From Treponema sp. (lineage in GTDB: Bacteria; Spirochaetota; Spirochaetia; Treponematales; Breznakiellaceae): DNA of 64,000 nt. The stretch spans positions 1,772 through 65,771 of the forward strand of contig JAITEL010000105.1 in the NCBI GenBank assembly GCA_031282065.1. The letters run 5' to 3'. The notes below the pieces were generated by a model that worked only from the letters and a program-made list of their open reading frames with translations, did not search any database and was not told the origin of the DNA. Positions 1 to 64,000 of this stretch are shown here, in pieces. How positions within the stretch are numbered: position 1 is the first letter of the stretch; each line of letters starts with the position of its first letter. The position numbers and the translations under genes are program-made.

Positions 1-62
1 GGATCATGGCATAGCCCCCGCCAAAGGTGCTGCACCCAATCTTGACAAAGGTAAGGCATAAC

Positions 63-1907
63 TCAATATATGCTTTCACTGGTTCTCACGATGGAAAGAT
101 GCAATTCATCCAACTGCTTCTGAGCTACCTCGCTGGGACTGTCATCCAGGGGACTCTGGGCAAAGGAATTCTTGGGGAAGGGGATGACCTCTTTGATCGA
201 GGTTTCCCCGGCTATGAGCATCACCAGGCGATCCAAACCAGGGGCGATACCCCCATGAGGAGGAGCGCCGAACTTGAAGGCTTCAATGAGGAAACCGAAT
301 TTCTGCTCTGCCTCCTGGGGATCCAGCCCTAGGATACGGAAGATCCGTTTCTGTAACTCTGGCTCATGGATACGGATGGAACCAGAGGCCAGCTCATACC
401 CATTGAGGACCAGATCGTAGAGATCCCCCTTCACCGAACCAGGGTCCTGTTCCAGGATTTCATGGTACTGCTCCTGGGGATGGGAGAACATGTGATGGGC
501 CGCTTCCCAGTGATTCTCTGCTTCGTTGAATGCAAAGAGGGGAAAGTCCAGGATCCAGACAAAGGCAAAGTGCCCCGCGTCCAGGAGCCCCAGATCCCGG
601 CCAAGCTTGGAGCGCACCGCTCCCAGGGCGGTGTTGGCTATCTTCCTGCGGGAATCTCCCACCATGAGGATGAGGTCCCCGGGTTTTGCGCCTAAGCCTT
701 TGCTGATGTCCTGTGCCTGGGCGGTAAAAAACTTCCCCACCCCGCCTTCCAGTACCGGCGCAGCTTCAGTACCGGCAAGCTTCATCCAAGCCAGGCCCTT
801 AGCCTGGTAGATCCTGGCATGGGCTTCCAGTTCTTCGATCTGCTTGCGGGAATAGGATGCCTTACCCGGTACCACCAGGGCCTTGACTCCGCCGCCGGCC
901 TGGCTAATCCCCTTGGCTGCGGCGGCCTGTTTTTCCGCTTCCCCAGTTGCCAGGGCGTCTTTGAAGGCTTGAAAACCTCCCGCGCCGACATAGGGGCCGA
1001 AATCCTGCAAAGGCAGCGCAAAACGGAGATCCGGCTTATCCGTACCGTATTGCTCCTGAGCGGCCTCATAGCTCAGGCGGGTAAACTGGGGGGGCAGTTC
1101 CCGGTTCAGGCATTGCTTAAACACATAGCCCAAGAGCCCCTCGGTTATGGCGAGAATATCCTCCCTATCCACAAAAGACATCTCTATATCGATCTGGGTG
1201 AACTCGGGCTGCCGGTCTCCCCGGGCATCCTCGTCTCGGTAACAACGGGCAATCTGGAAATATTTATCAAAGCCCGCCACCATAAGGATCTGCTTATACA
1301 ACTGGGGAGACTGGGGAAGGGCGTAGAATTTACCCGGATAGAGCCGGGAAGGCACCAGGTAATCCCGGGCCCCCTCAGGGGTGGATTTGATGAAGCTGGG
1401 GGTTTCAATCTCGTAGAAGCCCTGGCGGATCATCCATTCCCGGACCGCAAAGCTTACCTCATGGCGCAGGCGGATCCGTTTCTGCATAGCTCCAGAACGG
1501 AGATCCAGGTAGCGGTATTTGAGGCGCAGTTCCTCTTTTGCCCCGGTTTCTTCATCTATGGGAAAGGGAAGGACCTCACTGCGGTTGAGGATAAGCAGAG
1601 TATCTGCGAGCACCTCGATTTCGCCGGTGGCCATCTCAGGGTTTACCATAGCATCCGGTCTCAGGCGAACCACTCCTGCCACCGCGATACAGTACTCGTT
1701 CCGCAGTTCTGCGCTTAGGCTGCTGAGGGCTGCCGGGGATCCTTCCCCCACCACTACCTGGGTAATACCGTAGCGATCCCGAAGGTTAATAAAGGTAATG
1801 CCTCCATGATCCCGCTTACGGTGGACCCAGCCGTTTAATACCACGGTTTTGCCCGCATCCTGCTTCCTTAAGGCGCCGCAATGGGTGGTCCGTTTCAGTT
1901 GTTCCAT
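63..1907 (-). CDS. aspS: aspartate--tRNA ligase, bacterial type with GAD insertion
   Basis: Long ORF with class II AspRS hallmarks: OB-fold N-terminus VVLNGWVHRKRDHGGITFINLRDRYG, motif 2 region FQIARCYRDEDARGDRQPEFTQID, and motif 3 GGIAPGLDRL. ATG at 1907 is preferred over the upstream GTG at 1916. Confidence 0.95.
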   Translation of the reverse strand: MEQLKRTTHCGALRKQDAGKTVVLNGWVHRKRDHGGITFINLRDRYGITQVVVGEGSPAALSSLSAELRNEYCIAVAGVVRLRPDAMVNPEMATGEIEVLADTLLILNRSEVLPFPIDEETGAKEELRLKYRYLDLRSGAMQKRIRLRHEVSFAVREWMIRQGFYEIETPSFIKSTPEGARDYLVPSRLYPGKFYALPQSPQLYKQILMVAGFDKYFQIARCYRDEDARGDRQPEFTQIDIEMSFVDREDILAITEGLLGYVFKQCLNRELPPQFTRLSYEAAQEQYGTDKPDLRFALPLQDFGPYVGAGGFQAFKDALATGEAEKQAAAAKGISQAGGGVKALVVPGKASYSRKQIEELEAHARIYQAKGLAWMKLAGTEAAPVLEGGVGKFFTAQAQDISKGLGAKPGDLILMVGDSRRKIANTALGAVRSKLGRDLGLLDAGHFAFVWILDFPLFAFNEAENHWEAAHHMFSHPQEQYHEILEQDPGSVKGDLYDLVLNGYELASGSIRIHEPELQKRIFRILGLDPQEAEQKFGFLIEAFKFGAPPHGGIAPGLDRLVMLIAGETSIKEVIPFPKNSFAQSPLDDSPSEVAQKQLDELHLSIVRTSESIY

Positions 1908-2008
1908 ATATACCACTATAACCGTGCCGGTGAATCCGTATCAAGGCGGAGAGACCGGTACTCTTTTACGATGGAGTCTGCCCAAACCCATGCAGGGAAC
2001 GGTGGCCC

Positions 2009-2068
2009 CGGTCAAGGTACCGCCGGGAGGTGCAGGGTGCGGCTGCCATCTCCCGGCGGGCTTGACCG
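2009..2068. other. long imperfect hairpin (about 22 bp of pairing) in the aspS / mscS-like intergenic region
   Basis: cggtcaag (2009-2016) pairs with cttgaccg (2061-2068). ccgccgggag (2020-2029) pairs with ctcccggcgg (2050-2059). An inner gcag/ctgc pairing adds to the stem. The strand of any RNA product is undetermined. Confidence 0.4.
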
Positions 2069-2436
2069 TAGTTTTGGAACAGGCTCAGCTCTCAAAGGAT
2101 ACTGTTTCCACAGGAGCATGGAACACATGAGCTTAGGGATGAAAACCAGACGGGAGCTTTTTGAGGCAATGGGCTCTATTGTTTTATCCAGACCCATGTA
2201 CTATAGTAGTGGCTAGAAGTTTCTGAAGCTTCATTGCTATGGTATATTTTCTGTATGTGTTCTAGATGTAAGCTGCACGGATACTCAAGGTCAAAAAACG
2301 AATACTTGCTTTATAGGATAAGAGGATTATCGAGGGGATAAAGGGCTTTGGATAGATGGACATAAGGGCAGGCAAGCGGAATTTGTAAAGCCCTTGCAAT
2401 CCACAAGACTCCTCGGTGAAAAAATGGAGGTATACT

Positions 2437-3804
2437 ATGCGTTTCCTATCTTTTGTATGTGGCCTTTGCGTCTTGGCCATCAATCTGCTCGGACTTCCTC
2501 CCCAGGGCCTGTATGCCCAAGGGACCCTTCCCATTCCCCTGGTCCAAGAGGGGGAGGATGGAATAGTTCTCCAAACCGAAGAACGAGAAAACGTGGTAAC
2601 CGGTACCTTGATACGGCTGAACCTGCCTATACGCTTAGGTATAGCCGCGGCGATTATCATAATCCAGGCTTTGCTCATACGTTTGGTCTGGTCCCTCTTT
2701 AAGAAGTTTCAGGATAGAATAACCCTTTACGGGCAAACCTATTTTAAGCCCCTCATCATTAAGCGGTATCGCCTCTTGGAGATCAATCAAATGCTTAATA
2801 TGGCGTACTTCCTGTTGCGCATCGTAAAAGTTCTGGTCATTATCTTCCAGTTGTATCTGACCCTGCCCCTGGTATTCAGCCTCTTTGAGCCGACCAAGCA
2901 CCTGGCTTCCACCCTCTTTGGCTACATATTGAACCCCTTACATTCCACCCTCATTAACATAGTCAGCTACATCCCCAATTTCATTACGATCATCATCATC
3001 ATCGTGATCGCCCGCTATGTGCTGCGGACCATTAAATTCTTTACCACCCAAATAGAAAAAGGCAAATTGGTTATACCGGGGTTTTATCCTGACTGGGCTG
3101 AACCGACCTACAACATATTACGGGTCCTCTTATTCGCCTTTACCCTTATCGTGATATACCCCAACTTGCCGAACTCGGATTCCGCGGTTTTTCAGGGGGT
3201 TTCGGTGTTTGTGGGTATTATATTCTCCCTGGGTTCCAGTTCGCTCATCGGAAACCTGGTGGCAGGTATTGTGCTCACCTATATGCGCCCCTTTACCATT
3301 GGGGATCGTATCAAGCTCAACGATGTTACCGGTTTCGTGGTGGAAAAGTCCGCTATGGTTACTCGAATCAGGACCCACAAGAACGAATTTATTACCTTCC
3401 CCAATATGACGCTGCTCACCTCAAGTATTACCAATTACAATTTCTCTGCTGCTGAAAAAGAAGAGGGCCTTATTCTCCATGTAAACGTTTCTATGGGGTA
3501 TGCCGTTCCCTGGCCTCTGGTACATGAGATACTCCTTACCGCGGCTGCTAAGACAGAGTATATCCTGGAACATCCAAAACCCTATGTCTTGCAAACCGCC
3601 TTCAACGACTACTACGCCTGCTATGAAATCAACTGCTACACCAAGACCGTGGCTAAGGTTCCGAAAATTTACTCTGATCTCTACCAGAACCTTCAGGACG
3701 GCTTCAGAGCTGCCCATCTCGACCTGACTACACCTACCTACAATATCCGTTTGCCTGCGGAATCCGAGATAGTAATGCCGGAAAGCACTCCCCCTAAAGG
3801 CTAG
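2437..3804 (+). CDS. mechanosensitive ion channel, MscS family
   Basis: Multi-TM N-terminus followed by the MscS pore/beta-domain signature SLIGNLVAGIVLTYMRPFTIGDRIKLNDVTGFVVEKSAMVTRIRT. GGAGG lies 7 nt upstream of ATG 2437, which is an internal Met of the tracked ORF 2416..3804. Confidence 0.85.
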   Translation: MRFLSFVCGLCVLAINLLGLPPQGLYAQGTLPIPLVQEGEDGIVLQTEERENVVTGTLIRLNLPIRLGIAAAIIIIQALLIRLVWSLFKKFQDRITLYGQTYFKPLIIKRYRLLEINQMLNMAYFLLRIVKVLVIIFQLYLTLPLVFSLFEPTKHLASTLFGYILNPLHSTLINIVSYIPNFITIIIIIVIARYVLRTIKFFTTQIEKGKLVIPGFYPDWAEPTYNILRVLLFAFTLIVIYPNLPNSDSAVFQGVSVFVGIIFSLGSSSLIGNLVAGIVLTYMRPFTIGDRIKLNDVTGFVVEKSAMVTRIRTHKNEFITFPNMTLLTSSITNYNFSAAEKEEGLILHVNVSMGYAVPWPLVHEILLTAAAKTEYILEHPKPYVLQTAFNDYYACYEINCYTKTVAKVPKIYSDLYQNLQDGFRAAHLDLTTPTYNIRLPAESEIVMPESTPPKG

Positions 3805-3808
3805 CCTC

Positions 3809-4960
3809 ATGAAGGGATTGCAAGGCTCAAAGAACAGCCGCTGGCTATGGTGCTTTTTCGTGGCCCTTCTGGTGATCGGGTTTCCTGCATGTCAATCCGA
3901 ACCGGTGCACCCAGAGGTGGAACAGAAGCCGGATGTAGCCGATGAGGATATCCAGATCGAGGAGTATACCGTGGAAGAAAGCCCTGAGACAGCCCTTAGG
4001 GTCCCGGCTTCCGAAGAAGAGGCGGCAGCAGAGAAAGCCCCGGAAGAAGAGCCGGAAGAGGAACCGGGAGGGGTATCTTCGTTTGGAGAAATCTGGGGCT
4101 ACCTCATCAGCGGCAAAGAAGATGCCTTCACCAAGGAGGCTCCCCTCACGGATATTGGGTATTTTGGAGCGGAAGTGGATTCCTATGGCCAACTGGTAAA
4201 CGTCCCCAATCCCAAGGCTATTCCCCGGTTTTCAGGACGGATACACCTGGTAGTGGGCTGCACAGGCAGGGCCTTGTCCCATTTCGTGCTCATGGAAGGC
4301 AGCCCGGTGCGCAAGCAGTTGATCGCCGACTTGCTTGAAAAGGCAAAGCCTTTTGACGGCCTGCAAATTGATTTTGAGGATGTTCCTCCCAGGGACCGGG
4401 ATACCTTCCATTCCTTTCTTGCAGAGCTGCGTAAAGGTCTTGGCAATAAGCGCTTCACCATTGCCCTTCGTGCCCGGCTTCGTACCCTGGATAATGACGT
4501 CTACGATTATGAAAGAATCAAGCCCCTGGTGGACCGGATCCTGGTGATGGCCTATGACGAACATTGGGCTACCAGCGAGCCGGGGCCCATTGCTTCTATG
4601 GACTGGTGTAAAGCCGTGGCCTCCTACTCCCTTAAAACGATAGGGCCGGAGAAGCTCATCATGGGACTGCCCTTTTATGGCCGAACCTGGGGAAGCAGCA
4701 ACCTCTTCAGGGCTTTCCATTTCTCAGGAATAGAGCGGATTAAACAGGAGCATCAGGTTACCGAAGTCCGCAGGGAACAGGGGATACCTACCTTTACCTA
4801 TGAAGTTCCGGTTAGGGTTACCGCCTACTACGAAGACGAACAGTCCCTTTCGCTGCGCATGAAAATGTACCGTACCCTGGGGGTGCAATCCATTGGATTC
4901 TGGGCTTTGGGGCAAGAGAGTCCTCGGATATGGAAACTGCTCAGCCTCAAGAAGGACTAG
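3809..4960 (+). CDS. glycoside hydrolase family 18-like lipoprotein
   Basis: Signal peptide with lipobox (VIGFPAC). GH18 catalytic-type motif DGLQIDFEDV, plus LVMAYDEHW and GLPFYGRTW. An acidic Glu/Pro-rich linker follows the lipobox. Confidence 0.7.
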   Translation: MKGLQGSKNSRWLWCFFVALLVIGFPACQSEPVHPEVEQKPDVADEDIQIEEYTVEESPETALRVPASEEEAAAEKAPEEEPEEEPGGVSSFGEIWGYLISGKEDAFTKEAPLTDIGYFGAEVDSYGQLVNVPNPKAIPRFSGRIHLVVGCTGRALSHFVLMEGSPVRKQLIADLLEKAKPFDGLQIDFEDVPPRDRDTFHSFLAELRKGLGNKRFTIALRARLRTLDNDVYDYERIKPLVDRILVMAYDEHWATSEPGPIASMDWCKAVASYSLKTIGPEKLIMGLPFYGRTWGSSNLFRAFHFSGIERIKQEHQVTEVRREQGIPTFTYEVPVRVTAYYEDEQSLSLRMKMYRTLGVQSIGFWALGQESPRIWKLLSLKKD

Positions 4961-4978
4961 GGCGCCGCTGCATATCCG

Positions 4979-6313
4979 TCATGAGAGAAACCGGTATCCC
5001 AGGGCCCGAAACCCCTTGCGTTTACAATCCCCCAGGCGATTAAACCCCGAAGGCTTCTTCCTGTCAAAGCGTTCTGCCTCAGACGCAGGCAGGGCCATGA
5101 TCACCATAGCTCCTGGGGAGAGCAGTGCGCGGAGCCCCTCCCAGAGGGGGATGATCCGGTCGGTTTGCGGCACGAATCGGGGAAAGCCCAGGATGAGCTC
5201 ATAGGTGCGGCCCTCTGGTTCCAGGGCAGCCGCGAGGGCTTCCCGGTTTATGCTGAGGTCTAAGCCGGCTATGGCAAGGACGGCTTGCGGGTACATATTA
5301 TATCGGGACGCTTCCAGAGCAAGGATATTCCTGCTGAAAAACACCCAACGGCAGCCCGGGGACGCCGCGGAAGGCTTTTCCTGGGCCAGGTACTCCAAGA
5401 ACCAGCGGGGAAGGTGTCCCTGACCAGGTTCATAGACCAGGATGGAACTCCGGGGAGGAAGCCTGAGCTTATCTGGGTGTAAGCGGCGTATCAGTTTGGC
5501 TGCCACCTGGACCGCTCCGCTGGGGTTGTCAAAGTCCTCTACTCCCTGGATGCTGTCCAGGGAGTAGCCTAAGCCCTCCAGGACATAAGCCCCGCGGCGG
5601 CGATGATACATAGGGTAATCCTGAAGCAGATGCCCTCCCGCCTGCACCGGCTCCAGGGGGAGAGGCGAAGCAGGGGGGCCGTACATGAAAACCCTATGCT
5701 CCCTTCCCGGTTCATCGTATTGCAAGGGAAGCTTTGCCCGGGCGATCTGAGCACGCAGAAAATCCGCCAGCGGATTAACCACCACGATGAGCACCGAGGC
5801 TCCCGGATTCAGCAAGGCCGCAGAGCGGCAGATAAAATCCGCCAAAACCGGTTTTCCTGCCTTGGCAGGGAGGTTGGAAATGATGAGGTCCCAGCGGGCA
5901 TGCCGCGGGCCGCTCAAGAGGGGCTCGGTATGGCTTGAAAGCAAGCCTGGAGGGATGCGGTTTTTTTGGGCGTTGTAGGCGGTTATGACCCGGGCCAGTT
6001 CGTCCCTGTCCTGGCAGCGGACCTGGCATTGTCCCGGGGGCGTATGCCCCGGGGCGAGCAAGGCTCCGGCTATACAGATGCCTATGACCCCCACCCCGCA
6101 GCCTGCATCCAGAACCTTCTGCGGCAGGGGCCGCCCTTGGCCCTGAGCCTGGTCCCACTGCCGGGAAAGCACTTTAAGCAGGAGCTCGGTGCCCGTATCC
6201 ACCGCAGCGGCGCTGAACAGGCCCTGGGAAAGGGCAAAAGAAAAGCCCTGGGCCCGGAACCTAAAGGGCACTTCTTTGCTTATATAGGCTTCTGCTCCGC
6301 GGCAAGGGCTCAT
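4979..6313 (-). CDS. class I SAM-dependent methyltransferase, two-lobed RsmC/RlmG-like
   Basis: SAM motif I VLDAGCGVGVIG and motif IV-like IISNLPAK in the N-terminal half. It starts 8 nt after efp on the same strand, so it is probably co-transcribed. Confidence 0.6.
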   Translation of the reverse strand: MSPCRGAEAYISKEVPFRFRAQGFSFALSQGLFSAAAVDTGTELLLKVLSRQWDQAQGQGRPLPQKVLDAGCGVGVIGICIAGALLAPGHTPPGQCQVRCQDRDELARVITAYNAQKNRIPPGLLSSHTEPLLSGPRHARWDLIISNLPAKAGKPVLADFICRSAALLNPGASVLIVVVNPLADFLRAQIARAKLPLQYDEPGREHRVFMYGPPASPLPLEPVQAGGHLLQDYPMYHRRRGAYVLEGLGYSLDSIQGVEDFDNPSGAVQVAAKLIRRLHPDKLRLPPRSSILVYEPGQGHLPRWFLEYLAQEKPSAASPGCRWVFFSRNILALEASRYNMYPQAVLAIAGLDLSINREALAAALEPEGRTYELILGFPRFVPQTDRIIPLWEGLRALLSPGAMVIMALPASEAERFDRKKPSGFNRLGDCKRKGFRALGYRFLS

Positions 6314-6320
6314 GCAGGGC

Positions 6321-6884
6321 TCAATCGTTTACCCGTTCCACGTATTCTTTGGTTTCGGTATTGACCAGGATCTTATCATGTTCCTTGATGAACAGGGGGA
6401 CTCGGACGGTAAGCCCGGTTTCGGTAACAATGGGTTTGGTAGCCCCTGAGACCGTATCGCCTTTCACGTAGTTCTCGCTTTGAACCACGGTGAAGACCAC
6501 TTTATAGGGGATCTTAATATCGATCACCTTATCTTCCCAGATGCTCAGTTCATAGACATCGTTTTCTTTAAGGTAGTACTTTTTGTCTTCCAGATCAGCT
6601 ATAGGCACTTCGTACTGCTCATAGGTTTGAGTATCCATGAAGTGGTAATAGTCCTGGTCGGCGTATTGAAACTGGCAGCTCGGGTTGCTCACCTGAGCGT
6701 CCTCTATTTCCGATTGGGTAGGTATGGTCAAGCTCAAGACCCCTCCGTCTTTGATACTCTTCATCTTGACCCGAGCAAAGGCGCCTCCTTTCCCTGGATT
6801 GACGAATTCCCGCTCTACCACGATGTAGGGCTGCCCCTTTTGAAGCAGACAGGTTCCCTTGGAGATATCTCCCCCTCGAATCAT
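6321..6884 (-). CDS. efp: translation elongation factor P
   Basis: Typical EF-P N-terminus: ISKGTCLLQKGQPYIVVEREFVNPGKGGAFARVKMKSIKDG. The internal Met (MIRGGD) gives a canonical length of about 187 aa. Confidence 0.95.
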   Translation of the reverse strand: MIRGGDISKGTCLLQKGQPYIVVEREFVNPGKGGAFARVKMKSIKDGGVLSLTIPTQSEIEDAQVSNPSCQFQYADQDYYHFMDTQTYEQYEVPIADLEDKKYYLKENDVYELSIWEDKVIDIKIPYKVVFTVVQSENYVKGDTVSGATKPIVTETGLTVRVPLFIKEHDKILVNTETKEYVERVND

Positions 6885-7206
6885 ATATTCCTCACTTAGC
6901 GCTAAATTACGATGAGTATACCGGGCAGGAAGCTTCATGGCAATAGGTTTACCGAAACCAGCCGGGGGAGAGGACTATGGCCAGACAGAGCCACCGATCA
7001 GCGAAATCAAGAAACTCATGGGAGAGACGGGGCTTGTCAACAGCGGCCCGGCGGGGGAAGTGATTACCGTGAGTTCGACTCTCAGATGATGCGTGCCTTT
7101 CCCCCCAGTGGGTTTATCCTGGAATATGGCAGAATCCTCCAGACCGTGATACAGTATACTCACGCTTTATTGAGGCGTGATCCTGCTCTGATGTAAGGAA
7201 GGAACT

Positions 7207-9525
7207 ATGAAACGCTCATCAGCTATCCACGTATGCATACAGGCAAGTCTGCTCATCCTCCTGGGCAGCGCGCTCTTAGGCTGCGCCTCCCCTCCTGCGG
7301 TGAATCCTGAACAGGAACGGCTTGCGGCAGAGGCACGGACGCGGGCGGAAGCCCGGGCTCAGGCTCAGGTGGAAGCCCAGGCTCAGGTGGAAGCTAAGGC
7401 TCAGGCGGAAGCCCGGGCTCAGGCGGAAGCTAAGGCTAAGGCACGGGAGGAAGCAACCCTGGCCATACTCCCCTTCACCGGCTTTGAGGGGGAGGAGGGG
7501 GAGACCATCGCGGAACTCTTCTCCTTTGAGAAGCCTATAAGCGATTCCTTTACCCCGGTGCCGCGGACCAGCATTATCCGGGCAATGCGGGATGAGCAGG
7601 GCTTTCAGGAGTCATCGGGCTTTACCAACCCGGATACCCTGGCTGCCATAGGCAGGCAGCTGGGCGCGCGGTACGTGGTCTGCGGCGCTAGTACCCGGCT
7701 GGGCAGCCAAAACCTGCTCATCATCTCCATACTGCACATAGAAGACCTGCGCCAGATAGCCGGGGACTTCCAAATCTGCCGGACTCCCGATGAGATACGG
7801 GGCAAGCTCCCTGCCATGGCGAAGGCCATTGCCGCGGCCATCCATGAGGATGTCTCGGCCCTGCCCCTGCTGGCCGTCCCTCCGGTGCAGTTATCCGGCG
7901 GAGCAGACAGCCGGGAAGCGGACACCCTGGCCCAGATACTGGCCTTACACCTGGTGAGAAGCGGGACCTATGCGGTGTATCCCCGCACCAAGAGCCTTGA
8001 ACAGGTGCAAAGGGAGTACGACAACCAGTTTGGGGGGGATGTGGCGGACGAATACCTGCCCAATCTGGGCCGGGGGACGAACCCGCGGCTGGTCCTGTCG
8101 GTAAGCGCCCGGAGCTTCGGGGGTACGGCTATGTTCAATGCGGCGGTCATAGACCTGGTGAGCGGGGTGCAGAAGGCCGGAGGCTCGGCAGACTATGAGA
8201 GTCTTGATAAGGCTCTGGCAGCTATGGAGGAGTTGAGTCTTAAACTGACCGGCCGCTGGGAGGCCGTACTCAGGGAGCGCGCTGACCACCACACCGCTGC
8301 AACAGAGGCCGCCTTTACCCGGGCCGTTGCCGCCATCAACGGCAACCCCGCAGGCGGCGCCTATACCATCACCCTAAACGGCAGTTTTACCAGCAACCGG
8401 GTTATCTTTCTTACCGGCAATGCCCCCAAGACCATTACCATCCAAGGAGACGGACCCGGGCGTACTATCAGCAATGACCGGGACCAGGCGCTGTTTACCG
8501 TACCGGAAGGCATAAGGCTGGTGCTGGACAATTACCTCACCCTGGACGGCAACCATAAGAATGCCTTTGTGGTGTCTGTAGAGAGCGGGGAGCTTATTAT
8601 GAAGGAGGGATCACGCCTGTGCAATGCCGAAGCCGGCGGCGTGTATGTCCACAGCTCCAGTACCTTTACCATGCAGGGGGGAACCATAAGCGGCAATACC
8701 GCATCCTCCTCCTTCTCTGGCGGCGGCGTGTATGTTGCCGGCAACGGCAGCTTCACGATGAAAGGCGGGACTATAAGCGGCAATACCGCATCCTCCTCCT
8801 TCTCTGGCGGCGGCGTGTATGTTGCCGGCAGCGGCAGCTTCACGATGGAAGGCGGGACTATAAACGGCAATACCGCATCCGACTCCTCCTCTGGCGGCGG
8901 CGTGTATGTCCATGGCGGCAGCTTCACGATGAAAGGCGGGACCATAAGCGGTAATACCGCATCCTTCTCCTCCTCCTCCTCCTACTCCTACTCTGGCGGC
9001 GGCGTGTATGTCGCCGGCAACGGCAGCTTCACGATGGAAGGCGGGACTATAAGCGGTAATACCGCCTCCTCCTCCTCCTCCTCCTCCTCCTCCTCCTCCT
9101 ACTCTGGCGGCGGCGTGTATGTTGCCGGCAGCGGCAGCTTCACGATGAAAGGCGGGACTATAAGCGCCAATACCTCCTCCGCCGCCGCCGCCGCCTCCTC
9201 CTCCTACTACTCCTACTCTGGCGGCGGCGTGTATGTTGCCGGCAGCGGCAGCTTCACGATGAAAGGCGGGACTATAAGCGCCAATACCTCCTCCTTCTTC
9301 TCCTCCTCCTCCTCCTTCTACTACTACTCCTCTGGCGGCGGCGTGTATGTCGCCGGCAACGGCAGCTTCACCAAGAAGGGCGGGGGTACTATAGACAGCA
9401 CCAACTCGGCAGAGTCGGGAAAGGCGGTGTATATACAGGAAGGTTCCAAACGACGCAACAGCACCGCCGGTCCAAGCGTGAACCTGGACAGCGCTAGAGC
9501 CGGCAGCGAAGGGGGCTGGGAATAA
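7207..9525 (+). CDS. large surface lipoprotein: Ala/Gln/Glu-rich repeat, two LpoB/CsgG-like domains, C-terminal Pmp-like beta-helix repeats
   Basis: Lipobox LLGCAS. AEARAQAQVEAQ periodic segment. Two modules of the ILPF...GARYVV type. Eight units of GGGVYVxGxGSFTMxGGTISGNTA. Confidence 0.8.
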   Translation: MKRSSAIHVCIQASLLILLGSALLGCASPPAVNPEQERLAAEARTRAEARAQAQVEAQAQVEAKAQAEARAQAEAKAKAREEATLAILPFTGFEGEEGETIAELFSFEKPISDSFTPVPRTSIIRAMRDEQGFQESSGFTNPDTLAAIGRQLGARYVVCGASTRLGSQNLLIISILHIEDLRQIAGDFQICRTPDEIRGKLPAMAKAIAAAIHEDVSALPLLAVPPVQLSGGADSREADTLAQILALHLVRSGTYAVYPRTKSLEQVQREYDNQFGGDVADEYLPNLGRGTNPRLVLSVSARSFGGTAMFNAAVIDLVSGVQKAGGSADYESLDKALAAMEELSLKLTGRWEAVLRERADHHTAATEAAFTRAVAAINGNPAGGAYTITLNGSFTSNRVIFLTGNAPKTITIQGDGPGRTISNDRDQALFTVPEGIRLVLDNYLTLDGNHKNAFVVSVESGELIMKEGSRLCNAEAGGVYVHSSSTFTMQGGTISGNTASSSFSGGGVYVAGNGSFTMKGGTISGNTASSSFSGGGVYVAGSGSFTMEGGTINGNTASDSSSGGGVYVHGGSFTMKGGTISGNTASFSSSSSYSYSGGGVYVAGNGSFTMEGGTISGNTASSSSSSSSSSSYSGGGVYVAGSGSFTMKGGTISANTSSAAAAASSSYYSYSGGGVYVAGSGSFTMKGGTISANTSSFFSSSSSFYYYSSGGGVYVAGNGSFTKKGGGTIDSTNSAESGKAVYIQEGSKRRNSTAGPSVNLDSARAGSEGGWE
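7345..7446 (+). repeat. 18-bp (6-codon) coding tandem repeat, about 5.5 copies
   Basis: gcggaagcccgggctcag / gctcaggtggaagcccag / gctcaggtggaagctaag / gctcaggcggaagcccgg / gctcaggcggaagctaag. Confidence 0.8.
8631..9400 (+). repeat. eight near-identical coding repeat units (about 84 to 114 bp) with expanding Ser/Tyr/Phe/Ala codon runs
   Basis: The core ggcggcggcgtgtatgt...ggcagcttcacgatgaaaggcgggactataagcg recurs from about 8636 to about 9335. Unit length grows 5' to 3' through TCC/TAC/TTC/GCC runs. Confidence 0.9.
9067..9099 (+). repeat. (TCC)11 in-frame trinucleotide microsatellite (poly-Ser)
   Basis: Eleven uninterrupted TCC codons, counted directly between gcc (9064-9066) and tac (9100-9102). 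Confidence 0.95.
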
Positions 9526-9530
9526 GGGCT

Positions 9531-9557
9531 AAGGAGGGCCCCCTCACCGCCCTCCTT
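9531..9557 (+). terminator. GC-rich hairpin directly after the lipoprotein stop codon; no U-run
   Basis: aaggagggc (9531-9539) pairs with gccctcctt (9549-9557) around a 9-nt loop. It begins 6 nt after the TAA at 9523-9525. Confidence 0.4.
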
Positions 9558-9655
9558 CGGGCCCCTTGAACATACTCGGCAAACAGGCCATACTGGTTTG
9601 GGCTTTTTGCAGCGGTGAGGCGCTGCAAAGAACAGCTTATAAAAGGAGAAATACC

Positions 9656-10372
9656 ATGATCGATTACTATGTAAAGCGCAGCGGACTAGAGGGTACAGAA
9701 AACCAGACCTGCCATGCGGTGGTTACCCATACCGAAGGGCTTAGCCAGGAGAACTTCATCAAAATGCTCAGGGAAGTGCTGAACATCAACGAGGGAGAGG
9801 CCAAACGGGTCATAGCAGGCATAGGGACCGCTGCCCGGAACCTCCTGTCCCAGGGCTGGAGCTTCAAGATAGAAGGCATAGGCTCCTTCAGCCTGAGCAT
9901 CACCGGCTCCTTCCCCAGCCCGGACGCTCCCTTTAATGCGGCCACGAACAAAATTGCCGTGCGCTTCCTGGCGGACAAGGAACTCACCGCGGCGGCGCAA
10001 AGCGCGGGCCTGAACCGGCTGCACGGGGTCGAACACGGTCCTGTCATTGATAATGTGGAAGACAAGGCCAGCGCCGCGATAAACGCCAAGCTCACCCCCG
10101 GACACGGAGTCCTGATAAGCGGCAAAGACATCAAGATAAGCGGCACCGACAGTACCGTAGGCATACACCTTATAGACGAATCAGGGAATGCCCTTACGGT
10201 GCCCTCCGGGGACATCCTGGAAAACGGCCCGACCAAACTGCTGTTCATCTGCCCTTCTTTGAGTCCGGGGGTCTATACGATACAAATAAGCACCCAATAT
10301 GCCGGAAGCAAGGAACTGGCCCACCCCCGCTCATACCTTTTTAACGCCCCTTTAACGGTAAGCGCCCCCTAG
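9656..10372 (+). CDS. HU-like DNA-binding domain protein with C-terminal Ig-like region (possibly DUF4469-type)
   Basis: aaaaggag RBS upstream of ATG 9656. The N-terminus resembles the HU/IHF fold pattern: ENFIKMLREVLNINEGEAKRVIAGIGTAARNLLSQGWSFKIEGIGSF. The family name is from memory and was not searched. Confidence 0.55.
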   Translation: MIDYYVKRSGLEGTENQTCHAVVTHTEGLSQENFIKMLREVLNINEGEAKRVIAGIGTAARNLLSQGWSFKIEGIGSFSLSITGSFPSPDAPFNAATNKIAVRFLADKELTAAAQSAGLNRLHGVEHGPVIDNVEDKASAAINAKLTPGHGVLISGKDIKISGTDSTVGIHLIDESGNALTVPSGDILENGPTKLLFICPSLSPGVYTIQISTQYAGSKELAHPRSYLFNAPLTVSAP

Positions 10373-10485
10373 TTAAGGCAAGGCTCTTGTCCTGGTTAAG
10401 ACAAGGCTCTTGTCCTAGTTAAGACAAGGTGCTTGTCCTAGTTAAGGCAAGGCTCTTGTCCCAGTTAAGGCAAGGCTCTTGTCCC
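10371..10485. repeat. 23-bp tandem repeat x5, each unit containing a GACAAG-GCT-CTTGTC type palindrome
   Basis: Units at 10371, 10394, 10417, 10440 and 10463 (agttaaggcaaggctcttgtccc and variants). The array starts inside the stop codon of the upstream gene. Confidence 0.95.
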
Positions 10486-10520
10486 AGGGCGGCTGTCTTT
10501 AAACCCTAAGGAGTAAACCC

Positions 10521-11141
10521 ATGGAAAACGAAGCAACTGTAGCTGATGTACTGGCAATAATAGACCGGATGTCTCAAGAGACCCAAGCCATGCTGGAAAA
10601 GACCGGCGCCGAGATGAGAGCTATGTTTAAGGCCACGGACGAACAGATAAAGGCCACGGACAAACAGATACAGGAGACCAATAAACAGATAAAGGCCACC
10701 AATAGAAAGATAGGCGAACTGGGCGACCGGCTGGGCGAAATCGCCGAGTACCTGGTCTCCCCCCACCTGGAGGAACAGTTCAAGCGCTTCAACATCTTTC
10801 TGGATACCTGCATCATGCGGCACAGCTTAGAGGAACCGGGAAAGGGCATCATCGCGGAGATAGACATCTTTCTTTCCAATGGGGACTATGCGGTGGCCGT
10901 AGAGGTAAAGACCAAACCGGATATCCAAGACGTAGCGGATCATGCGGAACGCATGAAGAAGATCCGGGCCTATGCGGATAAACACCAGGACCGGCGGAAA
11001 TACCTGGGGGCTGTAGCGGGGATGGTGGTAAGGGATCAGGTGAAGGCCTATGCGTACAAACAGGGCTTTCCGGTACTGGTGCCATCGGGGGAGAGCATAG
11101 CCCTTGAGTGTCCGGAGGGATTCACCCCTAAAGAATGGTGA
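10521..11141 (+). CDS. coiled-coil protein with C-terminal PD-(D/E)XK nuclease-like motif
   Basis: N-terminal heptads KATDEQI KATDKQI QETNKQI KATNRKI. C-terminal EIDIFLSNGDYAVAVEVK fits the D...E-x-K pattern of restriction-endonuclease-like folds. The assignment is by motif only. Confidence 0.45.
   Translation: MENEATVADVLAIIDRMSQETQAMLEKTGAEMRAMFKATDEQIKATDKQIQETNKQIKATNRKIGELGDRLGEIAEYLVSPHLEEQFKRFNIFLDTCIMRHSLEEPGKGIIAEIDIFLSNGDYAVAVEVKTKPDIQDVADHAERMKKIRAYADKHQDRRKYLGAVAGMVVRDQVKAYAYKQGFPVLVPSGESIALECPEGFTPKEW
10629..10712 (+). repeat. 21-bp coding tandem repeat x4 (heptad repeat)
   Basis: aaggccacggacgaacagata / aaggccacggacaaacagata / caggagaccaataaacagata / aaggccaccaatagaaagata. Confidence 0.9.
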
Positions 11142-11236
11142 ACCGGGCGCCTGCCCGTGACAAGCCTCAACATTTGGATAGGCGTACTCAAGAGTCGTAT
11201 ATTTTATAGCAGAATAGCTTTTCATATGGAGGATAC

Positions 11237-12253
11237 ATGAAGCGTATCGGTCGTATGCTGGTGTTATGCCTGGTCTTTTTGGGGGTCCTTTCGGTGGCTC
11301 CCGCGTTTGCCCAGCGGCGGAAGATCACTATCAAACTGGCGTCTTTAGTTCCTGAAAATACCCCCTGGGGGGCTGCCTTAAACCGCATGGCTCAGGAATG
11401 GGGCAGCGCCACCCAGGGGGCCGTGGAACTTATCATTTACCACAACGGTATAGCCGGAAGCGAAGGGGATGTGCTGCGCAAACTCAAGGGCAACCAGATT
11501 CAGGCGGCGATTTTAAGCTCCTTCGGACTCAATGCCATCACCCCCGGCAATGAGATTATGACCGTAAGCTGCCCCTTTCTTATCAGGAATAACGAAGAAC
11601 TCGACCTGGTTCTCGGCAGCTTCAAACCCTATCTGGAAGAGCGGATCAACCGGGCGGGCTTCTTTACCCTGGCCTGGTCCAAGGCCGGGTGGGTACGGTT
11701 CTTCTCCAAGGCCCCGGTCTTTGTTCCGGGGGATCTGAAACGGCAAAAACTGGGTACCAATGAACAGGAACCGGCCCTCATGGATGCCTTCAAGGCTATG
11801 GGCTATCAGATGGTCCCGGTGGCTATGAACCAGGTCCTGGTGTACCTCAATGGGGGCATGATAGATGCGGTGTATCAAAGCCCGGTCAATGTGGGGGGCC
11901 TGCAGATCTTTGGGGTGGCTAAAAACATGGCTTCCATTAATATTGCCCCCTTCATGGGAGGCATAGTGCTGAACCAGACCGCCTGGCGTTCTATTCCCGA
12001 ATCCTATAAACCGGCCCTGTTACGCATCGCCAAAAGGCTGGAAGCGGAACTGGATACCTCTATTCAGCAGCTTGAAGGAGAGGCCATAGCCACAATGAGC
12101 AAGTACGGCCTGGTCATCAACCAGCTCAGCCCTGCCCAGGAACAACTGTGGTACGATGATGTAAACCGGGTCATCCCTTCCCTTTTGGGCACTGCCTTTA
12201 ACCGGGAATTATATGAACGGATTGAAAGCCTGCTCAAGGCCCATCGCCGGTAG
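11237..12253 (+). CDS. dctP: TRAP transporter substrate-binding protein (DctP family)
   Basis: Signal peptide. The size of about 338 aa and the sequence pattern are typical of DctP-type SBPs. A fused TRAP permease follows immediately. Confidence 0.8.
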   Translation: MKRIGRMLVLCLVFLGVLSVAPAFAQRRKITIKLASLVPENTPWGAALNRMAQEWGSATQGAVELIIYHNGIAGSEGDVLRKLKGNQIQAAILSSFGLNAITPGNEIMTVSCPFLIRNNEELDLVLGSFKPYLEERINRAGFFTLAWSKAGWVRFFSKAPVFVPGDLKRQKLGTNEQEPALMDAFKAMGYQMVPVAMNQVLVYLNGGMIDAVYQSPVNVGGLQIFGVAKNMASINIAPFMGGIVLNQTAWRSIPESYKPALLRIAKRLEAELDTSIQQLEGEAIATMSKYGLVINQLSPAQEQLWYDDVNRVIPSLLGTAFNRELYERIESLLKAHRR

Positions 12254-12262
12254 GCCTGTACC

Positions 12263-14146
12263 ATGCGGAAAAACCCCCCGATCTTATGGACCATTGAACA
12301 GGGTATCTGTTATGTTTCCCTGATCTGTCTTACCCTGCTCCCCGGGGCAGAGGCCCTGCTGCGGCTCTGCTTCCATTCCCGCGTCCCTGCGTCTCCCGGG
12401 CTTATCGTACACCTCTTGCTGACCCTGGGGCTGCTTTCCGGGATGAGTACCACCAGGCAAAAGGATCACCTGTCCATAGGACTGATTCAGTACAGTACTA
12501 TAGAAGAAAACCGGGGGTTTAAGCGGTTCCTGGCTACCTTCTCAGGTCTCTTGTCCGCTTTTATCCTTACGATGTTCGCCTGGTGTTCTGCTTCCTTTAT
12601 CAAGATCTACCTTTCCCCCTATCAGATCATAGGGTTTATCCCGGATCAGGTTTTTGCCCTGGTCATGCCCCTCGGCTATGGGGTCATGGCCTTCCGCTTT
12701 GCCCGAAGCACCCCCCTGGCAGAAACCAAGGGAAGCGCCCGGATCCTGCTGCCGGCCCTGGCGCTCCTTTTGGGAACGGTCTGCGCACTCCCCGCACTGT
12801 TCAAGTTTATCTGGGGCTTTGATGCCCCTCCCCTGGCCTATCAGATAAGCGAAGCCTTTGCCGCCCTCGCCTGGTACCTCAAGACGCCGGCGCTCATCCT
12901 CCTTGTCCTCGCTGCCTTAGGGGGAACTCCCCTGTTCGTGGTCATTGGAGCCGCCGCGCTGCTCCTCATACAAGGCTCCGGCGGGGAAATGGACGTCATT
13001 GCCAACCAGATTTACACGGCCCTTACCCAAAACAGCTTTGTGGCCATTCCTCTCTTTACCCTGGCGGGCTTCTTCCTTTCCGAGAGTAAAGCCGGGGAGC
13101 GCTTGATCCGCTGTTTCAGGAGTCTTTTCGGCTGGCTGCCCGGAGGTATCATCATTGCCGCGGTGTGCATGTGTACCTTTTTCACCTCCTTTACCGGCGC
13201 TTCCGGGGTAACCATCCTTGCCTTGGGAGGCATCCTCTATAGGGTGCTCTCGGAGAACGCCTCCTACTCGCCCAAGCTCTCCATAGGGCTGCTCACCGCT
13301 TCAGGGAGCATGGGCATCCTCTTTCCCCCAAGCCTGGCCATCATCCTCGTAGGGGCCACCACCCGGACCAATACGATCCACCTCTTCCTGGGAGGCATCA
13401 TCCCCGGCCTCATCCTGGTAGGCGGGGTGATCCTGGTGGGGCTTATCATCTCGGTTAAAACCAAGGTGCCCCTGGAACCCTTTCGGCTCAGAAAGGCCGG
13501 GGCAGCCCTCAAAGGATCCTTCTTGGAGATCCTCTTACCCTTGCTGCTCATTGCCGGGTATTTTTCCGGGATCCTGTCCCTGGTGGAGATAGGCTCTGCG
13601 GCAGTGGTCTATGTCTTTGTGGTGGAGGTCCTGGTGTTTAAGGATATCCGGCTCAAGGATATTTCCCGGGTTTTTGCCAAGGCAGTCCCCATCATCGGGG
13701 GTATCCTCTCCATACTGGCCGTCTCCCAGGCTCTCTCCTACTATATCGTGGATACCCAGGGCCCGGAACGCTTTGCCCGGTGGATGCAAGGGGCGGTCAC
13801 CTCGAAGTACCTGTTCCTTTTCATCCTCAATATGGGGCTCCTGCTCATAGGCTGCCTCATCGACATCTTCTCCGCGATTCTGATTGTCCTGCCCCTGATT
13901 TTCCCCCTGGGCGCTGCCTACGGCATAGACCCGGTCCATTTGGGGATCATCTTCCTTATCAACCTGGAGACCGGCTTCCTCACGCCGCCGGTAGGCATGA
14001 ATCTGTTCCTGGCCAGTTACCGTTTCAGAAAACCCTTTGCAGCCATTTCCCGGTATGTGTTCCCCTTCCTGCTTATCCAGTTGGGCGTGGTCTTTATCGT
14101 TACCTATGTACCTATGCTTTCAACCTATCTGACTAAACTGTATTAA
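12263..14146 (+). CDS. TRAP transporter fused small/large permease (DctQ-DctM)
   Basis: 627-aa polytopic membrane protein. The DctM-like C-terminal region includes FLINLETGFLTPPVGMNLF. It starts 10 nt after the SBP gene. Confidence 0.8.
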   Translation: MRKNPPILWTIEQGICYVSLICLTLLPGAEALLRLCFHSRVPASPGLIVHLLLTLGLLSGMSTTRQKDHLSIGLIQYSTIEENRGFKRFLATFSGLLSAFILTMFAWCSASFIKIYLSPYQIIGFIPDQVFALVMPLGYGVMAFRFARSTPLAETKGSARILLPALALLLGTVCALPALFKFIWGFDAPPLAYQISEAFAALAWYLKTPALILLVLAALGGTPLFVVIGAAALLLIQGSGGEMDVIANQIYTALTQNSFVAIPLFTLAGFFLSESKAGERLIRCFRSLFGWLPGGIIIAAVCMCTFFTSFTGASGVTILALGGILYRVLSENASYSPKLSIGLLTASGSMGILFPPSLAIILVGATTRTNTIHLFLGGIIPGLILVGGVILVGLIISVKTKVPLEPFRLRKAGAALKGSFLEILLPLLLIAGYFSGILSLVEIGSAAVVYVFVVEVLVFKDIRLKDISRVFAKAVPIIGGILSILAVSQALSYYIVDTQGPERFARWMQGAVTSKYLFLFILNMGLLLIGCLIDIFSAILIVLPLIFPLGAAYGIDPVHLGIIFLINLETGFLTPPVGMNLFLASYRFRKPFAAISRYVFPFLLIQLGVVFIVTYVPMLSTYLTKLY

Positions 14147-14156
14147 AAGAGCGCTT

Positions 14157-14969
14157 ATGAAGGTCAAGAAAGAAGAACCTTATATCCCCCGGCTGGATAT
14201 CCTATACCCCCAGGATCCAGAGGATCACCTGATCCCGGTGCCCCAAGAAGTGGAGGTAAGTATAGACGAGCACTATCCCTTCATTGACAAATCCCTGGGC
14301 TTTAGGATCAAAAGCGCGCTCTTGTATCTGGGCATCTTTACCCTGGTCTTTATAGTGTGCCCCCTTCGTTTTGGCCTCAGGATCGAGGGCCGGGACAAGC
14401 TCAAGAAGCACCGGGCCTTGTTTCGTAAAGGGGCGCTCACCGTATCGAACCACATCTTGCGCTGGGATTTTCTGTGTATCCTCCAAGCGGTCCGCTTTCG
14501 GCGTTTGTATTTTCCGGCATGGAAAGAAAACATCACCGGCCCTGACCGTAAGCTCATCCGCTGGGCCGGGGGCATCCCGGTTCCCACGGATATTCACGTA
14601 ATCAAGTACTTTAACCAGGCCTTTGACGAGCTCCACCGGCGGCGAAAATGGTTTCATGTCTTTCCCGAAGGCAGCAACTGGCCCTACTATCAGCCTATCC
14701 GGCCTTTTAAGAAGGGCATGTTCACGATGGCCTATAGGTACCAGATCCCGGTCATTCCTATGGCTTTCTCGTACCGAAGGCCCGGGGGGCTGTATAAGCT
14801 CTTCAAGAAGAACTACCCCCTTATCACGCTGCGGATAGGGGACCCCCTGGTCCCGGACCTGAGCCTTCCCCGCAAAGAAGCGGTGAGCCTCCTGCGGGAA
14901 CAGTGCCATAAGCGCATTGTGGAGCTTGCCGGTATTCGGGATAATCCCTACCCCTGCGAAGGGGACTAA
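14157..14969 (+). CDS. lysophospholipid / 1-acyl-sn-glycerol-3-phosphate acyltransferase family
   Basis: H(X)4D motif NHILRWD and FPEGS block, with an N-terminal TM segment. Confidence 0.8.
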   Translation: MKVKKEEPYIPRLDILYPQDPEDHLIPVPQEVEVSIDEHYPFIDKSLGFRIKSALLYLGIFTLVFIVCPLRFGLRIEGRDKLKKHRALFRKGALTVSNHILRWDFLCILQAVRFRRLYFPAWKENITGPDRKLIRWAGGIPVPTDIHVIKYFNQAFDELHRRRKWFHVFPEGSNWPYYQPIRPFKKGMFTMAYRYQIPVIPMAFSYRRPGGLYKLFKKNYPLITLRIGDPLVPDLSLPRKEAVSLLREQCHKRIVELAGIRDNPYPCEGD

Positions 14970-14985
14970 GCTCACCCTTCCCCTA

Positions 14986-15459
14986 TTACTTACCAAACTT
15001 TGAAAAATAGCGGGCCATATCGTATTTATCAATAGGGTAATGGGGCGCGCCATGGGCTTTTTGCATGGCCCATGCCCAGGGGCTGCTTTTTTCCTGAGAC
15101 CAGGCGGTAAGCTCCTCCGTGCTTCGCGCTGCAAAGGCGATAATGCCCCGATCAATTAAGGGAAGGGCATGGTAGTTCTCTAAGTGTTTTTTTATGGTAT
15201 CAGGCGTCTCGGATACGGCAAGGGGAACATCCGGGTGTTCGGAAATCCACTTATACACCCGGGGATAGATAGGGCCGTCGTCCCAGGCCTGGGCATTTTC
15301 CTTGATGATATTGATCCCATAGGCCAGTAATATACCTTCACATATATACATGATTTTATTAAGCTTCGTAGGTCCTAGTTCGTATTGGACATGGTACAGC
15401 TCTTCCAACTCTTTCGCACGCCATACAAGATATTTGGCAAACTCAACACTATCTATCAT
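14986..15459 (-). CDS. Panacea (DUF4065 / SocA / GepA-like) domain protein, putative orphan antitoxin
   Basis: SVEFAKYLVWRAKELEELYHVQYELGPTKLNKIMYICEGILLAYG...AWDDGPIYPRVY matches the Panacea-domain pattern as I remember it. The start is uncertain (ATG 15459 or GTG 15483). The segment is visibly lower in GC. Confidence 0.6.
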   Translation of the reverse strand: MIDSVEFAKYLVWRAKELEELYHVQYELGPTKLNKIMYICEGILLAYGINIIKENAQAWDDGPIYPRVYKWISEHPDVPLAVSETPDTIKKHLENYHALPLIDRGIIAFAARSTEELTAWSQEKSSPWAWAMQKAHGAPHYPIDKYDMARYFSKFGK

Positions 15460-15517
15460 CTGCTTTCCCTTTACCTCCACCACTGTAAGTATCAGATTCT
15501 AACGGTAGTACAATACC

Positions 15518-15534
15518 CTATACTGTAGGTATAG
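15518..15534. promoter_or_regulatory. 17-bp palindrome CTATAC-TGTAG-GTATAG upstream of the Panacea-domain gene
   Basis: Perfect 6-bp arms, read directly, about 60 nt upstream of ATG 15459. Possible autoregulatory operator. Confidence 0.3.
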
Positions 15535-15630
15535 AGGCTGCCATATCTTGTATTATTTTAAAGTTTTTTTCAGTATAAAGGGATTTTTAGAGGAGGGGGC
15601 CGACGGGCCCCCTCGCCTTCGGGAACTTTT

Positions 15631-16806
15631 CTACCAGGTTTCCATAGCCTGCTTAAAGGCCGAAGCAGAAGCCTGGATGTGCTTTTCGTCCACACAGTAG
15701 GCGAAACGTATCCAGCCGGGTGTGCCGAAGCCGCTGCCCGGAACCCCCAAGATGCGGTACTGTTTGAGGTGATCCACAAAGGCCCGATCATCCCCCTTGG
15801 GGACTTGGCAAAACAGATAAAAGGCCCCTTCCGGCTCTGCATAGCGGATGCCCGCGGCATCCAGAACCTGCTTAAAAGCGTCCCGCCGCCTTTCGTACAC
15901 CGATACATCCACCCGGGCAAAGGTAAGGGCTGCCACGATACGCTGCATCAGCGCCGGAGCATTCACAAAACCCAGGATCCGGGTGGTATAGATGAGGGCA
16001 TTAAGCAGCTCCTCGGTATCCTGGTTAAGAGGGCTCACCGCAATATACCCGATCCGTTCCCCCGGCAAGGAAAGGCTCTTGGAATAGGAGTTCACCACCA
16101 CGGATGCATTATACGCACAGAGTATGGGGGGCACCTGGGTGGTATAGGCGATTTCCCGGTAGGGTTCATCCGCAATGAGATAGGGCAGGCGGCCTGAAGC
16201 CCTGCCCCAGGACTGCAAGACCTCCGCGAGTTCCGTGATGGTCCCTGCCGGGTAAATGCGTCCGGTGGGGTTGTGGGGGGAATTGATGAGCACTGCCGCG
16301 GTCTTCTGCGAAAGCCGCTCCTGTATTGCCCTGATGTTCAGGTTGAAATCCGGAAGGGCGTCCACTTCCCGCAAACGGCCTCCGTGGTTGGCCACATAGG
16401 CGCGGTATTCCATGAAATAGGGCCGGGAGACGATGACCTCATCCCCTGGATTGAGTATGGCCTTGAGGACCACATTAAGACCCCCCGCGGCTCCTACAGA
16501 CATGATGATATGGGAACCATTGAGGGTTATGCCCTGTTCCCGGGAGACCTTTTCTGCCAAAGCCTCGCGGACTTCAGGATAACCGGCGTTGGGCATGTAG
16601 CCGTGGGAGCCCTTCTTATCTTCCTTGGCCAGTTTGGTAAAGACCCGGTGGAAAGCCGGAGGCGGCTCTATATCGGGGTTTCCTATGGAAAAATCGAATA
16701 CCCTATCTGGTCCATATTGTTTCTTGAGCTGGTTTCCTTCTTCAAACATTTTTCGTATCAATGACGCGGAACCCAGGGCTTCTCGTATCGAATCGGCAAT
16801 AGGCAT
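15631..16806 (-). CDS. class I/II PLP-dependent aminotransferase (aspartate/alanine aminotransferase-like)
   Basis: FSIGNPD N-terminal block, SYSKSLSLPGERIGY (PLP Lys), NSPHNPTG. GGAGG RBS upstream of ATG 16806, an internal Met of the tracked ORF. Confidence 0.9.
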   Translation of the reverse strand: MPIADSIREALGSASLIRKMFEEGNQLKKQYGPDRVFDFSIGNPDIEPPPAFHRVFTKLAKEDKKGSHGYMPNAGYPEVREALAEKVSREQGITLNGSHIIMSVGAAGGLNVVLKAILNPGDEVIVSRPYFMEYRAYVANHGGRLREVDALPDFNLNIRAIQERLSQKTAAVLINSPHNPTGRIYPAGTITELAEVLQSWGRASGRLPYLIADEPYREIAYTTQVPPILCAYNASVVVNSYSKSLSLPGERIGYIAVSPLNQDTEELLNALIYTTRILGFVNAPALMQRIVAALTFARVDVSVYERRRDAFKQVLDAAGIRYAEPEGAFYLFCQVPKGDDRAFVDHLKQYRILGVPGSGFGTPGWIRFAYCVDEKHIQASASAFKQAMETW

Positions 16807-16982
16807 ATATACCTCCATTTTTTTACTATAGCCCATAGGAGAGAGTTGCGTAAACCTGGTGGATATCCTCCCGGCTGGGTTTTGTTTTGAGGCAACCGGG
16901 AGTCCCGGTAAAGAGATCAAGAGATTTTATACCAGCCTGGGGAGCCTGTTCGTCGTATAGCGATGATTGCCCGGACCGGTTC

Positions 16983-17816
16983 TTACAGCCACAGGTATAC
17001 CCGATGCAAGTAGGTACAGATAAACCATGTTCCTATACAAAGGAAGGCCAAACCAGGGAACGGGGTGATCCAGGTATCCGCTCCTAAGAGCAGGTTCCTT
17101 CCCAGGATAGCCAAGAGGGAACCGATGCCTATGAAAATATATTCCTTAGCCCCTCTGGAATAGGCTGAAATAAAGAAGCTCACCACGGTTATTAAGACCA
17201 TGCCTCCTTCAAGGATGCCGAACATGGCCGGGTAGCCGCTTATCATACGGAAACTGCTGTCCCAGGAAAGGCCGTCAATGGGAATGCCCCGGGTAATCAC
17301 CAGGGTACTGAAGATGATGATCAAGATCATGCTGCTTTGTTTTTGCACTTCCAGCCCCGCGGCGTACACACTGGCCGCAAACAATGACAGAATACCTATA
17401 TAACGGCCAAAGAGGAGTACTCTGGAGGCCATGATGAGGTACACACTGGGAAGATCGTATTTTAGTTTTAAGGGCACCATGATACGGCTTCCTTCCAAAG
17501 CAAAGGAAAGCACAAACAGGGCTATGTAGAGGATCTCCGGGGAATGGGTCTTTTCAAAGTACCGGTAAATCACCATGGTGGTAATACACGCATAGAGCAT
17601 GGCGCAGATCATGGAAACCAAGGGCACATAGGGACTAGGCGCTAAGAAAGACGCCCCCAAAGCCTGGAAAATCCCTGAGGAGCGCCGGGTCGTTTCTGCC
17701 AGTACCGCAGGATAGACCGGCATTATGAAGAAGGCCATACTACCCACACCGATCAGAACCAGGCTAGCCATACAAATCTCCCCCTTAAAGAGGGTGTTCC
17801 GCTCTGACAAAGTCAT
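16983..17816 (-). CDS. polytopic membrane protein, function unknown
   Basis: 277-aa ORF with about 8 hydrophobic segments. No motif recognised. Confidence 0.5.
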   Translation of the reverse strand: MTLSERNTLFKGEICMASLVLIGVGSMAFFIMPVYPAVLAETTRRSSGIFQALGASFLAPSPYVPLVSMICAMLYACITTMVIYRYFEKTHSPEILYIALFVLSFALEGSRIMVPLKLKYDLPSVYLIMASRVLLFGRYIGILSLFAASVYAAGLEVQKQSSMILIIIFSTLVITRGIPIDGLSWDSSFRMISGYPAMFGILEGGMVLITVVSFFISAYSRGAKEYIFIGIGSLLAILGRNLLLGADTWITPFPGLAFLCIGTWFICTYLHRVYLWL

Positions 17817-17957
17817 AGCCTAAGCATACGCTACAAAGGGGGCTAACTCAAGCAGCTTGACCTCTTAAGGGGTATACTTTTTTTCCGATAAGTAAAAGAA
17901 GCGGTTTCAAAAGCTATCGAGTTTTGAAACGGGCTCAAGGATAGAGAGGAGGCTTTT

Positions 17958-18707
17958 GTGGTTGAACATACCTGTCCCCGGTTTAGAAAGCACACGCCCT
18001 ATGGTAAGGGATTTCCTCCGGGAATCATCATCACCGTGTTTTTGTTGTCGGGCGCTTCCTGTATATGGGCAGGAGATATGGCATCCTATGTGGATCTGGG
18101 CTTTTCCCAGGATGGAAAAACCTATATGTTTGCCCAGTATGGGGTGCAGGAGAAAACCTTACGGCCTTGGGCGGATTTATTTGTGGTGGATGTACCGAAG
18201 AACACCTTTGTAAGCGGAGGCAGGGTTTCCTTTATACACGATAGTCCGGTAAAGGCAGGCCAAGACGGTTCTGGGGCCTTGTACCGTATTATCTCCCGTA
18301 ACACCGCCCTGGCGGACAGGTACGGCATCAATTACCTGCTGCTGGGACAGGCCCTGTACCTTTCTCTGGATGGGGCGGATGTGGGGGTTTCAGGAGAAAC
18401 CATAGAGTTTCGGGACTTTGAGCCTGAAATTACCTACAAGGCCCAACTGGTACCGACCATTGAAGGCAGCGGAAAGGATCTTAAATCTTCTTTTTACATT
18501 AACCTGGCGCGGACCCACAAGGACCACTCCACCCTCCTCTATACCGTAGGCACTCCTCAGGTGAAACGGCCGCTCATCAGTGCGTACCGGATTAAGAAGG
18601 TGATTGCCAGTCCCCAGTACAATTCCCTTATATTCGTGATTGAAATGAGAAAACCGGGGGACAATGGTATGGATATCCGGTATATGGTGGAAGCGGTAAC
18701 CCTCTAG
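17958..18707 (+). CDS. secreted protein, function unknown (possibly DUF2259-like)
   Basis: GGAGG lies 7 nt upstream of the GTG start. Signal-like segment IIITVFLLSGASCIWAG. The family name is tentative. Confidence 0.5.
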   Translation: MVEHTCPRFRKHTPYGKGFPPGIIITVFLLSGASCIWAGDMASYVDLGFSQDGKTYMFAQYGVQEKTLRPWADLFVVDVPKNTFVSGGRVSFIHDSPVKAGQDGSGALYRIISRNTALADRYGINYLLLGQALYLSLDGADVGVSGETIEFRDFEPEITYKAQLVPTIEGSGKDLKSSFYINLARTHKDHSTLLYTVGTPQVKRPLISAYRIKKVIASPQYNSLIFVIEMRKPGDNGMDIRYMVEAVTL

Positions 18708-18708
18708 C

Positions 18709-19140
18709 CTATGCCCTATAGGGCCGGAACACCTGGGTGATGGTTTTTCCCTCTTCCACCAGATACCGAAGATAGAAGCGCCGTTCTAAGGTAAAGCGCT
18801 GCCATAGCCCTTCCTTTTGTACCTCCGTGGCCATCCAAATACACCCTTCCCGATCAAGAAGTTCCCGGACTTGGGCAAACATATAGGTTCCTTGGGGAAG
18901 CTCAATGCTCTGGGGCGCTGGTAAGGTATCGGGGTGAAGAGCCAGGGTCCCGGCAAACAGGAGTTCCCCCAGGTACTGCGTTTCATCAGGTTCAATGCTC
19001 AGGTCCTGCTCGGGGGCGATGTCAAAACAGAAAAGGCTATCTTCTGCTAAGTTACTGTGGGCAAAGGGGCTTAGGGCTGCATCTTTGCGGTAGATAAGCG
19101 GGGCACGAAGGTCCAATTGTAATATGTTCAGTGGATTCAT
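18709..19140 (-). CDS. hypothetical protein
   Basis: ORF taken from the internal Met (MNPLNILQ). No motif recognised. Convergent with the previous gene. Confidence 0.4.
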   Translation of the reverse strand: MNPLNILQLDLRAPLIYRKDAALSPFAHSNLAEDSLFCFDIAPEQDLSIEPDETQYLGELLFAGTLALHPDTLPAPQSIELPQGTYMFAQVRELLDREGCIWMATEVQKEGLWQRFTLERRFYLRYLVEEGKTITQVFRPYRA

Positions 19141-19238
19141 GGTTTTGTAAGGATACTTAAAACCCTGCATTGAGAAAAGGTGAGTCCGTGATTGAAGCGG
19201 CCTGCATGAGCGTACCTTTATATATCCAGAGGTAGGTG

Positions 19239-20237
19239 ATGAAACCATACATGTATATGCTTTTGGCTCTCGGGGCTTTAGTCCTCGGAAGCGGCTGCGC
19301 CTGCTCCTCTGAAGCAGCCATTGAGCAGGTTCTGGGAATCAACGCAGAAGCGCCGGTCTTTCTGGGGTGCAAGGCGGTTTCCCCTCAGAACATATCCTTT
19401 CAGTTCTCTCTTCCGGTAAGGGTGGTGTCCCTGCACTTTGATCCGTCCCTGGAAGTTAGCTCCATCCAGGAGGGCACCCAGGTGGAAGTAACCGTGAACC
19501 ATGATCTCCCAGGAGGAGAAGCGGTAACCGTCAATATGCTGGTGGAAGATAGTCGGCGCAATACCCTGAACGTGCTCATTCCCTTCAGAATCAAGAACGA
19601 GCGGCTTCCCTCGCTTATCATTACCGAGCTTCGTACCGAGTATGCCAAACCCAAAGTGGAATTCCTGGAACTGAAAACCCTAAGCCCCGGGAATCTGGGG
19701 GCCTTGCGGCTGTTCATTGCCAGTAATGGGGATACGCCGGTGTTTGAATTCCCTCCGGTAGAGGTAGCTGCGGGAGAGTACCTGGTCATTCATTTGCGCA
19801 GTCTGGAAGAAGGGCTCATCAACGAGACCGGTACGGACAGGGCTGCTTCCCCCGGTACCGAAGCCTTCCCGGAATCCCGGGATTTTTGGGTGCCTGGTAC
19901 CCAAAAAAGGCTGAGAAAAACCGATGTGGTCTTTTTCATGGATCAAGATGATCAGATACCGGATGGGGTATTACTCAGGGAAAACGCGGATACCTCCTGG
20001 ACCAAGGAGGAATTGACGGAGGCTGCCAACCGGGTACACCGCCAAGGGGGCTGGCTCCCGTCCTCAGATCCTCAAGATGCAGTGCTCAGCAAGGGCAGCA
20101 CGGTTACGAGGAGTATTTCCCGGAATGAAGCTGTTCCTGACCGCAATCGGGCCGAAGATTGGTATATCACCGCCACCAGCGGGGCTACGCCGGGGAAGCG
20201 CAATGCCACTAAGGTCTATGTACCTGCTGCACAATGA
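19239..20237 (+). CDS. lipoprotein with lamin-tail-domain-like segment
   Basis: Lipobox LGSGCA. LIITELRTEYAKPKVEFLELKT resembles the LTD signature (I-NE...EFIEL). Confidence 0.5.
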   Translation: MKPYMYMLLALGALVLGSGCACSSEAAIEQVLGINAEAPVFLGCKAVSPQNISFQFSLPVRVVSLHFDPSLEVSSIQEGTQVEVTVNHDLPGGEAVTVNMLVEDSRRNTLNVLIPFRIKNERLPSLIITELRTEYAKPKVEFLELKTLSPGNLGALRLFIASNGDTPVFEFPPVEVAAGEYLVIHLRSLEEGLINETGTDRAASPGTEAFPESRDFWVPGTQKRLRKTDVVFFMDQDDQIPDGVLLRENADTSWTKEELTEAANRVHRQGGWLPSSDPQDAVLSKGSTVTRSISRNEAVPDRNRAEDWYITATSGATPGKRNATKVYVPAAQ

Positions 20238-20339
20238 ATACTCTATAGGGAGGCTTCTCAGCCCCCATATAGAGGTAGCTCTTCAATGAGGCAGGATAAA
20301 GGCATAGCAATTCCGCCACCCACCTGGGGAGGGTGAGGC

Positions 20340-20420
20340 TCTCCGTCGCGGCAGGACGTAACGCTCCGTCGCGACAAGACGTAACGCTCCGTCGCGGCAG
20401 GACGTAACGCTCCGTCGCAC
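20340..20420. repeat. 23-bp tandem repeat, about 3.5 copies
   Basis: tctccgtcgcggcaggacgtaac / gctccgtcgcgacaagacgtaac / gctccgtcgcggcaggacgtaac / gctccgtcgcac. Confidence 0.9.
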
Positions 20421-20605
20421 TCACGGTATAGAGTAATACCCAGGCTATTGGGGAGTTCCTGCTTCCCACTCCAGGTTGATGGTCTATGCGTGTATCCTGT
20501 CAGAGAGGTACTTGATATTCCTGATCCCTCTATGCTAATCTTACAAACCATGTTTTTTCAGAATCTCAAGGATTTTGAAAGGATCTTTTGGACTAAAAGG
20601 AAGCC

Positions 20606-21046
20606 ATGCGTATGAAGTCATTTGTATTTTCACAGCTCTTAGGAGCACCTGATGCCGCTGCCGCGGGGGCTGGAACGGGGTCGTTTATTTCTACCCTCGT
20701 TCCCTTTGCCATGATTATTGCCATTTTTTATTTTCTTATTATTCGTCCCCAGAACAAAAAGCAAAAAGAAACCCAGCGGATGCTGAGCGCCCTTAAGAAA
20801 GGAGATAAGATCACCACCATTGGGGGTATTCATGGGGTGATCCAAAGCGTCAAGGAACATTCAGTCATCGTGAGAGTGGACGATGATACCAAGATTGAAT
20901 TCAGCCGCAGCGCTATTGCTGGAGTCGAAGCCCAGGCAAAAGAAGAGAAGAGCGAAAAACTGGAAGAAAAGAAAGAAGAAGGGGCAGAAAAGAACGACGA
21001 AACCCAGGAAGCACCGAAACCTAAGTTCAGCCTTTTCCGTAAATGA
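20606..21046 (+). CDS. yajC: preprotein translocase subunit YajC with Lys/Glu-rich C-terminal tail
   Basis: IIAIFYFLIIRPQNKKQKETQRMLSALKKGDKITTIGGIHGVI is the YajC signature. It lies upstream of secDF. Confidence 0.85.
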   Translation: MRMKSFVFSQLLGAPDAAAAGAGTGSFISTLVPFAMIIAIFYFLIIRPQNKKQKETQRMLSALKKGDKITTIGGIHGVIQSVKEHSVIVRVDDDTKIEFSRSAIAGVEAQAKEEKSEKLEEKKEEGAEKNDETQEAPKPKFSLFRK

Positions 21047-21102
21047 ACAGGGCCCAGGTGCAATCCCGGTGCGGTGCAAAAGAAAAATAGTGGAGCGAAG
21101 CT

Positions 21103-22824
21103 ATGAGTAAAAGGTATCGGTTTGTCATCATTTTGGTAACGGTGGTGATATGTTTTGTTTTCTTGTATCCTACCATACGCTGGTACTACATGGTGCCAAA
21201 GGAAGATAAGGCCCAGGCATTGAGTTCCCGGGAGCAGATTAAGATATATGCTTCCCAGACCGCGCAGGCGGATTTGCAGCAGCTTATCCAGACCGCTCAG
21301 GCCGGCGGAGATGTACCGGCAAGTTTGGCTCCGGTGGTTTCTGCGGCCAAGCGGATCCAGCGGGATGCAAAACTCCCGGCGCCGCCTCAATGGGACGCCG
21401 GGGCAGTGCTTTCGACCTTTTCCAGCAGGCGTGAAGCCCTGGAGGTGATTGAAAGTAATTACCGGGAGAAAATATTTAAGCTCAAGGACCTGCAGAAAAA
21501 TGCGGTTCAGTTGGGCTTGGATCTTTCAGGAGGGCTGAGCATCGTATTACAGGCGGATATGGACGCCCTTAAAGAGCGGCTGGGCCGGAACTTAACCGAT
21601 GAGGACCGGGAAGATGCGATAAACCGGGCCTTGGAAGTGCTCAACAGCAGGATAGACCGTTTCGGTCTCACTGAGCCGGTGATCCGCCGCCAAGGAGCGG
21701 ACCGGATCTACGTGGAAATCCCCGGTACTGCGGATCCTGAGCGGATCAATTCCATCATCATGGGTAAAGGAGGGCTTGCCTTCCATTTGGTAGATACCGA
21801 AGCAGCAGCGACCTTTAACACCTACTATACGGCCCATCCTACCACGACCTTTGATAGTCTGGGGAACCTCCTGGATCCTACTATTGTACCCTCTGATGTG
21901 CATATCCTGGGGGTTTACACCAAAGACCGTTACGGCTTGGATGAATTTACCGGCTATACTGCGGTAAAAAAAGAAGTGGGCCTTGACGGAAACCATATCA
22001 AGAGCGCCTTGGTGGAGCGCAATAACCTGGACGGTAAGCCTGAGGTTACCTTCATGCTGGATGCCGAGGGAGGGGAACTCTTCTATAAGCTCACTTCTGC
22101 CAATGTGGGAAAGCCTTTGGCCATTGTGCTTGATGACCGGGTGAAATCCCAGGCCACTATCCAAACTGCCATTAGGGATGCGGTACGGCTTACTGGATTT
22201 AGCGCGGATGAAGCGAACAATATCGCCCTCACCCTGAGAACCGCGGCCCTGCCGGTAGAACTGGAAGTGGTGAATCAACAAAGTATCGGCGCTTCTTTGG
22301 GAGAAGATACCATACGCCAGGGTCTGTATGCCCTCATTGGGGGCCTTGTGGTGGTTATGATCTTCATGCTTGCCTACTATAAAGGGGCGGGTATTAATGC
22401 GGTGGTTGCTCAAGTCTTGAATCTCTATTTTATGTTTAGTGTGCTTTCCGCGTTTAACTTTACCTTAACGCTCCCGAGTATTGCGGGCTTTATCTTGACC
22501 ATCGGTATGGCAGTGGATGCAAATGTAATTGTGTTCGAGCGGATGCGGGAGGAACTGCTTTTAGGAAAGAGCCGTAAGGCGGCCATTGACGCGGGCTTTG
22601 ACAAGGCTTTCTGGGCCATCATGGACTCCAACATCACCACCTTTATCGCTGCCCTGTTCCTTTCCCAGCTGGGCTCAGGGCCTATCCAGGGTTTTGCCGT
22701 AAGCCTGGCCATAGGGGTGTTTTCCTCGGTATTTACCGCACTCTTTGTTTCCCGGTTCATCTTTGATTTTGGTACCGAGGTCTTGGGAAACAAGCGGCTT
22801 TCCTTCAGTTGGAGGACAAAATAA
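21103..22824 (+). CDS. secD: protein translocase subunit SecD
   Basis: 573 aa. Large periplasmic loop plus a C-terminal 6-TM block (GIGMAVDANVIVFERMREE). Confidence 0.95.
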   Translation: MSKRYRFVIILVTVVICFVFLYPTIRWYYMVPKEDKAQALSSREQIKIYASQTAQADLQQLIQTAQAGGDVPASLAPVVSAAKRIQRDAKLPAPPQWDAGAVLSTFSSRREALEVIESNYREKIFKLKDLQKNAVQLGLDLSGGLSIVLQADMDALKERLGRNLTDEDREDAINRALEVLNSRIDRFGLTEPVIRRQGADRIYVEIPGTADPERINSIIMGKGGLAFHLVDTEAAATFNTYYTAHPTTTFDSLGNLLDPTIVPSDVHILGVYTKDRYGLDEFTGYTAVKKEVGLDGNHIKSALVERNNLDGKPEVTFMLDAEGGELFYKLTSANVGKPLAIVLDDRVKSQATIQTAIRDAVRLTGFSADEANNIALTLRTAALPVELEVVNQQSIGASLGEDTIRQGLYALIGGLVVVMIFMLAYYKGAGINAVVAQVLNLYFMFSVLSAFNFTLTLPSIAGFILTIGMAVDANVIVFERMREELLLGKSRKAAIDAGFDKAFWAIMDSNITTFIAALFLSQLGSGPIQGFAVSLAIGVFSSVFTALFVSRFIFDFGTEVLGNKRLSFSWRTK

Positions 22825-24053
22825 TGAAACGGATCATACCATTTTCTAAGTATTTCGTACCTGCCATGATATTCTCCGGGGTCTTGATTGCCACAGGCTT
22901 GGTCGGTTATGTGATAAAAGGGGGATTCAATCTCGGGGTTGATTTCCAGGCAGGACTGCTTCAGGAGATACAGTTTGCCCCTACAGCTTTCCGCGTAAGC
23001 TATAACGGGCGGGGTAATGCAAGCATTTCTTTTAACCGGAATAATCTGTATATTGTTATTTCCGGCTCAGGCATTGAAGGGGTAACCCATGAATTCTCCT
23101 TCAGTACCTTTGGAACCCTGGATACCCTTATAACAGGGCTTTCCCAAATAGAAGGCATACAGGCCAGTTCAGTGGCGCCGGGCGCTACCCCCACTCGACT
23201 GCTGGTTCAAAGTGCCCAAGGCAATCCTCAACTGGGGGCTGAGCCCTTTGTAGTACACTATCTTCCCTTGGATGCAGAACCTATTGCCATTGAGGATGTT
23301 CGGGAAACCCTCTCACCCTTAGGCACGGTTTCCGTACAAGTTCTGGGAACAAGTGCTGAGCGCCGCTTCATGATCCGCCTAGAAGATAAGGAAATCCAGG
23401 GCAGTGAAGGGGTCTCTGCGGAAAGCATCATCAGTACCTTGGAAGCCCGGTTCGGCGCCGGAGGAGTAGCGGTAACCCGAGCTGACTATGTAGGCTCCCG
23501 GTTTTCCAAACAGTTAACCGATCAGGCGGGTTTGCTTATGGCCTTGACCCTCTTTTTAATCATGATCTACGCTTCGGTACGCTTTAAGCTGCAACTTGCC
23601 ATTGGCGCAGTACTGGCTATAGCCCATGATGCCCTCATTATCGTGGCTTTTGTTACCTGGACACGGATGGAATTCAACACCACCACCATTGCGGCGATTT
23701 TGACCATTCTGGGCTATTCTATAAACGATACGATCGTTATTTTTGACCGGATCCGGGAAACCCTACGCATCTATCCAGAGGCTCCTTTCGAGGAGGTGCT
23801 GAACCGGGCCCTTACCGAGACCTTGAGCCGGACCGTCATCACCACTTTAACCACTATGCTGGCGGTACTGTCCCTCTTTATCTTTACGACTGGCTCTATG
23901 AAGGATTTTGCCCTGGCCCTTTTGGTGGGGATGATTTCAGGGGTTTATTCTACCATCTTTATTGCTTCAGGGTTTGTCAACTTGTGGAGTATTCAGGCAA
24001 AAAAACGGACTAAGAAAAAGCTTGTAGGGGTGCCTGTAGCGTCTAAGGCATAA
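22824..24053 (+). CDS. secF: protein translocase subunit SecF
   Basis: ATG 22824 overlaps the secD stop (TAATG) and follows GGAGG. C-terminal block GYSINDTIVIFDRIRE. Confidence 0.95.
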   Translation: MKRIIPFSKYFVPAMIFSGVLIATGLVGYVIKGGFNLGVDFQAGLLQEIQFAPTAFRVSYNGRGNASISFNRNNLYIVISGSGIEGVTHEFSFSTFGTLDTLITGLSQIEGIQASSVAPGATPTRLLVQSAQGNPQLGAEPFVVHYLPLDAEPIAIEDVRETLSPLGTVSVQVLGTSAERRFMIRLEDKEIQGSEGVSAESIISTLEARFGAGGVAVTRADYVGSRFSKQLTDQAGLLMALTLFLIMIYASVRFKLQLAIGAVLAIAHDALIIVAFVTWTRMEFNTTTIAAILTILGYSINDTIVIFDRIRETLRIYPEAPFEEVLNRALTETLSRTVITTLTTMLAVLSLFIFTTGSMKDFALALLVGMISGVYSTIFIASGFVNLWSIQAKKRTKKKLVGVPVASKA

Positions 24054-24069
24054 GCCTGCTAAAACACCG

Positions 24070-24945
24070 ATGAGCGTGATTAAGGCGGAAGTCCTGGGTT
24101 ATTGTATGGGGGTACGCCGGGCGGTAACTATGGCCCAGGAAGCGCTCAAGGCTGCCAGGGGTATGCACCGGGTATATACCTTGGGACCCCTGATCCATAA
24201 TCCCCAGGTTTTGGAACAGTTCCGTGGCCAAGGACTGGAAGTGCTGGACGAAACTAAGCTGCCTGAGGACCTTGAGTCCGTAGTAGTGGTCATAAGGGCC
24301 CACGGGATCAGCCCTCAACTGGAAACTGCCTTGGCCTACAAAGGGGCTCATCTTGTGGATGCTACCTGCCCTATAGTCAAGAAAAGCCAGATGAAAGCCC
24401 GTTTCCTTACTGATGCAGGATACTGTATATTTCTTGCCGGAGAACGGCACCACGGAGAGCTGATAGGCATCCAAGGCTATGCCCCGGCTTGCCTTGTGGT
24501 TGCAGATCCAGGAGAAGCCACGAAACAAGCAGAAACCCTCTACCACCGTGCTCCGACTACCAAGACAGCTCTCTTGGGACAGACGACCATTGCCCCTGAT
24601 GAATATCAGGGTATTGCCAAGGCAATTCAAGCCTATTTTCCCCATCTGGAAATAATCGACACCATCTGTAAGGCCACCAGGGACCGGCAGCAGGCATTGA
24701 GTCAACTCTGTCCCCAGGTGGACGCCCTGCTGGTGATAGGCGGCAAGGAATCGGCCAATACCCGGCGCCTACTCGCCATTGCCCAGGCCCAGGGAAAACA
24801 AGCCTGGCTGGTAGAGGGGCTTGCCGATATTCCTCCAGAGATATGTATGTATCCGGTAGTGGGACTGGCTGCTGGAGCATCAACCCCGGATAAACTTATC
24901 GACCTTATCGAGAAGGCCCTTAGTAAGGGGCTTAATCCTCATTAG
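24070..24945 (+). CDS. ispH: 4-hydroxy-3-methylbut-2-enyl diphosphate reductase
   Basis: GYCMGVRRAV, GPLIHNPQV, RAHGISP and DATCPIVKK blocks typical of IspH/LytB. Confidence 0.95.
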   Translation: MSVIKAEVLGYCMGVRRAVTMAQEALKAARGMHRVYTLGPLIHNPQVLEQFRGQGLEVLDETKLPEDLESVVVVIRAHGISPQLETALAYKGAHLVDATCPIVKKSQMKARFLTDAGYCIFLAGERHHGELIGIQGYAPACLVVADPGEATKQAETLYHRAPTTKTALLGQTTIAPDEYQGIAKAIQAYFPHLEIIDTICKATRDRQQALSQLCPQVDALLVIGGKESANTRRLLAIAQAQGKQAWLVEGLADIPPEICMYPVVGLAAGASTPDKLIDLIEKALSKGLNPH

Positions 24946-25186
24946 CACCTCTGGGGTAGGGTCATTCCTGCGGAACGAGCCGGATCTTTACAAGCTTTTG
25001 CCATGGGTATACGTGTATATGGCAGGATAAACATATAGAAATCAACCTGGTTTGGAGAGCAAGAGGTCTTGAATAGCCTGAATGTTAAGGAGCTTAAAAA
25101 TACTCTCCATAGGTTCCTCAAACCCCAATGAAAGTATGTACCCTATCTCTTTCCAACTCCCTACACCTGGCTTCGTCATCCTTTTA

Positions 25187-25216
25187 TTGACAGTAATTCT
25201 CAAGGATGGATATACT
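25187..25216 (+). promoter_or_regulatory. sigma70-like promoter TTGACA-18 nt-TATACT ending 6 nt before ATG 25223
   Basis: TTGACA at 25187-25192 and TATACT at 25211-25216, read directly. The geometry would give a leaderless or near-leaderless mRNA. Confidence 0.35.
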
Positions 25217-25222
25217 CAAGAC

Positions 25223-26110
25223 ATGGAAACTTTGAGTTCTGCCTTTCGGGATGCGATTAAAGAAGTAGTTGCCTTATCCAGAACCTCAACCCTGGTAACC
25301 GAGCAGAATGTGTATCAGACCGGACAAGCGGAGATTCGGCCCTTGATAGATGGGATCATTAAAGATTTACTCCTTCCTGGCTCTGGTATCAGTGGTATAG
25401 AACATCTAGGGGATCTTCTCAATCAGGCATACGCGGGGAAGTCCTGCCTCCTGCTTCTAGAACATTACAGCAACCTGGATCTGCCTGTTTTTTCGTACCT
25501 TTTAAGAAGCGCAGGCACCCAGGGAAGCGCCATAGCGGATGCCCTGGTGGCCATTGCGGGGATGAAGCTCAATGAGGCGAGTCCCACGGTAGCGGCCTTT
25601 ACCGGCGCCTATACCCGGATCATCATCTACCCCAGCCGTTCCCTCCAGGGGCTGGATAGCGAGCATAACCGGCAGGAATTCATCCGCAGTAACGCCATTA
25701 ACCGGGCAGCTATGAAAACCCTCCTGGAGATTAAAACCCAGGGGAAACTCATTTTGGTATTTCCTTCAGGAACCCGTTACAGGCCCTGGGATTCAAGTAC
25801 CAAAAAAGGAGTCCGTGAAATTGACTCCTATATCAAATCCTTTGATTATATGTGTTTTGTGGCGATTAACGGTGAACTGCTCCATGTCCGTCAGGGGGAT
25901 ATGATGGATGATTATGTGAGCCAGGATGTGGTGCGCTTTACCGCAGGGCCGGTACTCTCCTGTGCTGCCTTCCGGGATGCAGCCAGGGCTAAGGCCGAGG
26001 TGGCAGGGATAGCCGATAAAAAGCAGGCCGCAGTGGATGCCATCATGGAAGGGCTCCAAGCGATACATAACCAGACGGAAGAAGAGCGAAAGCGCCTGCT
26101 CCCCTCTTAG
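25223..26110 (+). CDS. glycerolipid acyltransferase family protein (GPAT/PlsB-like motifs)
   Basis: H(X)4D motif EHYSNLD and FPSGTRYR block. The start is ambiguous; upstream in-frame ATGs exist at 25082 and 25136. Confidence 0.6.
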   Translation: METLSSAFRDAIKEVVALSRTSTLVTEQNVYQTGQAEIRPLIDGIIKDLLLPGSGISGIEHLGDLLNQAYAGKSCLLLLEHYSNLDLPVFSYLLRSAGTQGSAIADALVAIAGMKLNEASPTVAAFTGAYTRIIIYPSRSLQGLDSEHNRQEFIRSNAINRAAMKTLLEIKTQGKLILVFPSGTRYRPWDSSTKKGVREIDSYIKSFDYMCFVAINGELLHVRQGDMMDDYVSQDVVRFTAGPVLSCAAFRDAARAKAEVAGIADKKQAAVDAIMEGLQAIHNQTEEERKRLLPS

Positions 26111-26160
26111 TGATGAGATGTTATGGCCACGAGGCCTCAACCTCTCATTCCGTTTCACCC

Positions 26161-26838
26161 TTATATGACAGACCCATCTATGGTCCGGGTCCCGGTGCTT
26201 CTTTGATTTTTCCCCAGGGCCACGAGCAAGGTAAAAATACTGCCGTGTAAAACCGATAACTGCTCGAAATTAAATATTTTTAATGCATGGTTATCATAGA
26301 GAATTTGCAATTTTGAAGGATATTCCTCATCCCCTTCATAAAACACCCATTTTATGGGCAGCTTCGGCAATAGTCTGTAATTCCATATATATTTTCCGCT
26401 CCTGCTTCCTTCTTCATAGTCCATTCCATAGGTATCCATGATTGCCTTAAAGGGCTCATACCGGTTGCCAAAGGTCTCTGAAAAGGTATTGTTCAGCATC
26501 GAAAGCCAGCTGCTGCTTTCTCTGAATACGCCGCCGGAAAAATGCCATAGAACGGAATATTCATATGCCGGTTCAATATTCGCATCGGACAATACATAAT
26601 ATCCCAAAACACTTTTCAAATTATATTCATACTCTTCAGAATCCACAGGCCATGCTGTTTTTTGTTCGATAAGTTCTATAGCATCTTTCGTGATTTGGTA
26701 GGTTCGATCAAAAAAATCAAGTAACACCGTATGCTCTGCCACTTGTTTTAATCCAAGCCTTTTCGCGCTGTCAGAGAAATCGCACTGTTTCAATAAACCC
26801 TTCACCCATTGGTAGGTTTTTTCATAGCCTTTTTCCAT
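26161..26838 (-). CDS. hypothetical protein (possibly DUF3786-like), in a lower-GC segment
   Basis: AAGGAGG RBS upstream of ATG 26838. The N-terminal pattern KQCDFSDSAKRLGLKQV is reminiscent of DUF3786, from memory only. The segment is visibly AT-richer than its flanks. Confidence 0.45.
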   Translation of the reverse strand: MEKGYEKTYQWVKGLLKQCDFSDSAKRLGLKQVAEHTVLLDFFDRTYQITKDAIELIEQKTAWPVDSEEYEYNLKSVLGYYVLSDANIEPAYEYSVLWHFSGGVFRESSSWLSMLNNTFSETFGNRYEPFKAIMDTYGMDYEEGSRSGKYIWNYRLLPKLPIKWVFYEGDEEYPSKLQILYDNHALKIFNFEQLSVLHGSIFTLLVALGKNQRSTGTRTIDGSVI

Positions 26839-26980
26839 TGTATGCCTCCTTAAGTTGGTTCTCAATACTAGTGTTAGGTATGCAGCTTAGTCAAGGAAGG
26901 TTGTACCGGATGCGAATACGGGATTTGCGGATATCCTCAATATTGCACAAACCTTCAGAAATAGGGTATACCTAAACCTT

Positions 26981-27865
26981 ATGAAAGAGAGGGTTAAGCA
27001 GTATACTGAGCAGGCAGAGTTCCTGGTCCACGCCTTGCCGTATATTCAGCGTTACCAGGGTAAGACCATGGTGATTAAGTACGGCGGTAATGCCATGATC
27101 CACAGGGACCTCACCGCCGCGGTGATGCAGGATGTGCTGTTCATGGCCTTTGCAGGCATGAGGACCGTGCTGGTTCATGGAGGAGGCCCGGAGATTGAAG
27201 CCATGCTCAAGGCTCTGGGCAAAGAGAGCCGTTTTGTGCAGGGGCTTCGGTATACCGATGCGGCGACTATGGAAATCGTCCAGATGGTCCTCTGCGGCAA
27301 GGTGAATAAGGACATAAGCTCCCTGATTCAGCAGCAAGGCGGGCGGGCTGTGGGTATATGCGGTATTGACGGGGGGCTGCTCCAGGCCCATCTTCTGAGG
27401 GCTGAGGAGGACCTGGGTCTTGTGGGGGAAATTGAACGGGTGGATTCTTCTATCCTCACGGTCATCCTCGATTCCGGGGCCATTCCTGTGGTGGCCTCGG
27501 TTGCCCGCGGGGTAGGCGATGCCGAAGGGCTTTCCCTTAACATCAATGCGGATATGGCCGCAGCCCGTATCGCCTCGGCCCTCAAGGCGGAGAAACTCCT
27601 CCTTATGACCGATGTGCCGGGCCTGCTTCGGGATGTCTCGGATCCCGCCTCCCTCATCCCCGCCATCACCTGTACCGAGCTTTCGGCGCTGAAGAAGGCC
27701 GGGATTATAAGCCGGGGCATGATACCTAAGACGGATTGCTGCACCGTGGCCCTGGAAAAAGGAGCGGTCAAGCAGGCCCATATCATTGACGGCCGGCTTC
27801 CCCATGCCTTGCTCACCGCGCTTTTTACCGATGAGGGGATCGGTACCATGATTGAAGCGGGCTGA
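26981..27865 (+). CDS. argB: acetylglutamate kinase
   Basis: LPYIQRYQGKTMVIKYGGNAM and VLVHGGGPEI signatures. Confidence 0.95.
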   Translation: MKERVKQYTEQAEFLVHALPYIQRYQGKTMVIKYGGNAMIHRDLTAAVMQDVLFMAFAGMRTVLVHGGGPEIEAMLKALGKESRFVQGLRYTDAATMEIVQMVLCGKVNKDISSLIQQQGGRAVGICGIDGGLLQAHLLRAEEDLGLVGEIERVDSSILTVILDSGAIPVVASVARGVGDAEGLSLNINADMAAARIASALKAEKLLLMTDVPGLLRDVSDPASLIPAITCTELSALKKAGIISRGMIPKTDCCTVALEKGAVKQAHIIDGRLPHALLTALFTDEGIGTMIEAG

Positions 27866-27949
27866 GATAGGAAGCTCCCAAGGCCGCCCCGGAGGAGGCC
27901 TCTGCTCCTTAGCAGGCCGGACGTGCAGTAAGAGAGAAAGAGGAGAACT

Positions 27950-29119
27950 ATGGAACACTATTTTATGAATACCTATCACCGGCTGCCGGTAAGCTTTGTT
28001 TCCGGGGAAGGGTCCTGGCTCAAAGACCGGTCCGGGAAAAAGTACCTGGATTTTACCGCGGGTATTGCGGTCAATTGCCTGGGCCATGCCTATCCGCCCC
28101 TGGTTAAGGCCATCGGTGAACAGGCCGCCAAGTTCAACCATGTCTGCAACTATTACCAAAGTGATGTGGCCGAGGCCTTTGCAGAAAAGCTCGTGGCCGC
28201 CTGCGCCCCGGCGGGCATGCGGAAGGTCTTCCTGGGGAATTCCGGCGCAGAGGCCAATGAAGGGGCCTGCAAGATAGCCCGCAAGTATTCCCTCAGGAAG
28301 TACGGCCCCGGACGGCATACCATCGTAAGCCTCAAGGGGAGTTTTCACGGGAGAACCATTACCACCCTCTCGGCCACCGGGCAGGAGCGCTTTCACCAGG
28401 ACTTCGGACCCTTTACCGAAGGCTTCCGTTTCATTGCGCCGGGGGACCTGGACGCCCTGGACCGGGCCTTAGACCCCGACTCTGTGGCAGGGCTGCTCCT
28501 TGAGGCTATTCAGGGGGAAAGGGGCATCTTCCCCCTGGACAGCGCCTATGTACGCGCCGCGGCAGAGCTCTGCAAGGAGCGGGACATACTGCTCATGTTT
28601 GACGAGATCCAGTGCGGCCTGGGCAGGACCGGGACCTTCCTTGCCTGTGCCGGCTATGGGGTCAAGGCCGACATCCTTACCCTGGCAAAGGGCCTGGGCG
28701 GGGGCCTTCCCGTGGGAGCCGTGCTTGCCGGGGACAAGGCTCAGGATGTCTTAGGGATAGGGGACCACGGCAGCACCTTTGGGGGGAATCCCCTGGCCGC
28801 GGCAGCAGGGCTGGTGGTCCTGGAGACGGTCCAGGAGCCGGGCTTTTTAGCGGAGATAGCCCGCAAGGGGGAGCGCTTCCGGGGGGTCCTTTCCGGTTGG
28901 CAGCACCCGCAGATCCGGGAAATCCGGGCTAAGGGCCTTATGATCGGGGTGGATCTCCAGAGCGAAGCCTGGCCGGTCCTGGAAGGGGCCTTGGCCGAAG
29001 GCCTCCTGGTCCTTTCGGCAGGGCCCCATACCCTGCGTTTCCTCCCGCCCTATACCATTAAGGATGCGGAAATAGACCAGGGCTTGGACCTGCTTAAGGG
29101 AGTGCTGGACCGCCTCTAA
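27950..29119 (+). CDS. argD: acetylornithine aminotransferase
   Basis: Class III aminotransferase blocks: LDFTAGIAVNCLGH, LMFDEIQCGLGRTG, TLAKGLGGGLPVGA (PLP Lys), STFGGNPLA. Confidence 0.9.
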   Translation: MEHYFMNTYHRLPVSFVSGEGSWLKDRSGKKYLDFTAGIAVNCLGHAYPPLVKAIGEQAAKFNHVCNYYQSDVAEAFAEKLVAACAPAGMRKVFLGNSGAEANEGACKIARKYSLRKYGPGRHTIVSLKGSFHGRTITTLSATGQERFHQDFGPFTEGFRFIAPGDLDALDRALDPDSVAGLLLEAIQGERGIFPLDSAYVRAAAELCKERDILLMFDEIQCGLGRTGTFLACAGYGVKADILTLAKGLGGGLPVGAVLAGDKAQDVLGIGDHGSTFGGNPLAAAAGLVVLETVQEPGFLAEIARKGERFRGVLSGWQHPQIREIRAKGLMIGVDLQSEAWPVLEGALAEGLLVLSAGPHTLRFLPPYTIKDAEIDQGLDLLKGVLDRL

Positions 29120-30473
29120 GGGCTTTCGCTGAGAACACCGGCTCGGGGCCGGCTTTCGGCAGGGCCGCTTCCCAGCGCCTTTGCAGGGAAGCGGCAGTGG
29201 TCCCGGCATCCTGGCCCTGGATAAACAGGGCGTACAGTTCCTCCCGGACTATGGTCTCCAGGTCATGGAGCTGCGGGAGGCCGGCGAATTCCTGCATCCC
29301 ATCTGCGCCTTCATACATATCATAGGCTTTGGCATACAAAGCCCCTTTAAGGCTCCTGGTCCCGCTCCAGTTTCCCGGCACCGCATGGGAAGCCGCGGCT
29401 ACGAGGGAGCTCTGCTCTGCCAGGAAGGAGATGAAGGCCCAGGCCTGGTCAGGATATTCGGTGTACCGGGAAATACCGGTGTACCAGCTCGTTAAGCCGA
29501 ACACCGGTTTTTTGCCCGTATCCAGGCTGGGGACGGTGGTAATACCGAAGCGCTCATCCCCCATCTCTTGTTGCAGGGTATGGATATCCTGTACCGAGGC
29601 CAGCATCATGGCGATCTTCCCCTGGGCGAAGTCTTGGAGCTTTTGTTCCCGGGTTTTTTCGAACATGTCCGGCGCAAGCAGCTCCTCCTTATACAGGGTA
29701 TGCAGGAAGTCCAGAGTTTCCTGCACAGGAGGGCTGGTGAAGTTGGGTTTGCCTTCTTGCAGCAGGCCCTCCCCGGAAGCCCAGAACCAGGGATACACAT
29801 CCACCGAGAGGCTCTCGGGATCCTGGGGGTTTAGGGCCAGGGCTATCCCGTAGCGGCCGCTTTGGGCATGGGTAATGGCCCGGGCGTAGCGTAAAAAGTC
29901 CGCCCGGGTTTTGGGGGGACGATCAAAGCCCGCCGCTTGCAAGAGTTCCACATGGTAAAACAGGGGAACCATGAAGGAGACCACCGGCAGGGCCCACACT
30001 GCCGGGCTTCCCTGGGCCTCATAGGAGTCTAAGCCCGGAACAAAGGCCCGGTTCTCCCCGGCGCCGGTCTTTTCTCTATAGGCGTCTAAGGGCATAAGCC
30101 TATCCTGCCGGGTGAGTTCAGAGAGCCACCGCAGGTCCAGGGCAAGAATATCCGAGCGGCTTAGGGCGCTGCCATCCCCCGTGAAGAGGCGCTCCTCCAT
30201 TTTCTGATAGGACAGATGCTCCAGTTTGATGGTGATGCCCGGATGCTGCTTCTCGAATTCGTTTACCAGCCGTTTAAGGGCATCTTTTTCGAGGGCCTCC
30301 TGCCACCAGTGGGTAAAGACCAGGGTCCTGGAATGGGCTTCTATGATGGTTTTGGTACCGATTCTGATGAGGAAGCCCAGGGGTAAGAGGATAAGGACTA
30401 AGACAAAGAGAAGCCGGTCCACCACCGCGAGGTTTTTGAGCAGTTTGCTAATCATGGGACTAGTATAGTCCAT
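29094..30473 (-). CDS. ABC transporter extracellular solute-binding protein (family 1, sugar-type), orphan
   Basis: N-terminal TM/signal anchor and the typical SBP_bac_1 pattern FTHWWQEALEKDALKRLVNEFEKQHPGITIKLE. No permease or ATPase gene is adjacent. Confidence 0.75.
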   Translation of the reverse strand: MDYTSPMISKLLKNLAVVDRLLFVLVLILLPLGFLIRIGTKTIIEAHSRTLVFTHWWQEALEKDALKRLVNEFEKQHPGITIKLEHLSYQKMEERLFTGDGSALSRSDILALDLRWLSELTRQDRLMPLDAYREKTGAGENRAFVPGLDSYEAQGSPAVWALPVVSFMVPLFYHVELLQAAGFDRPPKTRADFLRYARAITHAQSGRYGIALALNPQDPESLSVDVYPWFWASGEGLLQEGKPNFTSPPVQETLDFLHTLYKEELLAPDMFEKTREQKLQDFAQGKIAMMLASVQDIHTLQQEMGDERFGITTVPSLDTGKKPVFGLTSWYTGISRYTEYPDQAWAFISFLAEQSSLVAAASHAVPGNWSGTRSLKGALYAKAYDMYEGADGMQEFAGLPQLHDLETIVREELYALFIQGQDAGTTAASLQRRWEAALPKAGPEPVFSAKALRGGPALP

Positions 30474-30551
30474 ACCGGGGAGCCCCTATCAAGTATGAAG
30501 CTGAGGGGCAAGGCTTTTGGTAGAAGCTGAGCCCGGTTTCCGGGTCTTCCG

Positions 30552-30795
30552 TAAAGGTTTTACCGGCCCCCCGCAAAGTTCTACCGGTACCCAAAAATAT
30601 TTTACAGGTACCCTAAAAAGTTTTATCGGTACCCCAAAAAGTTTTACAGGTACCCTGCAAATTTCTATAGGCCCCCCATAAAGTTTTATCGGTACCCAAA
30701 AATATTTTACCGGCTCCCCACAAAGTTCTACCGGTACCCCTGAAACTTTTATCGGCCCCCCAAAAAGATTTTAAGCCGGCTAAAAAAGGCTTTGA
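30552..30795. repeat. about 21-22-bp tandem repeat, about 11 copies, with phased A/T tracts
   Basis: Units are of the type aaaaagttttaYcggtacccc. Each has an A/T tract of about 10 bp and a GC-rich half containing accggt/ggtacc palindromes. Confidence 0.9.
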
Positions 30796-30891
30796 GGCGA
30801 CATCGAAAACCTTTGGGGCAGCTCGGCCTCTTTACAGAAGCCCCGCTTCTCAGTATGATAGAAGCTTCCATATTAATAAGGAAGGATCATT

Positions 30892-31083
30892 ATGTCACGT
30901 GTATGCGATATTTGTGGAAAACACACCATTACCGGAAACAAGGTAAGCCATGCCAAAAACCATACCCGCCGTACCTGGCGGCCCAATCTGGTGAAGGTAA
31001 AAACCGAGGTACAGGGTACCACCCTGACGATTAAAATCTGCGCCCGCTGTCTTAAAAGCGATATTATCAAGAAAAAAGTATAA
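30892..31083 (+). CDS. rpmB: 50S ribosomal protein L28
   Basis: [33 protein letters not shown] is the canonical L28 sequence. Confidence 0.95.
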
Positions 31084-31179
31084 GCCTTTCGTGTATACCC
31101 GGTTCCTGAGCAGGGCAGCTTCCAGTCCCGGGATCGGGTTTAACCGGGTCCCGGGGACTGGATATATAAGTAGGAAACC

Positions 31180-32367
31180 GTGGGGATTGGAACCATTTGT
31201 AAAGCCCTGGATGCAGGGGGCTATGCTCTCAAGTTCTGGGGAGTGAGCGCGCTGGATCGCTATCTCACCCTTCCGCCGCTTCCCTATGGCTGGCTTGCAA
31301 CCAATGCGGATATCGTGGCTTTGGTGCGGGCCTTTGAAGGGCTTCGTTTTCCCGGGCCTGCCCTGGCCGACGCGGCATTGGACCTGGAGGAAAGCTGCTG
31401 GTATTTCCGCTGCCTTGAACCGGAAGAAGCCCCCCGCGCTTCCTATCGCTTGCTTTCGCTTACCCAGGATATCAAGACCCGGCGCTTTCAGGATCCCCTG
31501 GGGATCTATCCTTGCTTGCGGGAGCTTGCAGAGAGGCCCCTTGGCAGGGACAAGGCCCCTCCCTGGTGGGAAGGGCTCAATCCTGAGGCCGACTACTATC
31601 AAGCCGCGCTGGAGGGGGCCCTCATCTTGGCCCGCTACGGCGGGGAAGGGGCGGTTCCCCTCTCCTCCCTGGGACTATCCCTTACGGCACTGCCCCGCAC
31701 CGGGTCTCCCAATCCTGAATGGCAGCGCCTCCTCTTAAAGAGCCTCTTGGTATCAAAGCGGCCTGACCGGGGCTTTAAGCTGCTCAAGGCAGCAGGGCTG
31801 GTGGAAGCGCTCTGGCCGGAACTGCTGCGCTTGGACGAGGTGGATCACAGCAAAGAATGTCATCCTGAAGGAAACGGCTGGAACCATACCCTGGAAACCT
31901 TCCGCTACCGCAAACCCCTAAGCCCTAAAGAGCCGCGGTATGATTTCCGCCTTTCCCTGGGCCTCTTGCTCCACGATGTGGGAAAACCCCTCTCCGCCGC
32001 GAGGGGGAAGCATCCCTTTGCCAGCCATGCAGAGCTGGGGGCCGAGCTTGCCTCCCGCTTCCTCACGCGCCTGGGATTTGATGAGGCCCTCATTAACGAT
32101 ATACGGTACCTGGTGAGAAACCACATGCTGCCTGCTGCCCTGCCCCGCGTCCCCTTGCATAAGCACCGGGATATCCTTGCATCCCCCTTGTTTCCCACCC
32201 TCCTGGAACTCTACCGGTGTGATGAAGCCTCCTCATTTAAGGGTCTTGAAGGGTACTACCGGTCTGCCGCGGCATATCAGGGCTATCTCAAAAAGTGCCG
32301 CCCCCCGGCCGCGCTGCGATCCGTTCCATATATAAACGGGAAGGGTAATCACCGGTATCCAGGCTGA
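31180..32367 (+). CDS. HD-domain protein related to the C-terminal region of CCA-adding / poly(A) polymerase family enzymes
   Basis: HPEGNGWNHTLETF and LLHDVGKP motifs. I could not recognise the N-terminal nucleotidyltransferase GG-x-VRD / DxD motif. The 3' end overlaps the convergent cyclase gene by about 80 bp. Confidence 0.55.
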   Translation: MGIGTICKALDAGGYALKFWGVSALDRYLTLPPLPYGWLATNADIVALVRAFEGLRFPGPALADAALDLEESCWYFRCLEPEEAPRASYRLLSLTQDIKTRRFQDPLGIYPCLRELAERPLGRDKAPPWWEGLNPEADYYQAALEGALILARYGGEGAVPLSSLGLSLTALPRTGSPNPEWQRLLLKSLLVSKRPDRGFKLLKAAGLVEALWPELLRLDEVDHSKECHPEGNGWNHTLETFRYRKPLSPKEPRYDFRLSLGLLLHDVGKPLSAARGKHPFASHAELGAELASRFLTRLGFDEALINDIRYLVRNHMLPAALPRVPLHKHRDILASPLFPTLLELYRCDEASSFKGLEGYYRSAAAYQGYLKKCRPPAALRSVPYINGKGNHRYPG

Positions 32368-34135
32368 GCGCCTGGGAAAAATACTGCCTTGCGGTTTCCC
32401 ATTCCTCCAGCGCATAGAGCTTAAGCCCCTTGTTGTAGTGAGCCAGAAGTTCCCGGTTAAGCACGAGGCAGGGGGGCAGGTCCCCTGCCCGGGAGTCATC
32501 GCTGTACACGGCATAGACCCCGTAGAGCTCCACCGGCTCTTCCTTCCCTTTGACCTGGACGCTGTCGAACTTTCTAAAAATAAAACGGTGCTTAGCCGCC
32601 TCGTACAGCGCAGCGGACGCCATAATCGGATGCCGGTAGACCTTGCTCAGCTCTTCCAGCCGGGAGGCAAGGTTTACCGTATCCCCTATGACCGTGTAGT
32701 CCTGTTTATCTTGGAAACCGATGTTCCCCACCACGGATTTCCCGTAATTAAGCCCTATGCCCACGGCAAAACCGCTTTCCGGGAGGCGTATCTTCGAGGT
32801 GTCCACCCGGGAGAGGGCTTGTATCATGCTCAGAGCCGCACGAATGGCACAAGCCGGGGCATCCTGCAGGGTTTTGGGCGAGCCGAAGACAGCCATGATG
32901 GCGTCCCCTATGAACTTATCGATGTTTCCCCCGGCAGCGATAATTTTGTTACCCATAAGGGCAAAGTAGGCGTTCAAAAAGGTAACGATATCCTGGGCAT
33001 TGGTATGCTCGGAAATCTTGGTGAAATTGCGTATATCCGAAAAAAGCACCGCCACGTTCCGGGTTTCACTCTGGCTTAAGGCGAGGGATGGCGTATCAAT
33101 GATCTCATCCATCACCTCAATAGGGACATACCGGGCAAAAGCGGTCCGGGTTTTTACCTGTAATGCTTCAAGCCGGCGCAGTGAAAGGGCATTGGCAATA
33201 ATAGGGGCTGCCGCAGCCAAAAAGATGCCGAGATTTTCCTGTATGACCGGCGAGAAGTAGTCTTTAATCGAATTGGCCATATTCACCGTGGCAAAGCGCT
33301 CCCCCCCTATGGACAAGGGGATGGAGAGGTAGGATTCTATCCGCTTCCGGTACGAACCGGGAAGGGCAAAATCCTTGTTATGCAGGGAGAGCACCTTAAA
33401 GTCCGGGAACAGGCCCTGGAAATCCGCCCGGGTAATCGCGGTGAAATCATCCGCAATGGAGGCGGCGTAGGCGGCTCTATTGCTGGTGTAGACCAAGAGG
33501 GTGGTAGGGCTGCTCTTGATCATAACCGAGGCTATTCCGGTCTCGCAGATATAGGTCAATAATTCAAATATCCCCTTAAGGATATCTTCCAGGGACTCCA
33601 GTTTGCTGGATAGTTCCGCCAGCATCCCGATGATGGTCATTTGAAAGAGCTTGGTATCCAAGAGGTTATTGACCATCTCGATAAGGGTGGTATCGTTGAT
33701 CCGCCTTCCCTCTTTTTCAATGGCCCGGTGATCAATGTCTTGAAACGCGGAGAGCAGGAGATGGATCTGCTCTTTGAGGGCAGCGAAATTGTCCGGGGAC
33801 TTTTCAATGTAGCAATCCGCCCCTGCCTGGCCTCCCCAGAAGCGGTCCTTCGTTTCGTTCAACGCGGTAAGCATGATGATGGGTATCGCCTTGGTATACT
33901 TGCGGGATTTTAAGAGCCGTGTGGCCTGATACCCCTTAAACAGGGGCATTTCTATATCCGTGATGATGAGGTGGGGAAGGAATTGATAGACCTGCTTGAT
34001 TCCCTCAAAGCCATTGACCGCCCGCCGGGTTTGATACCCTGCTTCATGTAAGACTTCCAAAAGGATATCCGCAAAGATATCCGAATCTTCAAACACCACT
34101 ATCCGCTTGCCCGTTTCCGGTATAGCCTCAGCCAT
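32288..34135 (-). CDS. response regulator: REC - GAF-like - class III nucleotide cyclase - TPR-like tail
   Basis: REC (VVFEDSD, IITDIEMP, AGADCYIEK). Cyclase core (VLFSDIRNFT, IDKFIGDAIMAVFG, DYTVIGDTVNLASRLE). ATG 34135 overlaps the cheA stop as ATGGCTGA; an alternative TTG start lies at 34147. Confidence 0.85.
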   Translation of the reverse strand: MAEAIPETGKRIVVFEDSDIFADILLEVLHEAGYQTRRAVNGFEGIKQVYQFLPHLIITDIEMPLFKGYQATRLLKSRKYTKAIPIIMLTALNETKDRFWGGQAGADCYIEKSPDNFAALKEQIHLLLSAFQDIDHRAIEKEGRRINDTTLIEMVNNLLDTKLFQMTIIGMLAELSSKLESLEDILKGIFELLTYICETGIASVMIKSSPTTLLVYTSNRAAYAASIADDFTAITRADFQGLFPDFKVLSLHNKDFALPGSYRKRIESYLSIPLSIGGERFATVNMANSIKDYFSPVIQENLGIFLAAAAPIIANALSLRRLEALQVKTRTAFARYVPIEVMDEIIDTPSLALSQSETRNVAVLFSDIRNFTKISEHTNAQDIVTFLNAYFALMGNKIIAAGGNIDKFIGDAIMAVFGSPKTLQDAPACAIRAALSMIQALSRVDTSKIRLPESGFAVGIGLNYGKSVVGNIGFQDKQDYTVIGDTVNLASRLEELSKVYRHPIMASAALYEAAKHRFIFRKFDSVQVKGKEEPVELYGVYAVYSDDSRAGDLPPCLVLNRELLAHYNKGLKLYALEEWETARQYFSQALSLDTGDYPSRLYMERIAARPGGGTF

Positions 34136-36323
34136 GAGCTGCTCCAATCAGATCCCGCACCGCGGTAATCAAATTATGGTTGTTAAAGGAATGCTTAATG
34201 ATATACCGGTTGGCCCCCAACAGAGCCGCCTGTTTCTGATCCTCTTCACTGGATTTTGATGAAATCACGATGATCGGAATCCCTGCCAGGTCCTTGTTCT
34301 TCCGTATGTTTTCCGTAAGCATAAATCCATCCATCTGCGGCATATTGAGGTCTGTACAGATCAAATCATAGTGCGTATGCTTTGCCGCCATAAGGGCCTG
34401 AGAACCGTCCGCCGCGGTATCTACGGTATAGCCCTCTGCCAGGAGTATGTCCCGTTCAATCTCCCGGGTAGGCAGGGAATCATCCACAATCAGAATGGCC
34501 TTGCGCACCTTTTCATGATCTATATGCCGTTTTTTGAGATCCCACACGCTCATCCGTTTGGTCATTTTAATGAGGGTGGGTACATGGAGGGCCGGTACCA
34601 TCTCGTAATCTTCACTGAGGACCACCCCGGAAAAGACACGCATCTCCTCGATAAAAGAAGGCATGGATTTGAGGATCACCGAGCGCATGTTACTGATCCG
34701 GTCTACCGCAAGGGCAATGATTTCATCATAGGCCTTGAGGATGACCACAAAGAGGGTCTCCTGTTCCTGAGGCTGCTCCGCGCTCCCAATACGCAGGAGC
34801 TGGTTGAGGTAGTACAGTTTAACGATATGGTTGCTGAATTTGATCCCCGGATGATCCACCACGGTGATGATGGCGTCCTGGTTGACCAGCAGAACCGTAT
34901 CCACAAAGTTCGCAGGAATGATACATTTCATTTCCCCGCAGCTCACCGGAAACCCTATGAGGGAGGCAATAGACAGGGGCACCAGAATGATAAAGGCGGT
35001 TCCTTTCCCCGGGCTGCTTTCCACGAAGATGCTGCCCTTCATGTGTTCAACGCTGCTGCGCACCGCATCCATACCCACGCCCCGGCCTGACACGGTACTT
35101 ACCCGGGAGGACGTGGTAAACCCGGTTTGAAAGATATAGTTGATGAGTTCTTCCCGGCTCAGGTTGGCCGCGTGTTCCGGCGGGAGGAGTTCCCGTTCCA
35201 GGATTTTTTTTCTGATGGCCTCAGTATTAATGCCCCGGCCGTCATCGGCGATGCGGATCTTCATGCTTCCGCTTTCACGGATACAGTGAATGCTGAGCCG
35301 TCCGCTCTCCGGTTTTCCCGCTTTCCGGCGTTCTTCCGGGCTTTCTATGCCGTGGTCTATGGCGTTCCTGACCGTATGGAGAAAGACCTCCGAGAGGGTT
35401 TCGATGATATTCTTATCGATCTCGTTTTCCGCTCCTTCCAGGTCTAACTGCACCTGCTTACCCAGTTCCGAGGCAATCTCAAAGACGTACCGGGGATAGA
35501 CGTCCAAAACCGTGGACAGGGGCAGCATCCTGAGGGAAATGACGCTGTCATAGGCGCTTTTGGTACGATTCCCCACGTCAATGGCGTGGTTCTTCATTTT
35601 AGAGGTGATTTTTCGGATAAGCTGTTCCAAGCGGCGGAATTCTTTTACCAGGGGGGAGTTTATCTGATTTTCCGCGATGACCATCTTCAAGAATTCGGTA
35701 CATGCTTCATGGACCGTTTCGGCCTCCCGGGAGATATTCTTGGCGCTTATCTCCAGGGCCTGCAGGGACGCGATATACTTGATAATATCGTTTATTTTTT
35801 GTAAGGGTATCCTGATACTTTCGGATTTGAGTTCTTCTATGCGATCCCGTTTTGTTTCGTTTGGAGCGGCCTCCTTTGGCTGAGCTTGGGGGGCCTGGGG
35901 AGCTTCGGGCTTTTCCGGGCTGGGGACGGTAAAATCTTCATTGGCCGCCAGCGCGGCCAGGGCCTGTTCAAAGGCCTGGGTTTCGACGGCATCGGTCTTT
36001 GTTTGCTGTATGGATACGAAGGCAGCCTTGAGCAGGTCCAGGGAAGCCAGGCTCAAGCGCAGGGCCTTGTCTGAGAAGGTAATGCGCTGTTCTTTTACCG
36101 CGATGAATACGCTTTCCAAGGCGTGGGCCACGGCTTCTATATGGATAAATTCCAGCATCCGGGCAGATCCCTTAAGGGTATGCAGGCTGCGCAGCAGGCT
36201 TACGAAGTCATCTTCCAGGGAACCCCCGTCTTTCACATCAAACAAGAGGGTTTCCACGGCCGCAATGTTTTCTATGCCTTCATCGATAAATTTACCGATG
36301 TATTTTTCTTTATTGATCCCCAT
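34128..36323 (-). CDS. cheA: hybrid chemotaxis histidine kinase CheA with C-terminal receiver (CheA-REC)
   Basis: Hpt (LLRSLHTLKGSARML), kinase core (HTVRNAIDHGIE, GRGVGMDAV), CheW-like domain, and C-terminal REC (ILIVDDS, LICTDLNMPQMDG). Confidence 0.9.
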   Translation of the reverse strand: MGINKEKYIGKFIDEGIENIAAVETLLFDVKDGGSLEDDFVSLLRSLHTLKGSARMLEFIHIEAVAHALESVFIAVKEQRITFSDKALRLSLASLDLLKAAFVSIQQTKTDAVETQAFEQALAALAANEDFTVPSPEKPEAPQAPQAQPKEAAPNETKRDRIEELKSESIRIPLQKINDIIKYIASLQALEISAKNISREAETVHEACTEFLKMVIAENQINSPLVKEFRRLEQLIRKITSKMKNHAIDVGNRTKSAYDSVISLRMLPLSTVLDVYPRYVFEIASELGKQVQLDLEGAENEIDKNIIETLSEVFLHTVRNAIDHGIESPEERRKAGKPESGRLSIHCIRESGSMKIRIADDGRGINTEAIRKKILERELLPPEHAANLSREELINYIFQTGFTTSSRVSTVSGRGVGMDAVRSSVEHMKGSIFVESSPGKGTAFIILVPLSIASLIGFPVSCGEMKCIIPANFVDTVLLVNQDAIITVVDHPGIKFSNHIVKLYYLNQLLRIGSAEQPQEQETLFVVILKAYDEIIALAVDRISNMRSVILKSMPSFIEEMRVFSGVVLSEDYEMVPALHVPTLIKMTKRMSVWDLKKRHIDHEKVRKAILIVDDSLPTREIERDILLAEGYTVDTAADGSQALMAAKHTHYDLICTDLNMPQMDGFMLTENIRKNKDLAGIPIIVISSKSSEEDQKQAALLGANRYIIKHSFNNHNLITAVRDLIGAAHG

Positions 36324-37797
36324 GGGCTTTTGACTCTTGTTCGCGGTTTAATACCGATTCCAGTGTATGGGCAAGCTCGGTGAGCCGTTCCGCCGAAGAG
36401 GTGGCCACCTCGGTGGAATGGAGAAAATTATTGAGCCCTCGGGATATATCGGTGATGGCCAGGGTTATCTGTTCACTGGACTTGCGCTGTTTTTGGGTGG
36501 AGACCGTGATGGTCTGCGCCTGATGAGAGGTAATTTCCGCCCCGGAACGGATCTCCTTAAAGATGTCTTCCAGATCTTTGATGAGTTTATACCCCTCGGC
36601 TATTTTATCCGCTCCTTCTTCACTGGAAATGATCAGGGAAGAGGAGGAGTTTTGGATCTCTTCAACCTGTTCTCTAATCTGTTTGGTAAGATTGGCAATA
36701 TCATCGGCCAAACGGTTCACCTCTCCTGCCACTACGGCAAAACGTTTTCCCGTTTCCCCGGCGCTTGCCGCTTCCAGGGCTGCATTGAAGGCAATGACCT
36801 TGGTCTGGTCCGTAATGGTATTGATGATCCGTACGATATCACGGATCTTGGCGATCTTATTCCCCAAAAGCACAATCCCGTTTATGACCCCGTCGTTTTT
36901 GTTTTTAATATCCCCCATCTTTTTGATATTGTTTTTAAGCACCGAGAATCCGGTGATAACGTCATCTTCCATTTTCGCCGCAATCGTGGCAACACTGCCG
37001 GTCTTATCCGCAATATCCGTGGCAATCTTGGCATTCTCGTCAATGGTCCGGGCTATCTCTTCCACGCTTGCCGCCTGACTATTGGCGGTAGTACAGAGCT
37101 CCTTGGAGGAGCGGGAAATTTCATTGGTTGAATTGCGGATGGTTTTCGCGATTTCCCTGGTCTGCATAACCGTTTGCAGGACTGCTTCGGTGATTGCGGT
37201 TTTACGTTCACCCTCCGCCACCTGCTGCAAGAGGCGGCGGTACTGTGCTGCGATAAGGGAACTGATGAAGCCCATGAACAAGAGCAGCAGCGCCCCCAGG
37301 CCAAGCCCTTCATGGGGGAAGCCCCCCGGAGAGGAGGCATTAAGGATGGCTGCTGTACCGATGTACCAGAGTATGGCCATACTGCCCGAAGATACCCCCC
37401 AGGCACGCCGGTAACGCAAGGTACCGAGCATAATGAAGATACCATAAAAGGCTGGCTGCACGGTGAGCAGGGTACGCAGCGGTACCACTTGTTGGGCGAA
37501 TCCGCTGGTAACCAGGCAGGACAGAAGCCCTATATCCCAAAAAGTGGTACCGTAAGTCACCCAAGGCCGAAGGAGGGGGCGTTTACGGATATAGAAGAAC
37601 ACGGCCAGCGTGTAGATGAGAAAAACACCGGGTACGATATACGCGCTCATGCTCAAGGGGGCGCCGCTACGATAAGACCTCACCGCCATGATCCCCGTAC
37701 CAATACCGTACAGGATCCCCAGGGATACCCGAAAATAGGTGATTACCAACTCACCGGTCCCTTTTTCTTGCCGGATGCAGTCCGCAGCTCGTATCAT
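36310..37797 (-). CDS. methyl-accepting chemotaxis protein with 6-TM N-terminal module and no periplasmic domain
   Basis: Six hydrophobic segments in the first 200 aa or so, joined directly to an MCP signalling domain (VIAFNAALEAASAGETGKRFAVVAGEVNRLA). Confidence 0.85.
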   Translation of the reverse strand: MIRAADCIRQEKGTGELVITYFRVSLGILYGIGTGIMAVRSYRSGAPLSMSAYIVPGVFLIYTLAVFFYIRKRPLLRPWVTYGTTFWDIGLLSCLVTSGFAQQVVPLRTLLTVQPAFYGIFIMLGTLRYRRAWGVSSGSMAILWYIGTAAILNASSPGGFPHEGLGLGALLLLFMGFISSLIAAQYRRLLQQVAEGERKTAITEAVLQTVMQTREIAKTIRNSTNEISRSSKELCTTANSQAASVEEIARTIDENAKIATDIADKTGSVATIAAKMEDDVITGFSVLKNNIKKMGDIKNKNDGVINGIVLLGNKIAKIRDIVRIINTITDQTKVIAFNAALEAASAGETGKRFAVVAGEVNRLADDIANLTKQIREQVEEIQNSSSSLIISSEEGADKIAEGYKLIKDLEDIFKEIRSGAEITSHQAQTITVSTQKQRKSSEQITLAITDISRGLNNFLHSTEVATSSAERLTELAHTLESVLNREQESKAHGDQ

Positions 37798-37808
37798 GCT
37801 TTTTCCTT

Positions 37809-39833
37809 TTATTCGGTCCGGTATTGCTCAATAGCCTTCTGTAATCCCGTAGACATGGTGTTTAAGGTATCCGCTATTTTCGAGGTTGAGACGGTAGCCA
37901 CCACAAATTGCTGTACCCCCGCGGATATTTCCTTGAGGGCCTCAAAGATCTGAGCGGAGGCATATTCCTGCTGTTTACTCAAATTGGAAATTTGCTGGGA
38001 TCGGGTCGCCACATTCTGCGCGGTTTCCACAATCGCTTCAAACACCGCTTTTTGGGCGCTCATGTGGTCATACCCTTGCTCGATCTTTTTTGAGCCGTTA
38101 AAGGCTTCGGTGATTAAGGTCTGGGATGCGCTTTGCACCTCTTCGATTTTAAGCTTGATGCCCCGGGTGGAATCCACCACATTATCGGCAAAACGCCTGA
38201 TTTCGCTGGCCACCACCGAGAAGCGGGCCCCGCTCTCCCCTGAAGAAGACGCCTCCAAGGACGCGTTAAAGGCAATGAGCTTCGTCTGATCCGCAATGCC
38301 GTCGATGATTCGGATGGCATCATTGATATGCTTGATCATATCCACCAGGTTTTTAATCTCATAAATAATCTTGGAATTCTGGTTTTGGATATCCTCCATC
38401 ATCTGCTCATTGGCATCCCGTAGGTCCGCTCCTTTTTGGCTGAGCCCTTGGGTCTCTATGGCCAGGTGGGCCACTTCTTCGGTCTTGGCAGCCATCTGTT
38501 CGGAAAGGTTCTTGCTCCCCTCCATAGTGCTGACAATCTCGGAGACACTGGCCGACTGTTCATTGGCGGTGGTGCTAATCTCTTTGGCAGAGGTAGCCAT
38601 ATCTTCACCCATATCCGATAGGGAAAGGGCCTTCTCCTTGAGACCCATGATAAGTTCCCGTATTTTATCCAGGGTGGCATTAAAGGAAGTGGTCATATCC
38701 CCAATTTCATCGTTACTGTGAATATCCAGATGCTTGGTCATGTCCCCTTCCCGGATATCCCCTAAAATAGCCGCCATGTGATTGATGGGTTTGCTGATGG
38801 AACGGGTTATGATAAAGGCCCCCGCGGCTACCAGGAGTATCATCACCACGATAATGATGATGCTCACCAAGAGCATCCGGTATACCGGCATGACGATAAT
38901 ACGGGTGGGGATACCTATCATCAAGGTCCAGGGACGTTCGGTCTCTCCCACCGTGAAAGGGCCGCAGTAGAACTGCATATTCGTCTGTAACGCGGGCACA
39001 TAATTGGTAAAGGAAAACGCCTTGCCCTGGTGTACCGCTGCCATAAGTTCCGGCAAATAGGGGCCGGCAATATCTGCTTCGGTCTCCTGCATGGATTTCC
39101 CCAGCCGGGATTCATCAAAATGAGCGCTCACCACGCCGCCATTGCTGAAGAGCATGGCCACACTGCCCTCATAGGGCTGTATTTGCTGGATCTGAGCCTG
39201 GATATTCGCTATATCAATATCAATGATCGCAGCCCCTATAAACCGGTCATCCTGTTTAATCGGCACAGTTACCGTGGTGACGAGGCGGTTCTCCCCATGA
39301 ATAAGGTACCAATAGGGGTCCATCAGGGATTCCCTGCCGGTTTGTTTTGCGATGAGGTAATAATCCCCCTCTCCGGGGGTTTCATAATTCAGCAAAGGTT
39401 CCAGCTGGATACCCGCTTGGGTTCGCACCAGGTAGGGGATGAATCTGCCGGTATTATCGCTTCCTGGGGTATTGCGATACCGGTCATCCTGGCCGTCCAG
39501 AAGGTTCGGTTCCCATGCAACCGAGGCAGCGGTCATGTCCGTGTTTCCTTCAAGTATTCCCCTCAGCATGGCCAGAAAATAGCGGCGGCGATCGAGCCGA
39601 TCTACCTGCTCATACTGGGACATCATCTTTGACAAAGCCCGGGCGGTATGCACATGTGAGGCAAACCATACCCGAACTCGCAGGGAATTCTCTTCTACCA
39701 GGTTCGTGATTTCGCTCTTTATCAAGGCGGTAATCTGGTGCTGCGAAATCTGAAGCAAGGTAAAGACCAAAATACCGATTCCTAAGAGGTTCAAACTGAT
39801 GATGATCATCATAAGCTTAGTACCGATTTTCAT
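37809..39833 (-). CDS. methyl-accepting chemotaxis protein, Cache-type periplasmic domain plus HAMP
   Basis: Two TM segments flank a periplasmic domain of about 280 aa. HAMP (ISKPINHMAAILGDIREGDMTKHL). MCP hairpin LIAFNASLEASSSGESGARFSVVASEIRRFA. Confidence 0.9.
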   Translation of the reverse strand: MKIGTKLMMIIISLNLLGIGILVFTLLQISQHQITALIKSEITNLVEENSLRVRVWFASHVHTARALSKMMSQYEQVDRLDRRRYFLAMLRGILEGNTDMTAASVAWEPNLLDGQDDRYRNTPGSDNTGRFIPYLVRTQAGIQLEPLLNYETPGEGDYYLIAKQTGRESLMDPYWYLIHGENRLVTTVTVPIKQDDRFIGAAIIDIDIANIQAQIQQIQPYEGSVAMLFSNGGVVSAHFDESRLGKSMQETEADIAGPYLPELMAAVHQGKAFSFTNYVPALQTNMQFYCGPFTVGETERPWTLMIGIPTRIIVMPVYRMLLVSIIIIVVMILLVAAGAFIITRSISKPINHMAAILGDIREGDMTKHLDIHSNDEIGDMTTSFNATLDKIRELIMGLKEKALSLSDMGEDMATSAKEISTTANEQSASVSEIVSTMEGSKNLSEQMAAKTEEVAHLAIETQGLSQKGADLRDANEQMMEDIQNQNSKIIYEIKNLVDMIKHINDAIRIIDGIADQTKLIAFNASLEASSSGESGARFSVVASEIRRFADNVVDSTRGIKLKIEEVQSASQTLITEAFNGSKKIEQGYDHMSAQKAVFEAIVETAQNVATRSQQISNLSKQQEYASAQIFEALKEISAGVQQFVVATVSTSKIADTLNTMSTGLQKAIEQYRTE

Positions 39834-39884
39834 ATGCTACTCCTTATCATCTTTGAAGGGTTCCAATCGCCCTGTTCAAGGTGT

Positions 39885-39902
39885 TTGAACCGCCCTGTTC
39901 AA
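39885..39902. promoter_or_regulatory. inverted repeat TTGAAC-N6-GTTCAA inside the cheR / MCP intergenic gap
   Basis: ttgaaccgccctgttcaa, read directly. It is flanked by two copies of tttgaagggttccaa, two copies of cgccctgttcaa, and the 12-bp palindrome gtgcttaagcac. Confidence 0.3.
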
Positions 39903-39965
39903 AGTGCTTTAAGCACCCGGTTTGAAGGGTTCCAACACAGGCTTAGAATCTCTCTATAACTACAC

Positions 39966-41552
39966 CTACCGGTGTTCATGATGCTTACGTAAGCCCTGGG
40001 TTCGTTGCTGCTCCAAGGCCCGCTGATAATAATCCGGTGAAAATCCTCCAATAAACACTTCATACCCCCGTTCCTTACCTTGCGCAATGCTTTCTAAGGC
40101 TTGGTTGATTTTGTATACATACCGGAGCGGGTTTCCCGGTGCAGCCAGGGAGCTCAGACGGTAAAAAGCAGGCCAAAAGGTTTTGTCTTGCTGGATCGCC
40201 ATTTTATAGGAAGATTCCGCATCCACGGCTTTGGTTTTAAGGTAAAAATATTCCCCCCGGAGAAAATGCGTATACGCTGACGTATCGTACCGCTCAATAA
40301 ATGCCAGCAGACGATCGGCCCTGCAAAAATCCCCTTGATTGATCAACACGATAACCGCTGTGATAAGTTCATTACCCATACAGACCAGCCCCTCAAAGCT
40401 ATCCTGGGGGGTCCTCTTTACGTTCTTTTCTTCCTCATTATCATGGTTATTCCCCGGTTCATCAAGGGTAGGCCCGCAGCCGTCCCTTTCAGCGGGTACT
40501 GCTGAAAGGAATGCCAGGGTTTTTTCAGTGATACGCCGGGCTGCCGGATCATCGGCGATCAGTTCTGCAATACAAAGGGGTTCTATGGTAAGCCCTTTTT
40601 TCCAGGACCGTAGCTGCTGGGGCTTGGGTACTACCCGAAGGCTCCCCGTCTCCTGCGGAACCTTCTGGGACTTCACCGCTTCTTCAGCCCGTTTCTGAAA
40701 GTAAAAGGCATCTTCTTTGAAACAATGAGCCAGCAGGGGATGCACTATTCCGGCAGTTTCGGATATGCCCACCATGAGGTACCCCTGTGGGATAAGCGCA
40801 TCCGCCAGGATAGTCATAACCTTGCTACGGCTTTCATCAGAGAAATAGATGGAGACATTCCTGAAAAAAATCAGATCATAGGATAGGGGAGAAAGGCCGT
40901 CCATAATATTATGCAGATAAAAACGAATGTGGTCTCTCAGCCGGGGATCAACCCGATACTTCCCCCCGATAACTGATACATACCGGTCCAGGAGAAACTT
41001 CCATTGAGTCCCATCCTCTCGAAAGGCATTGGCCCTGTAGTACCCCCTGCCGGCCGTCTCAATCACATCCTGGTCTATATCAAAGGCATCGATCTCCCAG
41101 GAAAAGGAGCTGGGCCCTGAGAGCTGCTTATAATAGTCCAGCACCATGGCAATACTGTAGGCCTCGCAGCCTATAGAAGTCGCGGCAGAACAGATCCGCA
41201 CAGGACGGCCTAAGGTGGAAAGCCTGGGCAAGAGTTCTTTAAGTAACACGGAAAAATGTACCTGCTCCCTGAAAAAATACGTTTCATTCACCGTAAGCAA
41301 GCGGGCCAGATCAAAGAGGGCTTCAGGAGAGGAAAAAATACACCCATACCTTTCCCGGTCCCCGGACAGTCCAGGAAGGGCTTCATGCTGAGCTGCCCGG
41401 TTGGGGATCTGCTTGAGATAGTTCCTCAAATGCACCAGAGCCTCAGGGCTTGCCCGAATCCCCAGGGTATGCTCCACCTGCTCATAAAGCTGGCATAGAA
41501 GCGGATCATCGAACTGAGCTTCCTTCATATAAACCGGGGATCCCCTTTCCAT
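39966..41552 (-). CDS. cheR: chemotaxis protein methyltransferase CheR with C-terminal TPR-like domain
   Basis: TYFFREQVHF, RICSAATSIGCEAYSIAM and IFFRNVSIYF blocks, followed by a helical-repeat C-terminus of about 150 aa. Confidence 0.85.
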   Translation of the reverse strand: MERGSPVYMKEAQFDDPLLCQLYEQVEHTLGIRASPEALVHLRNYLKQIPNRAAQHEALPGLSGDRERYGCIFSSPEALFDLARLLTVNETYFFREQVHFSVLLKELLPRLSTLGRPVRICSAATSIGCEAYSIAMVLDYYKQLSGPSSFSWEIDAFDIDQDVIETAGRGYYRANAFREDGTQWKFLLDRYVSVIGGKYRVDPRLRDHIRFYLHNIMDGLSPLSYDLIFFRNVSIYFSDESRSKVMTILADALIPQGYLMVGISETAGIVHPLLAHCFKEDAFYFQKRAEEAVKSQKVPQETGSLRVVPKPQQLRSWKKGLTIEPLCIAELIADDPAARRITEKTLAFLSAVPAERDGCGPTLDEPGNNHDNEEEKNVKRTPQDSFEGLVCMGNELITAVIVLINQGDFCRADRLLAFIERYDTSAYTHFLRGEYFYLKTKAVDAESSYKMAIQQDKTFWPAFYRLSSLAAPGNPLRYVYKINQALESIAQGKERGYEVFIGGFSPDYYQRALEQQRTQGLRKHHEHR

Positions 41553-41555
41553 ATC

Positions 41556-42578
41556 CTATAGTCCTCCTTGAGGCATGGTTAAGGCGATAAGCCATTTGGC
41601 TATATCGCTCAGGGGCAAAATCATATCCACACACCCGGTTTCTATGGCTGATTTCGGCATACCGTAAATCAAGGAGCTCTCTTCGTTCTGGGCAATGGTA
41701 ATGCCCCCGGCTTTTCGGACGGCCTCGGTACCTGCAGCCCCATCCCTCCCCATACCGGTGAGGACCACCGAGATTACCCCCCGGCCAAAGACCCCGGCAG
41801 CGCTCTGAAACAGCCTATCCACGGCAGGTTTCTGGTTTTGGACCGGCTCACCGTCTTCGAGGATCAGATATTTACCGGTCATAATAAGGTGTTTATCCGT
41901 AGGGGCAATATAGATCGTTCCTGCATGGAACACCGCTTCATGCTCCGCAAGCTCTACCTCCAGGGCTGTGTATCGCCGTATCCATTGTACAAACCCTCTA
42001 TCGAACCCTGAGGAATTATGCTGTACCGTTACAATCGGCACCGGGAAATTTTTGGGAATCCCCGCAAATACCTCCATGAGGGCCTTAGGGCCGCCGGTAG
42101 AAGCCCCGATGACCACTCCGCGAATGGGACGGTATACTAGCTTTCCCTGAGATGACCCGTAAGTAGGATCAGGGCCTCTGTGTTTTTTGCGCTTGATCCC
42201 CGAAATACGGTTGAGCGTTTCATAAATATCCTGGCGTTGTGAGTGACTCATGGATGGGGTGAAAATATGCTTAGGATAAAATTCGAGGGCGCCCTTTACC
42301 GTGGCTTCATAGACTATCTTGGCACTGTCTTGAGAGCTGATTACCACAATCGGGGTTGGTATATCCCGCATGATGATGCTGATGGCCTCAAGTCCTGACA
42401 TACCAGGCATATCGAGATCCATAGTAATCAGGTCTGGGTTCAGGGACCGGGTTTGCTGCACCCCTTCAAAGCCATTCCCTGCTTCGCCAATGACGGTAAA
42501 CCGTTTATCCCTTTCAAAAAAATCCTTGAGAAAGCTTCGGGTCAAGGGATTATCATCTACCACGAGGACACTAATCAT
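41556..42578 (-). CDS. cheB: protein-glutamate methylesterase CheB (REC plus methylesterase)
   Basis: REC (VLVVDDN, ITMDLDMPGMSG) and the esterase domain (GASTGGPKAL, VQHNSSGF, GMGRDGA). Confidence 0.9.
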   Translation of the reverse strand: MISVLVVDDNPLTRSFLKDFFERDKRFTVIGEAGNGFEGVQQTRSLNPDLITMDLDMPGMSGLEAISIIMRDIPTPIVVISSQDSAKIVYEATVKGALEFYPKHIFTPSMSHSQRQDIYETLNRISGIKRKKHRGPDPTYGSSQGKLVYRPIRGVVIGASTGGPKALMEVFAGIPKNFPVPIVTVQHNSSGFDRGFVQWIRRYTALEVELAEHEAVFHAGTIYIAPTDKHLIMTGKYLILEDGEPVQNQKPAVDRLFQSAAGVFGRGVISVVLTGMGRDGAAGTEAVRKAGGITIAQNEESSLIYGMPKSAIETGCVDMILPLSDIAKWLIALTMPQGGL

Positions 42579-43063
42579 AATCCCCGGTCCCTGTGCCTCA
42601 AGAATTGGGAAACCAGCAAAACCGGGTCAATGAAGGCCGTCATCCTCATACCGGTAAAGGATACGCCTTTCAGAAAGGGTAGTCTTCCCGGAAGCCCGAT
42701 GAAGGCGGGAAGTTCCCGGATTGCTTCAGGGGGAATATCCGCTTCCGTTTCTACCGCGGTGGTAACCAGCACCACACGAGGGGCCTCAAGCCCGGTATAT
42801 TCCCGCAGTGCCCCGACCGACGTCTCCGGGTAGGCGAGCGGTTTCAAGCAAATCCCGTGGGGAGCGGGCACAGCTGCTCTGCAGAAAAACCGGGGGAGTG
42901 AGAGAAACACCGCTCCCTTATCTGGCTTGGTCTCTATCAGCGCATGAATATCCGGGAAGACCTGTATGATCTCTGCTACACACTCCGAAGGAAACCCTAA
43001 GAAGATACCCTCAAAGGTGCATAAAAAATTTCTCATATATCCTAGAGCATCCTCATGCCTCAA
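42575..43063 (-). CDS. divergent CheW-like coupling protein
   Basis: Size, position and the pattern FLCTFEGIFLGFPSECVAEIIQV resemble a degenerate CheW domain. It overlaps the cheB start (ATGA) and the cheW end. Confidence 0.5.
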   Translation of the reverse strand: MRHEDALGYMRNFLCTFEGIFLGFPSECVAEIIQVFPDIHALIETKPDKGAVFLSLPRFFCRAAVPAPHGICLKPLAYPETSVGALREYTGLEAPRVVLVTTAVETEADIPPEAIRELPAFIGLPGRLPFLKGVSFTGMRMTAFIDPVLLVSQFLRHRDRGL

Positions 43064-43529
43064 AATCCTTCTTTATCCGGTTAATAATCTCTCGAATACT
43101 CAGAATAAATACATCTCTCTGGTGCCATTCAAAAGAGGCATCAATAACCGCAGTAGTATCCTGGTTTTCCGTACCCTGTTCAACCTTCAATATGTTCCCC
43201 ACCGGTACATCCACAATATCCACCACATCGTCAATCATAAAGGCCAATTTATCCACCGATTCTTTTAGTACCACTACTTTGGACAAGGTCGAGGGAGTCT
43301 TGAGCATGAACAATCCCAGGTCAATGAGCGCATAGGGTACGGAATAGCGGTTAATAATACCCTTTACATACTCAGGTAGCAAGGGTAGAGGATAGGCTTT
43401 ATCATAAGCTGCCACTTCATTTATCATACGGGAGGGAAGGGTGTACAATCTTTCCTGTATGGTAAAGATAAGGAATTTCTCCATGCTGGCTCCGTTGGCT
43501 TGTTGTAAAGTGGTCGTATCGTTCATCAT
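43053..43529 (-). CDS. cheW: chemotaxis coupling protein CheW
   Basis: FLIFTIQERLYTLPSRMINEV...PEYVKGIINRYSVPYALIDL is a typical CheW domain. It is the first gene of the operon. Confidence 0.8.
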   Translation of the reverse strand: MMNDTTTLQQANGASMEKFLIFTIQERLYTLPSRMINEVAAYDKAYPLPLLPEYVKGIINRYSVPYALIDLGLFMLKTPSTLSKVVVLKESVDKLAFMIDDVVDIVDVPVGNILKVEQGTENQDTTAVIDASFEWHQRDVFILSIREIINRIKKDFEA

Positions 43530-43702
43530 TCCATTTCCTTAGTGTTCAAGAGTACCTTCCGCTGCTTCTTTTTGCATGTCCCTTGACGATTAATCAAGAA
43601 ACCGGTACCCTATACAATATAATAATTAAGTAACCTGAGCTAGTTTCAAAATTTGGTATTTTGAAGTAGCCTCATCTATAGGTAGGGGTAGAGGAGTATA
43701 CT

Positions 43703-43855
43703 ATGGCTGAAGTAGCTTGCGAGAATTGCGGAAAAACTATTTTAGAAGAAAACGTCAGATATGGAGATTGTAAGCAATGTTCACTCTGCGATGATTGTGT
43801 AACGAATTGGATTGCTCAAGATTGTAAAGCCTGTAAAGATAGAAAAGAGGAGTAA
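43703..43855 (+). CDS. 50-aa Cys8 zinc-ribbon/RING-like mini-protein (not in the ORF track, below the size cut-off)
   Basis: GAGGAG lies 6 nt upstream of the ATG. Translation: MAEVACENCGKTILEENVRYGDCKQCSLCDDCVTNWIAQDCKACKDRKEE. Four CxxC pairs. AT-rich intergenic setting. Confidence 0.35.
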   Translation: MAEVACENCGKTILEENVRYGDCKQCSLCDDCVTNWIAQDCKACKDRKEE

Positions 43856-44005
43856 TATCTCTCCCCGGGCTATTTTTCCGTGCGAGCCTAGTTTTATATA
43901 CAACAACTTAAAGCACAATAGTTCATTCTAGAAAGTCTTAGTATCAAGATGATCCTTCCGGGTCCCATAGTCCCGGAAGCAAGTTGTTTATATTCACGGT
44001 GCCCC

Positions 44006-44785
44006 CTAGGGTTCTTCCCGAATCAAGGCCTCCCGGAAGCCCGCGGTACCTAGTTTTTCCGCTACGAGTTGGACGTCATCTGCATTGATCCCGGCAAGTA
44101 CAACCCTGTAGTAGTCGCCGTTTCTTTCATAGGCAGGATTGAGACCGGTGCTCTTCAGTTTATCAAATGCATCCATAGCATTCCGGACGATTTTATACGC
44201 TCCAACCTGAATACGGTACCGCTTACCGGTTCCTGCAAGAGGTATACTTGGTTTAATCTCCGCGGCGATAGAGCCTGAGCGGTTTGGCGCATAGGAAGGA
44301 GGAGGAAGAAGATTCTCACTCGGCGTACTGGTATTTTGAGGACTCGATGCTATGCTTGGTGTGCTAGAACTCGGTAAAACAGAAGAGGACGCAGATGCCA
44401 CCGCAGAAGAGGGGATCCTCTCTTCTATGATCACCGGAGCAGTGCCAGTGATCAGCATGTCTAACTGTTCCGCGGCTGCTTTGGAAACATCAATGATCCG
44501 GACCGGCTTAGAAGGCCCCCGGTCATTAACCCGTACAATCACTTGCTTATTATTCTGGGTATTGGTAACGGTAAGGATAGTACCAAACGGTAGGCTCGGA
44601 TGGGCAGCGGTGAATTTCGTCGAATCATACTTTTCTCCTGATGCCGTATTCAGACCGTCGTATTCATCCCCGTAATAAGATGCAATCCCTTCCTGCCGGA
44701 ACCCGCTCGTAGCGGGTTGAGTCTGGCCTATACAGACGAGGACAAACCCCAAACCGGTTATCATTATTGCAATAATTCGTTTCAT
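44006..44785 (-). CDS. rlpA: septal ring lytic transglycosylase RlpA family protein (DPBB plus SPOR)
   Basis: GIASYYGDEYDGLNTASGEKYD...AAHPSLPFGTILTVTN...VRVNDRGP. Ser-rich linker. C-terminal SPOR-like YRIQVGAYKIVRNAMDAF. Confidence 0.85.
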   Translation of the reverse strand: MKRIIAIMITGLGFVLVCIGQTQPATSGFRQEGIASYYGDEYDGLNTASGEKYDSTKFTAAHPSLPFGTILTVTNTQNNKQVIVRVNDRGPSKPVRIIDVSKAAAEQLDMLITGTAPVIIEERIPSSAVASASSSVLPSSSTPSIASSPQNTSTPSENLLPPPSYAPNRSGSIAAEIKPSIPLAGTGKRYRIQVGAYKIVRNAMDAFDKLKSTGLNPAYERNGDYYRVVLAGINADDVQLVAEKLGTAGFREALIREEP

Positions 44786-44892
44786 ATATTTATTCTATCG
44801 GCAAGGAATGATAAATCAATGACTAAATTTCATATCCTTCACCTATAATAGGGGTTCTGTTGTCCCATCTCCCTACCGATCCACCCCACACT

Positions 44893-45693
44893 TTACCCCT
44901 GATACAAGGCATGGAGGAACAGGGTCGTTGCCTGGGCCACATTAAGGCTCTCCAAGACGCCGGTTCCTGGAATACGGACCAGGACCGAACAGAGGTCTTT
45001 CACCTCCTTGGGGAGGCCGGTCTCTTCATTACCCACCACCAAGACTATGCTAGGCCGCAGGACTCCCCTGAGCTTTGCCCCGGAGGCTTTGAGTGCCTGC
45101 ATGCGGTCCTGGATGATGGTATCCAGATCCTGGATCCGCTGCCGAGCTCTGAGATCCGTCCCTATGATGATGAGGAACTTGGAGGCAGCCTTGAGAAACC
45201 CCAGGGTATCCTGCACATGCCTGAATGCCACATGTTCCATCCCTCCCTCGGCAACCCGGTAGGCGCTGGTACTCACCAGGGCATCTGGGGAGGTTCCGGA
45301 AAGTACGATAAAATGGGCCTCAAAAAAGGCCGCGGACCTGACTATGGCCCCTAGATTATGAGCATTCCCCAGGTCATGGAGGACCAGGCCGGTTTTACCC
45401 TCCCCGGCCCAAATAGCTAAGTCCTCTCTATGGACCGCAGGTATCTGGGGTTCCTCGATCATGGCCACCACCCCCTGATGATGCTTACTCTTGCAGATCC
45501 GTTCCAGTTCTTCGTTATCGCAGATCTTATAGGGCCGTTTTCGCTGGGCCAGTTGCTTACATATCGGGGTAAATGCCGGAAGCCGATCCTCCCGGAGAAA
45601 AAGCCTATTGATGGTTTTCGGGTGCACTGACCCAAGGGCTGATACGGCGTTAAAACCGCAGACAGCTAATTCTTTGGTAAGGTTATTACGCAT
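44893..45693 (-). CDS. TrmH/SpoU family RNA 2'-O-methyltransferase
   Basis: NAHNLGAIVRSAAFF, VVGNEETGL and IPGTGVLESLNVAQA motifs. Confidence 0.8.
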   Translation of the reverse strand: MRNNLTKELAVCGFNAVSALGSVHPKTINRLFLREDRLPAFTPICKQLAQRKRPYKICDNEELERICKSKHHQGVVAMIEEPQIPAVHREDLAIWAGEGKTGLVLHDLGNAHNLGAIVRSAAFFEAHFIVLSGTSPDALVSTSAYRVAEGGMEHVAFRHVQDTLGFLKAASKFLIIIGTDLRARQRIQDLDTIIQDRMQALKASGAKLRGVLRPSIVLVVGNEETGLPKEVKDLCSVLVRIPGTGVLESLNVAQATTLFLHALYQG

Positions 45694-45775
45694 AGGTGTA
45701 GTATACTTGCCTGTTTATTTCTCACAATACCTTCGTATACACCCTGCCTTTATCCTGCAAATTGCCATAAATGAG

Positions 45776-45804
45776 TTGACGGTAAAAAAAAGCTCTATTA
45801 TACT
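45776..45804 (+). promoter_or_regulatory. sigma70-like promoter TTGACG-17 nt-TATACT upstream of the tatD-like gene
   Basis: TTGACG at 45776-45781 and TATACT at 45799-45804, 50 nt upstream of ATG 45855. Confidence 0.35.
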
Positions 45805-45854
45805 TAGAGCAATTAGTTTAGAAAAACTATAATCATTTCTTTTGGACTTTAGCC

Positions 45855-46637
45855 ATGCAATATTTTGATACTCATGCCCATATAGGGCTCATTTGCGACG
45901 ACCCTATTGAACAGCTTATGGTTATTCAGGAAGCCCGTCAGGCTTCGGTGACGCGGCTGATTTCGATCTGTAACAGTCTGCATGATTTTGTGAGGGTCTA
46001 TGGGAACCTTAAATCCGCAATGAATGTGTATCATGCTGTAGGGGTTTCTCCTTCGGAAGTGCAGAATCCCGGTAAGGCTTGGGTGCAGACCATCGAACAA
46101 AGCCTACGCCTTCCCCGCGTGGTGGCTATCGGCGAAATAGGTCTGGATTATTACCGTAAATTCGGGGATAAGAAATCCCAAATAGAGCTTTTTATTACCC
46201 AGCTCGATCTGGCCAACAAGCTCAATAAGCCGGTGATCATCCATAACCGGGACGCAGGGCATGATGTGTTAGAGATACTCCGGGACCGGCTGCCTCCCAA
46301 AGGGGGCATTCTGCATTGCTATTCGGAGGATGCGGAATATGCCAAAAAGGCATTGAAGCTGAATCTCTATTTTTCCTTTGCGGGGAATTTAACGTACCGG
46401 AATGCGAGGAACCTTCATGAAACGATACCAGTGCTTCCCGTGGAACGGATCCTTATCGAGTCCGAGAGTCCCTTCATGGTGCCTGCGGATTATCGTGGCA
46501 AGCGGAATATGCCCAAGTATCTCCCCCTGACCGCCCGGTTTTTGGCGGATATGCTGGACATCGGGGATGAGGAACTGGCCGCTGCGCTCTGGGAGAATGC
46601 CAATAGGTTTTTCGGACTGCCTAACGAGTCAGGATGA
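45855..46637 (+). CDS. tatD: TatD family metal-dependent hydrolase
   Basis: MQYFDTHAHIG N-terminus, GEIGLDYY, IIHNRDA, ESESPF blocks. Confidence 0.9.
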   Translation: MQYFDTHAHIGLICDDPIEQLMVIQEARQASVTRLISICNSLHDFVRVYGNLKSAMNVYHAVGVSPSEVQNPGKAWVQTIEQSLRLPRVVAIGEIGLDYYRKFGDKKSQIELFITQLDLANKLNKPVIIHNRDAGHDVLEILRDRLPPKGGILHCYSEDAEYAKKALKLNLYFSFAGNLTYRNARNLHETIPVLPVERILIESESPFMVPADYRGKRNMPKYLPLTARFLADMLDIGDEELAAALWENANRFFGLPNESG

Positions 46638-47659
46638 GCTACTACCATCCGCTTGTAATAGGTTCCCTCACGGTTCCGGGCAATCTCTTTCTTGCACCCA
46701 TAGCAGGGTATACCGACCGAGCCTTCAGGGCTCTCTGTGTGGAAGAGGGGGCGGACTTCACCTGCACCGAACTTATTTCCGCCGAGGCCCTCATACGGAA
46801 CCGGGTAAGGGCAGAACCTCTCATGCGTCGGGCCGATAGGGAGGAGCGCTACGCTATTCAGCTTTTCGGAGCGGATCCTGAGGTGATGTACCAGGCTACG
46901 GCCTTATTGGCCCCGTACCACCCTGAAGCAGTGGACATCAACTGCGGCTGTCCGGTTCCTAAGGTGGTCAAGACCGGGGCAGGCTCGGCCCTGATGCGGC
47001 AGCCCTCTTTACTGGGCCGTATTGTGGAGGCAGTGGTCCGATCTTCCCGGGATCATTTACAGGCTGTACCGGTTACGGTAAAAATGCGTTCCGGCTGGGA
47101 CCAGGCATCCATCAATTACGAGACCTGCGCCCGGATTGCCGTAGAAGCCGGTGCGGTCATGGTGAGCCTTCATGCCCGGACCAGGGCGCAGGGGTATGGC
47201 GGGAAAAGCGACTGGGTTCACATCAAAGACCTGGTTTCCCGGCTTGCGGTCCCGGTGGCCGGGTCGGGGGATCTTTTTTCTCCGGAAGACGCGGAAAGAA
47301 TGCTCCGGGAGACGGCCTGTGCCGGGGTCTTGTTTGCCCGGGGCGCCCTGGGGAACCCCTTCATCTTTCGTGCTGCTCGATCCCTCTTATTGACCGGTTC
47401 CTATAATACCCCAGTAGAAGCAGCGGAACGGCTTCGCACTGGCTTACGCCACATGCAGTTGTTAGCTCAGGATTGGGGAGAGAAAAGGGCGTGCCGGGAA
47501 ATGCGAAAACACTTTTGTGCCTATACCAAGGGCGTGCCGGGAGGTGCGCTTTTGCGGAATAAGCTGGTTCATGCGGAAACGCTGGAGGAATACCGGGCTC
47601 TATGCAGGGAATGGGCCGAAACAGAGACCGGCTTACCTCAGAGCCCAGACAGAGGCTAG
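46634..47659 (+). CDS. dus: tRNA-dihydrouridine synthase
   Basis: LAPIAGYTDRAFR, DINCGCPVPKV and VTVKMRSGW blocks. A 4-nt overlap with tatD. Confidence 0.9.
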   Translation: MSYYHPLVIGSLTVPGNLFLAPIAGYTDRAFRALCVEEGADFTCTELISAEALIRNRVRAEPLMRRADREERYAIQLFGADPEVMYQATALLAPYHPEAVDINCGCPVPKVVKTGAGSALMRQPSLLGRIVEAVVRSSRDHLQAVPVTVKMRSGWDQASINYETCARIAVEAGAVMVSLHARTRAQGYGGKSDWVHIKDLVSRLAVPVAGSGDLFSPEDAERMLRETACAGVLFARGALGNPFIFRAARSLLLTGSYNTPVEAAERLRTGLRHMQLLAQDWGEKRACREMRKHFCAYTKGVPGGALLRNKLVHAETLEEYRALCREWAETETGLPQSPDRG

Positions 47660-47685
47660 GCCGGACCCTCTCCCGTCCTCCGGCC
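47659..47685 (+). terminator. hairpin overlapping the dus stop codon; no U-run
   Basis: ggccgga (47659-47665) pairs with tccggcc (47679-47685). Confidence 0.3.
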
Positions 47686-47851
47686 TGGTTCCGCTGGGGA
47701 AGACGTGGAATTGCAAGCAAGTCTGACCCCTGGGCCGCCCGGCTTCCCCCTTTCGGAGGAGAGATAGCGCAATGACTTTCCCTCCCCAAACCCCGCTTAC
47801 CGGCGGCATCTCTAGCGTAGCTGGGGCGCATAAACAATCCCGTTATGCAAA

Positions 47852-48076
47852 ATGGAGGCTAACATTTTTTGTAAAATGATAAATCTATTTTTAAAAAATG
47901 TTTATAATTTGAAAATACTTATTGAAATTAATATTGTAGAATATAAATATCAATCAAATATAAATATTAAACAAAATAATGGTATTAAGGAAAACAAGAG
48001 AGTAACAGAAGTTCTTTCTCAGGAGGAAATTGACCTGTTATTGACTGCAATAGTTAGTGATGATGAAAAGAAATAA
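47852..48076 (+). other. AT-rich islet with a 74-codon ORF whose C-terminal 24 residues mimic the FliM N-terminal CheY-binding peptide
   Basis: The C-terminal residues TEVLSQEEIDLLLTAIVSDDEKK are followed by a stop. The N-terminal two thirds look like translated AT-rich non-coding DNA. Coding status is uncertain. Confidence 0.25.
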
Positions 48077-48229
48077 TAACAGTGTACGCCCGCACTGCGT
48101 ATACCAGACCTGTTTACGCTTCGCCGCCAGTAGGCTGATCGGGGTTCCATTCGCCTAGGCCGTTTCGCTGCGCTCCATTCCCATGCCACCCTCCAACCGC
48201 ATTTTTTCAAGCCCTGGAAACCTACGGTA

Positions 48230-48525
48230 TTACTTCGCGGGCACCGCAATCAGCGTGTCCTCCGTGCTGGCATGGTCGGGTCGCCGTTGAATTCGGCAAT
48301 GTCGCTGCTGCCGGTCCGGGGGACACGCCGCCTTTGGTGTAAATGCCGCCAGAGCCCCACTTCGCCGTGCTTTTAAACACGCTCAGCGACACACTCTCTT
48401 TCGCGACATTGGCAAGGTTTGCGTCAGACCCGGTGGGAAGGCTGGCGGCTGGTGCAGCCAGACAACACAATTCCAAATGCCATTGTCAGTGTTCCTAACA
48501 AAACCAAAAACTTCTTGCTTTTCAT
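48230..48525 (-). pseudogene. frameshifted small lipoprotein gene, paralogous to the C-terminus of the adjacent Pmp-like lipoprotein
   Basis: AGGAG RBS, then ATG and MKSKKFLVLLGTLTMAFGIVLSGC, followed by a premature stop. The homologous segments WGSGGIYTKGGVS and EDTLIAVPAK-stop lie in two other frames. Confidence 0.6.
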
Positions 48526-48603
48526 GTTGATAAACTCCTGTGTGTAGTTTCCGCGTCCGCGGTCTGTTCCCGCCGTTGATGCGGCGCCTTTGCGCTCCCC
48601 GTG

Positions 48604-48627
48604 AAAAAAAGGCTGTCCCCCACAGCC
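48604..48627 (-). terminator. rho-independent terminator after the Pmp-like lipoprotein gene
   Basis: On the minus strand, GGCUGU-GGGGG-ACAGCC is followed by UUUUUUU (plus-strand a7 at 48604-48610). Confidence 0.65.
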
Positions 48628-48661
48628 GCGAAGGACAGCTCCATCTCTTACCTTTTACTTC

Positions 48662-49876
48662 TTACTTCGCGGGTGTCGCAATCAGCGTGTCGCTCGTGCC
48701 GCCGTCATAGCGGTCGTCTTCGTTATTACTAAAGGGCACAATCTTGCTGCCGCTGGTCTGGGATACGCCGCCTTTGGTATACGTACCGCCGGTGCCCCAA
48801 TTTGCCGCCGTGGCGTTATCATTCACATGCAGCGCCGCGTAACCACTCCTCACAATGTTGACAAGGCTTTGATCCGCGCCGTCGGGAAGACCGTAGACAT
48901 CGCCGTAAATCGTTCCGCCTTTCAGGGTGAACATGCTCTCTTCGCCGATGTCCACGCCGCCGCCGTTACCGCCGCGGCCGCCTTTTACGGTGTTACCCGA
49001 AATCACGCCGTCTTCCATGGTGAACGTGCCTCTCCACACGCCCACGCCGCCGCCTTCGGACCAATCGTCGCTTTCAGCGGTATTCCCGTAAATCACGCCG
49101 CCTTGCATGATGAACGTGCCGTCTTGCTCCACCCGTACGCCGCCGCCGCCTGAGCCGCGTCTACCCTTTGCGGTGTTCCCGGAAATCACGCCGTCTTCCA
49201 TGGTGAACGTGCCTCCTTCGTTCACCCTCACGCCGCCGGCCCCGGCCCAATTGTTATTCTCCTCGCTGCCAATACGGATGTGGGTGTTACCCGTAATCTT
49301 GCCGCTTTTCATGATAAAGTGGCCGGTTCTTCCATCACCGCCGCTCCGCGCGACTACCAATGGGTCGTTGTTGTCCGCCACCCCTACCAGCGTAACGCCC
49401 TCAAGGGTGAGTGTCCGGTTAGGGTTATCATTATTTACAGCCTGGACTACGAGGAGGTGCCCCGTGCCCTTCAGTTGGATGGTCCCGCTTCCCTTGATGG
49501 TCGCCTCACTTGCATCGCCTGCCAGTCGGACTCGCTCAGGCCCCGCGTTCACCGTGCCGTTCACGGTCAATGTCGCGTCGCGCAGCGTGAGCTCCGCGCC
49601 ATCTGCCGTCACCTCAAGCGTAACGCCCGCGGGTACGGTGAGATTGCCTGCGCTCGGTACGACGGCTTTGCCTACGAGCGTTACCGTGGCGTCGTCCACC
49701 GTCGCGATCTCATCTCCCTCTTCGAAGGCGTTGATGTCCGCCGCCAACTGCTGGGCAGCCTGCGGATCCTCCTGCTTTGCGCCGCCACCATCAGCCGCGT
49801 CAGTCGGACAGCCCGCCAGAACCAGACCCAATATCAGCAGAAGCGCCGGCAAGCCAAATATCCTGTTTTTCTTCAT
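48662..49876 (-). CDS. surface lipoprotein with Pmp-like beta-helix repeats
   Basis: AAGGAG RBS upstream of ATG 49876. Lipobox LVLAGC. Repeats GGTFTMEDGVISGNTAKG..GGGGVRV. The tracked 495-aa ORF extends upstream through non-coding palindromic repeats. Confidence 0.75.
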   Translation of the reverse strand: MKKNRIFGLPALLLILGLVLAGCPTDAADGGGAKQEDPQAAQQLAADINAFEEGDEIATVDDATVTLVGKAVVPSAGNLTVPAGVTLEVTADGAELTLRDATLTVNGTVNAGPERVRLAGDASEATIKGSGTIQLKGTGHLLVVQAVNNDNPNRTLTLEGVTLVGVADNNDPLVVARSGGDGRTGHFIMKSGKITGNTHIRIGSEENNNWAGAGGVRVNEGGTFTMEDGVISGNTAKGRRGSGGGGVRVEQDGTFIMQGGVIYGNTAESDDWSEGGGVGVWRGTFTMEDGVISGNTVKGGRGGNGGGVDIGEESMFTLKGGTIYGDVYGLPDGADQSLVNIVRSGYAALHVNDNATAANWGTGGTYTKGGVSQTSGSKIVPFSNNEDDRYDGGTSDTLIATPAK

Positions 49877-49946
49877 AGATAAACTCCTTTGCGTTTTATG
49901 CCGGCCGGCAAAACTGGTATGTATAGCCGCGTAAGCGGACTTCACC

Positions 49947-50394
49947 TTATGGAATGACGGCCGAAGCGACCGGCCCCCCCCATTGTCCGGCCTCGCCCCG
50001 CCGGTTCTCGTAGCGGCAGCACACGTAGGCCGTCTTGCCCGCGTCCTCCGCGTCAAACAAACCGTAGGTTTGTAGCAAACTCCGAATGCCAGCGCTACGC
50101 GCTGGCAGGATTGCTTCGGGCTTCGCCCTCGCAATGACGACTTTCCCACAACGCCCCCTCGTCATTGCGAGCACAACGCAAAGCGTTGCCCCGAAGCAAT
50201 CCACGATTACGGAATCACCGCCGAAGCCACCGGCCCCCACTGGCCCCGCAATGACGACCTTTCCGCTACGCCCCTCGTCCTATCCCCGCTCTGGGCTATG
50301 AGACTACCACTTTCCTCGCAATGACGCCCTTCCCTCAACGCCTCCCTCGTCATTGCGAGCACAACGCAAAGCATTGCCCCGAAGCAATCCACGA
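49947..50394. repeat. duplicated 3' gene fragments interleaved with nested palindromic (REP/MITE-like) elements
   Basis: The 3' end of the 50395-51117 gene recurs at 49947 (about 115 bp, diverged) and at 50207 (about 38 bp). A 95-nt nested palindrome lies at 50108-50202, with partial copies at about 50245-50285 and about 50313-50392. Confidence 0.85.
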
Positions 50395-51117
50395 TTACGG
50401 AATCACCGCGCTCGCTACCGGCCCCCACTGGCCGGCCTCGCCCTTGCGGTTCTCGTAGCGGCAGCATACGTAGGCCGTCATGCCCGCGTCCTCCGCATCA
50501 AACAGCAGCTTCTCCTTACGCCGCCGGGTAAACCGGTAGTGCGAAAGGCCCTTCCCGTCCGCGGGAACCTTCATCAGGTAGTGCTTGTCCGACGCCGCCT
50601 GTTCCAGGGTGGCTCCTCCGGGAGGCATGATGCCCAGATAGACCACATAGCCGTAGTCGCTTTCGGGAGCCAGCTCCAGAGTTCCCGCCAGGGGTCCCAG
50701 ATGGAGCGTCATGGCGTGGGGCCCGCCGGGGTAGCTCAAAGACGCCGCAGGCACACCGTCGGGGGCGGGAGCGGGCGAGGGGTGGGTGTCCTTGGGGCGG
50801 AAGCCCAGAGCGGCCCAGTCTCCTTCGGTAAGGGGCGGTATCTTGAAGTACCGGTCCCGGAAGAACCGCATCTTTGCCTCCAGCGCCTTAAACGCCTCCT
50901 GGCACTCCACGGTAATGACGCGGGTCCGCTCCGCATCGTTTTGCGCCTTCTGGAGCAGGTCTTGCGCCGTGGAACACAGGCTCTCCAGTTCCGTAAACTC
51001 CGCCTCGGGCACTCCCCAGGCGGTCCGCCTTGCCGCCGTCAGGTACAGAATCCAGCTCAGACACATTGCCAGGATTCCCGTCCGGGGTCCCGGCATCCAA
51101 TCGGTGTTTTTTGCCAT
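50395..51117 (-). CDS. hypothetical protein, 240 aa
   Basis: GAGGAG RBS upstream of ATG 51117. No motif recognised. The C-terminal half looks beta-rich and ends in VCCRYENRKGEAGQWGPVASAVIP. Confidence 0.6.
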   Translation of the reverse strand: MAKNTDWMPGPRTGILAMCLSWILYLTAARRTAWGVPEAEFTELESLCSTAQDLLQKAQNDAERTRVITVECQEAFKALEAKMRFFRDRYFKIPPLTEGDWAALGFRPKDTHPSPAPAPDGVPAASLSYPGGPHAMTLHLGPLAGTLELAPESDYGYVVYLGIMPPGGATLEQAASDKHYLMKVPADGKGLSHYRFTRRRKEKLLFDAEDAGMTAYVCCRYENRKGEAGQWGPVASAVIP

Positions 51118-51139
51118 AGCGTTCTCCTCTCTATATGGA

Positions 51140-51167
51140 AACGAATATTTCATTCGTTAAAACGAAT
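51140..51167. promoter_or_regulatory. palindrome AACGAAT-ATTTC-ATTCGTT plus a third AACGAAT half-site upstream of the 240-aa gene
   Basis: Read directly at 51140-51158 and 51161-51167, 23-50 nt upstream of ATG 51117. Confidence 0.3.
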
Positions 51168-51195
51168 GACCTAAACGGTGAAAGGGCTGAGTCAA

Positions 51196-51447
51196 AAGTT
51201 GAAACTTCTGACCCGGAAATTGAAACTAATGACTTGGGATTTGAAAATTCTGACTCAGAAATTGAAAATCCTGACCTGGGATTTGAAACTAATGACTTGG
51301 GATTTGAAAATTCTGACTCAGAAATTGAAAATCCTGAGCCGGGATTTGAAACTTTTGAGCCGGGATTTGAAAATTCTGACTCAGAAGTTGAAAATCCTGA
51401 CCTGAGATTTGAAAATCCTGACTTAAAAATTATAAGGGCTGACCTGT
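51196..51447. repeat. 21-bp tandem repeat, about 12 copies, core TTGAAAAYYCTGAC
   Basis: Exact 21-bp register from 51196, e.g. gatttgaaaattctgactcag / aaattgaaaatcctgacctgg / gatttgaaactaatgacttgg. Confidence 0.95.
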
Positions 51448-51542
51448 CCGGTACACCGAATGAGTAGCTTTGACCTAGTTTTGGGGGATTGGGATCAAGC
51501 TGCGGTTTGTCCGCATACAAAAGCGGGGAATCAGTTAGGTAC

Positions 51543-51573
51543 TTGACACACCGTCTTCTTAATAGAATATAAT
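51543..51573 (+). promoter_or_regulatory. consensus sigma70-type hexamers TTGACA and TATAAT with a 19-bp spacer
   Basis: TTGACA at 51543-51548 and TATAAT at 51568-51573. The spacer is longer than the 17-bp optimum. Confidence 0.35.
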
Positions 51574-51636
51574 CGTGAGCCGTGAGCCGTGAGCCGTGAG
51601 CCGTGAGCCGTGAGCCGTGAGCCGTGAGCCGTGAGC
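51574..51636. repeat. (CGTGAGC)9 heptanucleotide microsatellite
   Basis: Nine perfect copies, counted directly, starting immediately after the TATAAT hexamer. Confidence 0.95.
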
Positions 51637-51795
51637 CGGAGGGCCTGTTCTGTCTTGTTACCTGCCGGTTTCAAAAGCATGAAAGTATTCTAAATACTTA
51701 CATAAAGAATGTCAAGCAAAAAATACTTCCTTTCCTTATCACTAGCCTCAAGTCCCCCCGGAATTTTGTCCAGACCATCGTGTTCTAGAAGCAAA

Positions 51796-51830
51796 GGCCG
51801 CTTCGCTAAGATGGCGGGGCGGCCCTTTTT
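51796..51830. terminator. bidirectional terminator hairpin between the candidate plus-strand transcript and thrC
   Basis: ggccgc (51796-51801) pairs with gcggcc (51819-51824). On the plus strand it is followed by cttttta. On the minus strand it follows the thrC stop and is followed by tttg. Confidence 0.5.
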
Positions 51831-51853
51831 ATTGGAAGGCTCCTCGTCTTTAC

Positions 51854-53101
51854 TTAAGCCTGGAGCGCCTTGGTGAGCAGGCTCAAGTCCGGGGGAATAC
51901 ACAGAGGAGAGCCGGCGGTCTTCTGGGCTGAGACCACATCCTTAAGCCCGTTGCCCGTTACCAGAGAAACCACCACCGCATCATGGGGGATGAGGCCCTG
52001 TTCGCTCAGTTTCTTGAGCCCGGCAGTACCGGTTACCCCGGCAGGCTCACCGAAGATGCCGCTGGAGGCCCCCAAGAGCCGCATGGCTTGGAGGATCTCC
52101 TCATCGCTCACGTTCACCACCAAGCCATGAGATTCCCGGATGGCCCCCAGGGCCTTCTCCCCGTTTCGGGGAACCCCCACGGCAATACTGTCTGCCAGGG
52201 TGTTCTCCTCCATCCATGCAATGGGCGTGTTGGTGGCAAAAGCCCGGTTCACCGGACAGCAGCCCTCTGCCTGAACACTGATGAGTTTGGGGAGGCTTTC
52301 AATGAAGCCCAAGGCATAGAGGTCCTTGAAGCCCTTCCACACCCCTGCGATGGTACAGCCATCCCCCACAGAAACCGCCACATAATCCGGGGCCTTGAAG
52401 CCAAGCTGCTCGGCAATCTCCAGGGACACGGTCTTCTTGCCCTCCGAAAGATAGGGGTTGATCGCGGCATTGCGGTTATACCAGCCCCAGTGCTCTATGG
52501 CCTGGGCGGAAAGCCGGAAGGTATCCTCGTAGGTCCCTTTGACGCTGATAACCTGGGCGCCAAAGATCAAAAGCTGGGTAACTTTGCCCTGGGGCGCGCG
52601 TTCCGGCACAAAGATAACCGATTTAAGCCCCATAGCCGCGGCGTTTCCTGCCAGGGACGAGGCCGCATTGCCCGTAGAAGCGCAGGCTACGGTAGTCATC
52701 CCTGCATGGGCCGCCCGGACCACCGCAATGGCAGAGGCCCGGTCCTTGAGGCTGGCCGTGGGGTTAAGTCCGTCGTCTTTGATGTAAAGCCGCGTAAGCC
52801 CCAAAAGCTCCCCCAGTTTCTCTGCCCTGTACAGCGGGGACCAGCCCACCCGCAAGGGGCTGAGTTTGCTTCCCGCCGCTATGGGAAGCAGCTCCAGATA
52901 ACGCCATAGGGAATACTCCCGCCGGTTCATGAGCTTTTCCCGGGTCAACTGGGATTTGATATACCGGTAATCATAGAGGATCTCCAAGACCCCGCCGCAT
53001 TTCTTACAGGTGTAGGTATGCTCCCCTGCCTCATGTTCTGCACCGCAGCTCATACACAGCGCGCTGCTTATGTTCTTTTCCTTGCCCATTTCCTTATCCA
53101 T
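51854..53101 (-). CDS. thrC: threonine synthase (with N-terminal zinc-ribbon)
   Basis: CMSCGAEHEAGEHTYTCKKCGG zinc ribbon. PLP lysine block NPTASLKDRAS. Gly-rich loop ASTGNAASS. Confidence 0.8.
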   Translation of the reverse strand: MDKEMGKEKNISSALCMSCGAEHEAGEHTYTCKKCGGVLEILYDYRYIKSQLTREKLMNRREYSLWRYLELLPIAAGSKLSPLRVGWSPLYRAEKLGELLGLTRLYIKDDGLNPTASLKDRASAIAVVRAAHAGMTTVACASTGNAASSLAGNAAAMGLKSVIFVPERAPQGKVTQLLIFGAQVISVKGTYEDTFRLSAQAIEHWGWYNRNAAINPYLSEGKKTVSLEIAEQLGFKAPDYVAVSVGDGCTIAGVWKGFKDLYALGFIESLPKLISVQAEGCCPVNRAFATNTPIAWMEENTLADSIAVGVPRNGEKALGAIRESHGLVVNVSDEEILQAMRLLGASSGIFGEPAGVTGTAGLKKLSEQGLIPHDAVVVSLVTGNGLKDVVSAQKTAGSPLCIPPDLSLLTKALQA

Positions 53102-53149
53102 CCTTGAGGGTAGGTACCGGGTGGAGGGCCGCTCCCTCCGCCCGCCTAC

Positions 53150-54625
53150 TTAGCGCCCTGCCAAGAGGCCGGTCTGCTCATTAAAGGCCCCGATGAGCTC
53201 GTCAATGGCTTGGGCCTGGCGCTGCACTCCCAGGAAGGACCGTTCCTGGTGATACCACTGGTCCTCCAGGGCCTCTGCGGTCCGTCCCTGCTGCTCCACC
53301 CAGGTGTAGTACTTCAGGTTATGCACCTGCTGGCGATCCGCATAGGAGAGTTCCCGCATGGCATCGGTCCGTATCCCCTGTAAGCTCCGCGCAAAGTCCG
53401 CCGATGCCTGGGAGGGCTGATATTCCCCATATTCCTGCCGGAGCTCTGCAAGGCGGGATCGGTACATGTCCACCGAATCGGTGAGCACCGTGGCCACTAC
53501 ATCATGGGAAGAAAGCTCATAATACCTGGCAAACTTGATGGCACACAGCATATTGGCGATACCGGAAATCCCCATGTAGGAAAGGGCCTCCACCTGCTCA
53601 GGGCTTAGGCCCGCTTCCTTCACCAGGCAGGCTTTACCGGCTTCTTCGTTGAAGAGCCTCAGCAGCGCAAGGGGGTCCGCGTCGTCGATGGCAATGACCA
53701 GGTCGGTGTTCTTCACATTGTGCACCCAGGGCACATGCTTGTCGCCGATACCCTCTATCCGGTGCGCTCCGAATCCATTGGAAAGGAGCGTCGGGCATTG
53801 CAGGGCCTCCCCCACCGCTATCTTACTGTAAGGGTACTGCTGCTTGAGGTAATCCCCGCTCCCCAAAGTCCCTGCAGAACCGGAACAGAGGCAGACCCCG
53901 GCAAAGGAGTCTCCCGGGGCTTTGATGCCCTCAAAGGCTTCGGCAATGGCCCTCCCGCTCACCTGGTAGTGCCACAGGTAGTTCCCCATTTCCTCGAACT
54001 GGTTGAAGATGAGCACATCTTTGCGGGTGGCTTTCAGTTCATGGGTCTTGTCAAAGATCTCCTTCACATTGGATTCCGTACCGGGGGTGGCGATGATTTC
54101 CCCGGCTATGGTTTTAAGCCAGTCAAAGCGTTCCCTGCTCATGCCTTCCGGCAGTATGGCCACCGAATCCACGGCCAGGAGCTTGGAATTGAAGGCCCCC
54201 CCGCGGCAGTAATTACCCGTGGAGGGCCAGACCGCTTTCTGGCTTGAGGCATCGAATTGTCCGGTTACCAGCCGGGGCACGAGGCAGCCAAAGGCAGCGC
54301 CTACCTTATGACAGCCCGTGGGAAAGAACTTTCCCACCATACAGATGATCCGGGCGGCTACCCCGGTGAGGCTTTGGGGCAGTTCAATCATATTGGGCCT
54401 TCCGTAGAGCCCGCCGCAGGCTTTGGGCTCATTTTTCCAGCTTATTCTGAAGAGATTCAGGGGATCCACATCCCATAAGCCAATGGTTTTCAGCTTTTCC
54501 TTGATGGCCCCGGGGATCTGATTGGGGTCTTGCATCTGCGTGAAGGTGGGGATAATAAGCCCCTTCTCCTTGGCCCTGCGGATGTTCTTTTCCAGAACCG
54601 GTTTATTAATGGTCAAATCAATCAT
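53150..54625 (-). CDS. fold-type II PLP-dependent enzyme (PALP family), specific function unknown
   Basis: 491 aa. Candidate PLP-Lys block FPTGCHKVGAAF. WPSTGNYCRGGAF and SGSAGTLG loops. It is longer than CysK/CysM because of a C-terminal helical extension. Confidence 0.65.
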   Translation of the reverse strand: MIDLTINKPVLEKNIRRAKEKGLIIPTFTQMQDPNQIPGAIKEKLKTIGLWDVDPLNLFRISWKNEPKACGGLYGRPNMIELPQSLTGVAARIICMVGKFFPTGCHKVGAAFGCLVPRLVTGQFDASSQKAVWPSTGNYCRGGAFNSKLLAVDSVAILPEGMSRERFDWLKTIAGEIIATPGTESNVKEIFDKTHELKATRKDVLIFNQFEEMGNYLWHYQVSGRAIAEAFEGIKAPGDSFAGVCLCSGSAGTLGSGDYLKQQYPYSKIAVGEALQCPTLLSNGFGAHRIEGIGDKHVPWVHNVKNTDLVIAIDDADPLALLRLFNEEAGKACLVKEAGLSPEQVEALSYMGISGIANMLCAIKFARYYELSSHDVVATVLTDSVDMYRSRLAELRQEYGEYQPSQASADFARSLQGIRTDAMRELSYADRQQVHNLKYYTWVEQQGRTAEALEDQWYHQERSFLGVQRQAQAIDELIGAFNEQTGLLAGR

Positions 54626-54793
54626 AACAGTTACTCGCTCCTCCTACCGCTTGTTAACGGTACTATGCTTTTCCCCTTCTGTAAAGGAGGGAAGCGGGAG
54701 CCTCCCGGATTTCCTGGGGTACCGGCGGTTTGGGGAAGCCCTGAGCTGCCCCGCCGTGCCCCCGTTTGGGAACCCACCCGAGTAGGGATGATC

Positions 54794-56293
54794 CTAGCCC
54801 GGCAGGGTAATGGAGCTAAGCATACGGTTTAAGGCATACCAAGGGTCTTCCCGCCGTTCTATCCGTATATGGATCTCGTAGTTCTTCTCGGAGATGATCC
54901 GTATGGTCTTTCCCAGGCAATCCTGAATCACCTGGGAACCTATATCCGGGAAGAACCAGGGCTTTCGGGGAATGAAGAAGTACGCGTTCCCGTCAAAATA
55001 CACCCGGGCAATATGCGGCGGCACTGGTACCAGGACTATAAGAAAGTCCGATTTACCCCCCCCCAGGCTTAAAGAATGCCCTGCTTTCAGCATGTGGAGG
55101 TTCCGCCTGCCGAGGGTGGTACTCTGATCCTTCACAAACAAGGATAGCATGGGCGGCCCTTCAAAACCCGGCGATTCCGTACCGTGAGCCAGCATCCGGT
55201 TAGGGGTAGCCTGAAGCCGCCGGGAACTGCCCGCGAACAGGCTGAGGATGATCCCCAGCGCCAAGACCCCGAAACCCGTATTGAGAAAAATAAGCCGGGA
55301 ACTGCCCGGGGAACGCTCAAGGGGCCTTTCAAGCGCAGGTTCCGCCTCCGGCAGGGCAGGCTCATCACCGATCCTGCCCTGCAAAGGGGGCGGGGCCAGA
55401 GCCTCCCCGGTAAAAGGCGGGCTCTCTGTTTCCGCTTCCTCCGGCTCTTCCGCAAGGGGACTCTCTTCCTGCAACAGGCTTGATTCAGGCTCCGCTCTTA
55501 TGAAGGGGTCCGGTTCCGGGATAAGGATGGGTATTTGCAGCGCCGATGCCGGGGGCACAAGGCTCAGCTCAGGGCTGGGCGGATTCTGGGCTTGAGGCAG
55601 TACCGGAACCGGGGCCTGGGGAGGCTGCGGGCTTTGCTCCGGCCTTGCTTGGGAGGGTACCGGGGCGGGGCTCTGGGGAGCCGGAGCTGGAGGCTGCGGG
55701 ACAGGCTGCACCGGCGCAGGCCCAGGACGGGGCCTGGATCTCATGCCTTCGGGGACCTTAATGAACTCCAGGTGAACCCCCCGCCGGCTCAATCGGCTTT
55801 GCATCGCTGCCATGAAGTTTTGCAGACCTGAAGCGGTGCTGTTCGGAGCGCTCGGCGGCGGGTTCTGATCCCCATCGGAGATTAACAGCATGGTCTTAGG
55901 CCGCCCCCCGGGCAGTGAAGAAACATAGCCTTCAGCATAAGTAAGCGCTGCAGAAATATCCGAATAGGGATCCAGGGGGTAGAGCAGCAGCATACGGCCT
56001 ATGATGACTTCCAGATCGCCCGGCCCTTCGATACGCCGGGAGAGCTCCAGGCGGGCCTTATCGGAAAAGGAGATAAGGTGAAAGGTATCCTCCAGACCTA
56101 AGAATTCCCGCAACAAAGGCCCGGTTATAAAGGCGCTCACTTCCCGGTAAAAATCACTCATACTCGATGAGGTATCCAAGAGCACTACCATATCCCGAGG
56201 CTCCCTGGAGTTTCCTCCAGAAGGATCCGCCTGAGGGGATAGGAAAAAACTCATATATAACGAACAGATAAGGGTCAATACTAGTTTCTTCAT
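54794..56293 (-). CDS. secreted VWA-domain protein with Pro-rich linker, TM segment and FHA-like C-terminus
   Basis: Signal peptide. MIDAS-like VVLLDTSSSMSD. Long PQPPAPAPQSPAPVP linker. Hydrophobic segment LNTGFGVLALGIILSLFAG. Confidence 0.65.
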   Translation of the reverse strand: MKKLVLTLICSLYMSFFLSPQADPSGGNSREPRDMVVLLDTSSSMSDFYREVSAFITGPLLREFLGLEDTFHLISFSDKARLELSRRIEGPGDLEVIIGRMLLLYPLDPYSDISAALTYAEGYVSSLPGGRPKTMLLISDGDQNPPPSAPNSTASGLQNFMAAMQSRLSRRGVHLEFIKVPEGMRSRPRPGPAPVQPVPQPPAPAPQSPAPVPSQARPEQSPQPPQAPVPVLPQAQNPPSPELSLVPPASALQIPILIPEPDPFIRAEPESSLLQEESPLAEEPEEAETESPPFTGEALAPPPLQGRIGDEPALPEAEPALERPLERSPGSSRLIFLNTGFGVLALGIILSLFAGSSRRLQATPNRMLAHGTESPGFEGPPMLSLFVKDQSTTLGRRNLHMLKAGHSLSLGGGKSDFLIVLVPVPPHIARVYFDGNAYFFIPRKPWFFPDIGSQVIQDCLGKTIRIISEKNYEIHIRIERREDPWYALNRMLSSITLPG

Positions 56294-56374
56294 AGATACG
56301 GTACTACCTGTTTAGTGCCTTAGGGGATATAGACCTCACGTCGTTATAATCTGAGCATCTTTACAAGCGCCCTC

Positions 56375-59062
56375 TTAAAAAGATGCCACGGTGATTGATT
56401 CCACCCTATAGGAGACTTTCTCATCGTGGGTGGCAAAATCAAACTGTTCTCCCAGGGACTTATTGAGAAGACTTATGCCAAAGGGAGAGAGATAGGAAAT
56501 GATCTTATGCTCCGGGTCTGATTCCCAGGGACCGAGGATGGTGTACTCTTCTTTGGCGCCATTGGCGCTGTTTACCAAGGTAACCCGGGTCCCGAAGGAC
56601 ACCCGGTTCGTATTGATAGTCCCCGGATCAAAGAGCTGGGCCCGTTCAATTTCATCCTTGAGTCTTGCCACGGTGGTATTGAGGAGCTCCTGTTTTTCCT
56701 TGGCCGCCTTGTACTCTGCATTCTCCCGCAGATCCCCCAAGGAGAGGGCAAAGGCGATTTCCTTGGAATTTGCCGGGACCTCCACGTTCATGATATGAGC
56801 CAGCTGCCGTTGTTTCTCCTCATACATGGCAACCGTAACCATGAGTCCACGGGTGCTCACCGTCTTCTCCACATCTCCGAAAAATTTGAAGTTCGGGTAT
56901 TTATCCAGAATGCGGTTGCGCAATCTGAACTTGTCCGTGGGATCCAGATCCTTCACATCGTTAATGAAGGTGAAGATGCGGATGATGGTATCGGGATCTG
57001 CGCCGTCAATAAAGGTGCTGAGGAGCCCGTCCTTAAACAAGAGGGTATACACCTGCTTGTTGATCTTCCGGTTTTCTGCGGTATCCCGGTGATTTTCTAT
57101 GTCACGGTAGCTCATATCCAGGATATGGATCAGGGTGATGAGCTGTTTTTCCTCAGGAATTCCGGCCTTTTTAAACCAAGGACTTTCCTTGCTGTTTTTG
57201 AACAGCCATACCGTGGCTTCTTTATAGTCCCGGTAGTTTTCAAAACAACTGAGCACCAAAGAGACCAGCTTAGCTTCATGCCCGGCTTTCTCCAAGTTCA
57301 CGATGATGGAATTGAGCAGGGCATAGGGAAAGAGCTGGATGTACTCATCTGCCCAGTGGGGTATAAAGAGCTTGATATGATGCAAGAAGGCCTCTTTTAA
57401 TTTAGTATCCTTCAAGTTTGAAAACACCATCGGTATATCATCAATCGCATTAAAAATATCCAGGAAATTCAAGGATAAGGTGTTCCCCAGGTGGGGATAG
57501 ACAGCTATCAGATCCTTTACCAGGAGGTAGGAAGCCAGGACCTGTTCATTGATCTGCGAAGGGGAGCGAAGATACCCGGTAAAATAGGCGAGCATCTCGG
57601 TAAAATATTCCGAATCCAGTTCCGCATCTTTTTGCGCCACATAGTTTCGCAGGGTTTCCACCCGGTCAAAGAAATTCCGTTCCGCCTTAAACTCGTTATA
57701 GAGCTTTTCCTCAATGCTGATAGGCCGTTCCCGGACCGTATAGACATCAATGTTTTCAGGGCTGACCCCAAAGGAAGGGTCTGTTTTGAGAATCTCCCGG
57801 GATTTGGAGCTCCAGGTGGTCCATTCCCCGATGGAAAGCACCGAGGGCACCAGTTCCCCTTTAATCCGCTTAATATCACAGGCATTATCAAAGCTCTTGA
57901 TCACGGTTTTAAGGGCCCAGGCAAAGTCGTTTTTGATCCGCTCGTGGAGTTTTTCCTTTTTCTGGGTGGCCTTCAAAACCCAGATATGGTTTTTCGACAG
58001 GGTTTGCAGGGCATTAATCGCCATTTTAAGGGACATGGCATGTTCCCGCTTCTTGGCAAAATCAATGACGATCTCGTCCCCCTTCACACTGGCGATGCGT
58101 CCCACCCCCCAGGTCCGGTGATAGACGAAGTTGCCCTTATCAAAGGCTATGTGTTTCTCAAAGTCCGTGATGGCTTCATGGATATTGCGCCAATGCTGGG
58201 AAAGATTGGAGATCCGGATGTATTCTTCGAGCTGGCTATGCTGGACGTATTTCTTTCTGAAACAGTCGATGATCTCTTTTCGTGCTTGGTTATCCCGTTC
58301 ATCGTATTGCAGGATCAGTTTTAAGATGCTGATGGCGGTGTTAATATCCTCCCGCTTCCTACAAGAGGCGTACACATCCTGGAGGAGGAGCACCGCCTTA
58401 TCCTCGCTGATGTTTCGGGCGATCTTCTTCTCCACATGGAGAAAGAAATCTATATCCTCCGGGCAATAGCCCAGGAGTTTCTCCCAGATCTCCTTCACAT
58501 TGGTAAAGAGCTGTTTATTGATGTACCGGTGCAGGGCTTTTTTATAGTAATCCACTGCATTGTCCCTATCCCCCTGGGCTTCAAAGTATTCCCCTAAGGA
58601 TTTGGCGATATCCGCCTCTTCCAGATCCACCTTGACCAGCCGTTCCCAGATACCATAAATGGCTTCTTCCTGGTTCTCGTTCTTATAACAGTCTATCAGG
58701 GTCCTCAGGGCGAACTTAGATTCGCCGTAATCCAGGATCCGTTCACAGAGGTAGCGGACAATACTCCATTTATGGTTGTCCGCAAAAATGCTTACCAGGT
58801 TTATCAAGGCTGCATCATCAATGATCTGCCGGGAGAGGGCAATCATTCCTGAAAGATAGAGCGCGATGATGCTGTTCTTGGTATGTACCAGATGTTCATC
58901 GCAATGCTTCTTAAGATCATCATATACGCGTGCTTCCAGCGCCTCTTTCAGGATAAGATCCAACTCCTTGAACTGGTTGGTAGAATAATTACTGAGGGTG
59001 GCTCGGGTCCACTTTTCTTCATTCAGCATTTCCTGTACGTTTTTAAGGAGAGCTTCAGACAT
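56375..59062 (-). CDS. greA: transcription elongation factor GreA, long spirochete-type form
   Basis: The C-terminal 150 aa or so are canonical GreA (DLRENAEYKAAKEKQELLNTTVARLKDEIERAQ, SYLSPFGISLLNKSLGE). About 740 aa of helical N-terminal extension. GAGGAG RBS upstream of ATG 59062. Confidence 0.8.
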   Translation of the reverse strand: MSEALLKNVQEMLNEEKWTRATLSNYSTNQFKELDLILKEALEARVYDDLKKHCDEHLVHTKNSIIALYLSGMIALSRQIIDDAALINLVSIFADNHKWSIVRYLCERILDYGESKFALRTLIDCYKNENQEEAIYGIWERLVKVDLEEADIAKSLGEYFEAQGDRDNAVDYYKKALHRYINKQLFTNVKEIWEKLLGYCPEDIDFFLHVEKKIARNISEDKAVLLLQDVYASCRKREDINTAISILKLILQYDERDNQARKEIIDCFRKKYVQHSQLEEYIRISNLSQHWRNIHEAITDFEKHIAFDKGNFVYHRTWGVGRIASVKGDEIVIDFAKKREHAMSLKMAINALQTLSKNHIWVLKATQKKEKLHERIKNDFAWALKTVIKSFDNACDIKRIKGELVPSVLSIGEWTTWSSKSREILKTDPSFGVSPENIDVYTVRERPISIEEKLYNEFKAERNFFDRVETLRNYVAQKDAELDSEYFTEMLAYFTGYLRSPSQINEQVLASYLLVKDLIAVYPHLGNTLSLNFLDIFNAIDDIPMVFSNLKDTKLKEAFLHHIKLFIPHWADEYIQLFPYALLNSIIVNLEKAGHEAKLVSLVLSCFENYRDYKEATVWLFKNSKESPWFKKAGIPEEKQLITLIHILDMSYRDIENHRDTAENRKINKQVYTLLFKDGLLSTFIDGADPDTIIRIFTFINDVKDLDPTDKFRLRNRILDKYPNFKFFGDVEKTVSTRGLMVTVAMYEEKQRQLAHIMNVEVPANSKEIAFALSLGDLRENAEYKAAKEKQELLNTTVARLKDEIERAQLFDPGTINTNRVSFGTRVTLVNSANGAKEEYTILGPWESDPEHKIISYLSPFGISLLNKSLGEQFDFATHDEKVSYRVESITVASF

Positions 59063-59215
59063 CTCATAACTCCTCGCCCTAGGGGCACTACAATCAAGCC
59101 TGGAGCAGTATCCTGCTCCTTCTAGCATACCCCTGAAGGTCTTTTTTAAAACTTAAGCGAGTTTTGCAAAAGACCTCAGGGTATACGTGAAAAATCACGC
59201 ATCCTTCCGTCTATC

Positions 59216-60211
59216 CTAATTCCGGTACCGTTCATAGATCCCCGGATCAATGACTTTAATTTTAAGCATGGTCTCTTCAATCACGCCGGCATCTTCCCGC
59301 ACATGCTCATAGTGATCGATGAGCCAAAAATACCGGTTGATAAGCCGCGGTTTAAGGAGCATCGTGGTATCCTGGTGGTTGCGCAGCTCATTTTCCAAGG
59401 TAAAAATGGATTGCTTCAATCTCCCCAGTTCAACCTGTTTTAACACCCGTTTAACCGAAAATACCCCCAAAAGACAGCCGTAAATCGGGATCCATTCGGC
59501 GAGTTCTTCTCCCTCATAGCCCAGTTCCTTGACCCAATCCCGCAGCCGGATGATCATCTCCGATTCCATAGACCGCAGGTCTATGCCCTGGGGATCCAGG
59601 AAAAAGGCTTCCCGGAACAGGACCTTGGCAGCCCTGGTTTCGTTTAAGAGGGCATTCACATCCGCCAGTTCCGAGAGGGTTTCTCCGTCCTCCCGTTTAA
59701 ACCGGGCCGCCTGTTCCAGGTACTTAATCGCCAAATCATAGTTCCCCACTCCTTTATAGCAGCGGCCTACCTGCAGCAAGAGCCCCGGATCATGCTGGTT
59801 GACCCCGTCTCCCAGTACATTTTGAAAGGATTGCAGGGCTGTGGAAAAAACAAAACGCCGCAGTGCATACTGACAGGGGTCATAGGCATCGCCAATACGA
59901 TCCAGAAAGGTATAGAAGGATTTCCATTGGGACAGGATAAAGCCCCCCTGTTCATAGGGCTCCGGGAATTCCGGGAGCCGTTTGATCCGTTCAAGCCACC
60001 AGTTAATGCACTTTAAGGCGTAGACTACTTCGGGATGCTCAAAATCAATTTCAAGCGCTTCTTCCAACACCCTGAGGGCTGAATCTGCGTCAGAGACTTT
60101 CAGACTGTCATAGGCTTTTTGGATGAGCCCCTGTACCGATGTTTCCGTATTCATGATTTGAACAATTTCATCGCCCTCTGCTGGTTCATAGGGTTTTGTT
60201 TTTTCCTGCAC
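59216..60211 (-). CDS. TPR-repeat protein
   Basis: Helical repeat pattern (LLQVGRCYKGVGNYDLAIKYLEQAARF and others). No catalytic motif. Confidence 0.55.
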   Translation of the reverse strand: MQEKTKPYEPAEGDEIVQIMNTETSVQGLIQKAYDSLKVSDADSALRVLEEALEIDFEHPEVVYALKCINWWLERIKRLPEFPEPYEQGGFILSQWKSFYTFLDRIGDAYDPCQYALRRFVFSTALQSFQNVLGDGVNQHDPGLLLQVGRCYKGVGNYDLAIKYLEQAARFKREDGETLSELADVNALLNETRAAKVLFREAFFLDPQGIDLRSMESEMIIRLRDWVKELGYEGEELAEWIPIYGCLLGVFSVKRVLKQVELGRLKQSIFTLENELRNHQDTTMLLKPRLINRYFWLIDHYEHVREDAGVIEETMLKIKVIDPGIYERYRN

Positions 60212-60301
60212 TTATTAAAACAGACCCTTCCTTTGAAATAGGACGCTTGTATTATACCATGAGGAACATCTTTTTCAAGAGCCCTGTGCAGGGGCTGCCG
60301 C

Positions 60302-61750
60302 TTAAAGGCTCTGGATGATCGCTTCCGCTGCACAGCGGCCATCGGCAATGGCCCGGACCACCAAACTTGCCCCATGCCGGGCATCTCCGGCGGCCCAGAC
60401 TTTGGGGTTGGAGGTGTGGAAGCTGCCCCGGGTGCGGATATTGCCCCGCTCGTCCAGTTCAAGTCCAAAATCCCTCACCAAACCCTCCTGTACCACATGG
60501 GTAAAGCCCATAGCCAGCAAGACCAGGTCCGCGCCAATTTCAAAATCCGAGCCGGGAATCTCGGTCATAAGCGGTCTGCCCTGCTGATTCGTCCAGTTGA
60601 CCTTAAGCGCATGGATGGCCTCCACCTTCCCGCCCCGGCCGATAAAGGCTTTGGTGTTGACCCACCACAGACGCTCTCCCCCTTCCAGGTGGGAGCTGGA
60701 GGTTTTAAGCACCCGAGGCCAGAGCGGCCAGGGTTCCTCCGGGGGCCTATGCTCAGGCGGCTTGGGCAGCACCTCTATCTGGGTTACCCGCAAGGCCCCC
60801 TGGCGGTTGGCCGTCCCCACGCAGTCTGAGCCCGTGTCCCCTCCGCCTATAACCACCACCCGTTTCCCATAGGCGGTGATAGGTTCAAGGCCCCGGCTCT
60901 CCCCGGCCAGGGTACGGTTTTGGAGGGAAAGGTAATCCAGGGCCTGCACAATGCCGGCGTTTTCCCGGCCCGGCACCGTGATGTCCCGGGGCTCCCGGGC
61001 GCCTATGGTGAGCAGCACCAGATCATAGGATGCTTCCAGGGTGCGCGCTTCCACCGCCTGGACTGCTTCGGCCGCAGTGCCGAAACCGTAACGGCCCGAA
61101 CCCACCGGGGTATTGGTTTTGAAGGTGATCCCCTCTGCTTCCATGAGCAGGATACGCCGGTCAATAAAGCTCTTATCCAGCTTGAAATCAGGAATGCCAT
61201 AGCGCAGATAGCCTCCGAGCTTACGGTCCGCTTCGTAGACCGTAACGGAAAAGCCCCCCCGGTTGAGGTAGTAGGCCGCGGCAAGGCCGGAAGGCCCGGC
61301 TCCCAGGATGGCCACCTTTTTCCCGTTCCGCTTGCGGGGGGGGCGCGGGATAACCAGCCCCAGGGCAAAGGCCCGTTCAATAATGGCCAGCTCATTCTGC
61401 CGGATGGTTACCGGATCATCATTCGCGCCCAGCACGCAGGAAGCCTCGCAGAGGGCCGGGCATACCCGGCCGGTAAACTCGGGGAAGGGGTTCGTGTCCT
61501 CCAGCAAGGCCCAGGCCCCCGGCCAGTCCCCGCGGTACAAACGATCCTGCCATTCAGGCATCATATTGGAGACAGGACAGGCCCAATGGCAAAAGGGTAC
61601 GCCGCAATCCATACAGCGGGCCGCCTGATCCTGCCGTTCATGATCGGGAAGCCCTACCTCTACCTCGCTGTAATCATTGACCCGTTCCTCCACAGGCCGG
61701 TACCCAGAAACCTTTCTCCGTATTTTTAAAAAGCCCTTGGGATCACCCAT
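60302..61750 (-). CDS. gltD: glutamate synthase small-subunit-like NAD(P)H oxidoreductase
   Basis: MGDPKGFLKIRRK N-terminus. Fe-S Cys clusters CMDCGVPFC and CPALCEASC. GAGPSGLAAA dinucleotide fold. No gltB is present in the window. Confidence 0.85.
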   Translation of the reverse strand: MGDPKGFLKIRRKVSGYRPVEERVNDYSEVEVGLPDHERQDQAARCMDCGVPFCHWACPVSNMMPEWQDRLYRGDWPGAWALLEDTNPFPEFTGRVCPALCEASCVLGANDDPVTIRQNELAIIERAFALGLVIPRPPRKRNGKKVAILGAGPSGLAAAYYLNRGGFSVTVYEADRKLGGYLRYGIPDFKLDKSFIDRRILLMEAEGITFKTNTPVGSGRYGFGTAAEAVQAVEARTLEASYDLVLLTIGAREPRDITVPGRENAGIVQALDYLSLQNRTLAGESRGLEPITAYGKRVVVIGGGDTGSDCVGTANRQGALRVTQIEVLPKPPEHRPPEEPWPLWPRVLKTSSSHLEGGERLWWVNTKAFIGRGGKVEAIHALKVNWTNQQGRPLMTEIPGSDFEIGADLVLLAMGFTHVVQEGLVRDFGLELDERGNIRTRGSFHTSNPKVWAAGDARHGASLVVRAIADGRCAAEAIIQSL

Positions 61751-61824
61751 ATGTTTCTCCTCTTGCTATGACCTTAGCACCAAGGGACATGAGGGTCAAG
61801 GGAAGCGGGAACTCCTCCGGGGAT

Positions 61825-62013
61825 GGGTGTGGAACTTTCAAGTCCGGGTGTGGAACTTTCAAATTTGGGTGTGAAACTTCCAAATTTGGGTATGAAACTT
61901 CCAAACCTGGGTGCGGAACTTCCAAACCTGGGTGTGAAACTTCCAAATCCGGGTGTGGAACTTTCAAATTTGGGTATGGAACTTTCAAACCCGGGTGTGG
62001 AACTTCCGGGGAC
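61825..62013. repeat. 21-bp tandem repeat x9 upstream of gltD
   Basis: Exact 21-bp register from 61825: gggtgtggaactttcaagtcc / gggtgtggaactttcaaattt / gggtgtgaaacttccaaattt and so on. Degenerate copies flank it on both sides. Confidence 0.95.
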
Positions 62014-62023
62014 GGGCGGGGAA

Positions 62024-63034
62024 CTAGGGGCTAAAAAGCTCCGGGTATAAGAAGGCCGCCAGTTGGCTAACTCCTTCACTATACCGAAAGGTGGGGGAAG
62101 AAATAAGCTTTTCATCAATAAAAAGCACCCGCTTTTCCCGGATGGCTTTTATGGCGCCGAAGCCCGGCCGTCTAAGCAGATCCGTGAGGGTTTTTGCCCT
62201 ATTCATGGCCCCCTGCTGCACAATGTAGGCGTCTATGGAGTCGGCATTGCACAGGATTTTTTCCGCCCCATACGGGGCGATAGAACTGCCCGGGCTTACC
62301 GGTTCTGCGTTGGCGGCTATATTGACCGCGTTGAGGGTTTCAATGGCATAGGCAGGGAGAGAAGCGGCAGATACGGTACGGTTTTCTGCAGCAGTGGACT
62401 CAAAAAAGACCCTTGGTTTGTGCGCTGTGCCCGCGGCAGTGCTGCTGAGCCGCTGTAAGGTACCGTGAAAATCACGGAGTTTGTCTTGGGCTTCCTGTTC
62501 CTTGCCGGTAAGGAGGGCAAGAACGCGGATATACTCATCGAAGTCTGCCATGCGTTCCGGGTATAAGGAGACCACCAGGATCCCCGCTTTTTCAAGTTCC
62601 GCAATGTAGGCCGGGTGGGAACGACGGATAAAGGGACGGATGAGAACCAGGTCCGGGCCTTCGGCAATGATATATTCAGGGTCTCCGGTGTAATCGAATT
62701 TCGGCAGAGCGTCTGCCTGGGCCGGGTAGGTACAGGTTTTATGTCCCCCTATGACCAGGTTCCCCGCGCCGATTGCGAAAAGATTCTCCGTATGGGCAGA
62801 ATACAATGCAATGATACGGCGAAAGGGCTGCTCCACCGTAAGCCTCTTTCCCTCATCATCACTGAAAGAAAGCGCCCCCCCGGCTTGCGCCTGGGTTTGC
62901 TCCTGTTTGGCACAAGAAGCCGGCAGGAGGAGGCTTGCCCCCAGCATAAAGAGGAGGCTTCCCAGAGCGCTCAGACCCTTTATACGCAGAGGGCATACAA
63001 GTCCGGGGTGTCTTTGTGCCTTATCGCATGGCAT
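62024..63034 (-). CDS. ABC transporter periplasmic binding lipoprotein (iron-complex / cobalamin / haem type)
   Basis: Lipobox LLPASC. The FRRIIALYSAHTENLFAIGAGNLVIG pattern is typical of cluster A-II (BtuF/FecB-like) SBPs. A 14-nt overlap with cbiK. Confidence 0.7.
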   Translation of the reverse strand: MPCDKAQRHPGLVCPLRIKGLSALGSLLFMLGASLLLPASCAKQEQTQAQAGGALSFSDDEGKRLTVEQPFRRIIALYSAHTENLFAIGAGNLVIGGHKTCTYPAQADALPKFDYTGDPEYIIAEGPDLVLIRPFIRRSHPAYIAELEKAGILVVSLYPERMADFDEYIRVLALLTGKEQEAQDKLRDFHGTLQRLSSTAAGTAHKPRVFFESTAAENRTVSAASLPAYAIETLNAVNIAANAEPVSPGSSIAPYGAEKILCNADSIDAYIVQQGAMNRAKTLTDLLRRPGFGAIKAIREKRVLFIDEKLISSPTFRYSEGVSQLAAFLYPELFSP

Positions 63035-63899
63035 CGGCTACGTGCTGCACGATATGGGCTTGCAACTCAGGATATTCCCCCAGGCCCCGAAGAACGGTTT
63101 GCACCGAGAAACCTTCGGCGGTGAGTATGGATTTCCATGAATCCTCTTCGTCTCCGGCCATATCGTTATTGGCGTGATCCCCTGCGACGATCATAAGGGG
63201 TAAGAGGGTCAGCTTCTCAAGACCTGCCTCGCGAAGCTGGACTATCACATCGTCCAATGAAGGACTCGCCTCGACCGTGCCTATGAAATAGTTGGAGAGC
63301 CCTTGTTCTTTGAAGAGTGCTGCGAGTTTGGTATAATCCGCATTAGATGCAGCTTCGGTCCCGTGTCCCATAAACACGATAGCCGTATCAGGGCCTGCAT
63401 AGGTGTTGGTCTCTTCACGCAGTATGCTCACCAGGGCGGTATAATCCGCCTCAGATGCAAGGACCGGTTTACCGTATTTGATGCTCCTGAACTTACTTTC
63501 AAAGGGCTGTACCTGGGAGAGCATTTCTTTTTGTTCTATGCCCTGCATAAGATGGGTAGGCTGTACGATAAGGTCCTGCGCCCCCTCTGCTACAAGACGG
63601 TTCAGCGCTTCAGTAACATTGTCGATCTTCTCCCCGTCCCGCTGGTAAATGTGGTCGATGACGATTTGACTGGTAAAGGCACGGCGTACCGAATACGCCG
63701 GATACGCACGGGCTATCGCGTCTTCTATGGCGCCTATGGTTTTTTGTCTTGACTCGTTGTAGCTTGTGCCAAAGCTTACCACCAGAATGACCGGTTTCTC
63801 CGGTTCCGCCTGCGGGGTAGCCACACTACGGCAATTCAAAAAGGAAAGGACGAGGAGAAGCACCGCCAGGGCCCCTCCTGTTTTTTGCAGATTATTCAT
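63021..63899 (-). CDS. cbiK: sirohydrochlorin cobaltochelatase CbiK family protein with signal peptide (exported form)
   Basis: AGGAGG RBS upstream of ATG 63899. Signal/lipobox LLVLSFLNC. CbiK blocks ILVVSFGTSY, RRAFTS, IVQPTHLMQGIE, FMGHGT. Confidence 0.75.
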   Translation of the reverse strand: MNNLQKTGGALAVLLLVLSFLNCRSVATPQAEPEKPVILVVSFGTSYNESRQKTIGAIEDAIARAYPAYSVRRAFTSQIVIDHIYQRDGEKIDNVTEALNRLVAEGAQDLIVQPTHLMQGIEQKEMLSQVQPFESKFRSIKYGKPVLASEADYTALVSILREETNTYAGPDTAIVFMGHGTEAASNADYTKLAALFKEQGLSNYFIGTVEASPSLDDVIVQLREAGLEKLTLLPLMIVAGDHANNDMAGDEEDSWKSILTAEGFSVQTVLRGLGEYPELQAHIVQHVADAMR

Positions 63900-64000
63900 G
63901 ATTCTGCCTCCTGAAATAGTTTCAGCATTGATAGGGGGCAAAATACGCCACAGGGCCCTAAGCACTTCATTCATATCCTCCGGTATGCGCAGATATATGA

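What the first reader, a model, noticed from the sequence alone, without database searches (positions are those of the whole stretch)
30552..30795. About eleven tandem copies of a 21-22-bp unit with phased A-tracts in a divergent promoter region
The gap lies between the orphan sugar-type SBP gene (start 30473, minus strand) and rpmB (start 30892, plus strand). It is filled by repeats of the type aaaaagttttaYcggtacccc. Each unit alternates an A/T tract of about 10 bp with a GC-rich half carrying overlapping accggt and ggtacc palindromes. A period of about 21 bp is two helical turns, so every A-tract and every palindrome lies on the same face of the helix. That is the geometry expected for strong intrinsic curvature or for cooperative binding of a protein array. 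The array ends about 97 bp upstream of the rpmB start codon. No convincing ORF explains it.
Basis: seen in the sequence. Interest (0 to 1): 0.6.

Follow-up and report, generated by a model that had tools for sequence, protein, structure and literature searches.

The report
Orphan 21-bp minisatellite upstream of rpmB
The run of ten 21-base repeats between a sugar-binding-protein gene and rpmB is real, but it is a stray copy of about 100 such arrays in this termite-gut Treponema genome, whose usual place is in front of a multicopy gene of unknown function. It is not a conserved rpmB control site, though the class is unusual because the repeat length is kept while the sequence is not.

Summary
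Observation confirmed. There are ten head-to-tail units in an exact 21-bp register (30552-30761), with two decayed units on each side, and a second assembler reproduces them exactly.

The array is not unique. This 2.65-Mb draft has 396 tandem-repeat loci, with sharp peaks at period 21 (127), 23 (90) and 24 (28).

Period-21 arrays have a home: 22 of 101 lie directly upstream of a multicopy 220-250-aa gene, here called X (helical hairpin plus FN3-like domain, no Pfam hit). None of the 87 period-23 or period-24 arrays do. In other genomes of the family, 13 of 15 X loci also carry an exactly 21-bp-spaced array, each with a different unit.

The rpmB array has two sister arrays, one upstream of an intact X and one upstream of an X remnant. 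It has no X itself, and its flanks are unique.

It lies between two conserved core promoters, at a gene junction that only this species has. Congeners lack it.

A wedge model predicts strong curvature, but random 21-bp tandems are just as curved.

Verdict: an orphan member of a lineage-specific minisatellite class that is coupled to a gene family. It is not a dedicated rpmB regulator. A protein-binding role is not excluded.

The parts
30552..30761 (.). Ten tandem 21-bp units in exact register, consensus AAAAAGTTTTACCGGTACCCC
   Evidence: TRF; rows of 21; column statistics; identical in the Logan contig
30516..30551 (.). Two decayed units continuing the 21-bp register on the left (62-70% identity to the reference copy over its whole length)
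   Evidence: the repeat finder family D1
30762..30802 (.). Two decayed units on the right (AAAAAGATTTTAAGCCGGCTA, AAAAAGGCTTTGAGGCGA)
30806..30821 (.). Inverted partial unit (AAAACCTTTGGGGCAG), 81% complementary to 30546-30561. It is a possible end mark, but may be chance.
   Evidence: the repeat finder pair I4
30831..30859 (+). rpmB core promoter, TTTACA-N17-TATGAT, conserved in four congeners
   Evidence: promoter scan; five-species alignment, invariant from CTTTACAGAA to the ATG
30892..31083 (+). rpmB (ribosomal protein L28, 63 aa)
   Evidence: PF00830
30462..30492 (-). Inferred SBP promoter, TTGATA-N19-TATACT, ending 6 nt before the ATG at 30455. Both hexamers and the spacing are kept in congener G003.
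   Evidence: read; inference, not found by the scan because the spacer is 19 nt
29094..30473 (-). Solute-binding-protein gene. This is the longest ORF; the start conserved with G003 is 30455.
   Evidence: PF01547, PF13416
51199..51422 (.). Class member in its home position: a 21-bp array (10.7 copies, unit TTGAAAATTCTGACCCGGGAT) directly upstream of an X gene
50395..51117 (-). X gene (240 aa): N-terminal helical hairpin plus C-terminal FN3-like sandwich. No Pfam, NCBIfam or PADLOC hit.
61824..62007 (.). Another orphan 21-bp array (8.8 copies). Of its two sister arrays, the one on C133 lies upstream of an X gene; the one on C73 does not.
10368..10484 (.). A 23-bp palindromic array that starts at the stop codon of an HU-like gene (family Y, 9566-10372). 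This is the second gene-coupled array class.

Best explanation
The array is a non-coding minisatellite. It is an orphan copy of a class of period-21 tandem arrays specific to termite-gut Treponema.

The home position of that class is the 5' region of a multicopy gene, X (220-250 aa, helical hairpin plus FN3-like domain, function unknown). There the period is kept across genera while the unit sequence drifts until unrecognisable.

The two sister arrays of this unit family sit in that position. One lies upstream of an intact X and one upstream of a decayed X remnant.

At this locus the array stands alone, about 100 to 310 bp upstream of both start sites. It lies between the conserved core promoters of the SBP gene and of rpmB, at a gene junction found only in this species.

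Shown: the anatomy, the class, the link to X, the absence from congeners, and the predicted bend.

Inferred: the array arrived with, or was copied from, an X-type upstream region. It is kept in register by slippage or unequal exchange. Any influence on the two promoters is a physical by-product of a 21-bp (two-turn) period, which adds each unit's small bend in one plane. It is not a regulatory site evolved for rpmB.
For: Class:
- 396 tandem loci in the genome, with peaks at period 21 (127), 23 (90) and 24 (28), against 3, 10 and 1 loci at periods 20, 22 and 25.
- Arrays of period 20-24 cover 1.5% of the genome.

Family:
- The array clusters with C162:7029-7218 (78% identity) and C65:4748-4914 (81%).
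- Both sister arrays have the layout: 115-nt dispersed module, then array, then TTTACA-N17-TATAGT promoter, then X or an X remnant.

Link to X:
- 22 of 101 period-21 arrays have X directly downstream, against 0 of 87 period-23 or period-24 arrays (Fisher p = 6e-7).
- 13 of 15 X loci in other genomes of the family carry an exactly 21-bp-spaced array upstream, each with a different unit.
- Unit distance tracks X divergence (Spearman -0.52, p = 1.5e-8). Below 40% X identity the units are as unlike as random, yet the period is still 21.

Orphan status:
- Both flanks are unique in the genome.
- The array's 69% matches are among the 10 lowest of 101 arrays, whose median is 83%.

Not conserved at this locus:
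- Six congeners have no array next to the SBP orthologue.
- G003 has a kinase gene in place of rpmB upstream of SBP.
- Four congeners share the rpmB promoter only from the -35 hexamer onwards.
- G007 has an unrelated array (43-bp unit, 4.1 copies) at that position.

Curvature is generic to period 21. The arrays are not coding.
Against: - Variation inside the array is strongly column-specific. Eleven columns are invariant, and several variable columns carry two or three different bases, which points to repeated hits at the same positions. This looks like constraint, not free decay.
- No indel has broken the register despite 31% divergence.
- The AAAAAGTTTTA half recurs in period-21 arrays of three other genera.
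- Period-21 arrays are about two-fold depleted in convergent gaps (6 of 75, p = 0.017). That suggests a preference for gene-upstream positions.
- No remnant of X, and no trace of how the array arrived, was found at this locus.
Confidence: 0.6

Rival explanations
1. Protein-binding array. Each 21-bp unit is one binding site. A protein polymerises along one face of the helix, as Rep proteins do on plasmid iterons or ParR on parC. The protein could be a nucleoid-associated protein or a product of the array-linked gene families. The filament would organise or silence the divergent promoter region.
For: - Eleven invariant columns at fixed spacing (AA..TT.TA..GG..CCC) against ten freely varying ones.
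- Exact register with no indels.
- The AAAAAGTTTTA core is shared by arrays in other genera.
- At class level, the period is tied to the neighbouring gene family: 21 bp with X, and 22-23 bp with Y. Y is an HU-type DNA-binding protein.
Against: - The X model shows a helical hairpin plus an FN3-like fold, with no DNA-binding domain.
- X paralogues that are 85-97% identical carry clearly different units.
- About 45-55 unit families exist for period 21 alone, too many for one sequence-specific binder.
- No candidate binder gene lies next to this array.
- The palindromes are not conserved.
Confidence: 0.25
2. Selected curved-DNA or UP-like activator. The phased A/T tracts bend the DNA so that upstream DNA wraps back onto RNA polymerase and raises transcription of rpmB, of the SBP gene, or of both.
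For: - Predicted end-to-end/contour ratio of 0.488 and an overall bend of about 164 degrees, more extreme than 99.97% of genome windows.
- The core AAAAAGTTTTA resembles the distal UP subsite AWWWWWTTTTT (from memory).
- The array sits between two divergent promoters.
Against: - Random 21-bp tandems are equally curved.
- The nearest intact unit is about 100 bp upstream of either start site, outside the UP-element position of -40 to -60.
- Four congeners run the same conserved rpmB promoter without the array.
- Sister arrays serve a different gene.
Confidence: 0.1
3. Contingency spacer. Copy number changes often by slippage. Because each step is two helical turns, this changes the distance between the two promoters, or between them and upstream sites, without changing their phase. 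The result is heritable variation in expression.
For: - Tandem arrays of this kind are slippage-prone in general (established knowledge).
- Higher-order 42- and 63-bp periods show block duplications.
- Many arrays end contigs, which suggests assembly trouble or heterogeneity.
Against: - The units are only 69% alike, which makes slippage inefficient.
- The only other assembly has the same copy number.
- The array lies outside both core promoters.
- Copy-number polymorphism could not be tested.
Confidence: 0.08
4. Non-autonomous mobile element of the BrickBuilt type. The array is the body of a MITE with short terminal inverted repeats, and it transposed into this gap.
For: - A 16-nt inverted repeat, 81% complementary, brackets the array.
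- The sister arrays carry a 115-nt module present about 80 times in the genome.
- The published precedent is a 23-nt minisatellite inside a MITE (PMC4596501).
Against: - Neither flank of this array resembles any other array flank or any other place in the genome.
- The inverted repeat is only an inverted partial unit.
- No target-site duplication and no related transposase end were found.
Confidence: 0.07

Closest known systems
BrickBuilt minisatellite MITE of Porphyromonas gingivalis (PMC4596501)
   Same: Tandem units of about 21-23 nt without spacers. The elements are dispersed, always intergenic and imperfect, with conserved and variable positions within the unit. Some copies lack the flanking parts.
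   Different: - BrickBuilt has one unit family, leader and tail segments with IS5-like inverted ends, and 19 copies.
- Here there are dozens of unrelated unit families with quantised periods (21, 23, 24) and no shared ends at this locus.
- Here the arrays are coupled to particular gene families.
MIRU-type mycobacterial interspersed repetitive units and other intergenic VNTR minisatellites
   Same: Lineage-specific intergenic tandem repeats scattered over the chromosome. They evolve by gain and loss of units and mostly have no shown function.
   Different: - MIRU units are 46-101 bp, belong to a few related families and sit inside operons.
- They show no sharp period peaks at 21/23/24 bp and no link to a multicopy gene.
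Plasmid iterons and parC-type centromere arrays (Rep or ParR binding sites)
   Same: Direct repeats spaced at about two helical turns, lying next to the gene whose product uses them. The sequence is specific to each replicon while the spacing is conserved.
   Different: - No rep or par gene, origin features or plasmid context is present.
- The neighbouring X protein has no recognisable DNA-binding fold.
- There are about 100 arrays per chromosome.
Phased A-tract curved DNA and UP elements upstream of bacterial promoters
   Same: An A/T tract is repeated in helical phase upstream of promoters, and the predicted planar bend is strong.
   Different: - There is one A/T tract per two turns.
- The array lies 100-310 bp upstream rather than at -40 to -60.
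- It is not conserved with the promoter.
- Its curvature is no greater than that of random 21-bp tandems.

Membership tests
BrickBuilt-type minisatellite MITE | Tandem units of about 23 nt without spacers, multicopy and intergenic | tested here: met
   Ten 21-bp units without spacers; two sister arrays; intergenic
BrickBuilt-type minisatellite MITE | Leader and tail segments shared between copies | tested here: not met
   The flanks of this array match no other array flank and nothing else in the genome. The sister arrays share a 115-nt module on one side only.
BrickBuilt-type minisatellite MITE | Terminal inverted repeats related to an IS family, and target-site duplication | tested here: inconclusive
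   There is one 16-nt inverted repeat, 81% complementary, which is an inverted partial unit. No duplication of the target was seen. No IS comparison was made.
Plasmid iterons / partition centromere arrays | Direct repeats spaced about two helical turns apart | tested here: met
   Spacing is exactly 21 bp across ten units
Plasmid iterons / partition centromere arrays | An adjacent gene for the binding protein (Rep, ParR or similar), or an origin context | tested here: not met
   The neighbours are an SBP gene and rpmB. At the sister loci the neighbour is X, which has no DNA-binding fold.
Phased A-tract curved DNA / UP element | A/T tracts in phase with the helix, and predicted or measured curvature | tested here: met
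   Invariant A3A4 and T7T8 at 21-bp spacing; model ratio 0.488, top 0.03% of genome windows.
Phased A-tract curved DNA / UP element | Position at -40 to -60 and conservation with the promoter it serves | tested here: not met
   The last intact unit ends about 70 bp upstream of the -35 hexamer. Congeners keep the promoter but not the array.
Phase-variable contingency repeat | Repeat tract inside a core promoter or reading frame, with copy number varying between cells or strains | tested here: inconclusive
   The array lies outside both core promoters. The one other assembly has the same copy number. The read-level test was unavailable.
CRISPR array | Repeats separated by unique spacers | tested here: not met
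   The units abut with no spacers
X-type period-21 array class (defined here) | Period of exactly 21 bp, non-coding, with unit family shared with arrays upstream of X genes | tested here: met
X-type period-21 array class (defined here) | An X gene directly downstream | tested here: not met
   rpmB occupies that place, and no X remnant is present. The array is therefore filed as an orphan of the class.

The most novel reading that the evidence does not exclude
In termite-gut Treponema, tandem arrays with a fixed period but free sequence are obligatory cis-partners of particular multicopy genes. Period 21 bp (two helical turns) lies in the 5' region or leader of X genes. Period 22-23 bp lies at the 3' end of HU-like Y genes.

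On this reading selection acts on the period and on the presence of the array, not on its sequence. That would be a new kind of gene-coupled architectural DNA (or RNA-leader) element. A protein may polymerise on it, or it may work through geometry alone.

Orphans such as the rpmB array would then be either active nucleation sites placed next to housekeeping promoters or relics.
Probability: 0.3. Interest if true: 0.8.

Novelty: new variant of a known kind. Interest (0 to 1): 0.55.

Why it matters
On its own the rpmB array is probably a bystander. It does expose a pattern that I could not find described in the paper searches I ran.

The pattern is a bacterial genome in which 1.5% of the DNA is minisatellite with sharply quantised periods. 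Two of those periods are tied, across many genera, to two multicopy gene families.

A period that survives while the unit sequence is completely replaced means one of two things. Either the arrays persist for very long times under selection for their presence, or the geometry itself is selected.

Either outcome would bear on three questions: how repeats are born and kept in bacteria, what the X and HU-like Y families do, and why MAG assemblies of these spirochaetes break where they do.

It also gives annotators a practical rule. These arrays open spurious reading frames, and they mark the starts of X genes.

Tried and rejected
- **Rfam.** No family matched in the window (gathering thresholds). 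None matched in six loci holding the 115-nt module and the sister arrays (E up to 1).
- **Coding heptad repeats.** Rejected. Column variability has no period-3 component in 51 arrays (share 0.099 against a null of 0.100). X has its own conserved Shine-Dalgarno sequence and ATG.
- **Unit search in GTDB species genomes.** An exact-pattern scan gave only single chance hits in unrelated phyla.
- **Strain variants.** The metagenome scan with the SBP protein found nothing close. An exact-protein look-up of L28 gave one contig, identical to the window.
- **Array-mediated rearrangement.** The G000 orthologue of the gene that precedes SBP in G003 lies on contig C44. It is followed by a gene I read as asnS, with no array at that junction. 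This gives no support to the idea.
- **Identity of X.** No hit in Pfam, PHROGs (one weak hit, E = 0.0075), NCBIfam, PADLOC or PDB sequence profiles. The fold search found only FN3 for the C-terminal half.
- **RNA folding.** The array is only mildly more structured than shuffles (z = -2.2 and -2.8), less so than the period-23 and period-24 arrays.
- **First multi-locus repeat scan.** With a distance cap it returned nothing, for technical reasons. It was repeated without the cap.
- **Literature.** Searches for Treponema tandem repeats found nothing specific. One search led to BrickBuilt.

Full report
**1.

Tandem Repeats Finder (TRF) reports a period-21 array at 30553-30773: 10.5 copies, 69% matches, no indels, with a 63-bp higher-order period. 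Written in rows of 21 from 30552, ten units stay in exact register. Two decayed units follow on the right, and two more continue the register on the left from 30516.

The 38 departures from the consensus AAAAAGTTTTACCGGTACCCC fall in 10 columns. Eleven columns never vary: A3 A4 T7 T8 T10 A11 G14 G15 C18-20. Random placement never gave this pattern in 100,000 trials.

GGTACC is present in 6 of 10 units and ACCGGT in only 2 of 10.

A Logan contig from run SRR14710905 has the same 461 bp at 100% identity.

**2. The surroundings**

rpmB has a promoter-like site, TTTACA-N17-TATGAT, at 30831-30859. In an alignment with four congeners, everything from CTTTACAGAA to the ATG is conserved and nothing upstream of it is.

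The SBP gene probably starts at 30455, the start shared with congener G003. It is preceded by TTGATA-N19-TATACT, and both hexamers and the spacing are kept in G003 (read; inference).

The array therefore fills the middle of the roughly 340 bp between two conserved, divergent core promoters. Its intact units lie about 100 to 310 bp upstream of each start site.

**3. The array is not conserved**

- Six congeners, whose SBP orthologues are 63-75% identical, have no array beside that gene.
- In G003 the gene upstream of SBP is a kinase-like gene, not rpmB. The SBP-rpmB junction is therefore specific to this species.
- G007 has an unrelated array (43-bp unit, 4.1 copies) upstream of its rpmB promoter.

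**4. The array is one of a class**

The window itself holds two more period-21 arrays and two period-23 arrays.

Over the whole 2.65-Mb draft (179 contigs, 53.5% G+C), TRF finds 396 tandem-repeat loci:

| Period (bp) | Loci |
|---|---|
| 19 | 3 |
| 20 | 3 |
| 21 | 127 |
| 22 | 10 |
| 23 | 90 |
| 24 | 28 |
| 25 | 1 |

The 193 arrays of period 20-24 with at least three copies cover 39.3 kb, or 1.5% of the genome. They fall into about 87 sequence clusters.

Most units have a near relative elsewhere in the genome. For 59 of 100 period-21 units, the nearest neighbour differs at no more than 4 positions; shuffled units essentially never come that close.

The organism is a termite-gut Treponema, judged from the source names of close protein homologues.

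**5. The home of the period-21 arrays**

The rpmB array clusters with two others, C162:7029-7218 and C65:4748-4914, at 78% and 81% identity. Both have the same layout:
- a 115-nt dispersed module ending in the hairpin GGGGGGCC-TTTC-GGCCCCCC (about 80 copies in the genome, no Rfam match);
- then the array;
- then a TTTACA-N17-TATAGT promoter;
- then a gene, here called X.

X is intact on C65 (222 aa) and reduced to a remnant on C162.

X is a family of 220-250-aa proteins. The N-terminus is conserved (MA...DW.P..R) and so is the C-terminus (...C.YEN.KG..G.WG...A.IP). About 40 loci are found in this genome. The window's array at 51.2 kb lies directly upstream of one of them.

- Of 101 period-21 arrays, 22 have X directly downstream. 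None of the 87 period-23 or period-24 arrays do (Fisher p = 6e-7).
- X occurs in 41 of 101 sampled genomes and 28 of 66 genera of the family, often in many copies.
- In 13 of 15 X loci taken from other genomes, an array with exactly 21-bp spacing lies directly upstream, each with a different unit.
- Within this genome, unit distance rises as the X proteins diverge (Spearman -0.52, p = 1.5e-8). Below 40% X identity the units are as unlike as random 21-mers, yet the period is still 21.
- In many loci the array ends only 11-40 nt before the ATG. In the window a strong minus-strand promoter (TTGACA-N17-TAGAAT, 51715-51687) points through the array towards X. At those loci the array is probably part of the 5' leader (inference).

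**6. What X is**

X has no hit in Pfam, NCBIfam or PADLOC. An AlphaFold model (pLDDT 74.5; about 90 for most of the N-terminal 100 residues) shows a helical hairpin followed by a beta sandwich. The sandwich matches fibronectin type III domains (E about 5e-4). Nothing suggests DNA binding.

X copies are up to 89% identical between genera, whereas the SBP orthologues of the same two genomes are 44% identical. This suggests that the X cassette moves between lineages.

**7. A second gene-coupled class**

A 23-bp array in the window begins at the stop codon of a gene with HU-HIG and DUF4469 domains, here called family Y.

- In this genome 5 of 10 Y loci have a 23-bp array right after the gene.
- In other genomes 7 of 11 Y loci have a 22-23-bp array there, again each with a different unit.

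The period therefore goes with the neighbouring gene family.

**8. Curvature**

A dinucleotide wedge model was used, with parameters recalled from memory. It reproduces the classical result that A4T4 is curved and T4A4 straight. For the array it gives an end-to-end/contour ratio of 0.488 and an overall bend of about 164 degrees. That is more extreme than 99.97% of genome windows and than all 500 shuffles.

However, random perfect 21-bp tandems have a mean ratio of 0.868, against 0.895 for the real period-21 arrays. Period-23 and period-24 tandems, real or random, are straight. Predicted curvature thus follows from a two-turn period and does not by itself indicate selection.

**9. Other tests**

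- Column variability in 51 indel-free period-21 arrays shows no period-3 signal, so the arrays do not encode heptad peptides.
- The array is only mildly self-complementary as RNA.
- Both flanks are unique in the genome.
- Period-21 arrays are about two-fold depleted in convergent gaps (6 of 75, p = 0.017). Period-23 arrays are not.

**10. Reading**

The best-supported account is that this is an orphan member of the X-type period-21 class, sitting at a species-specific junction. It is less homogeneous than most of its class: its 69% matches are among the 10 lowest of 101. The C162 locus shows the likely path, with the array kept while X decays.

The array is not a conserved regulator of rpmB. 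If it acts at all, it most likely acts physically, as a bent spacer of about 290 bp between two promoters.

The strongest point against a pure bystander is the column-specific conservation and the unbroken register. These keep a protein-array reading alive (confidence about 0.25).

The published element most like it is the BrickBuilt minisatellite MITE of Porphyromonas gingivalis (PMC4596501). The defining leader and tail segments are absent here, so it is not filed as a member.

**11. Limits**

- The genome is a fragmented MAG.
- The gene calls used for the context statistics are crude ORF calls.
- The relatives are species representatives at 60-75% protein identity, not strains.

Noticed in passing
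window 9566-10484, and loci L060, L063, L064, L066, L068, L070, L072: HU-like genes (HU-HIG plus DUF4469) are followed, starting at or within a few bases of the stop codon, by 22-23-bp palindromic tandem arrays with a different unit at each locus. This holds for 5 of 10 loci in this genome and 7 of 11 in other genera.
   Followed up: partly
L018 810-1022 (G000 C162:6809-7022); L019; L020: A 115-nt dispersed module ending in the hairpin GGGGGGCC-TTTC-GGCCCCCC occurs about 80 times in the genome. It often abuts tandem arrays of unrelated units and periods. It has no Rfam match.
   Followed up: partly
L020 (G000 C142:8744-9417); also C23, C86, C6: The 115-nt module alternates in tandem with a palindromic element of about 100 nt (GTCATTGCGAGGGCGAAGC...GCTTCGCTGCGCTGGCAATGAC), forming runs of three or four module-palindrome pairs. 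The nature of this element is unknown.
   Followed up: no
window 51543-51715: Two strong promoters face each other across a perfect (CGTGAGC)9 heptamer run. One is TTGACA/TATAAT on the plus strand at 51543-51573. The other is TTGACA-N17-TAGAAT on the minus strand at 51715-51687, which points through the 21-bp array to X. The segment is part of the dispersed X cassette and looks like a slippage-controlled switch.
   Followed up: no
window 49947-51800: The X gene, its array and about 380 bp beyond it form a dispersed repeat of about 1.85 kb with 8-10 copies in the genome. Its 3' side carries duplicated fragments of the X C-terminus interleaved with palindromic elements.
   Followed up: partly
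L044 (G013 C21) against window 50395-51117: X copies are up to 89% identical between different genera, while the SBP orthologues of the same two genomes are 44% identical. This suggests horizontal movement of the X cassette.
   Followed up: no
L016 266-443 (G007): A congener has an unrelated array (43-bp unit, 4.1 copies) in the same position, just upstream of its conserved rpmB promoter.
   Followed up: partly
window 30455-30473: The longest ORF of the SBP gene starts at 30473. The start conserved with G003 is the ATG at 30455, only 6 nt after a conserved TATACT hexamer, so the mRNA may be leaderless.
   Followed up: no
whole genome (table): Because 21 is a multiple of three, the arrays often leave frames open. 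This inflates ORF calls upstream of X (open frames of 300-900 aa for a 240-aa protein) and produces spurious ORFs across the arrays.
   Followed up: no

Follow-up and report, generated by a model that had tools for sequence, protein, structure and literature searches.

A Wsp-like chemosensory operon of a termite-gut-type Treponema that probably has an adenylate cyclase as its dedicated output

Within the window, the 64-kb stretch of a termite-gut-type Treponema genome that was examined here, eight open reading frames follow one another in a single direction on the minus strand, from 43529 to 32288. These genes and the two non-coding regions associated with them are as follows, in the direction of the operon.

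43530..44005, minus strand: upstream non-coding region of ~475 nt, likely promoter region
43053..43529, minus strand: cheW, 158 aa (Pfam CheW, E 4.6e-15, above cut-off)
42575..43063, minus strand: divergent cheW-like gene, 162 aa from a TTG (conserved slot, profile alignment to CheW)
41556..42578, minus strand: cheB, receiver (REC) plus methylesterase, 340 aa (CheB_methylest, E 1.2e-61; Response_reg, E 1e-20)
39966..41552, minus strand: cheR with a putative TPR-like C-terminal extension of ~125 aa, 528 aa in total (Pfam CheR, E 4e-37)
39834..39965, minus strand: cheR-mcp1 spacer with direct repeats, tandem and flanking
37809..39833, minus strand: mcp1, two-TM receptor of 674 aa, dCache/PDC-HAMP-signalling domain (Pfam MCP-like_PDC_1, dCache_1, HAMP, MCPsignal)
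36310..37797, minus strand: mcp2, 495 aa, six predicted TM segments but neither HAMP nor a periplasmic domain (Pfam MCPsignal, E 1.7e-32)
34128..36323, minus strand: cheA-REC, 731 aa (Pfam Hpt, HATPase_c, CheW, Response_reg)
32288..34135, minus strand: output gene, 615 aa from its ATG, REC / GAF-like / predicted class IIIb adenylate cyclase / TPR-like (Pfam Response_reg, Guanylate_cyc)

The coordinates of the first seven genes are those of their reading frames, and the last frame runs from 32288 to 34147, with the ATG at 34135. Domain and profile analysis assigned all eight genes, and every boundary of the tightly packed, co-directional array described in the original prediction was recovered. 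The two cheW genes overlap by 11 nt (43053/43063), the cheW-like gene and cheB join in an ATGA (42575-42578), cheB and cheR are separated by 3 nt (41552/41556), mcp2 and cheA overlap by 14 nt (36310/36323), and the junction between cheA and the cyclase gene, read directly from the sequence, is ATGGCTGA at 34128-34135. The sole sizeable spacer is the 132 nt between cheR and mcp1, which carries a 23-nt unit twice in tandem (39860-39905), flanked by the two copies of a perfect 15-nt direct repeat (39852-39866 and 39921-39935); in the closest relatives this spacer measures only ~30 nt. The eight genes are presumably co-transcribed, and the repeat-bearing spacer could harbour an internal promoter. 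In the upstream region, a promoter-like site lies at 43649-43622; the promoter scan, taken overall, was no richer than shuffled sequences, and no Rfam family matched the region. The same region contains a 50-aa Cys-rich ORF on the strand opposite to the operon (43703-43855).

The core components of a chemosensory system, namely MCP, CheW and a CheA with Hpt, kinase and P5 domains, are present together with Pfam matches above cut-offs. As in related loci, cheW is the first gene. The second gene had been called a divergent cheW-like gene, and this assignment held. In a Pfam search the 162-aa protein of the window had no match; the slot is occupied by an ORF in 31 of 31 loci tested, and eight of the 30 aligned slot sequences match Pfam CheW (best E 6e-7). 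Its profile aligns with that of CheW end to end and colinearly (residues 9-158 against 16-156, hhalign P 1e-3), and the PDB profile matches of the protein are to CheW only. Because the conserved slot, the orthologue matches and the end-to-end alignment agree, we regard the gene as CheW-like. The near invariance of Met10 among orthologues suggests that translation may start at 43036 (the conserved Met10).

The adaptation pair typical of methylation-based control, CheR and CheB, is encoded in full, and CheB exceeds the cut-off of the NCBIfam CheB model with 302 bits. For the predicted cheR with a TPR tail, the cheR part is secure, and the C-terminal block is conserved across 31 loci; its TPR character stands less firmly. 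No TPR match was obtained in the tail at default thresholds, and TPR_2 (6/14 orthologues) and TPR_16 (4/14) appeared only below threshold (best E 2.8e-4). The PDB profile matches of the tail are Cut9/Cdc16, and the NCBIfam match of CheR is YbgF (E 0.006). These matches weakly suggest a TPR-like extension.

Both receptors have the architecture originally proposed, a Cache-HAMP MCP and a six-TM MCP. MCP1 has two TM segments (residues 9-27 and 320-338) and a periplasmic dCache/PDC sensor. It aligns to the Pseudomonas aeruginosa CtpM model with no net indel and exceeds the Tsr/Tar models by ~30 aa; its signalling domain has the length expected of the 40-heptad (40H) class. In MCP2, six hydrophobic segments fall within residues 18-183, MCPsignal is the sole Pfam match, and 280 residues cover 280 positions of the CtpM model. 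The kinase is the CheA-REC hybrid that had been predicted, with Hpt, dimerization region, HATPase, CheW-like P5 and REC but without a P2 domain. Its His48 motif (LHTLKG), the N, G1, F and G2 boxes and the receiver Asp are kept in the seven orthologues compared, which represent all three clades.

The terminal protein, which is identical to an NCBI protein from a Treponema MAG, has the order REC, GAF-like, class III cyclase and TPR-like, as the original prediction held. The cyclase domain matches Guanylate_cyc (PF00211) with an E of 9e-28, no Pfam match to GGDEF was found in the protein, TPR_1 matched below threshold only, and a hydrophobicity check revealed no clear TM segment. All six catalytic residues (D367, K407, D411, T481, N488 and R492) are present, comprising the two metal-binding Asp, the transition-state Asn and Arg, and the Lys/Thr substrate pair. 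They are invariant throughout the family (328 of 328 members) and line up with their counterparts in CyaB and CyaC. The Lys/Thr pair corresponds to K/T in P. aeruginosa CyaB, one of the closest solved relatives of the catalytic domain, and matches CyaC, whereas E/G takes its place in the guanylyl cyclase Cya2. The enzyme is thus predicted to be an adenylate-specific cyclase of the class IIIb type, and cAMP would be its product. Its receiver has the full phospho-acceptor set (E16/D17, D60, T90 and K112), a quintet that 114 of 120 close relatives and 99 of 100 moderately distant ones retain in full. For the middle domain, the AlphaFold2 model (pLDDT ~80-87) gives the topology a-bb-a-bbb-long-helix, and its top Foldseek match is 6oap, a REC-GAF dual-sensor kinase (E 1e-9); the cyclase domain is modelled with low confidence. 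Pfam GAF_2 matches stay below threshold in the window protein (E 0.15), and eight of ten orthologues match weakly (best E 8.5e-4). The modelled topology and the Foldseek match support a GAF-like fold.

The association of this protein with CheA is widely conserved. A survey of genomes for receiver-cyclase genes next to cheA-REC, as suggested with the original prediction, found cheA immediately 5' of the cyclase gene in ~50 loci of Treponema/Spirochaetaceae genomes and in ten of ten distant relatives (~30-40% identity), and the pair is kept down to ~28% identity. In one locus it is retained though the rest of the cluster lies elsewhere (L008). In the window, the cyclase gene begins with an ATG inside the end of cheA, the two genes sharing 8 nt, and a GGAG lies upstream; the overlap of ATG and cheA stop recurs in 38 of 42 loci, and the GGAG is conserved. 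The cyclase gene is therefore predicted to be translationally coupled to cheA. More than 55 independent genomes show this arrangement, which excludes chance, and the module is conserved across many spirochaetes.

A sister clade from animal-gut Treponema (P0137-like) departs from this picture at the receiver of the cyclase. None of its 108 cyclase receivers is intact, the conserved Lys being missing in all 108 and the acceptor Asp in 84, yet the catalytic residues and the CheA receiver are still intact. The set cheW-cheB-cheR-cheA/REC-cyclase is kept in five of five contexts, and at least one case in the clade (L070) has the same 8-nt overlap of cheA and cyclase. Linkage in the operon thus does not strictly need a phosphorylatable cyclase receiver, and coupling may not rest on Asp phosphorylation alone but may have a phosphorylation-independent component.

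Since the terminal gene encodes a receiver-domain adenylate cyclase and not a motor-control protein, the cluster probably turns chemical sensing into cAMP. We therefore favour, with fair but not full confidence, a non-motility Wsp-like (ACF-type) pathway whose dedicated output is the adenylate cyclase; the Wsp-like reading with cAMP in place of c-di-GMP is well supported. In the proposed scheme, the dCache receptor and the six-TM, membrane-embedded receptor would feed an array of CheW, the CheW-like protein and CheA, and CheA-REC would autophosphorylate at the Hpt histidine. Phosphoryl groups would pass from CheA to the receiver of CheB, which would act in adaptation jointly with CheR, to the C-terminal receiver of CheA itself, which could be the main phosphoryl acceptor, and to Asp60 of the terminal protein. 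Phosphorylation of Asp60 would be relayed through the GAF-like domain and the long helix to alter the activity of a homodimeric class IIIb cyclase, and therefore cAMP synthesis. The intact cyclase, its coupling to cheA and the synteny support the original proposal that MCP sensing leads to cAMP synthesis instead of motor control or c-di-GMP; direct CheA-to-cyclase phosphotransfer is the step that we infer, as we do the sign of cyclase regulation and its downstream targets.

The degenerate receivers raise the alternative that the cyclase is a physical component or client of the array and that protein-protein contact, more than phosphorylation of Asp60, controls it. The CheA receiver might pair with the (pseudo)receiver of the cyclase, or the TPR region might dock to CheR or the array, and the intact receiver in the lineage of the window would be an added or ancestral layer. 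The retention of the operon and, in at least one case, of the 8-nt overlap in the clade without intact receivers speaks for this explanation, as do the CheA receiver, intact in all clades, and the TPR-like tails on both CheR and the cyclase. However, a quintet intact in 213 of 220 proteins from the clade of the window and the P0126-like clade is hard to explain without phosphorylation, and the pseudo-receivers may reflect no more than a loss of control that one lineage has undergone as a derived state; we consider regulation mainly by contact unlikely. It is decidedly unlikely, in our estimation, that the cyclase is a built-in output subunit of the array, on which the phosphorylated CheA receiver or TPR docking acts through the (pseudo)receiver, with phosphorylation of the cyclase Asp being dispensable, as the pseudo-receiver clade suggests. 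If so, Che pathways would have an output mechanism that does not depend on phosphorylation, and in acetogenic treponemes of the termite gut the cyclase might in addition integrate signals from the chemoreceptors with the bicarbonate/CO2 sensitivity for which class IIIb cyclases are typical.

The operon might also belong to a taxis system in which a CheY from another locus is an additional, or even the main, target of CheA and steers the periplasmic flagella, leaving the cyclase as a side branch or phosphate sink. The full adaptation set of CheB and CheR and the 40H-length receptors are typical of taxis too, and the view covers 64 kb of the genome. However, phmmer with Escherichia coli CheY against all six-frame ORFs of the window recovered three receivers, all of the operon, and no CheX, CheZ or CheC/D gene was found in these 64 kb. 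The neighbouring genes checked are housekeeping genes, none of them flagellar, which agrees with the earlier claim that the window has neither a single-domain CheY nor a flagellar switch gene; the ten distant contexts give the same picture. Moreover, this CheA is a REC hybrid without P2, and the motility operon of spirochaetes is cheA-cheW-cheX-cheY. A taxis role is thus very unlikely. Finally, the cyclase gene might merely be co-located, its receiver answering to another histidine kinase, or its product might be a nucleotide other than cAMP. Sequence cannot reveal receiver-kinase pairing, and a substrate prediction from two residues is fallible, but adjacency with overlapping stop and start in more than 55 genomes, down to ~28% identity, and a Lys/Thr pair shared with the proven adenylate cyclases CyaB and CyaC, unlike Cya2, make both extremely improbable. 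The pathway with the adenylate cyclase as its dedicated, CheA-controlled output remains our preferred reading.

The concept is not unprecedented, given a 2012 survey entry and the control of cAMP by Chp through CyaB. Table S2 of that survey lists, for delta proteobacterium NaphS2, a che cluster whose regulator is a 'REC - CHD mononucleotidyl cyclase' (PMC3447774), the only earlier mention of a receiver-cyclase in a che cluster found in the literature. Both are che gene clusters with a receiver-cyclase response regulator, and the NaphS2 cluster contains a CheR-TPR, to which the CheR with the putative TPR-like tail would correspond; the NaphS2 cluster is from another phylum and is an uncharacterized table entry. 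A full-text literature search found no experimental study of such a Che-to-cyclase pathway, in line with the original statement that no Che pathway with a directly phosphorylated class III cyclase had been characterized, and the conserved spirochaete module has apparently never been studied experimentally.

Pil-Chp of P. aeruginosa resembles the proposed pathway in that cAMP levels are under chemosensory control, there by way of the class IIIb cyclase CyaB. Activation of CyaB requires phosphorylation of PilG, and the control of CyaB and cAMP by Pseudomonas Chp is indirect (PMC12129077). CyaB has no receiver, resides in the membrane as a protein of its own and is encoded elsewhere, and Chp works with type IV pili and single-domain regulators, whereas in Treponema receiver and cyclase form one protein, whose gene overlaps cheA. 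Membership of the operon in the Pil-Chp/CyaB pathway was rejected: the window contains no type IV pilus genes, no PilG/PilH-type single-domain regulators and no separate membrane-bound CyaB, and the cyclase lacks a clear TM segment. The cyanobacterial CyaC unites receiver, GAF and class IIIb cyclase in one protein, comparable to the terminal protein with its GAF-like domain, and its cyclase is activated by phosphorylation of the adjacent receiver (PMC3009899). However, CyaC has its own histidine kinase outside any Che cluster, whereas in Treponema the kinase role falls to a CheA that receptors and methylation control.

A close counterpart in organization is the Pseudomonas Wsp system (WspA-F plus WspR), and the original comparison of the part list, with a cyclase in place of GGDEF, was confirmed by gene content. 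Both systems have a receptor, two CheW-type couplers, CheR, CheB and CheA-REC, and in both the last component is a second-messenger synthase fused to a receiver; they would follow the same logic from receptor through phosphorylated CheA to a REC-enzyme, as in WspE-WspR. WspC is a CheR-TPR protein, to which the CheR with its putative TPR-like tail would correspond, and CheR-TPR together with a multidomain regulator is a mark of ACF pathways (PMC3447774). The operon shows the further features quoted for this class, having a multidomain output regulator, no nearby flagellar or type IV pilus genes and no single-domain CheY, and would be of the ACF type by the gene-content criteria of that survey rather than by class-specific HMMs. 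Where WspR has GGDEF as its output domain, the Treponema protein combines a class III adenylate cyclase with a GAF-like linker domain and a TPR-like tail; the operon also has two receptors, one of the six-TM type, another gene order and a far more divergent second CheW, and belongs to the phylum Spirochaetota. The operon therefore works like Wsp without being a member of it, its output being other than the REC-GGDEF of WspR.

The eight minus-strand ORFs called on the window between 43529 and 32288 form a tightly packed chemosensory operon, and comparative evidence argues strongly that the cyclase encoded by its last gene would be the output of this Che system. Gene identities were taken from Pfam and NCBIfam searches, which gave the domain assignments for all parts except the CheW-like second gene, placed through profiles. 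The junctions are as the original prediction described them, from ORF calls and reading of the sequence.

Genes and junctions of the operon, in gene order
cheW (-), CheW
43053/43063 (-), junction of cheW and the cheW-like gene, overlap of 11 nt
42575-42578 (-), junction of the cheW-like gene and cheB, ATGA
cheB (-), REC and methylesterase
41552/41556 (-), junction of cheB and cheR, gap of 3 nt
cheR (-), CheR
mcp1 (-), two-TM dCache/PDC-HAMP receptor
junction of mcp1 and mcp2 (-), gap of 11 nt
mcp2 (-), receptor with six hydrophobic segments and without HAMP
36310/36323 (-), junction of mcp2 and cheA, overlap of 14 nt
cheA (-), Hpt, HATPase, P5 and REC
34128-34135 (-), junction of cheA and the cyclase gene, ATGGCTGA, cheA TGA and cyclase ATG overlapping, GGAG 6 nt upstream
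32288-34135 (-), cyclase gene

A genome scan returned 63 loci, about 55 of them from Treponema/Spirochaetaceae at 52-83% identity; weak matches outside the spirochaetes (L058-L064) were receiver-only or REC-GGDEF proteins and were set aside as uninformative on this architecture. In tblastn searches with all eight proteins, cheA lies directly upstream of the cyclase gene wherever the contig extends far enough, and most loci keep the full gene order; five loci differ in that the third of their four receptor genes has been relocated to just behind the cyclase, and in one locus (L008) the cheA-cyclase pair stands alone, the genes upstream being unrelated. Of 42 evaluable loci, 38 have the cyclase ATG overlapping the stop of cheA (median -8 nt); this overlap, together with a conserved GGAG, indicates translational coupling of the two genes. 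An all-against-library search and two follow-up searches defined two further cyclase clades, here called P0137-like and P0126-like after related proteins. All ten distant contexts looked up contain cheW, a small ORF (not in L074), cheB, cheR, cheA/REC and the cyclase gene, with receptor genes before or after this core. The placing of a REC-cyclase gene directly after cheA, central to the original prediction, holds in the near loci and in every distant context looked up, and a search of the window found no receiver domain beyond the operon's own, in line with the lack of a single-domain CheY stated there. The number of receptor genes per module ranges from one to four (L042-L045, L056; L067-L070, L073, L074), and they stand before cheW, between cheR and cheA, or behind the cyclase; the core from cheW to cheA-cyclase is fixed despite this variation, L074 being without the CheW-like second gene.

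The cyclase itself is identical to an NCBI protein of a Treponema MAG, and its relatives come mainly from termite-gut Treponema/Spirochaetaceae MAGs and also from Treponema primitia. Pfam and NCBIfam identify REC and Guanylate_cyc domains and a sub-threshold TPR. All six class III catalytic residues were invariant in alignments of 14 relatives and then of 328 family members.

Catalytic residues of the cyclase domain
D367 and D411, metal-binding
K407 and T481, substrate-binding
N488 and R492, transition-state

Because K407 and T481 align with the Lys and Thr of P. aeruginosa CyaB and of CyaC, and not with the Glu and Gly found at these positions in the guanylyl cyclase Cya2, the substrate is predicted to be ATP and the enzyme to be of the class IIIb type. 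In the receiver, E16/D17, D60, T90 and K112 are kept in the window's clade. Between the receiver and the cyclase domain lies a region that appears GAF-like, judging from an AF2 model in which it forms a helix, two strands, a helix, three strands and a long helix (pLDDT about 80-87); the top Foldseek match of the model was 6oap, a REC-GAF dual-sensor kinase (E 1e-9, about 347 columns), and weak GAF_2 matches were found in 8 of 10 orthologues. The cyclase domain was poorly modelled, and the model was set aside as a basis for the receiver-cyclase interface. The window's protein does not have the C-terminal '...PPPxDWDxTxTxTEK' tail conserved in most relatives. A paralogue at L051:9947-12748, outside any che cluster, carries a REC/GAF-like module that shares 72% identity with residues 10-334 of the cyclase and is fused to HisKA-HATPase-REC-Hpt, not to a cyclase; given this reuse, the module looks like a portable regulatory unit.

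The manner in which CheA would control the cyclase is best weighed against the P0137-like sister clade, mostly from animal-gut Treponema, with about 30% identity to the window's cyclase (P0370-P0476; loci L068, L069, L070, L073 and L074). None of its 108 members has an intact receiver: the Lys is replaced in all 108, the acceptor Asp in 84 (mostly by Tyr, Ser or Asn), and the acidic pair is usually missing. The cyclase catalytic residues are intact in every member. Such cyclases had been expected away from che clusters, an outcome that would have given strong, if indirect, proof of phosphotransfer. This expectation was refuted, as in 5/5 contexts looked up the gene lies in the same operon, directly behind cheA-REC, and at the junction measured (L070) the overlap with the cheA stop is again -8 nt. 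The CheA of these operons retains its Hpt His, its kinase boxes and a C-terminal receiver that is intact.

This persistent linkage defines the main rival explanation, coupling by contact with the CheA receiver or by docking via the TPR tails, and the CheA-cyclase association may include a component of this kind that outlasts loss of the phospho-site. It also lowers our confidence in a purely phosphotransfer mechanism, which we nevertheless regard as moderately probable. Against the contact explanation, 213 of the 220 proteins in the window's clade and the P0126-like clade have an intact receiver. In the window's lineage we therefore read the cyclase as most probably a genuine regulator that accepts the phosphoryl group.

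Among the upstream genes, cheA lacks a P2 domain, and a Pro/Ala/Gln-rich linker takes its place. Both receptors match the CtpM model of P. aeruginosa with no net indel and exceed the Tsr/Tar models by about 30 residues, a length that we take to be the one expected for 40-heptad receptors. The second gene has no family match of its own in Pfam or NCBIfam, and we identify it from its relatives as a divergent CheW-like protein because several observations agree: an ORF occupies its slot in 31/31 loci examined, 8 of 30 aligned relatives match Pfam CheW (best E 6e-7), its profile is colinear with that of CheW in profile-profile alignment, and its PDB profile matches are to CheW only. As the Met at residue 10 is nearly invariant, a start at 43036 is suggested. 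For CheR, predicted to bear a TPR tail, Pfam found the CheR part; the tail includes about 125 residues that are conserved as a block and show only weak TPR signals, its C-terminus having no Pfam match at default thresholds and weak TPR matches only in member-by-member scans.

The sole real spacer in the operon is the 132-nt gap between cheR and mcp1. Since it measures only about 30 nt in the closest relatives, it may represent an insertion, or else a regulatory site or promoter internal to the operon. At 39852-39935 it contains two tandem 23-nt repeats, with a perfect 15-nt direct repeat, TTTGAAGGGTTCCAA, on both sides. A promoter/terminator scan of the operon was dropped as a guide to internal promoters, its signal (18 versus 12.7 +/- 3.7 and 20 versus 14.2 +/- 3.9) being no richer than in shuffles. 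On the 5' side lie about 475 nt of non-coding sequence, where a 50-aa Cys-rich ORF on the opposite strand (43703-43855, +) has a zinc-ribbon-like pattern, CxxC...CxxCxxCxxC...CxxC, near a terminator-like hairpin (43866-43847). At its 3' end the cyclase gene shares 80 nt (32288-32367) with a convergent HD-domain gene (31180-32367, +). The flanking genes in the window are housekeeping or transport genes only, and the window yielded no Rfam family in a gathering-threshold search and no CRP-like cAMP receptor by phmmer. At 56375-59128 (-) it encodes a 917-aa protein with GreA/GreB domains confined to the last ~155 residues and a ~750-aa N-terminal extension without a Pfam match.

Chemosensory outputs other than motility are common and few are understood, the main model being Wsp (c-di-GMP). 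The module would provide a direct, genetically compact link from chemoreceptor to cAMP, and the spirochaete genomes that conserve it number in the hundreds and come from termite gut, animal gut and other habitats. A related copy, in an orthologous cluster (L014), is present in the cultivable T. primitia, and the module is a tractable one in which to study the way a class III cyclase is driven by a Che array. Besides this wiring and breadth, its interest lies in a natural experiment, the same operon in sister clades with intact or degenerate cyclase receivers, a contrast by which coupling through phosphorylation can be told apart from coupling through contact.

ACF pathways are typified by multidomain regulators, and WspC is a CheR-TPR protein (PMC3447774). 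Pil-Chp controls cAMP, PilG~P being required for CyaB activation by an unknown mechanism (PMC12129077), and the type IIIb cyclase CyaC is activated by receiver phosphorylation (PMC3009899). A 2012 survey of CheR-TPR proteins lists 'mononucleotidyl cyclase' among regulator outputs, including one deltaproteobacterial cluster with 'REC - CHD mononucleotidyl cyclase', and does not mention Treponema or Spirochaeta (PMC3447774); a 2005 census places Leptospira interrogans and Treponema denticola among the bacteria richest in adenylate cyclases (PMC1183210). Full-text literature searches turned up no experiments on a Che pathway in which a receiver is fused to a class III cyclase, in agreement with the original prediction, whose observation is confirmed and whose interpretation is supported. 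The Wsp-like parts that it listed are present, including the CheA-REC hybrid and a receiver-fused second-messenger synthase, but the defining REC-GGDEF output of Wsp is missing, with Guanylate_cyc in its stead (Pfam); the operon would therefore work like Wsp without being a member of it. Our results support the view that the module, widespread and conserved among spirochaetes, is an uncharacterised chemosensory system with an adenylate cyclase output, rather than a new category.

What the first reader, a model, noticed from the sequence alone, without database searches (positions are those of the whole stretch)
51140..51447. Twelve-copy 21-bp array with a TTGAAA core, next to a palindromic operator-like site
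An exact 21-bp register runs from 51196 to about 51447, with units such as gatTTGAAAATTCTGACtcag, aaaTTGAAAATCCTGACctgg and gatTTGAAACTAATGACttgg. It lies upstream of the 240-aa gene (ATG 51117, minus strand). It ends about 96 bp before the plus-strand TTGACA/TATAAT promoter at 51543. Between the array and the gene is AACGAAT-ATTTC-ATTCGTT plus a third AACGAAT half-site. Several reading frames stay open through the array only because the unit length is a multiple of three and the unit lacks stop codons. The resulting peptides are low-complexity heptads. The TTGAAA core resembles a reiterated -35 hexamer or a repeated transcription-factor half-site.
Basis: seen in the sequence. Interest (0 to 1): 0.6.

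Follow-up and report, generated by a model that had tools for sequence, protein, structure and literature searches.

The report
Gene-linked 21-bp repeat array in Treponema
The 21-base repeat is real and non-coding, and it is one copy of a conserved pairing: in termite-gut Treponema a large family of unstudied ~230-residue proteins almost always has its own 21-base tandem array directly in front of the gene, and the purpose of that pairing is still unknown.

Summary
The array is real. Sixteen units stand in one unbroken 21-bp register (51132-51467), from the ribosome-binding site of the 240-aa gene to a conserved TTGAC box. Twelve of them are well formed.

It is not coding. The positions that would be third codon positions of the only two frames that stay open are the most conserved. 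The ATG of the 110-aa ORF is private to this copy. Some relatives have no open frame.

Each unit is an imperfect 20-bp dyad.

The array is not unique. This genome holds about 10 copies of the cassette. It also holds 104 arrays of 21 bp and 72 of 23 bp.

The new point is a gene link. The 240-aa protein belongs to a Pfam-less superfamily with about 27 members here, found in 97 of 201 related genomes. Eighteen of 25 assessable members carry a 21-bp array upstream (odds ratio 60); two more carry 20- or 42-bp arrays. None carries a 23-bp array. Unit sequences differ between members, but the period does not. Thirteen of 20 distant members in 17 other genomes show the same arrangement.

Function is inferred. 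Most likely this is a cis-acting DNA element of phased dyad sites. The rivals are a hitch-hiking minisatellite and an RNA partner of the protein.

The parts
51132..51467 (.). Whole array: 16 units in one unbroken 21-bp register. Units 1-3 and unit 16 are degenerate.
   Evidence: The same layout holds in all 8 paralogous loci of the genome: 12-17 units, with the first unit starting 14 nt after the ATG.
51195..51446 (.). The 12 well-formed units. They show a 63-bp (three-unit) higher-order repeat. Consensus: AAA GTT GAA ACT AAT GAC TCA, an imperfect 9+2+9 dyad plus 1 nt.
51150..51169 (.). Best-preserved unit, a perfect 9-bp-arm palindrome TCATTCGTT-AA-AACGAATGA, 33 nt from the ATG.
   Evidence: Palindromes of about 18-22 bp in the same place, with different sequences, are seen in about 20 of 42 related loci.
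50395..51117 (-). 240-aa gene. N-terminal helical domain plus C-terminal FN3-like sandwich. Member of a Pfam-less superfamily. Ribosome-binding site at 51124-51129.
51470..51498 (+). Conserved TTGACC-17-GATCAA box that abuts the far end of the array. It looks like a weak + strand promoter.
   Evidence: The TTGAC box is conserved in all 8 paralogues and sits an integer number of units from the ribosome-binding site.
51543..51573 (+). TTGACA-19 nt-TATAAT promoter-like element.
   Evidence: Both hexamers are conserved across species while the spacer sequence varies.
51574..51638 (.). (CGTGAGC)x9 heptamer tract. Copy number differs among paralogues: 1, 9, about 11, and at least 17.
51678..51715 (-). 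Gene-strand promoter TTGACA-17-TAGAAT, followed after 6 nt by the ATG (51680) of a short ORF, MLLKPAGNKT... This is the inferred start of a long leader that would run through the array.
   Evidence: The geometry is conserved in at least 9 loci, some with different hexamers.
49947..51745 (.). Extent of the repeated cassette of about 1.8 kb: duplicated gene 3' ends, the gene, the array, the conserved box, the heptamers and the right-hand segment.
   Evidence: About 10 copies in the genome, many of them at contig ends.

Best explanation
The array is a non-coding tandem repeat. It is the standing upstream companion of one gene family.

In termite-gut Treponema, members of an uncharacterised superfamily of about 215-250-aa proteins (helical N-domain plus FN3-like C-domain) each carry their own array directly in front of the gene. 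The arrays have 5-20 units of 21 bp (occasionally 42 bp). The window holds one such module.

Each unit is an imperfect 20-bp dyad. The unit nearest the ribosome-binding site is the best preserved. Arrays change by gain and loss of whole units, here in 63-bp blocks, so the 21-bp register (two turns of the DNA helix) is kept.

Most likely mechanism (inferred, not shown): the array acts in cis at the DNA level. It would be a row of dyad sites all lying on one face of the helix. It could serve as a loading platform for a dimeric factor, or as an expandable spacer that keeps helical phase. Either way it would set expression of the adjacent gene and perhaps of the outward-facing promoters next to it. 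Unit number would be the tunable quantity.

Shown here: the anatomy, the non-coding nature, the multicopy cassette, and the link between the gene family and the array.

Inferred: any regulatory role, the DNA level of action, and the identity of any binding factor.
For: Non-coding:
- In 105 units from the 8 own loci, unit positions 3, 6, 9, 12, 15, 18 and 21 are the most conserved. These are the third codon positions of both frames that stay open in all 8 loci. They carry a mean of 1.31 bits, against 0.88 bits for first and second positions, and T6 and A9 are invariant.
- The codon at positions 7-9 reads GAA, TTA, GTA, ATA, AAA or ACA.
- The ATG of the 110-aa ORF exists only in this copy.
- Nine of 35 family arrays have no open frame on the window's + strand, three have none on the gene strand, and C27 has none on the gene strand.

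Dyad units:
- Core pairs 4-11, 5-10 and 6-9 are Watson-Crick in 71%, 79% and 93% of 219 distinct units.
- There are double (compensatory) changes, TA to CG and GC to TA.
- Proximal palindromes of different sequence sit at the same place in about 20 of 42 loci.

Module:
- 8-10 cassette copies in the genome.
- A 21-bp periodicity upstream of nearly all 34 homologous loci in other species.
- 27 superfamily members in the genome. Of 25 assessable, 18 have a 21-bp array, one a 20-bp array and one a 42-bp array. None has a 23-bp array.
- Fisher odds ratio 60, p = 2e-19.
- With gene remnants counted, 27 of 104 21-bp arrays, 2 of 2 42-bp arrays and 1 of 2 20-bp arrays have a family gene or remnant within 1 kb. 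This holds for 0 of 72 23-bp, 0 of 17 24-bp and 0 of 4 22-bp arrays.
- 13 of 20 distant members in 17 other genomes have a 21- or 42-bp array 20-112 nt upstream.

DNA level:
- In several distant paralogues a good sigma-70-type promoter lies between the array and the gene (C65, C90 and C133 by eye; 6 of 24 loci by scan against 1.8 expected). There the array is not in the gene's mRNA.

Unit turnover:
- Near-identical paralogues C74, C135 and C125 have 16, 13 and 12 units.
Against: The encoded protein shows no recognisable DNA-binding fold, and no other candidate binder is known.

Every paralogue has its own unit sequence. A single trans-acting sequence-specific factor is therefore unlikely.

Dyad symmetry is enriched but not universal. 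Arms of at least 5 bp occur in 37% of family arrays against 10% of shuffles.

The same genome holds about 75 further 21-bp arrays and 72 23-bp arrays with no family gene nearby. Arrays of this kind can therefore exist without the gene.

The enrichment statistics ignore common descent of the paralogues. A 21-bp period could be inherited rather than selected.

In the window's own subfamily no promoter is seen between the array and the gene. The only conserved gene-strand promoter lies upstream of the array. Here the array may be transcribed.
Confidence: 0.55

Rival explanations
1. Hitch-hiking minisatellite with no function. The lineage has a strong tendency to build 21- and 23-bp tandem arrays. 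One such array arose early next to the ancestral gene. It has since been copied along with the gene and keeps its period only by descent.
For: The genome holds 104 arrays of 21 bp and 72 of 23 bp. About three quarters of the 21-bp arrays have no family gene within 1 kb. Units diverge freely. Arrays are absent or minimal in L024, L026 and L046 and in 5-6 own members. Some orphan arrays are decayed modules. Earlier agents reached this verdict for sister arrays.
Against: Arrays persist in front of members that share only 23-50% protein identity, and across genera, although tandem arrays are easily lost. The 8 own cassettes show strict absence of indels and an unbroken register from the ribosome-binding site to the TTGAC box. 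The dyad core shows compensatory changes. The best-kept unit always lies next to the ribosome-binding site.
Confidence: 0.25
2. RNA-level element. The array is transcribed with the gene. It acts either as a structured leader (a row of small stem-loops) or as a repeat RNA that is cut into units and partners with the protein. The second reading resembles type III toxin-antitoxin loci such as ToxIN.
For: A conserved gene-strand promoter lies upstream of the array in the window's subfamily and in C24. Both strands fold far better than shuffles, z = -5.4 and -7.1. The order repeat array then protein gene, with a private repeat sequence for each paralogue, matches type III toxin-antitoxin architecture (own knowledge).
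Against: In several paralogues the promoter lies between the array and the gene. The hairpins next to the ribosome-binding site lack U-tails, so there is no terminator of the ToxIN type. Wobble pairs show no clear strand bias, 38 against 24. The protein matches no ToxN, CptN or TenpN model and no defence model. Units are 21 nt, not 34-45 nt.
Confidence: 0.15
3. The array encodes a heptad-repeat peptide. Either it is the 110-aa acidic ORF on the + strand (51135-51467), or it is a gene-strand upstream ORF switched on and off by the heptamer tract.
For: One frame on each strand stays open through the array in all 8 own loci. In 3 of 9 loci the short ORF MLLKPAGNKT... runs in frame through the heptamers and the array to the gene start.
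Against: Third codon positions are the most conserved, and first and second positions vary freely. The ATG is private to this copy and has no ribosome-binding site in front of it. L020 has an in-frame TAA in its unit. Several arrays have no open frame. Three of 9 in frame is what chance gives. No family hit was found for either peptide.
Confidence: 0.03
4. A row of reiterated -35/-10-like hexamers (TTGAAA-17-GAAAAT) that fires or soaks up RNA polymerase on the + strand.
For: Seven phased 9-of-12 matches were found in this copy, against 0.8 expected.
Against: The hexamers are not kept in the paralogues, which carry TTTTAAC, TTGTAAC or TTATAAC units, nor in the GC-rich arrays of other species.
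Confidence: 0.02

Closest known systems
Iteron arrays with an inverted-repeat operator in front of plasmid rep genes (pPS10, pSC101, R6K, F; own knowledge)
   Same: Direct repeats of about 17-22 bp lie immediately upstream of one gene. A palindrome built from the same sequence sits closest to the gene start. Each homologue has its own repeat sequence.
   Different: The protein has no Rep or winged-helix signature. There are 10-27 chromosomal copies per genome. No origin features were examined. Binding is untested.
BrickBuilt, the Porphyromonas gingivalis MITE with an internal 23-nt minisatellite (PMC4596501)
   Same: A spacer-less minisatellite of about 21-23 nt. It is multicopy and intergenic, is flanked by conserved leader and tail sequence, and carries promoter elements.
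   Different: BrickBuilt carries no gene and has terminal inverted repeats. Here the array abuts the ribosome-binding site of a specific gene family, and each paralogue has a different unit.
REP/REPIN elements with their cognate RAYT genes (own knowledge)
   Same: Short palindromic repeats occur in sequence families. Some copies sit next to a cognate gene and others are dispersed as orphans.
   Different: REPs are not strictly periodic head-to-tail arrays. The associated protein here is not a Y1 transposase, although the genome does hold nine Y1_Tnp ORFs elsewhere.
Type III toxin-antitoxin loci (ToxIN, CptIN, TenpIN; own knowledge)
   Same: A tandem nucleotide repeat lies directly upstream of a protein gene on the same strand. 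The repeat sequence is specific to each locus.
   Different: Units are 21 nt rather than 34-45 nt, and there are 5-20 copies rather than 2-6. There is no terminator between repeat and gene. The protein matches no known toxin family.
Period-locked 21/23-bp minisatellites of termite-gut Treponema
   Same: The same genomes and the same periods. Arrays are free of indels and rich in substitutions. Many units carry palindromes.
   Different: Those arrays were judged private and functionless. This one belongs to the 21-bp subset that is tied to a gene superfamily, a link those notes do not mention.

Membership tests
Protein-coding heptad repeat | Third codon positions vary most, and an open frame with a start codon is conserved in relatives | tested here: not met
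   Third positions are the most conserved, 1.31 against 0.88 bits. The ATG is private to this copy. Several relatives have no open frame.
CRISPR array | Repeats separated by unique spacers | tested here: not met
   Units are head to tail with no spacers.
Iteron / Rep module | Direct repeats of 17-22 bp immediately upstream of the gene, plus an inverted repeat of related sequence next to the gene start | tested here: met
Iteron / Rep module | The adjacent gene encodes a Rep initiator with winged-helix domains | tested here: not met
   No Pfam or NCBIfam hit. Structure searches found only an FN3-like domain and an unmatched helical bundle.
Type III toxin-antitoxin | Toxin of the ToxN, CptN or TenpN family | tested here: not met
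   No Pfam or PADLOC hit.
Type III toxin-antitoxin | Promoter upstream of the repeats and an intrinsic terminator between the repeats and the gene | tested here: inconclusive
   An upstream promoter is seen in the window's subfamily and in C24. In other paralogues the promoter lies between array and gene. The hairpins lack U-tails.
BrickBuilt-type MITE with minisatellite | Gene-free element with leader and tail ending in terminal inverted repeats | tested here: not met
   One side of the array abuts the ribosome-binding site of a gene. Orphan copies share only about 100 nt of leader. Terminal inverted repeats were not searched for systematically.
Simple-sequence contingency locus (phase variation) | Short unit of 1-9 nt whose number changes the reading frame or the promoter spacing | tested here: not met
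   The unit is 21 bp and keeps both frame and helical phase. The neighbouring 7-bp tract does fit this definition.
Known RNA family (Rfam) | Match at or above the family's gathering score | tested here: not met
   Only sub-threshold microRNA-like hits, caused by the hairpin-like repeats.
Array-plus-gene module of the Treponema ~230-aa superfamily (defined here) | Tandem array of 21 bp (or 42 bp) within about 150 nt upstream of a superfamily member | tested here: met

The most novel reading that the evidence does not exclude
The 21-bp arrays and the ~230-aa proteins form cognate pairs. Each paralogue's protein would recognise its own array, as DNA or as RNA, much as Rep recognises iterons, a RAYT recognises its REPs, or ToxN recognises ToxI. 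Orphan arrays with the same unit would be decayed or non-autonomous copies. That would make this an undescribed repeat-plus-protein system, and it would explain the 21-bp half of the period-locked minisatellites of termite-gut Treponema.
Probability: 0.2. Interest if true: 0.85.

Novelty: new variant of a known kind. Interest (0 to 1): 0.62.

Why it matters
Earlier looks at these Treponema genomes treated the many 21- and 23-bp arrays as private, functionless minisatellites with an unexplained length rule.

This array shows that the 21-bp class, and only that class, is tied to one large unstudied protein superfamily. The superfamily has thousands of sequence clusters and up to a dozen or more copies per genome. 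That gives the puzzle a concrete handle:
- a candidate partner protein;
- a defined module that can be moved into a reporter;
- a cultured carrier, Treponema sp. TIM-1, locus L042.

If the array tunes expression through unit number, it would be a form of repeat-mediated control that preserves helical phase. If the protein reads its own array, it would be a new repeat-plus-protein system.

Tried and rejected
Tools and searches that gave nothing:
- Two exact-pattern scans of metagenome contigs with the conserved box next to the array found nothing.
- Exact look-up of the 240-aa protein found nothing.
- As a result, copy number across strains could not be compared. Only the near-identical paralogues could be compared, with 16, 13 and 12 units.
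- Two literature searches returned no paper.
- Rfam gave only sub-threshold microRNA look-alikes.
- Pfam, NCBIfam, PHROGs and PADLOC found nothing for the gene or for the array ORFs.

Structure:
- The whole protein matches only FN3-like domains.
- The N-terminal domain alone matches nothing significant.

Ideas tested and dropped:
- A periodic promoter on the gene strand inside the units. The hexamers do not line up at a 21-bp period (read by eye).
- An intrinsic terminator between the array and the gene. There are no U-tails.
- A conserved downstream partner gene. None was found.
- Wobble-pair strand bias as a way to tell RNA from DNA constraint. The result, 38 against 24, is inconclusive.
- An integer-unit register in other species measured from a TTGAC box. 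The box could not be located reliably outside the own genome.
- A cluster annotated as a methyl-accepting chemotaxis protein turned out to be a read-through or fusion with a genuine chemotaxis gene, not an array-encoded coiled coil.

Full report
**Observation**

The repeat is real. Tandem Repeats Finder reports a 21-bp period at 51199-51422 with 10.7 copies, 73% matches and no indels. It also reports a 63-bp higher-order period with 88% matches. Laid out in register, 12 well-formed units occupy 51195-51446. The same register continues through three degenerate units towards the gene (51132-51194) and one on the far side (51447-51467).

In all, 16 units fill the space between two landmarks. One is the ribosome-binding site of the 240-aa gene (ATG at 51117, minus strand). 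The other is a conserved TTGACC box at 51470. The array is AT-rich: 37% G+C against 54% for the window.

It is units 1-2 of the array, not a separate site. It contains a perfect palindrome with 9-bp arms, TCATTCGTT-AA-AACGAATGA, at 51150-51169. The + strand TTGACA (51543) and TATAAT (51568) hexamers exist but are 19 nt apart. The promoter scan did not list them.

**Not coding**

Three frames are open through this copy. Only one frame per strand stays open in all eight paralogous arrays of the genome. Those two frames share their third codon positions, which are unit positions 3, 6, 9, 12, 15, 18 and 21.

I pooled 105 units from the eight loci. The nine degenerate end units were excluded by a loose consensus filter, which biases slightly towards the consensus. 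In this pool the shared third positions are the most conserved, at a mean of 1.31 bits. First and second positions carry about 0.88 bits. T6 and A9 are invariant. The codon at positions 7-9 reads GAA, TTA, GTA, ATA, AAA or ACA. This is the opposite of what a translated repeat shows.

Further points against coding:
- The ATG of the 110-aa + strand ORF is private to this copy, and no ribosome-binding site precedes it.
- L020 has an in-frame TAA in its unit.
- Nine of 35 family arrays have no open frame on the window's + strand. Three have none on the gene strand, and C27 has none on the gene strand.
- Neither peptide matches any family.

**Unit anatomy**

The consensus unit is AAA GTT GAA ACT AAT GAC TCA. 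It is an imperfect 9+2+9 dyad (TCAAAAGTT-GA-AACTAATGA) plus one base. That is why the array reads alike on both strands.

In 219 distinct units from 22 loci, the core pairs 4-11, 5-10 and 6-9 are Watson-Crick in 71%, 79% and 93% of cases. Double changes occur: TA to CG 19 and 12 times, and GC to TA 16 times.

GC-rich arrays in other species keep a dyad of a different sequence. Examples are GGCGTTGTAACGCC, AAAGCCGTGGCTTT and GGATTTGCCTAAATCC. Arms of at least 5 bp occur in 37% of family arrays against 10% of shuffles.

A palindrome of about 18-22 bp begins 23-35 nt from the ATG in about 20 of 42 related loci. The sequences differ between loci. In several species the palindrome resembles that species' own array unit.

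**A multicopy cassette**

The genome has 2.65 Mb in 179 contigs. It holds eight full loci with the same layout and remnants of two more, many at contig ends. The cassette spans about 1.8 kb, window 49947-51745. Its order is:
1. duplicated gene 3' ends;
2. the gene;
3. the array;
4. the conserved box;
5. the TTGACA-19-TATAAT element;
6. a heptamer tract with 1, 9, about 11 or at least 17 copies;
7. a right-hand segment.

That right-hand segment carries a gene-strand promoter, TTGACA-17-TAGAAT, followed after 6 nt by ATG (51715..51678). The geometry is conserved in at least nine loci, some with different hexamers. In this subfamily the array is therefore probably part of a long leader. This is an inference.

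The short ORF that starts at that ATG runs in frame through the array in only 3 of 9 loci. That is the chance rate.

The near-identical paralogues C74, C135 and C125 carry 16, 13 and 12 units. Unit number therefore changes quickly.

**Across species**

The 240-aa protein has more than 336 close homologues. All are unnamed and come from termite-gut Treponema. Among 34 loci from other species, nearly all show strong lag-21 self-similarity within 700 bp upstream of the gene: 70-102 matches out of 105, against about 35 for lags 18, 20, 22 and 24. The exceptions are L024, L026 and L046. Unit sequences differ widely, from 29% to 66% G+C, but the period does not.

**Genome-wide context**

The genome holds 253 tandem arrays. 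Of these, 104 have a 21-bp period, 72 have 23 bp and 17 have 24 bp. No other period exceeds seven arrays. Earlier agents of this scan saw the same period lock in sister genomes and judged individual arrays to be private minisatellites.

**The new link**

A tblastn search showed that distant paralogues of the 240-aa protein in this genome (23-48% identity) also have an array upstream. Most of these arrays are 21 bp.

An iterated profile search found 27 members, some of them fragments. Of 25 assessable members:
- 18 have a 21-bp array within 700 nt upstream;
- one has a 20-bp array;
- one has a 42-bp array;
- none has a 23-bp array.

By comparison, 111 of about 2,304 genes face a 21-bp array. 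The odds ratio is 60 and p = 2e-19. This figure ignores the shared descent of the paralogues.

I then counted gene remnants as well. A family gene or remnant lies within 1 kb of 27 of 104 21-bp arrays, 2 of 2 42-bp arrays and 1 of 2 20-bp arrays. It lies near 0 of 72 23-bp, 0 of 17 24-bp and 0 of 4 22-bp arrays.

This superfamily is the largest cluster among genes whose start faces an array. Of 212 such genes, 165 are singletons.

I fetched twenty distant members (39-52% identity) from 17 other genomes. Thirteen have a 21- or 42-bp array 20-112 nt upstream, and none has a 23-bp array.

The family is found in 97 of 201 genomes of the taxonomic family, at 1 to at least 13 copies each. A profile search of 1.8 billion representatives found 5,789 clusters. 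The sampled ones are all from Treponema or Spirochaetaceae and are annotated as hypothetical. Gene callers have sometimes run ORFs into the arrays, producing stretches such as LEAFPQI... and LRADPRT....

**Orphan arrays**

The 103 arrays of 21 bp fall into 55 unit families. Forty-one arrays are in unit families that include a gene-linked copy.

The window's two other 21-bp arrays belong to such groups:
- The array at 61824-62007, upstream of gltD, shares its unit with the gene-linked array on C133.
- The array at 30553-30773 clusters with the C162 array. By eye, its unit also matches the 20-bp array in front of the C65 member.

Some orphan arrays keep about 100-120 nt of the leader of the gene-linked copy, or an eroded gene start.

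**The protein**

The AlphaFold2 model has a confident N-terminal helical bundle (residues 12-103) and an FN3-like sandwich (120-240). Searches against the PDB found only FN3 domains for the whole protein. The N-terminal domain alone matched nothing significant; the best E-value was 1.5. No Pfam, NCBIfam, PHROG or PADLOC family matches any member. No downstream gene is conserved.

**Mechanism**

The facts that bear on mechanism are these:
- In several distant paralogues a good promoter lies between the array and the gene, often abutting the last unit. By eye, TTTACA-17-TATAGT, TATGAT or TATACT is seen in C65, C90 and C133. By scan, 6 of 24 loci have a hit against 1.8 expected. There the array is not in the gene's mRNA.
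- In C24 and in the window's subfamily the promoter lies upstream of the array.
- Both strands of the array fold better than shuffles, z = -5.4 and -7.1. This is expected for dyad repeats.
- Hairpins near the ribosome-binding site lack U-tails, so they are not terminators.
- Wobble pairs show no clear strand bias.

A general role is therefore more easily placed at the DNA level. The array would be a row of dyad sites, one every two helical turns. Gain or loss of a unit changes distance but not helical face.

I rate this reading at about 0.55 overall. Within it, the descriptive parts are secure and the regulatory role is inferred. The rivals are a functionless hitch-hiking minisatellite (0.25), an RNA-level role that includes a type III toxin-antitoxin-like partnership (0.15), coding (0.03), and reiterated promoters (0.02).

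**Comparison with known systems**

The layout most resembles iterons plus an inverted-repeat operator in front of plasmid rep genes. However, the protein is not a Rep. It also recalls three other systems:
- BrickBuilt, the gene-free MITE of Porphyromonas gingivalis with a 23-nt minisatellite;
- REP elements with their cognate RAYT genes;
- type III toxin-antitoxin loci.

A defining feature of each was tested and not met, as listed in the membership table. I found no description of this array-plus-gene module. The earlier notes of this scan do not mention the gene link.

**Limits**

- There are no expression, binding or strain-level data.
- Gene calls in the own genome are crude ORF calls.
- The enrichment statistics treat paralogues as independent.
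- The promoter assignments are consensus matches only.

Noticed in passing
Whole genome (G000); in the window: 10368-10484, 20341-20418 (23 bp) and 30553-30773, 61824-62007 (21 bp): Tandem-array periods are sharply locked. There are 104 arrays of 21 bp, 72 of 23 bp and 17 of 24 bp among 253 arrays. Dyad symmetry is stronger in the 23-bp class (arms of at least 5 bp in 50% of units against 10% of shuffles). No 23-bp array lies near the ~230-aa gene superfamily, so the two period classes seem to be different things.
   Followed up: partly
Window 51574-51638, with paralogues on C59, C94, C125, C135 and C176: The heptamer tract (CGTGAGC or CTGAGCC) has 1, 9, about 11 or at least 17 copies among paralogues. 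It sits between two promoter-like elements that face each other: TTGACA-19-TATAAT on the + strand and TTGACA-17-TAGAAT-6 nt-ATG on the minus strand. The short ORF MLLKPAGNKT... that starts at that ATG is conserved across species. Its frame past the tract depends on the heptamer number. This looks like a phase-variable switch.
   Followed up: partly
Window 49947-50470, and C59, C94, C139: The last 100-130 bp of the 240-aa gene is repeated 2-7 times downstream of the gene. The copies are interleaved with palindromic elements of the type GTCATTGCGAG...CTCGCAATGAC, which are also dispersed in the genome.
   Followed up: partly
G000: C176:13935-14270, C110:8615-8890 and seven more: The genome has nine ORFs of about 150-175 aa that match Y1_Tnp (IS200/IS605 TnpA or RAYT-like). 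They are possible partners of the dispersed palindromic elements. No link to the arrays was examined.
   Followed up: no
Window 61824-62007 and 30553-30773: The window's two other 21-bp arrays share their unit with arrays that stand in front of superfamily genes on other contigs (C133, and C65 with C162). After the gltD array a TTGACC-17-TAAGGT element abuts the last unit. Similar array-then-promoter geometry is seen at C90, C133 and C39.
   Followed up: partly
P0274 / G077:C159 and C63: In one Treponema genome a superfamily domain is read in frame behind a genuine methyl-accepting chemotaxis protein (506-729 aa). This is either a real fusion or a read-through of two adjacent genes.
   Followed up: no
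Window 48662-49870 (minus strand): The lipoprotein with GNTA/GGGGV-type repeats directly downstream of the cassette is not part of the cassette. Other cassette copies have unrelated neighbours.
   Followed up: partly
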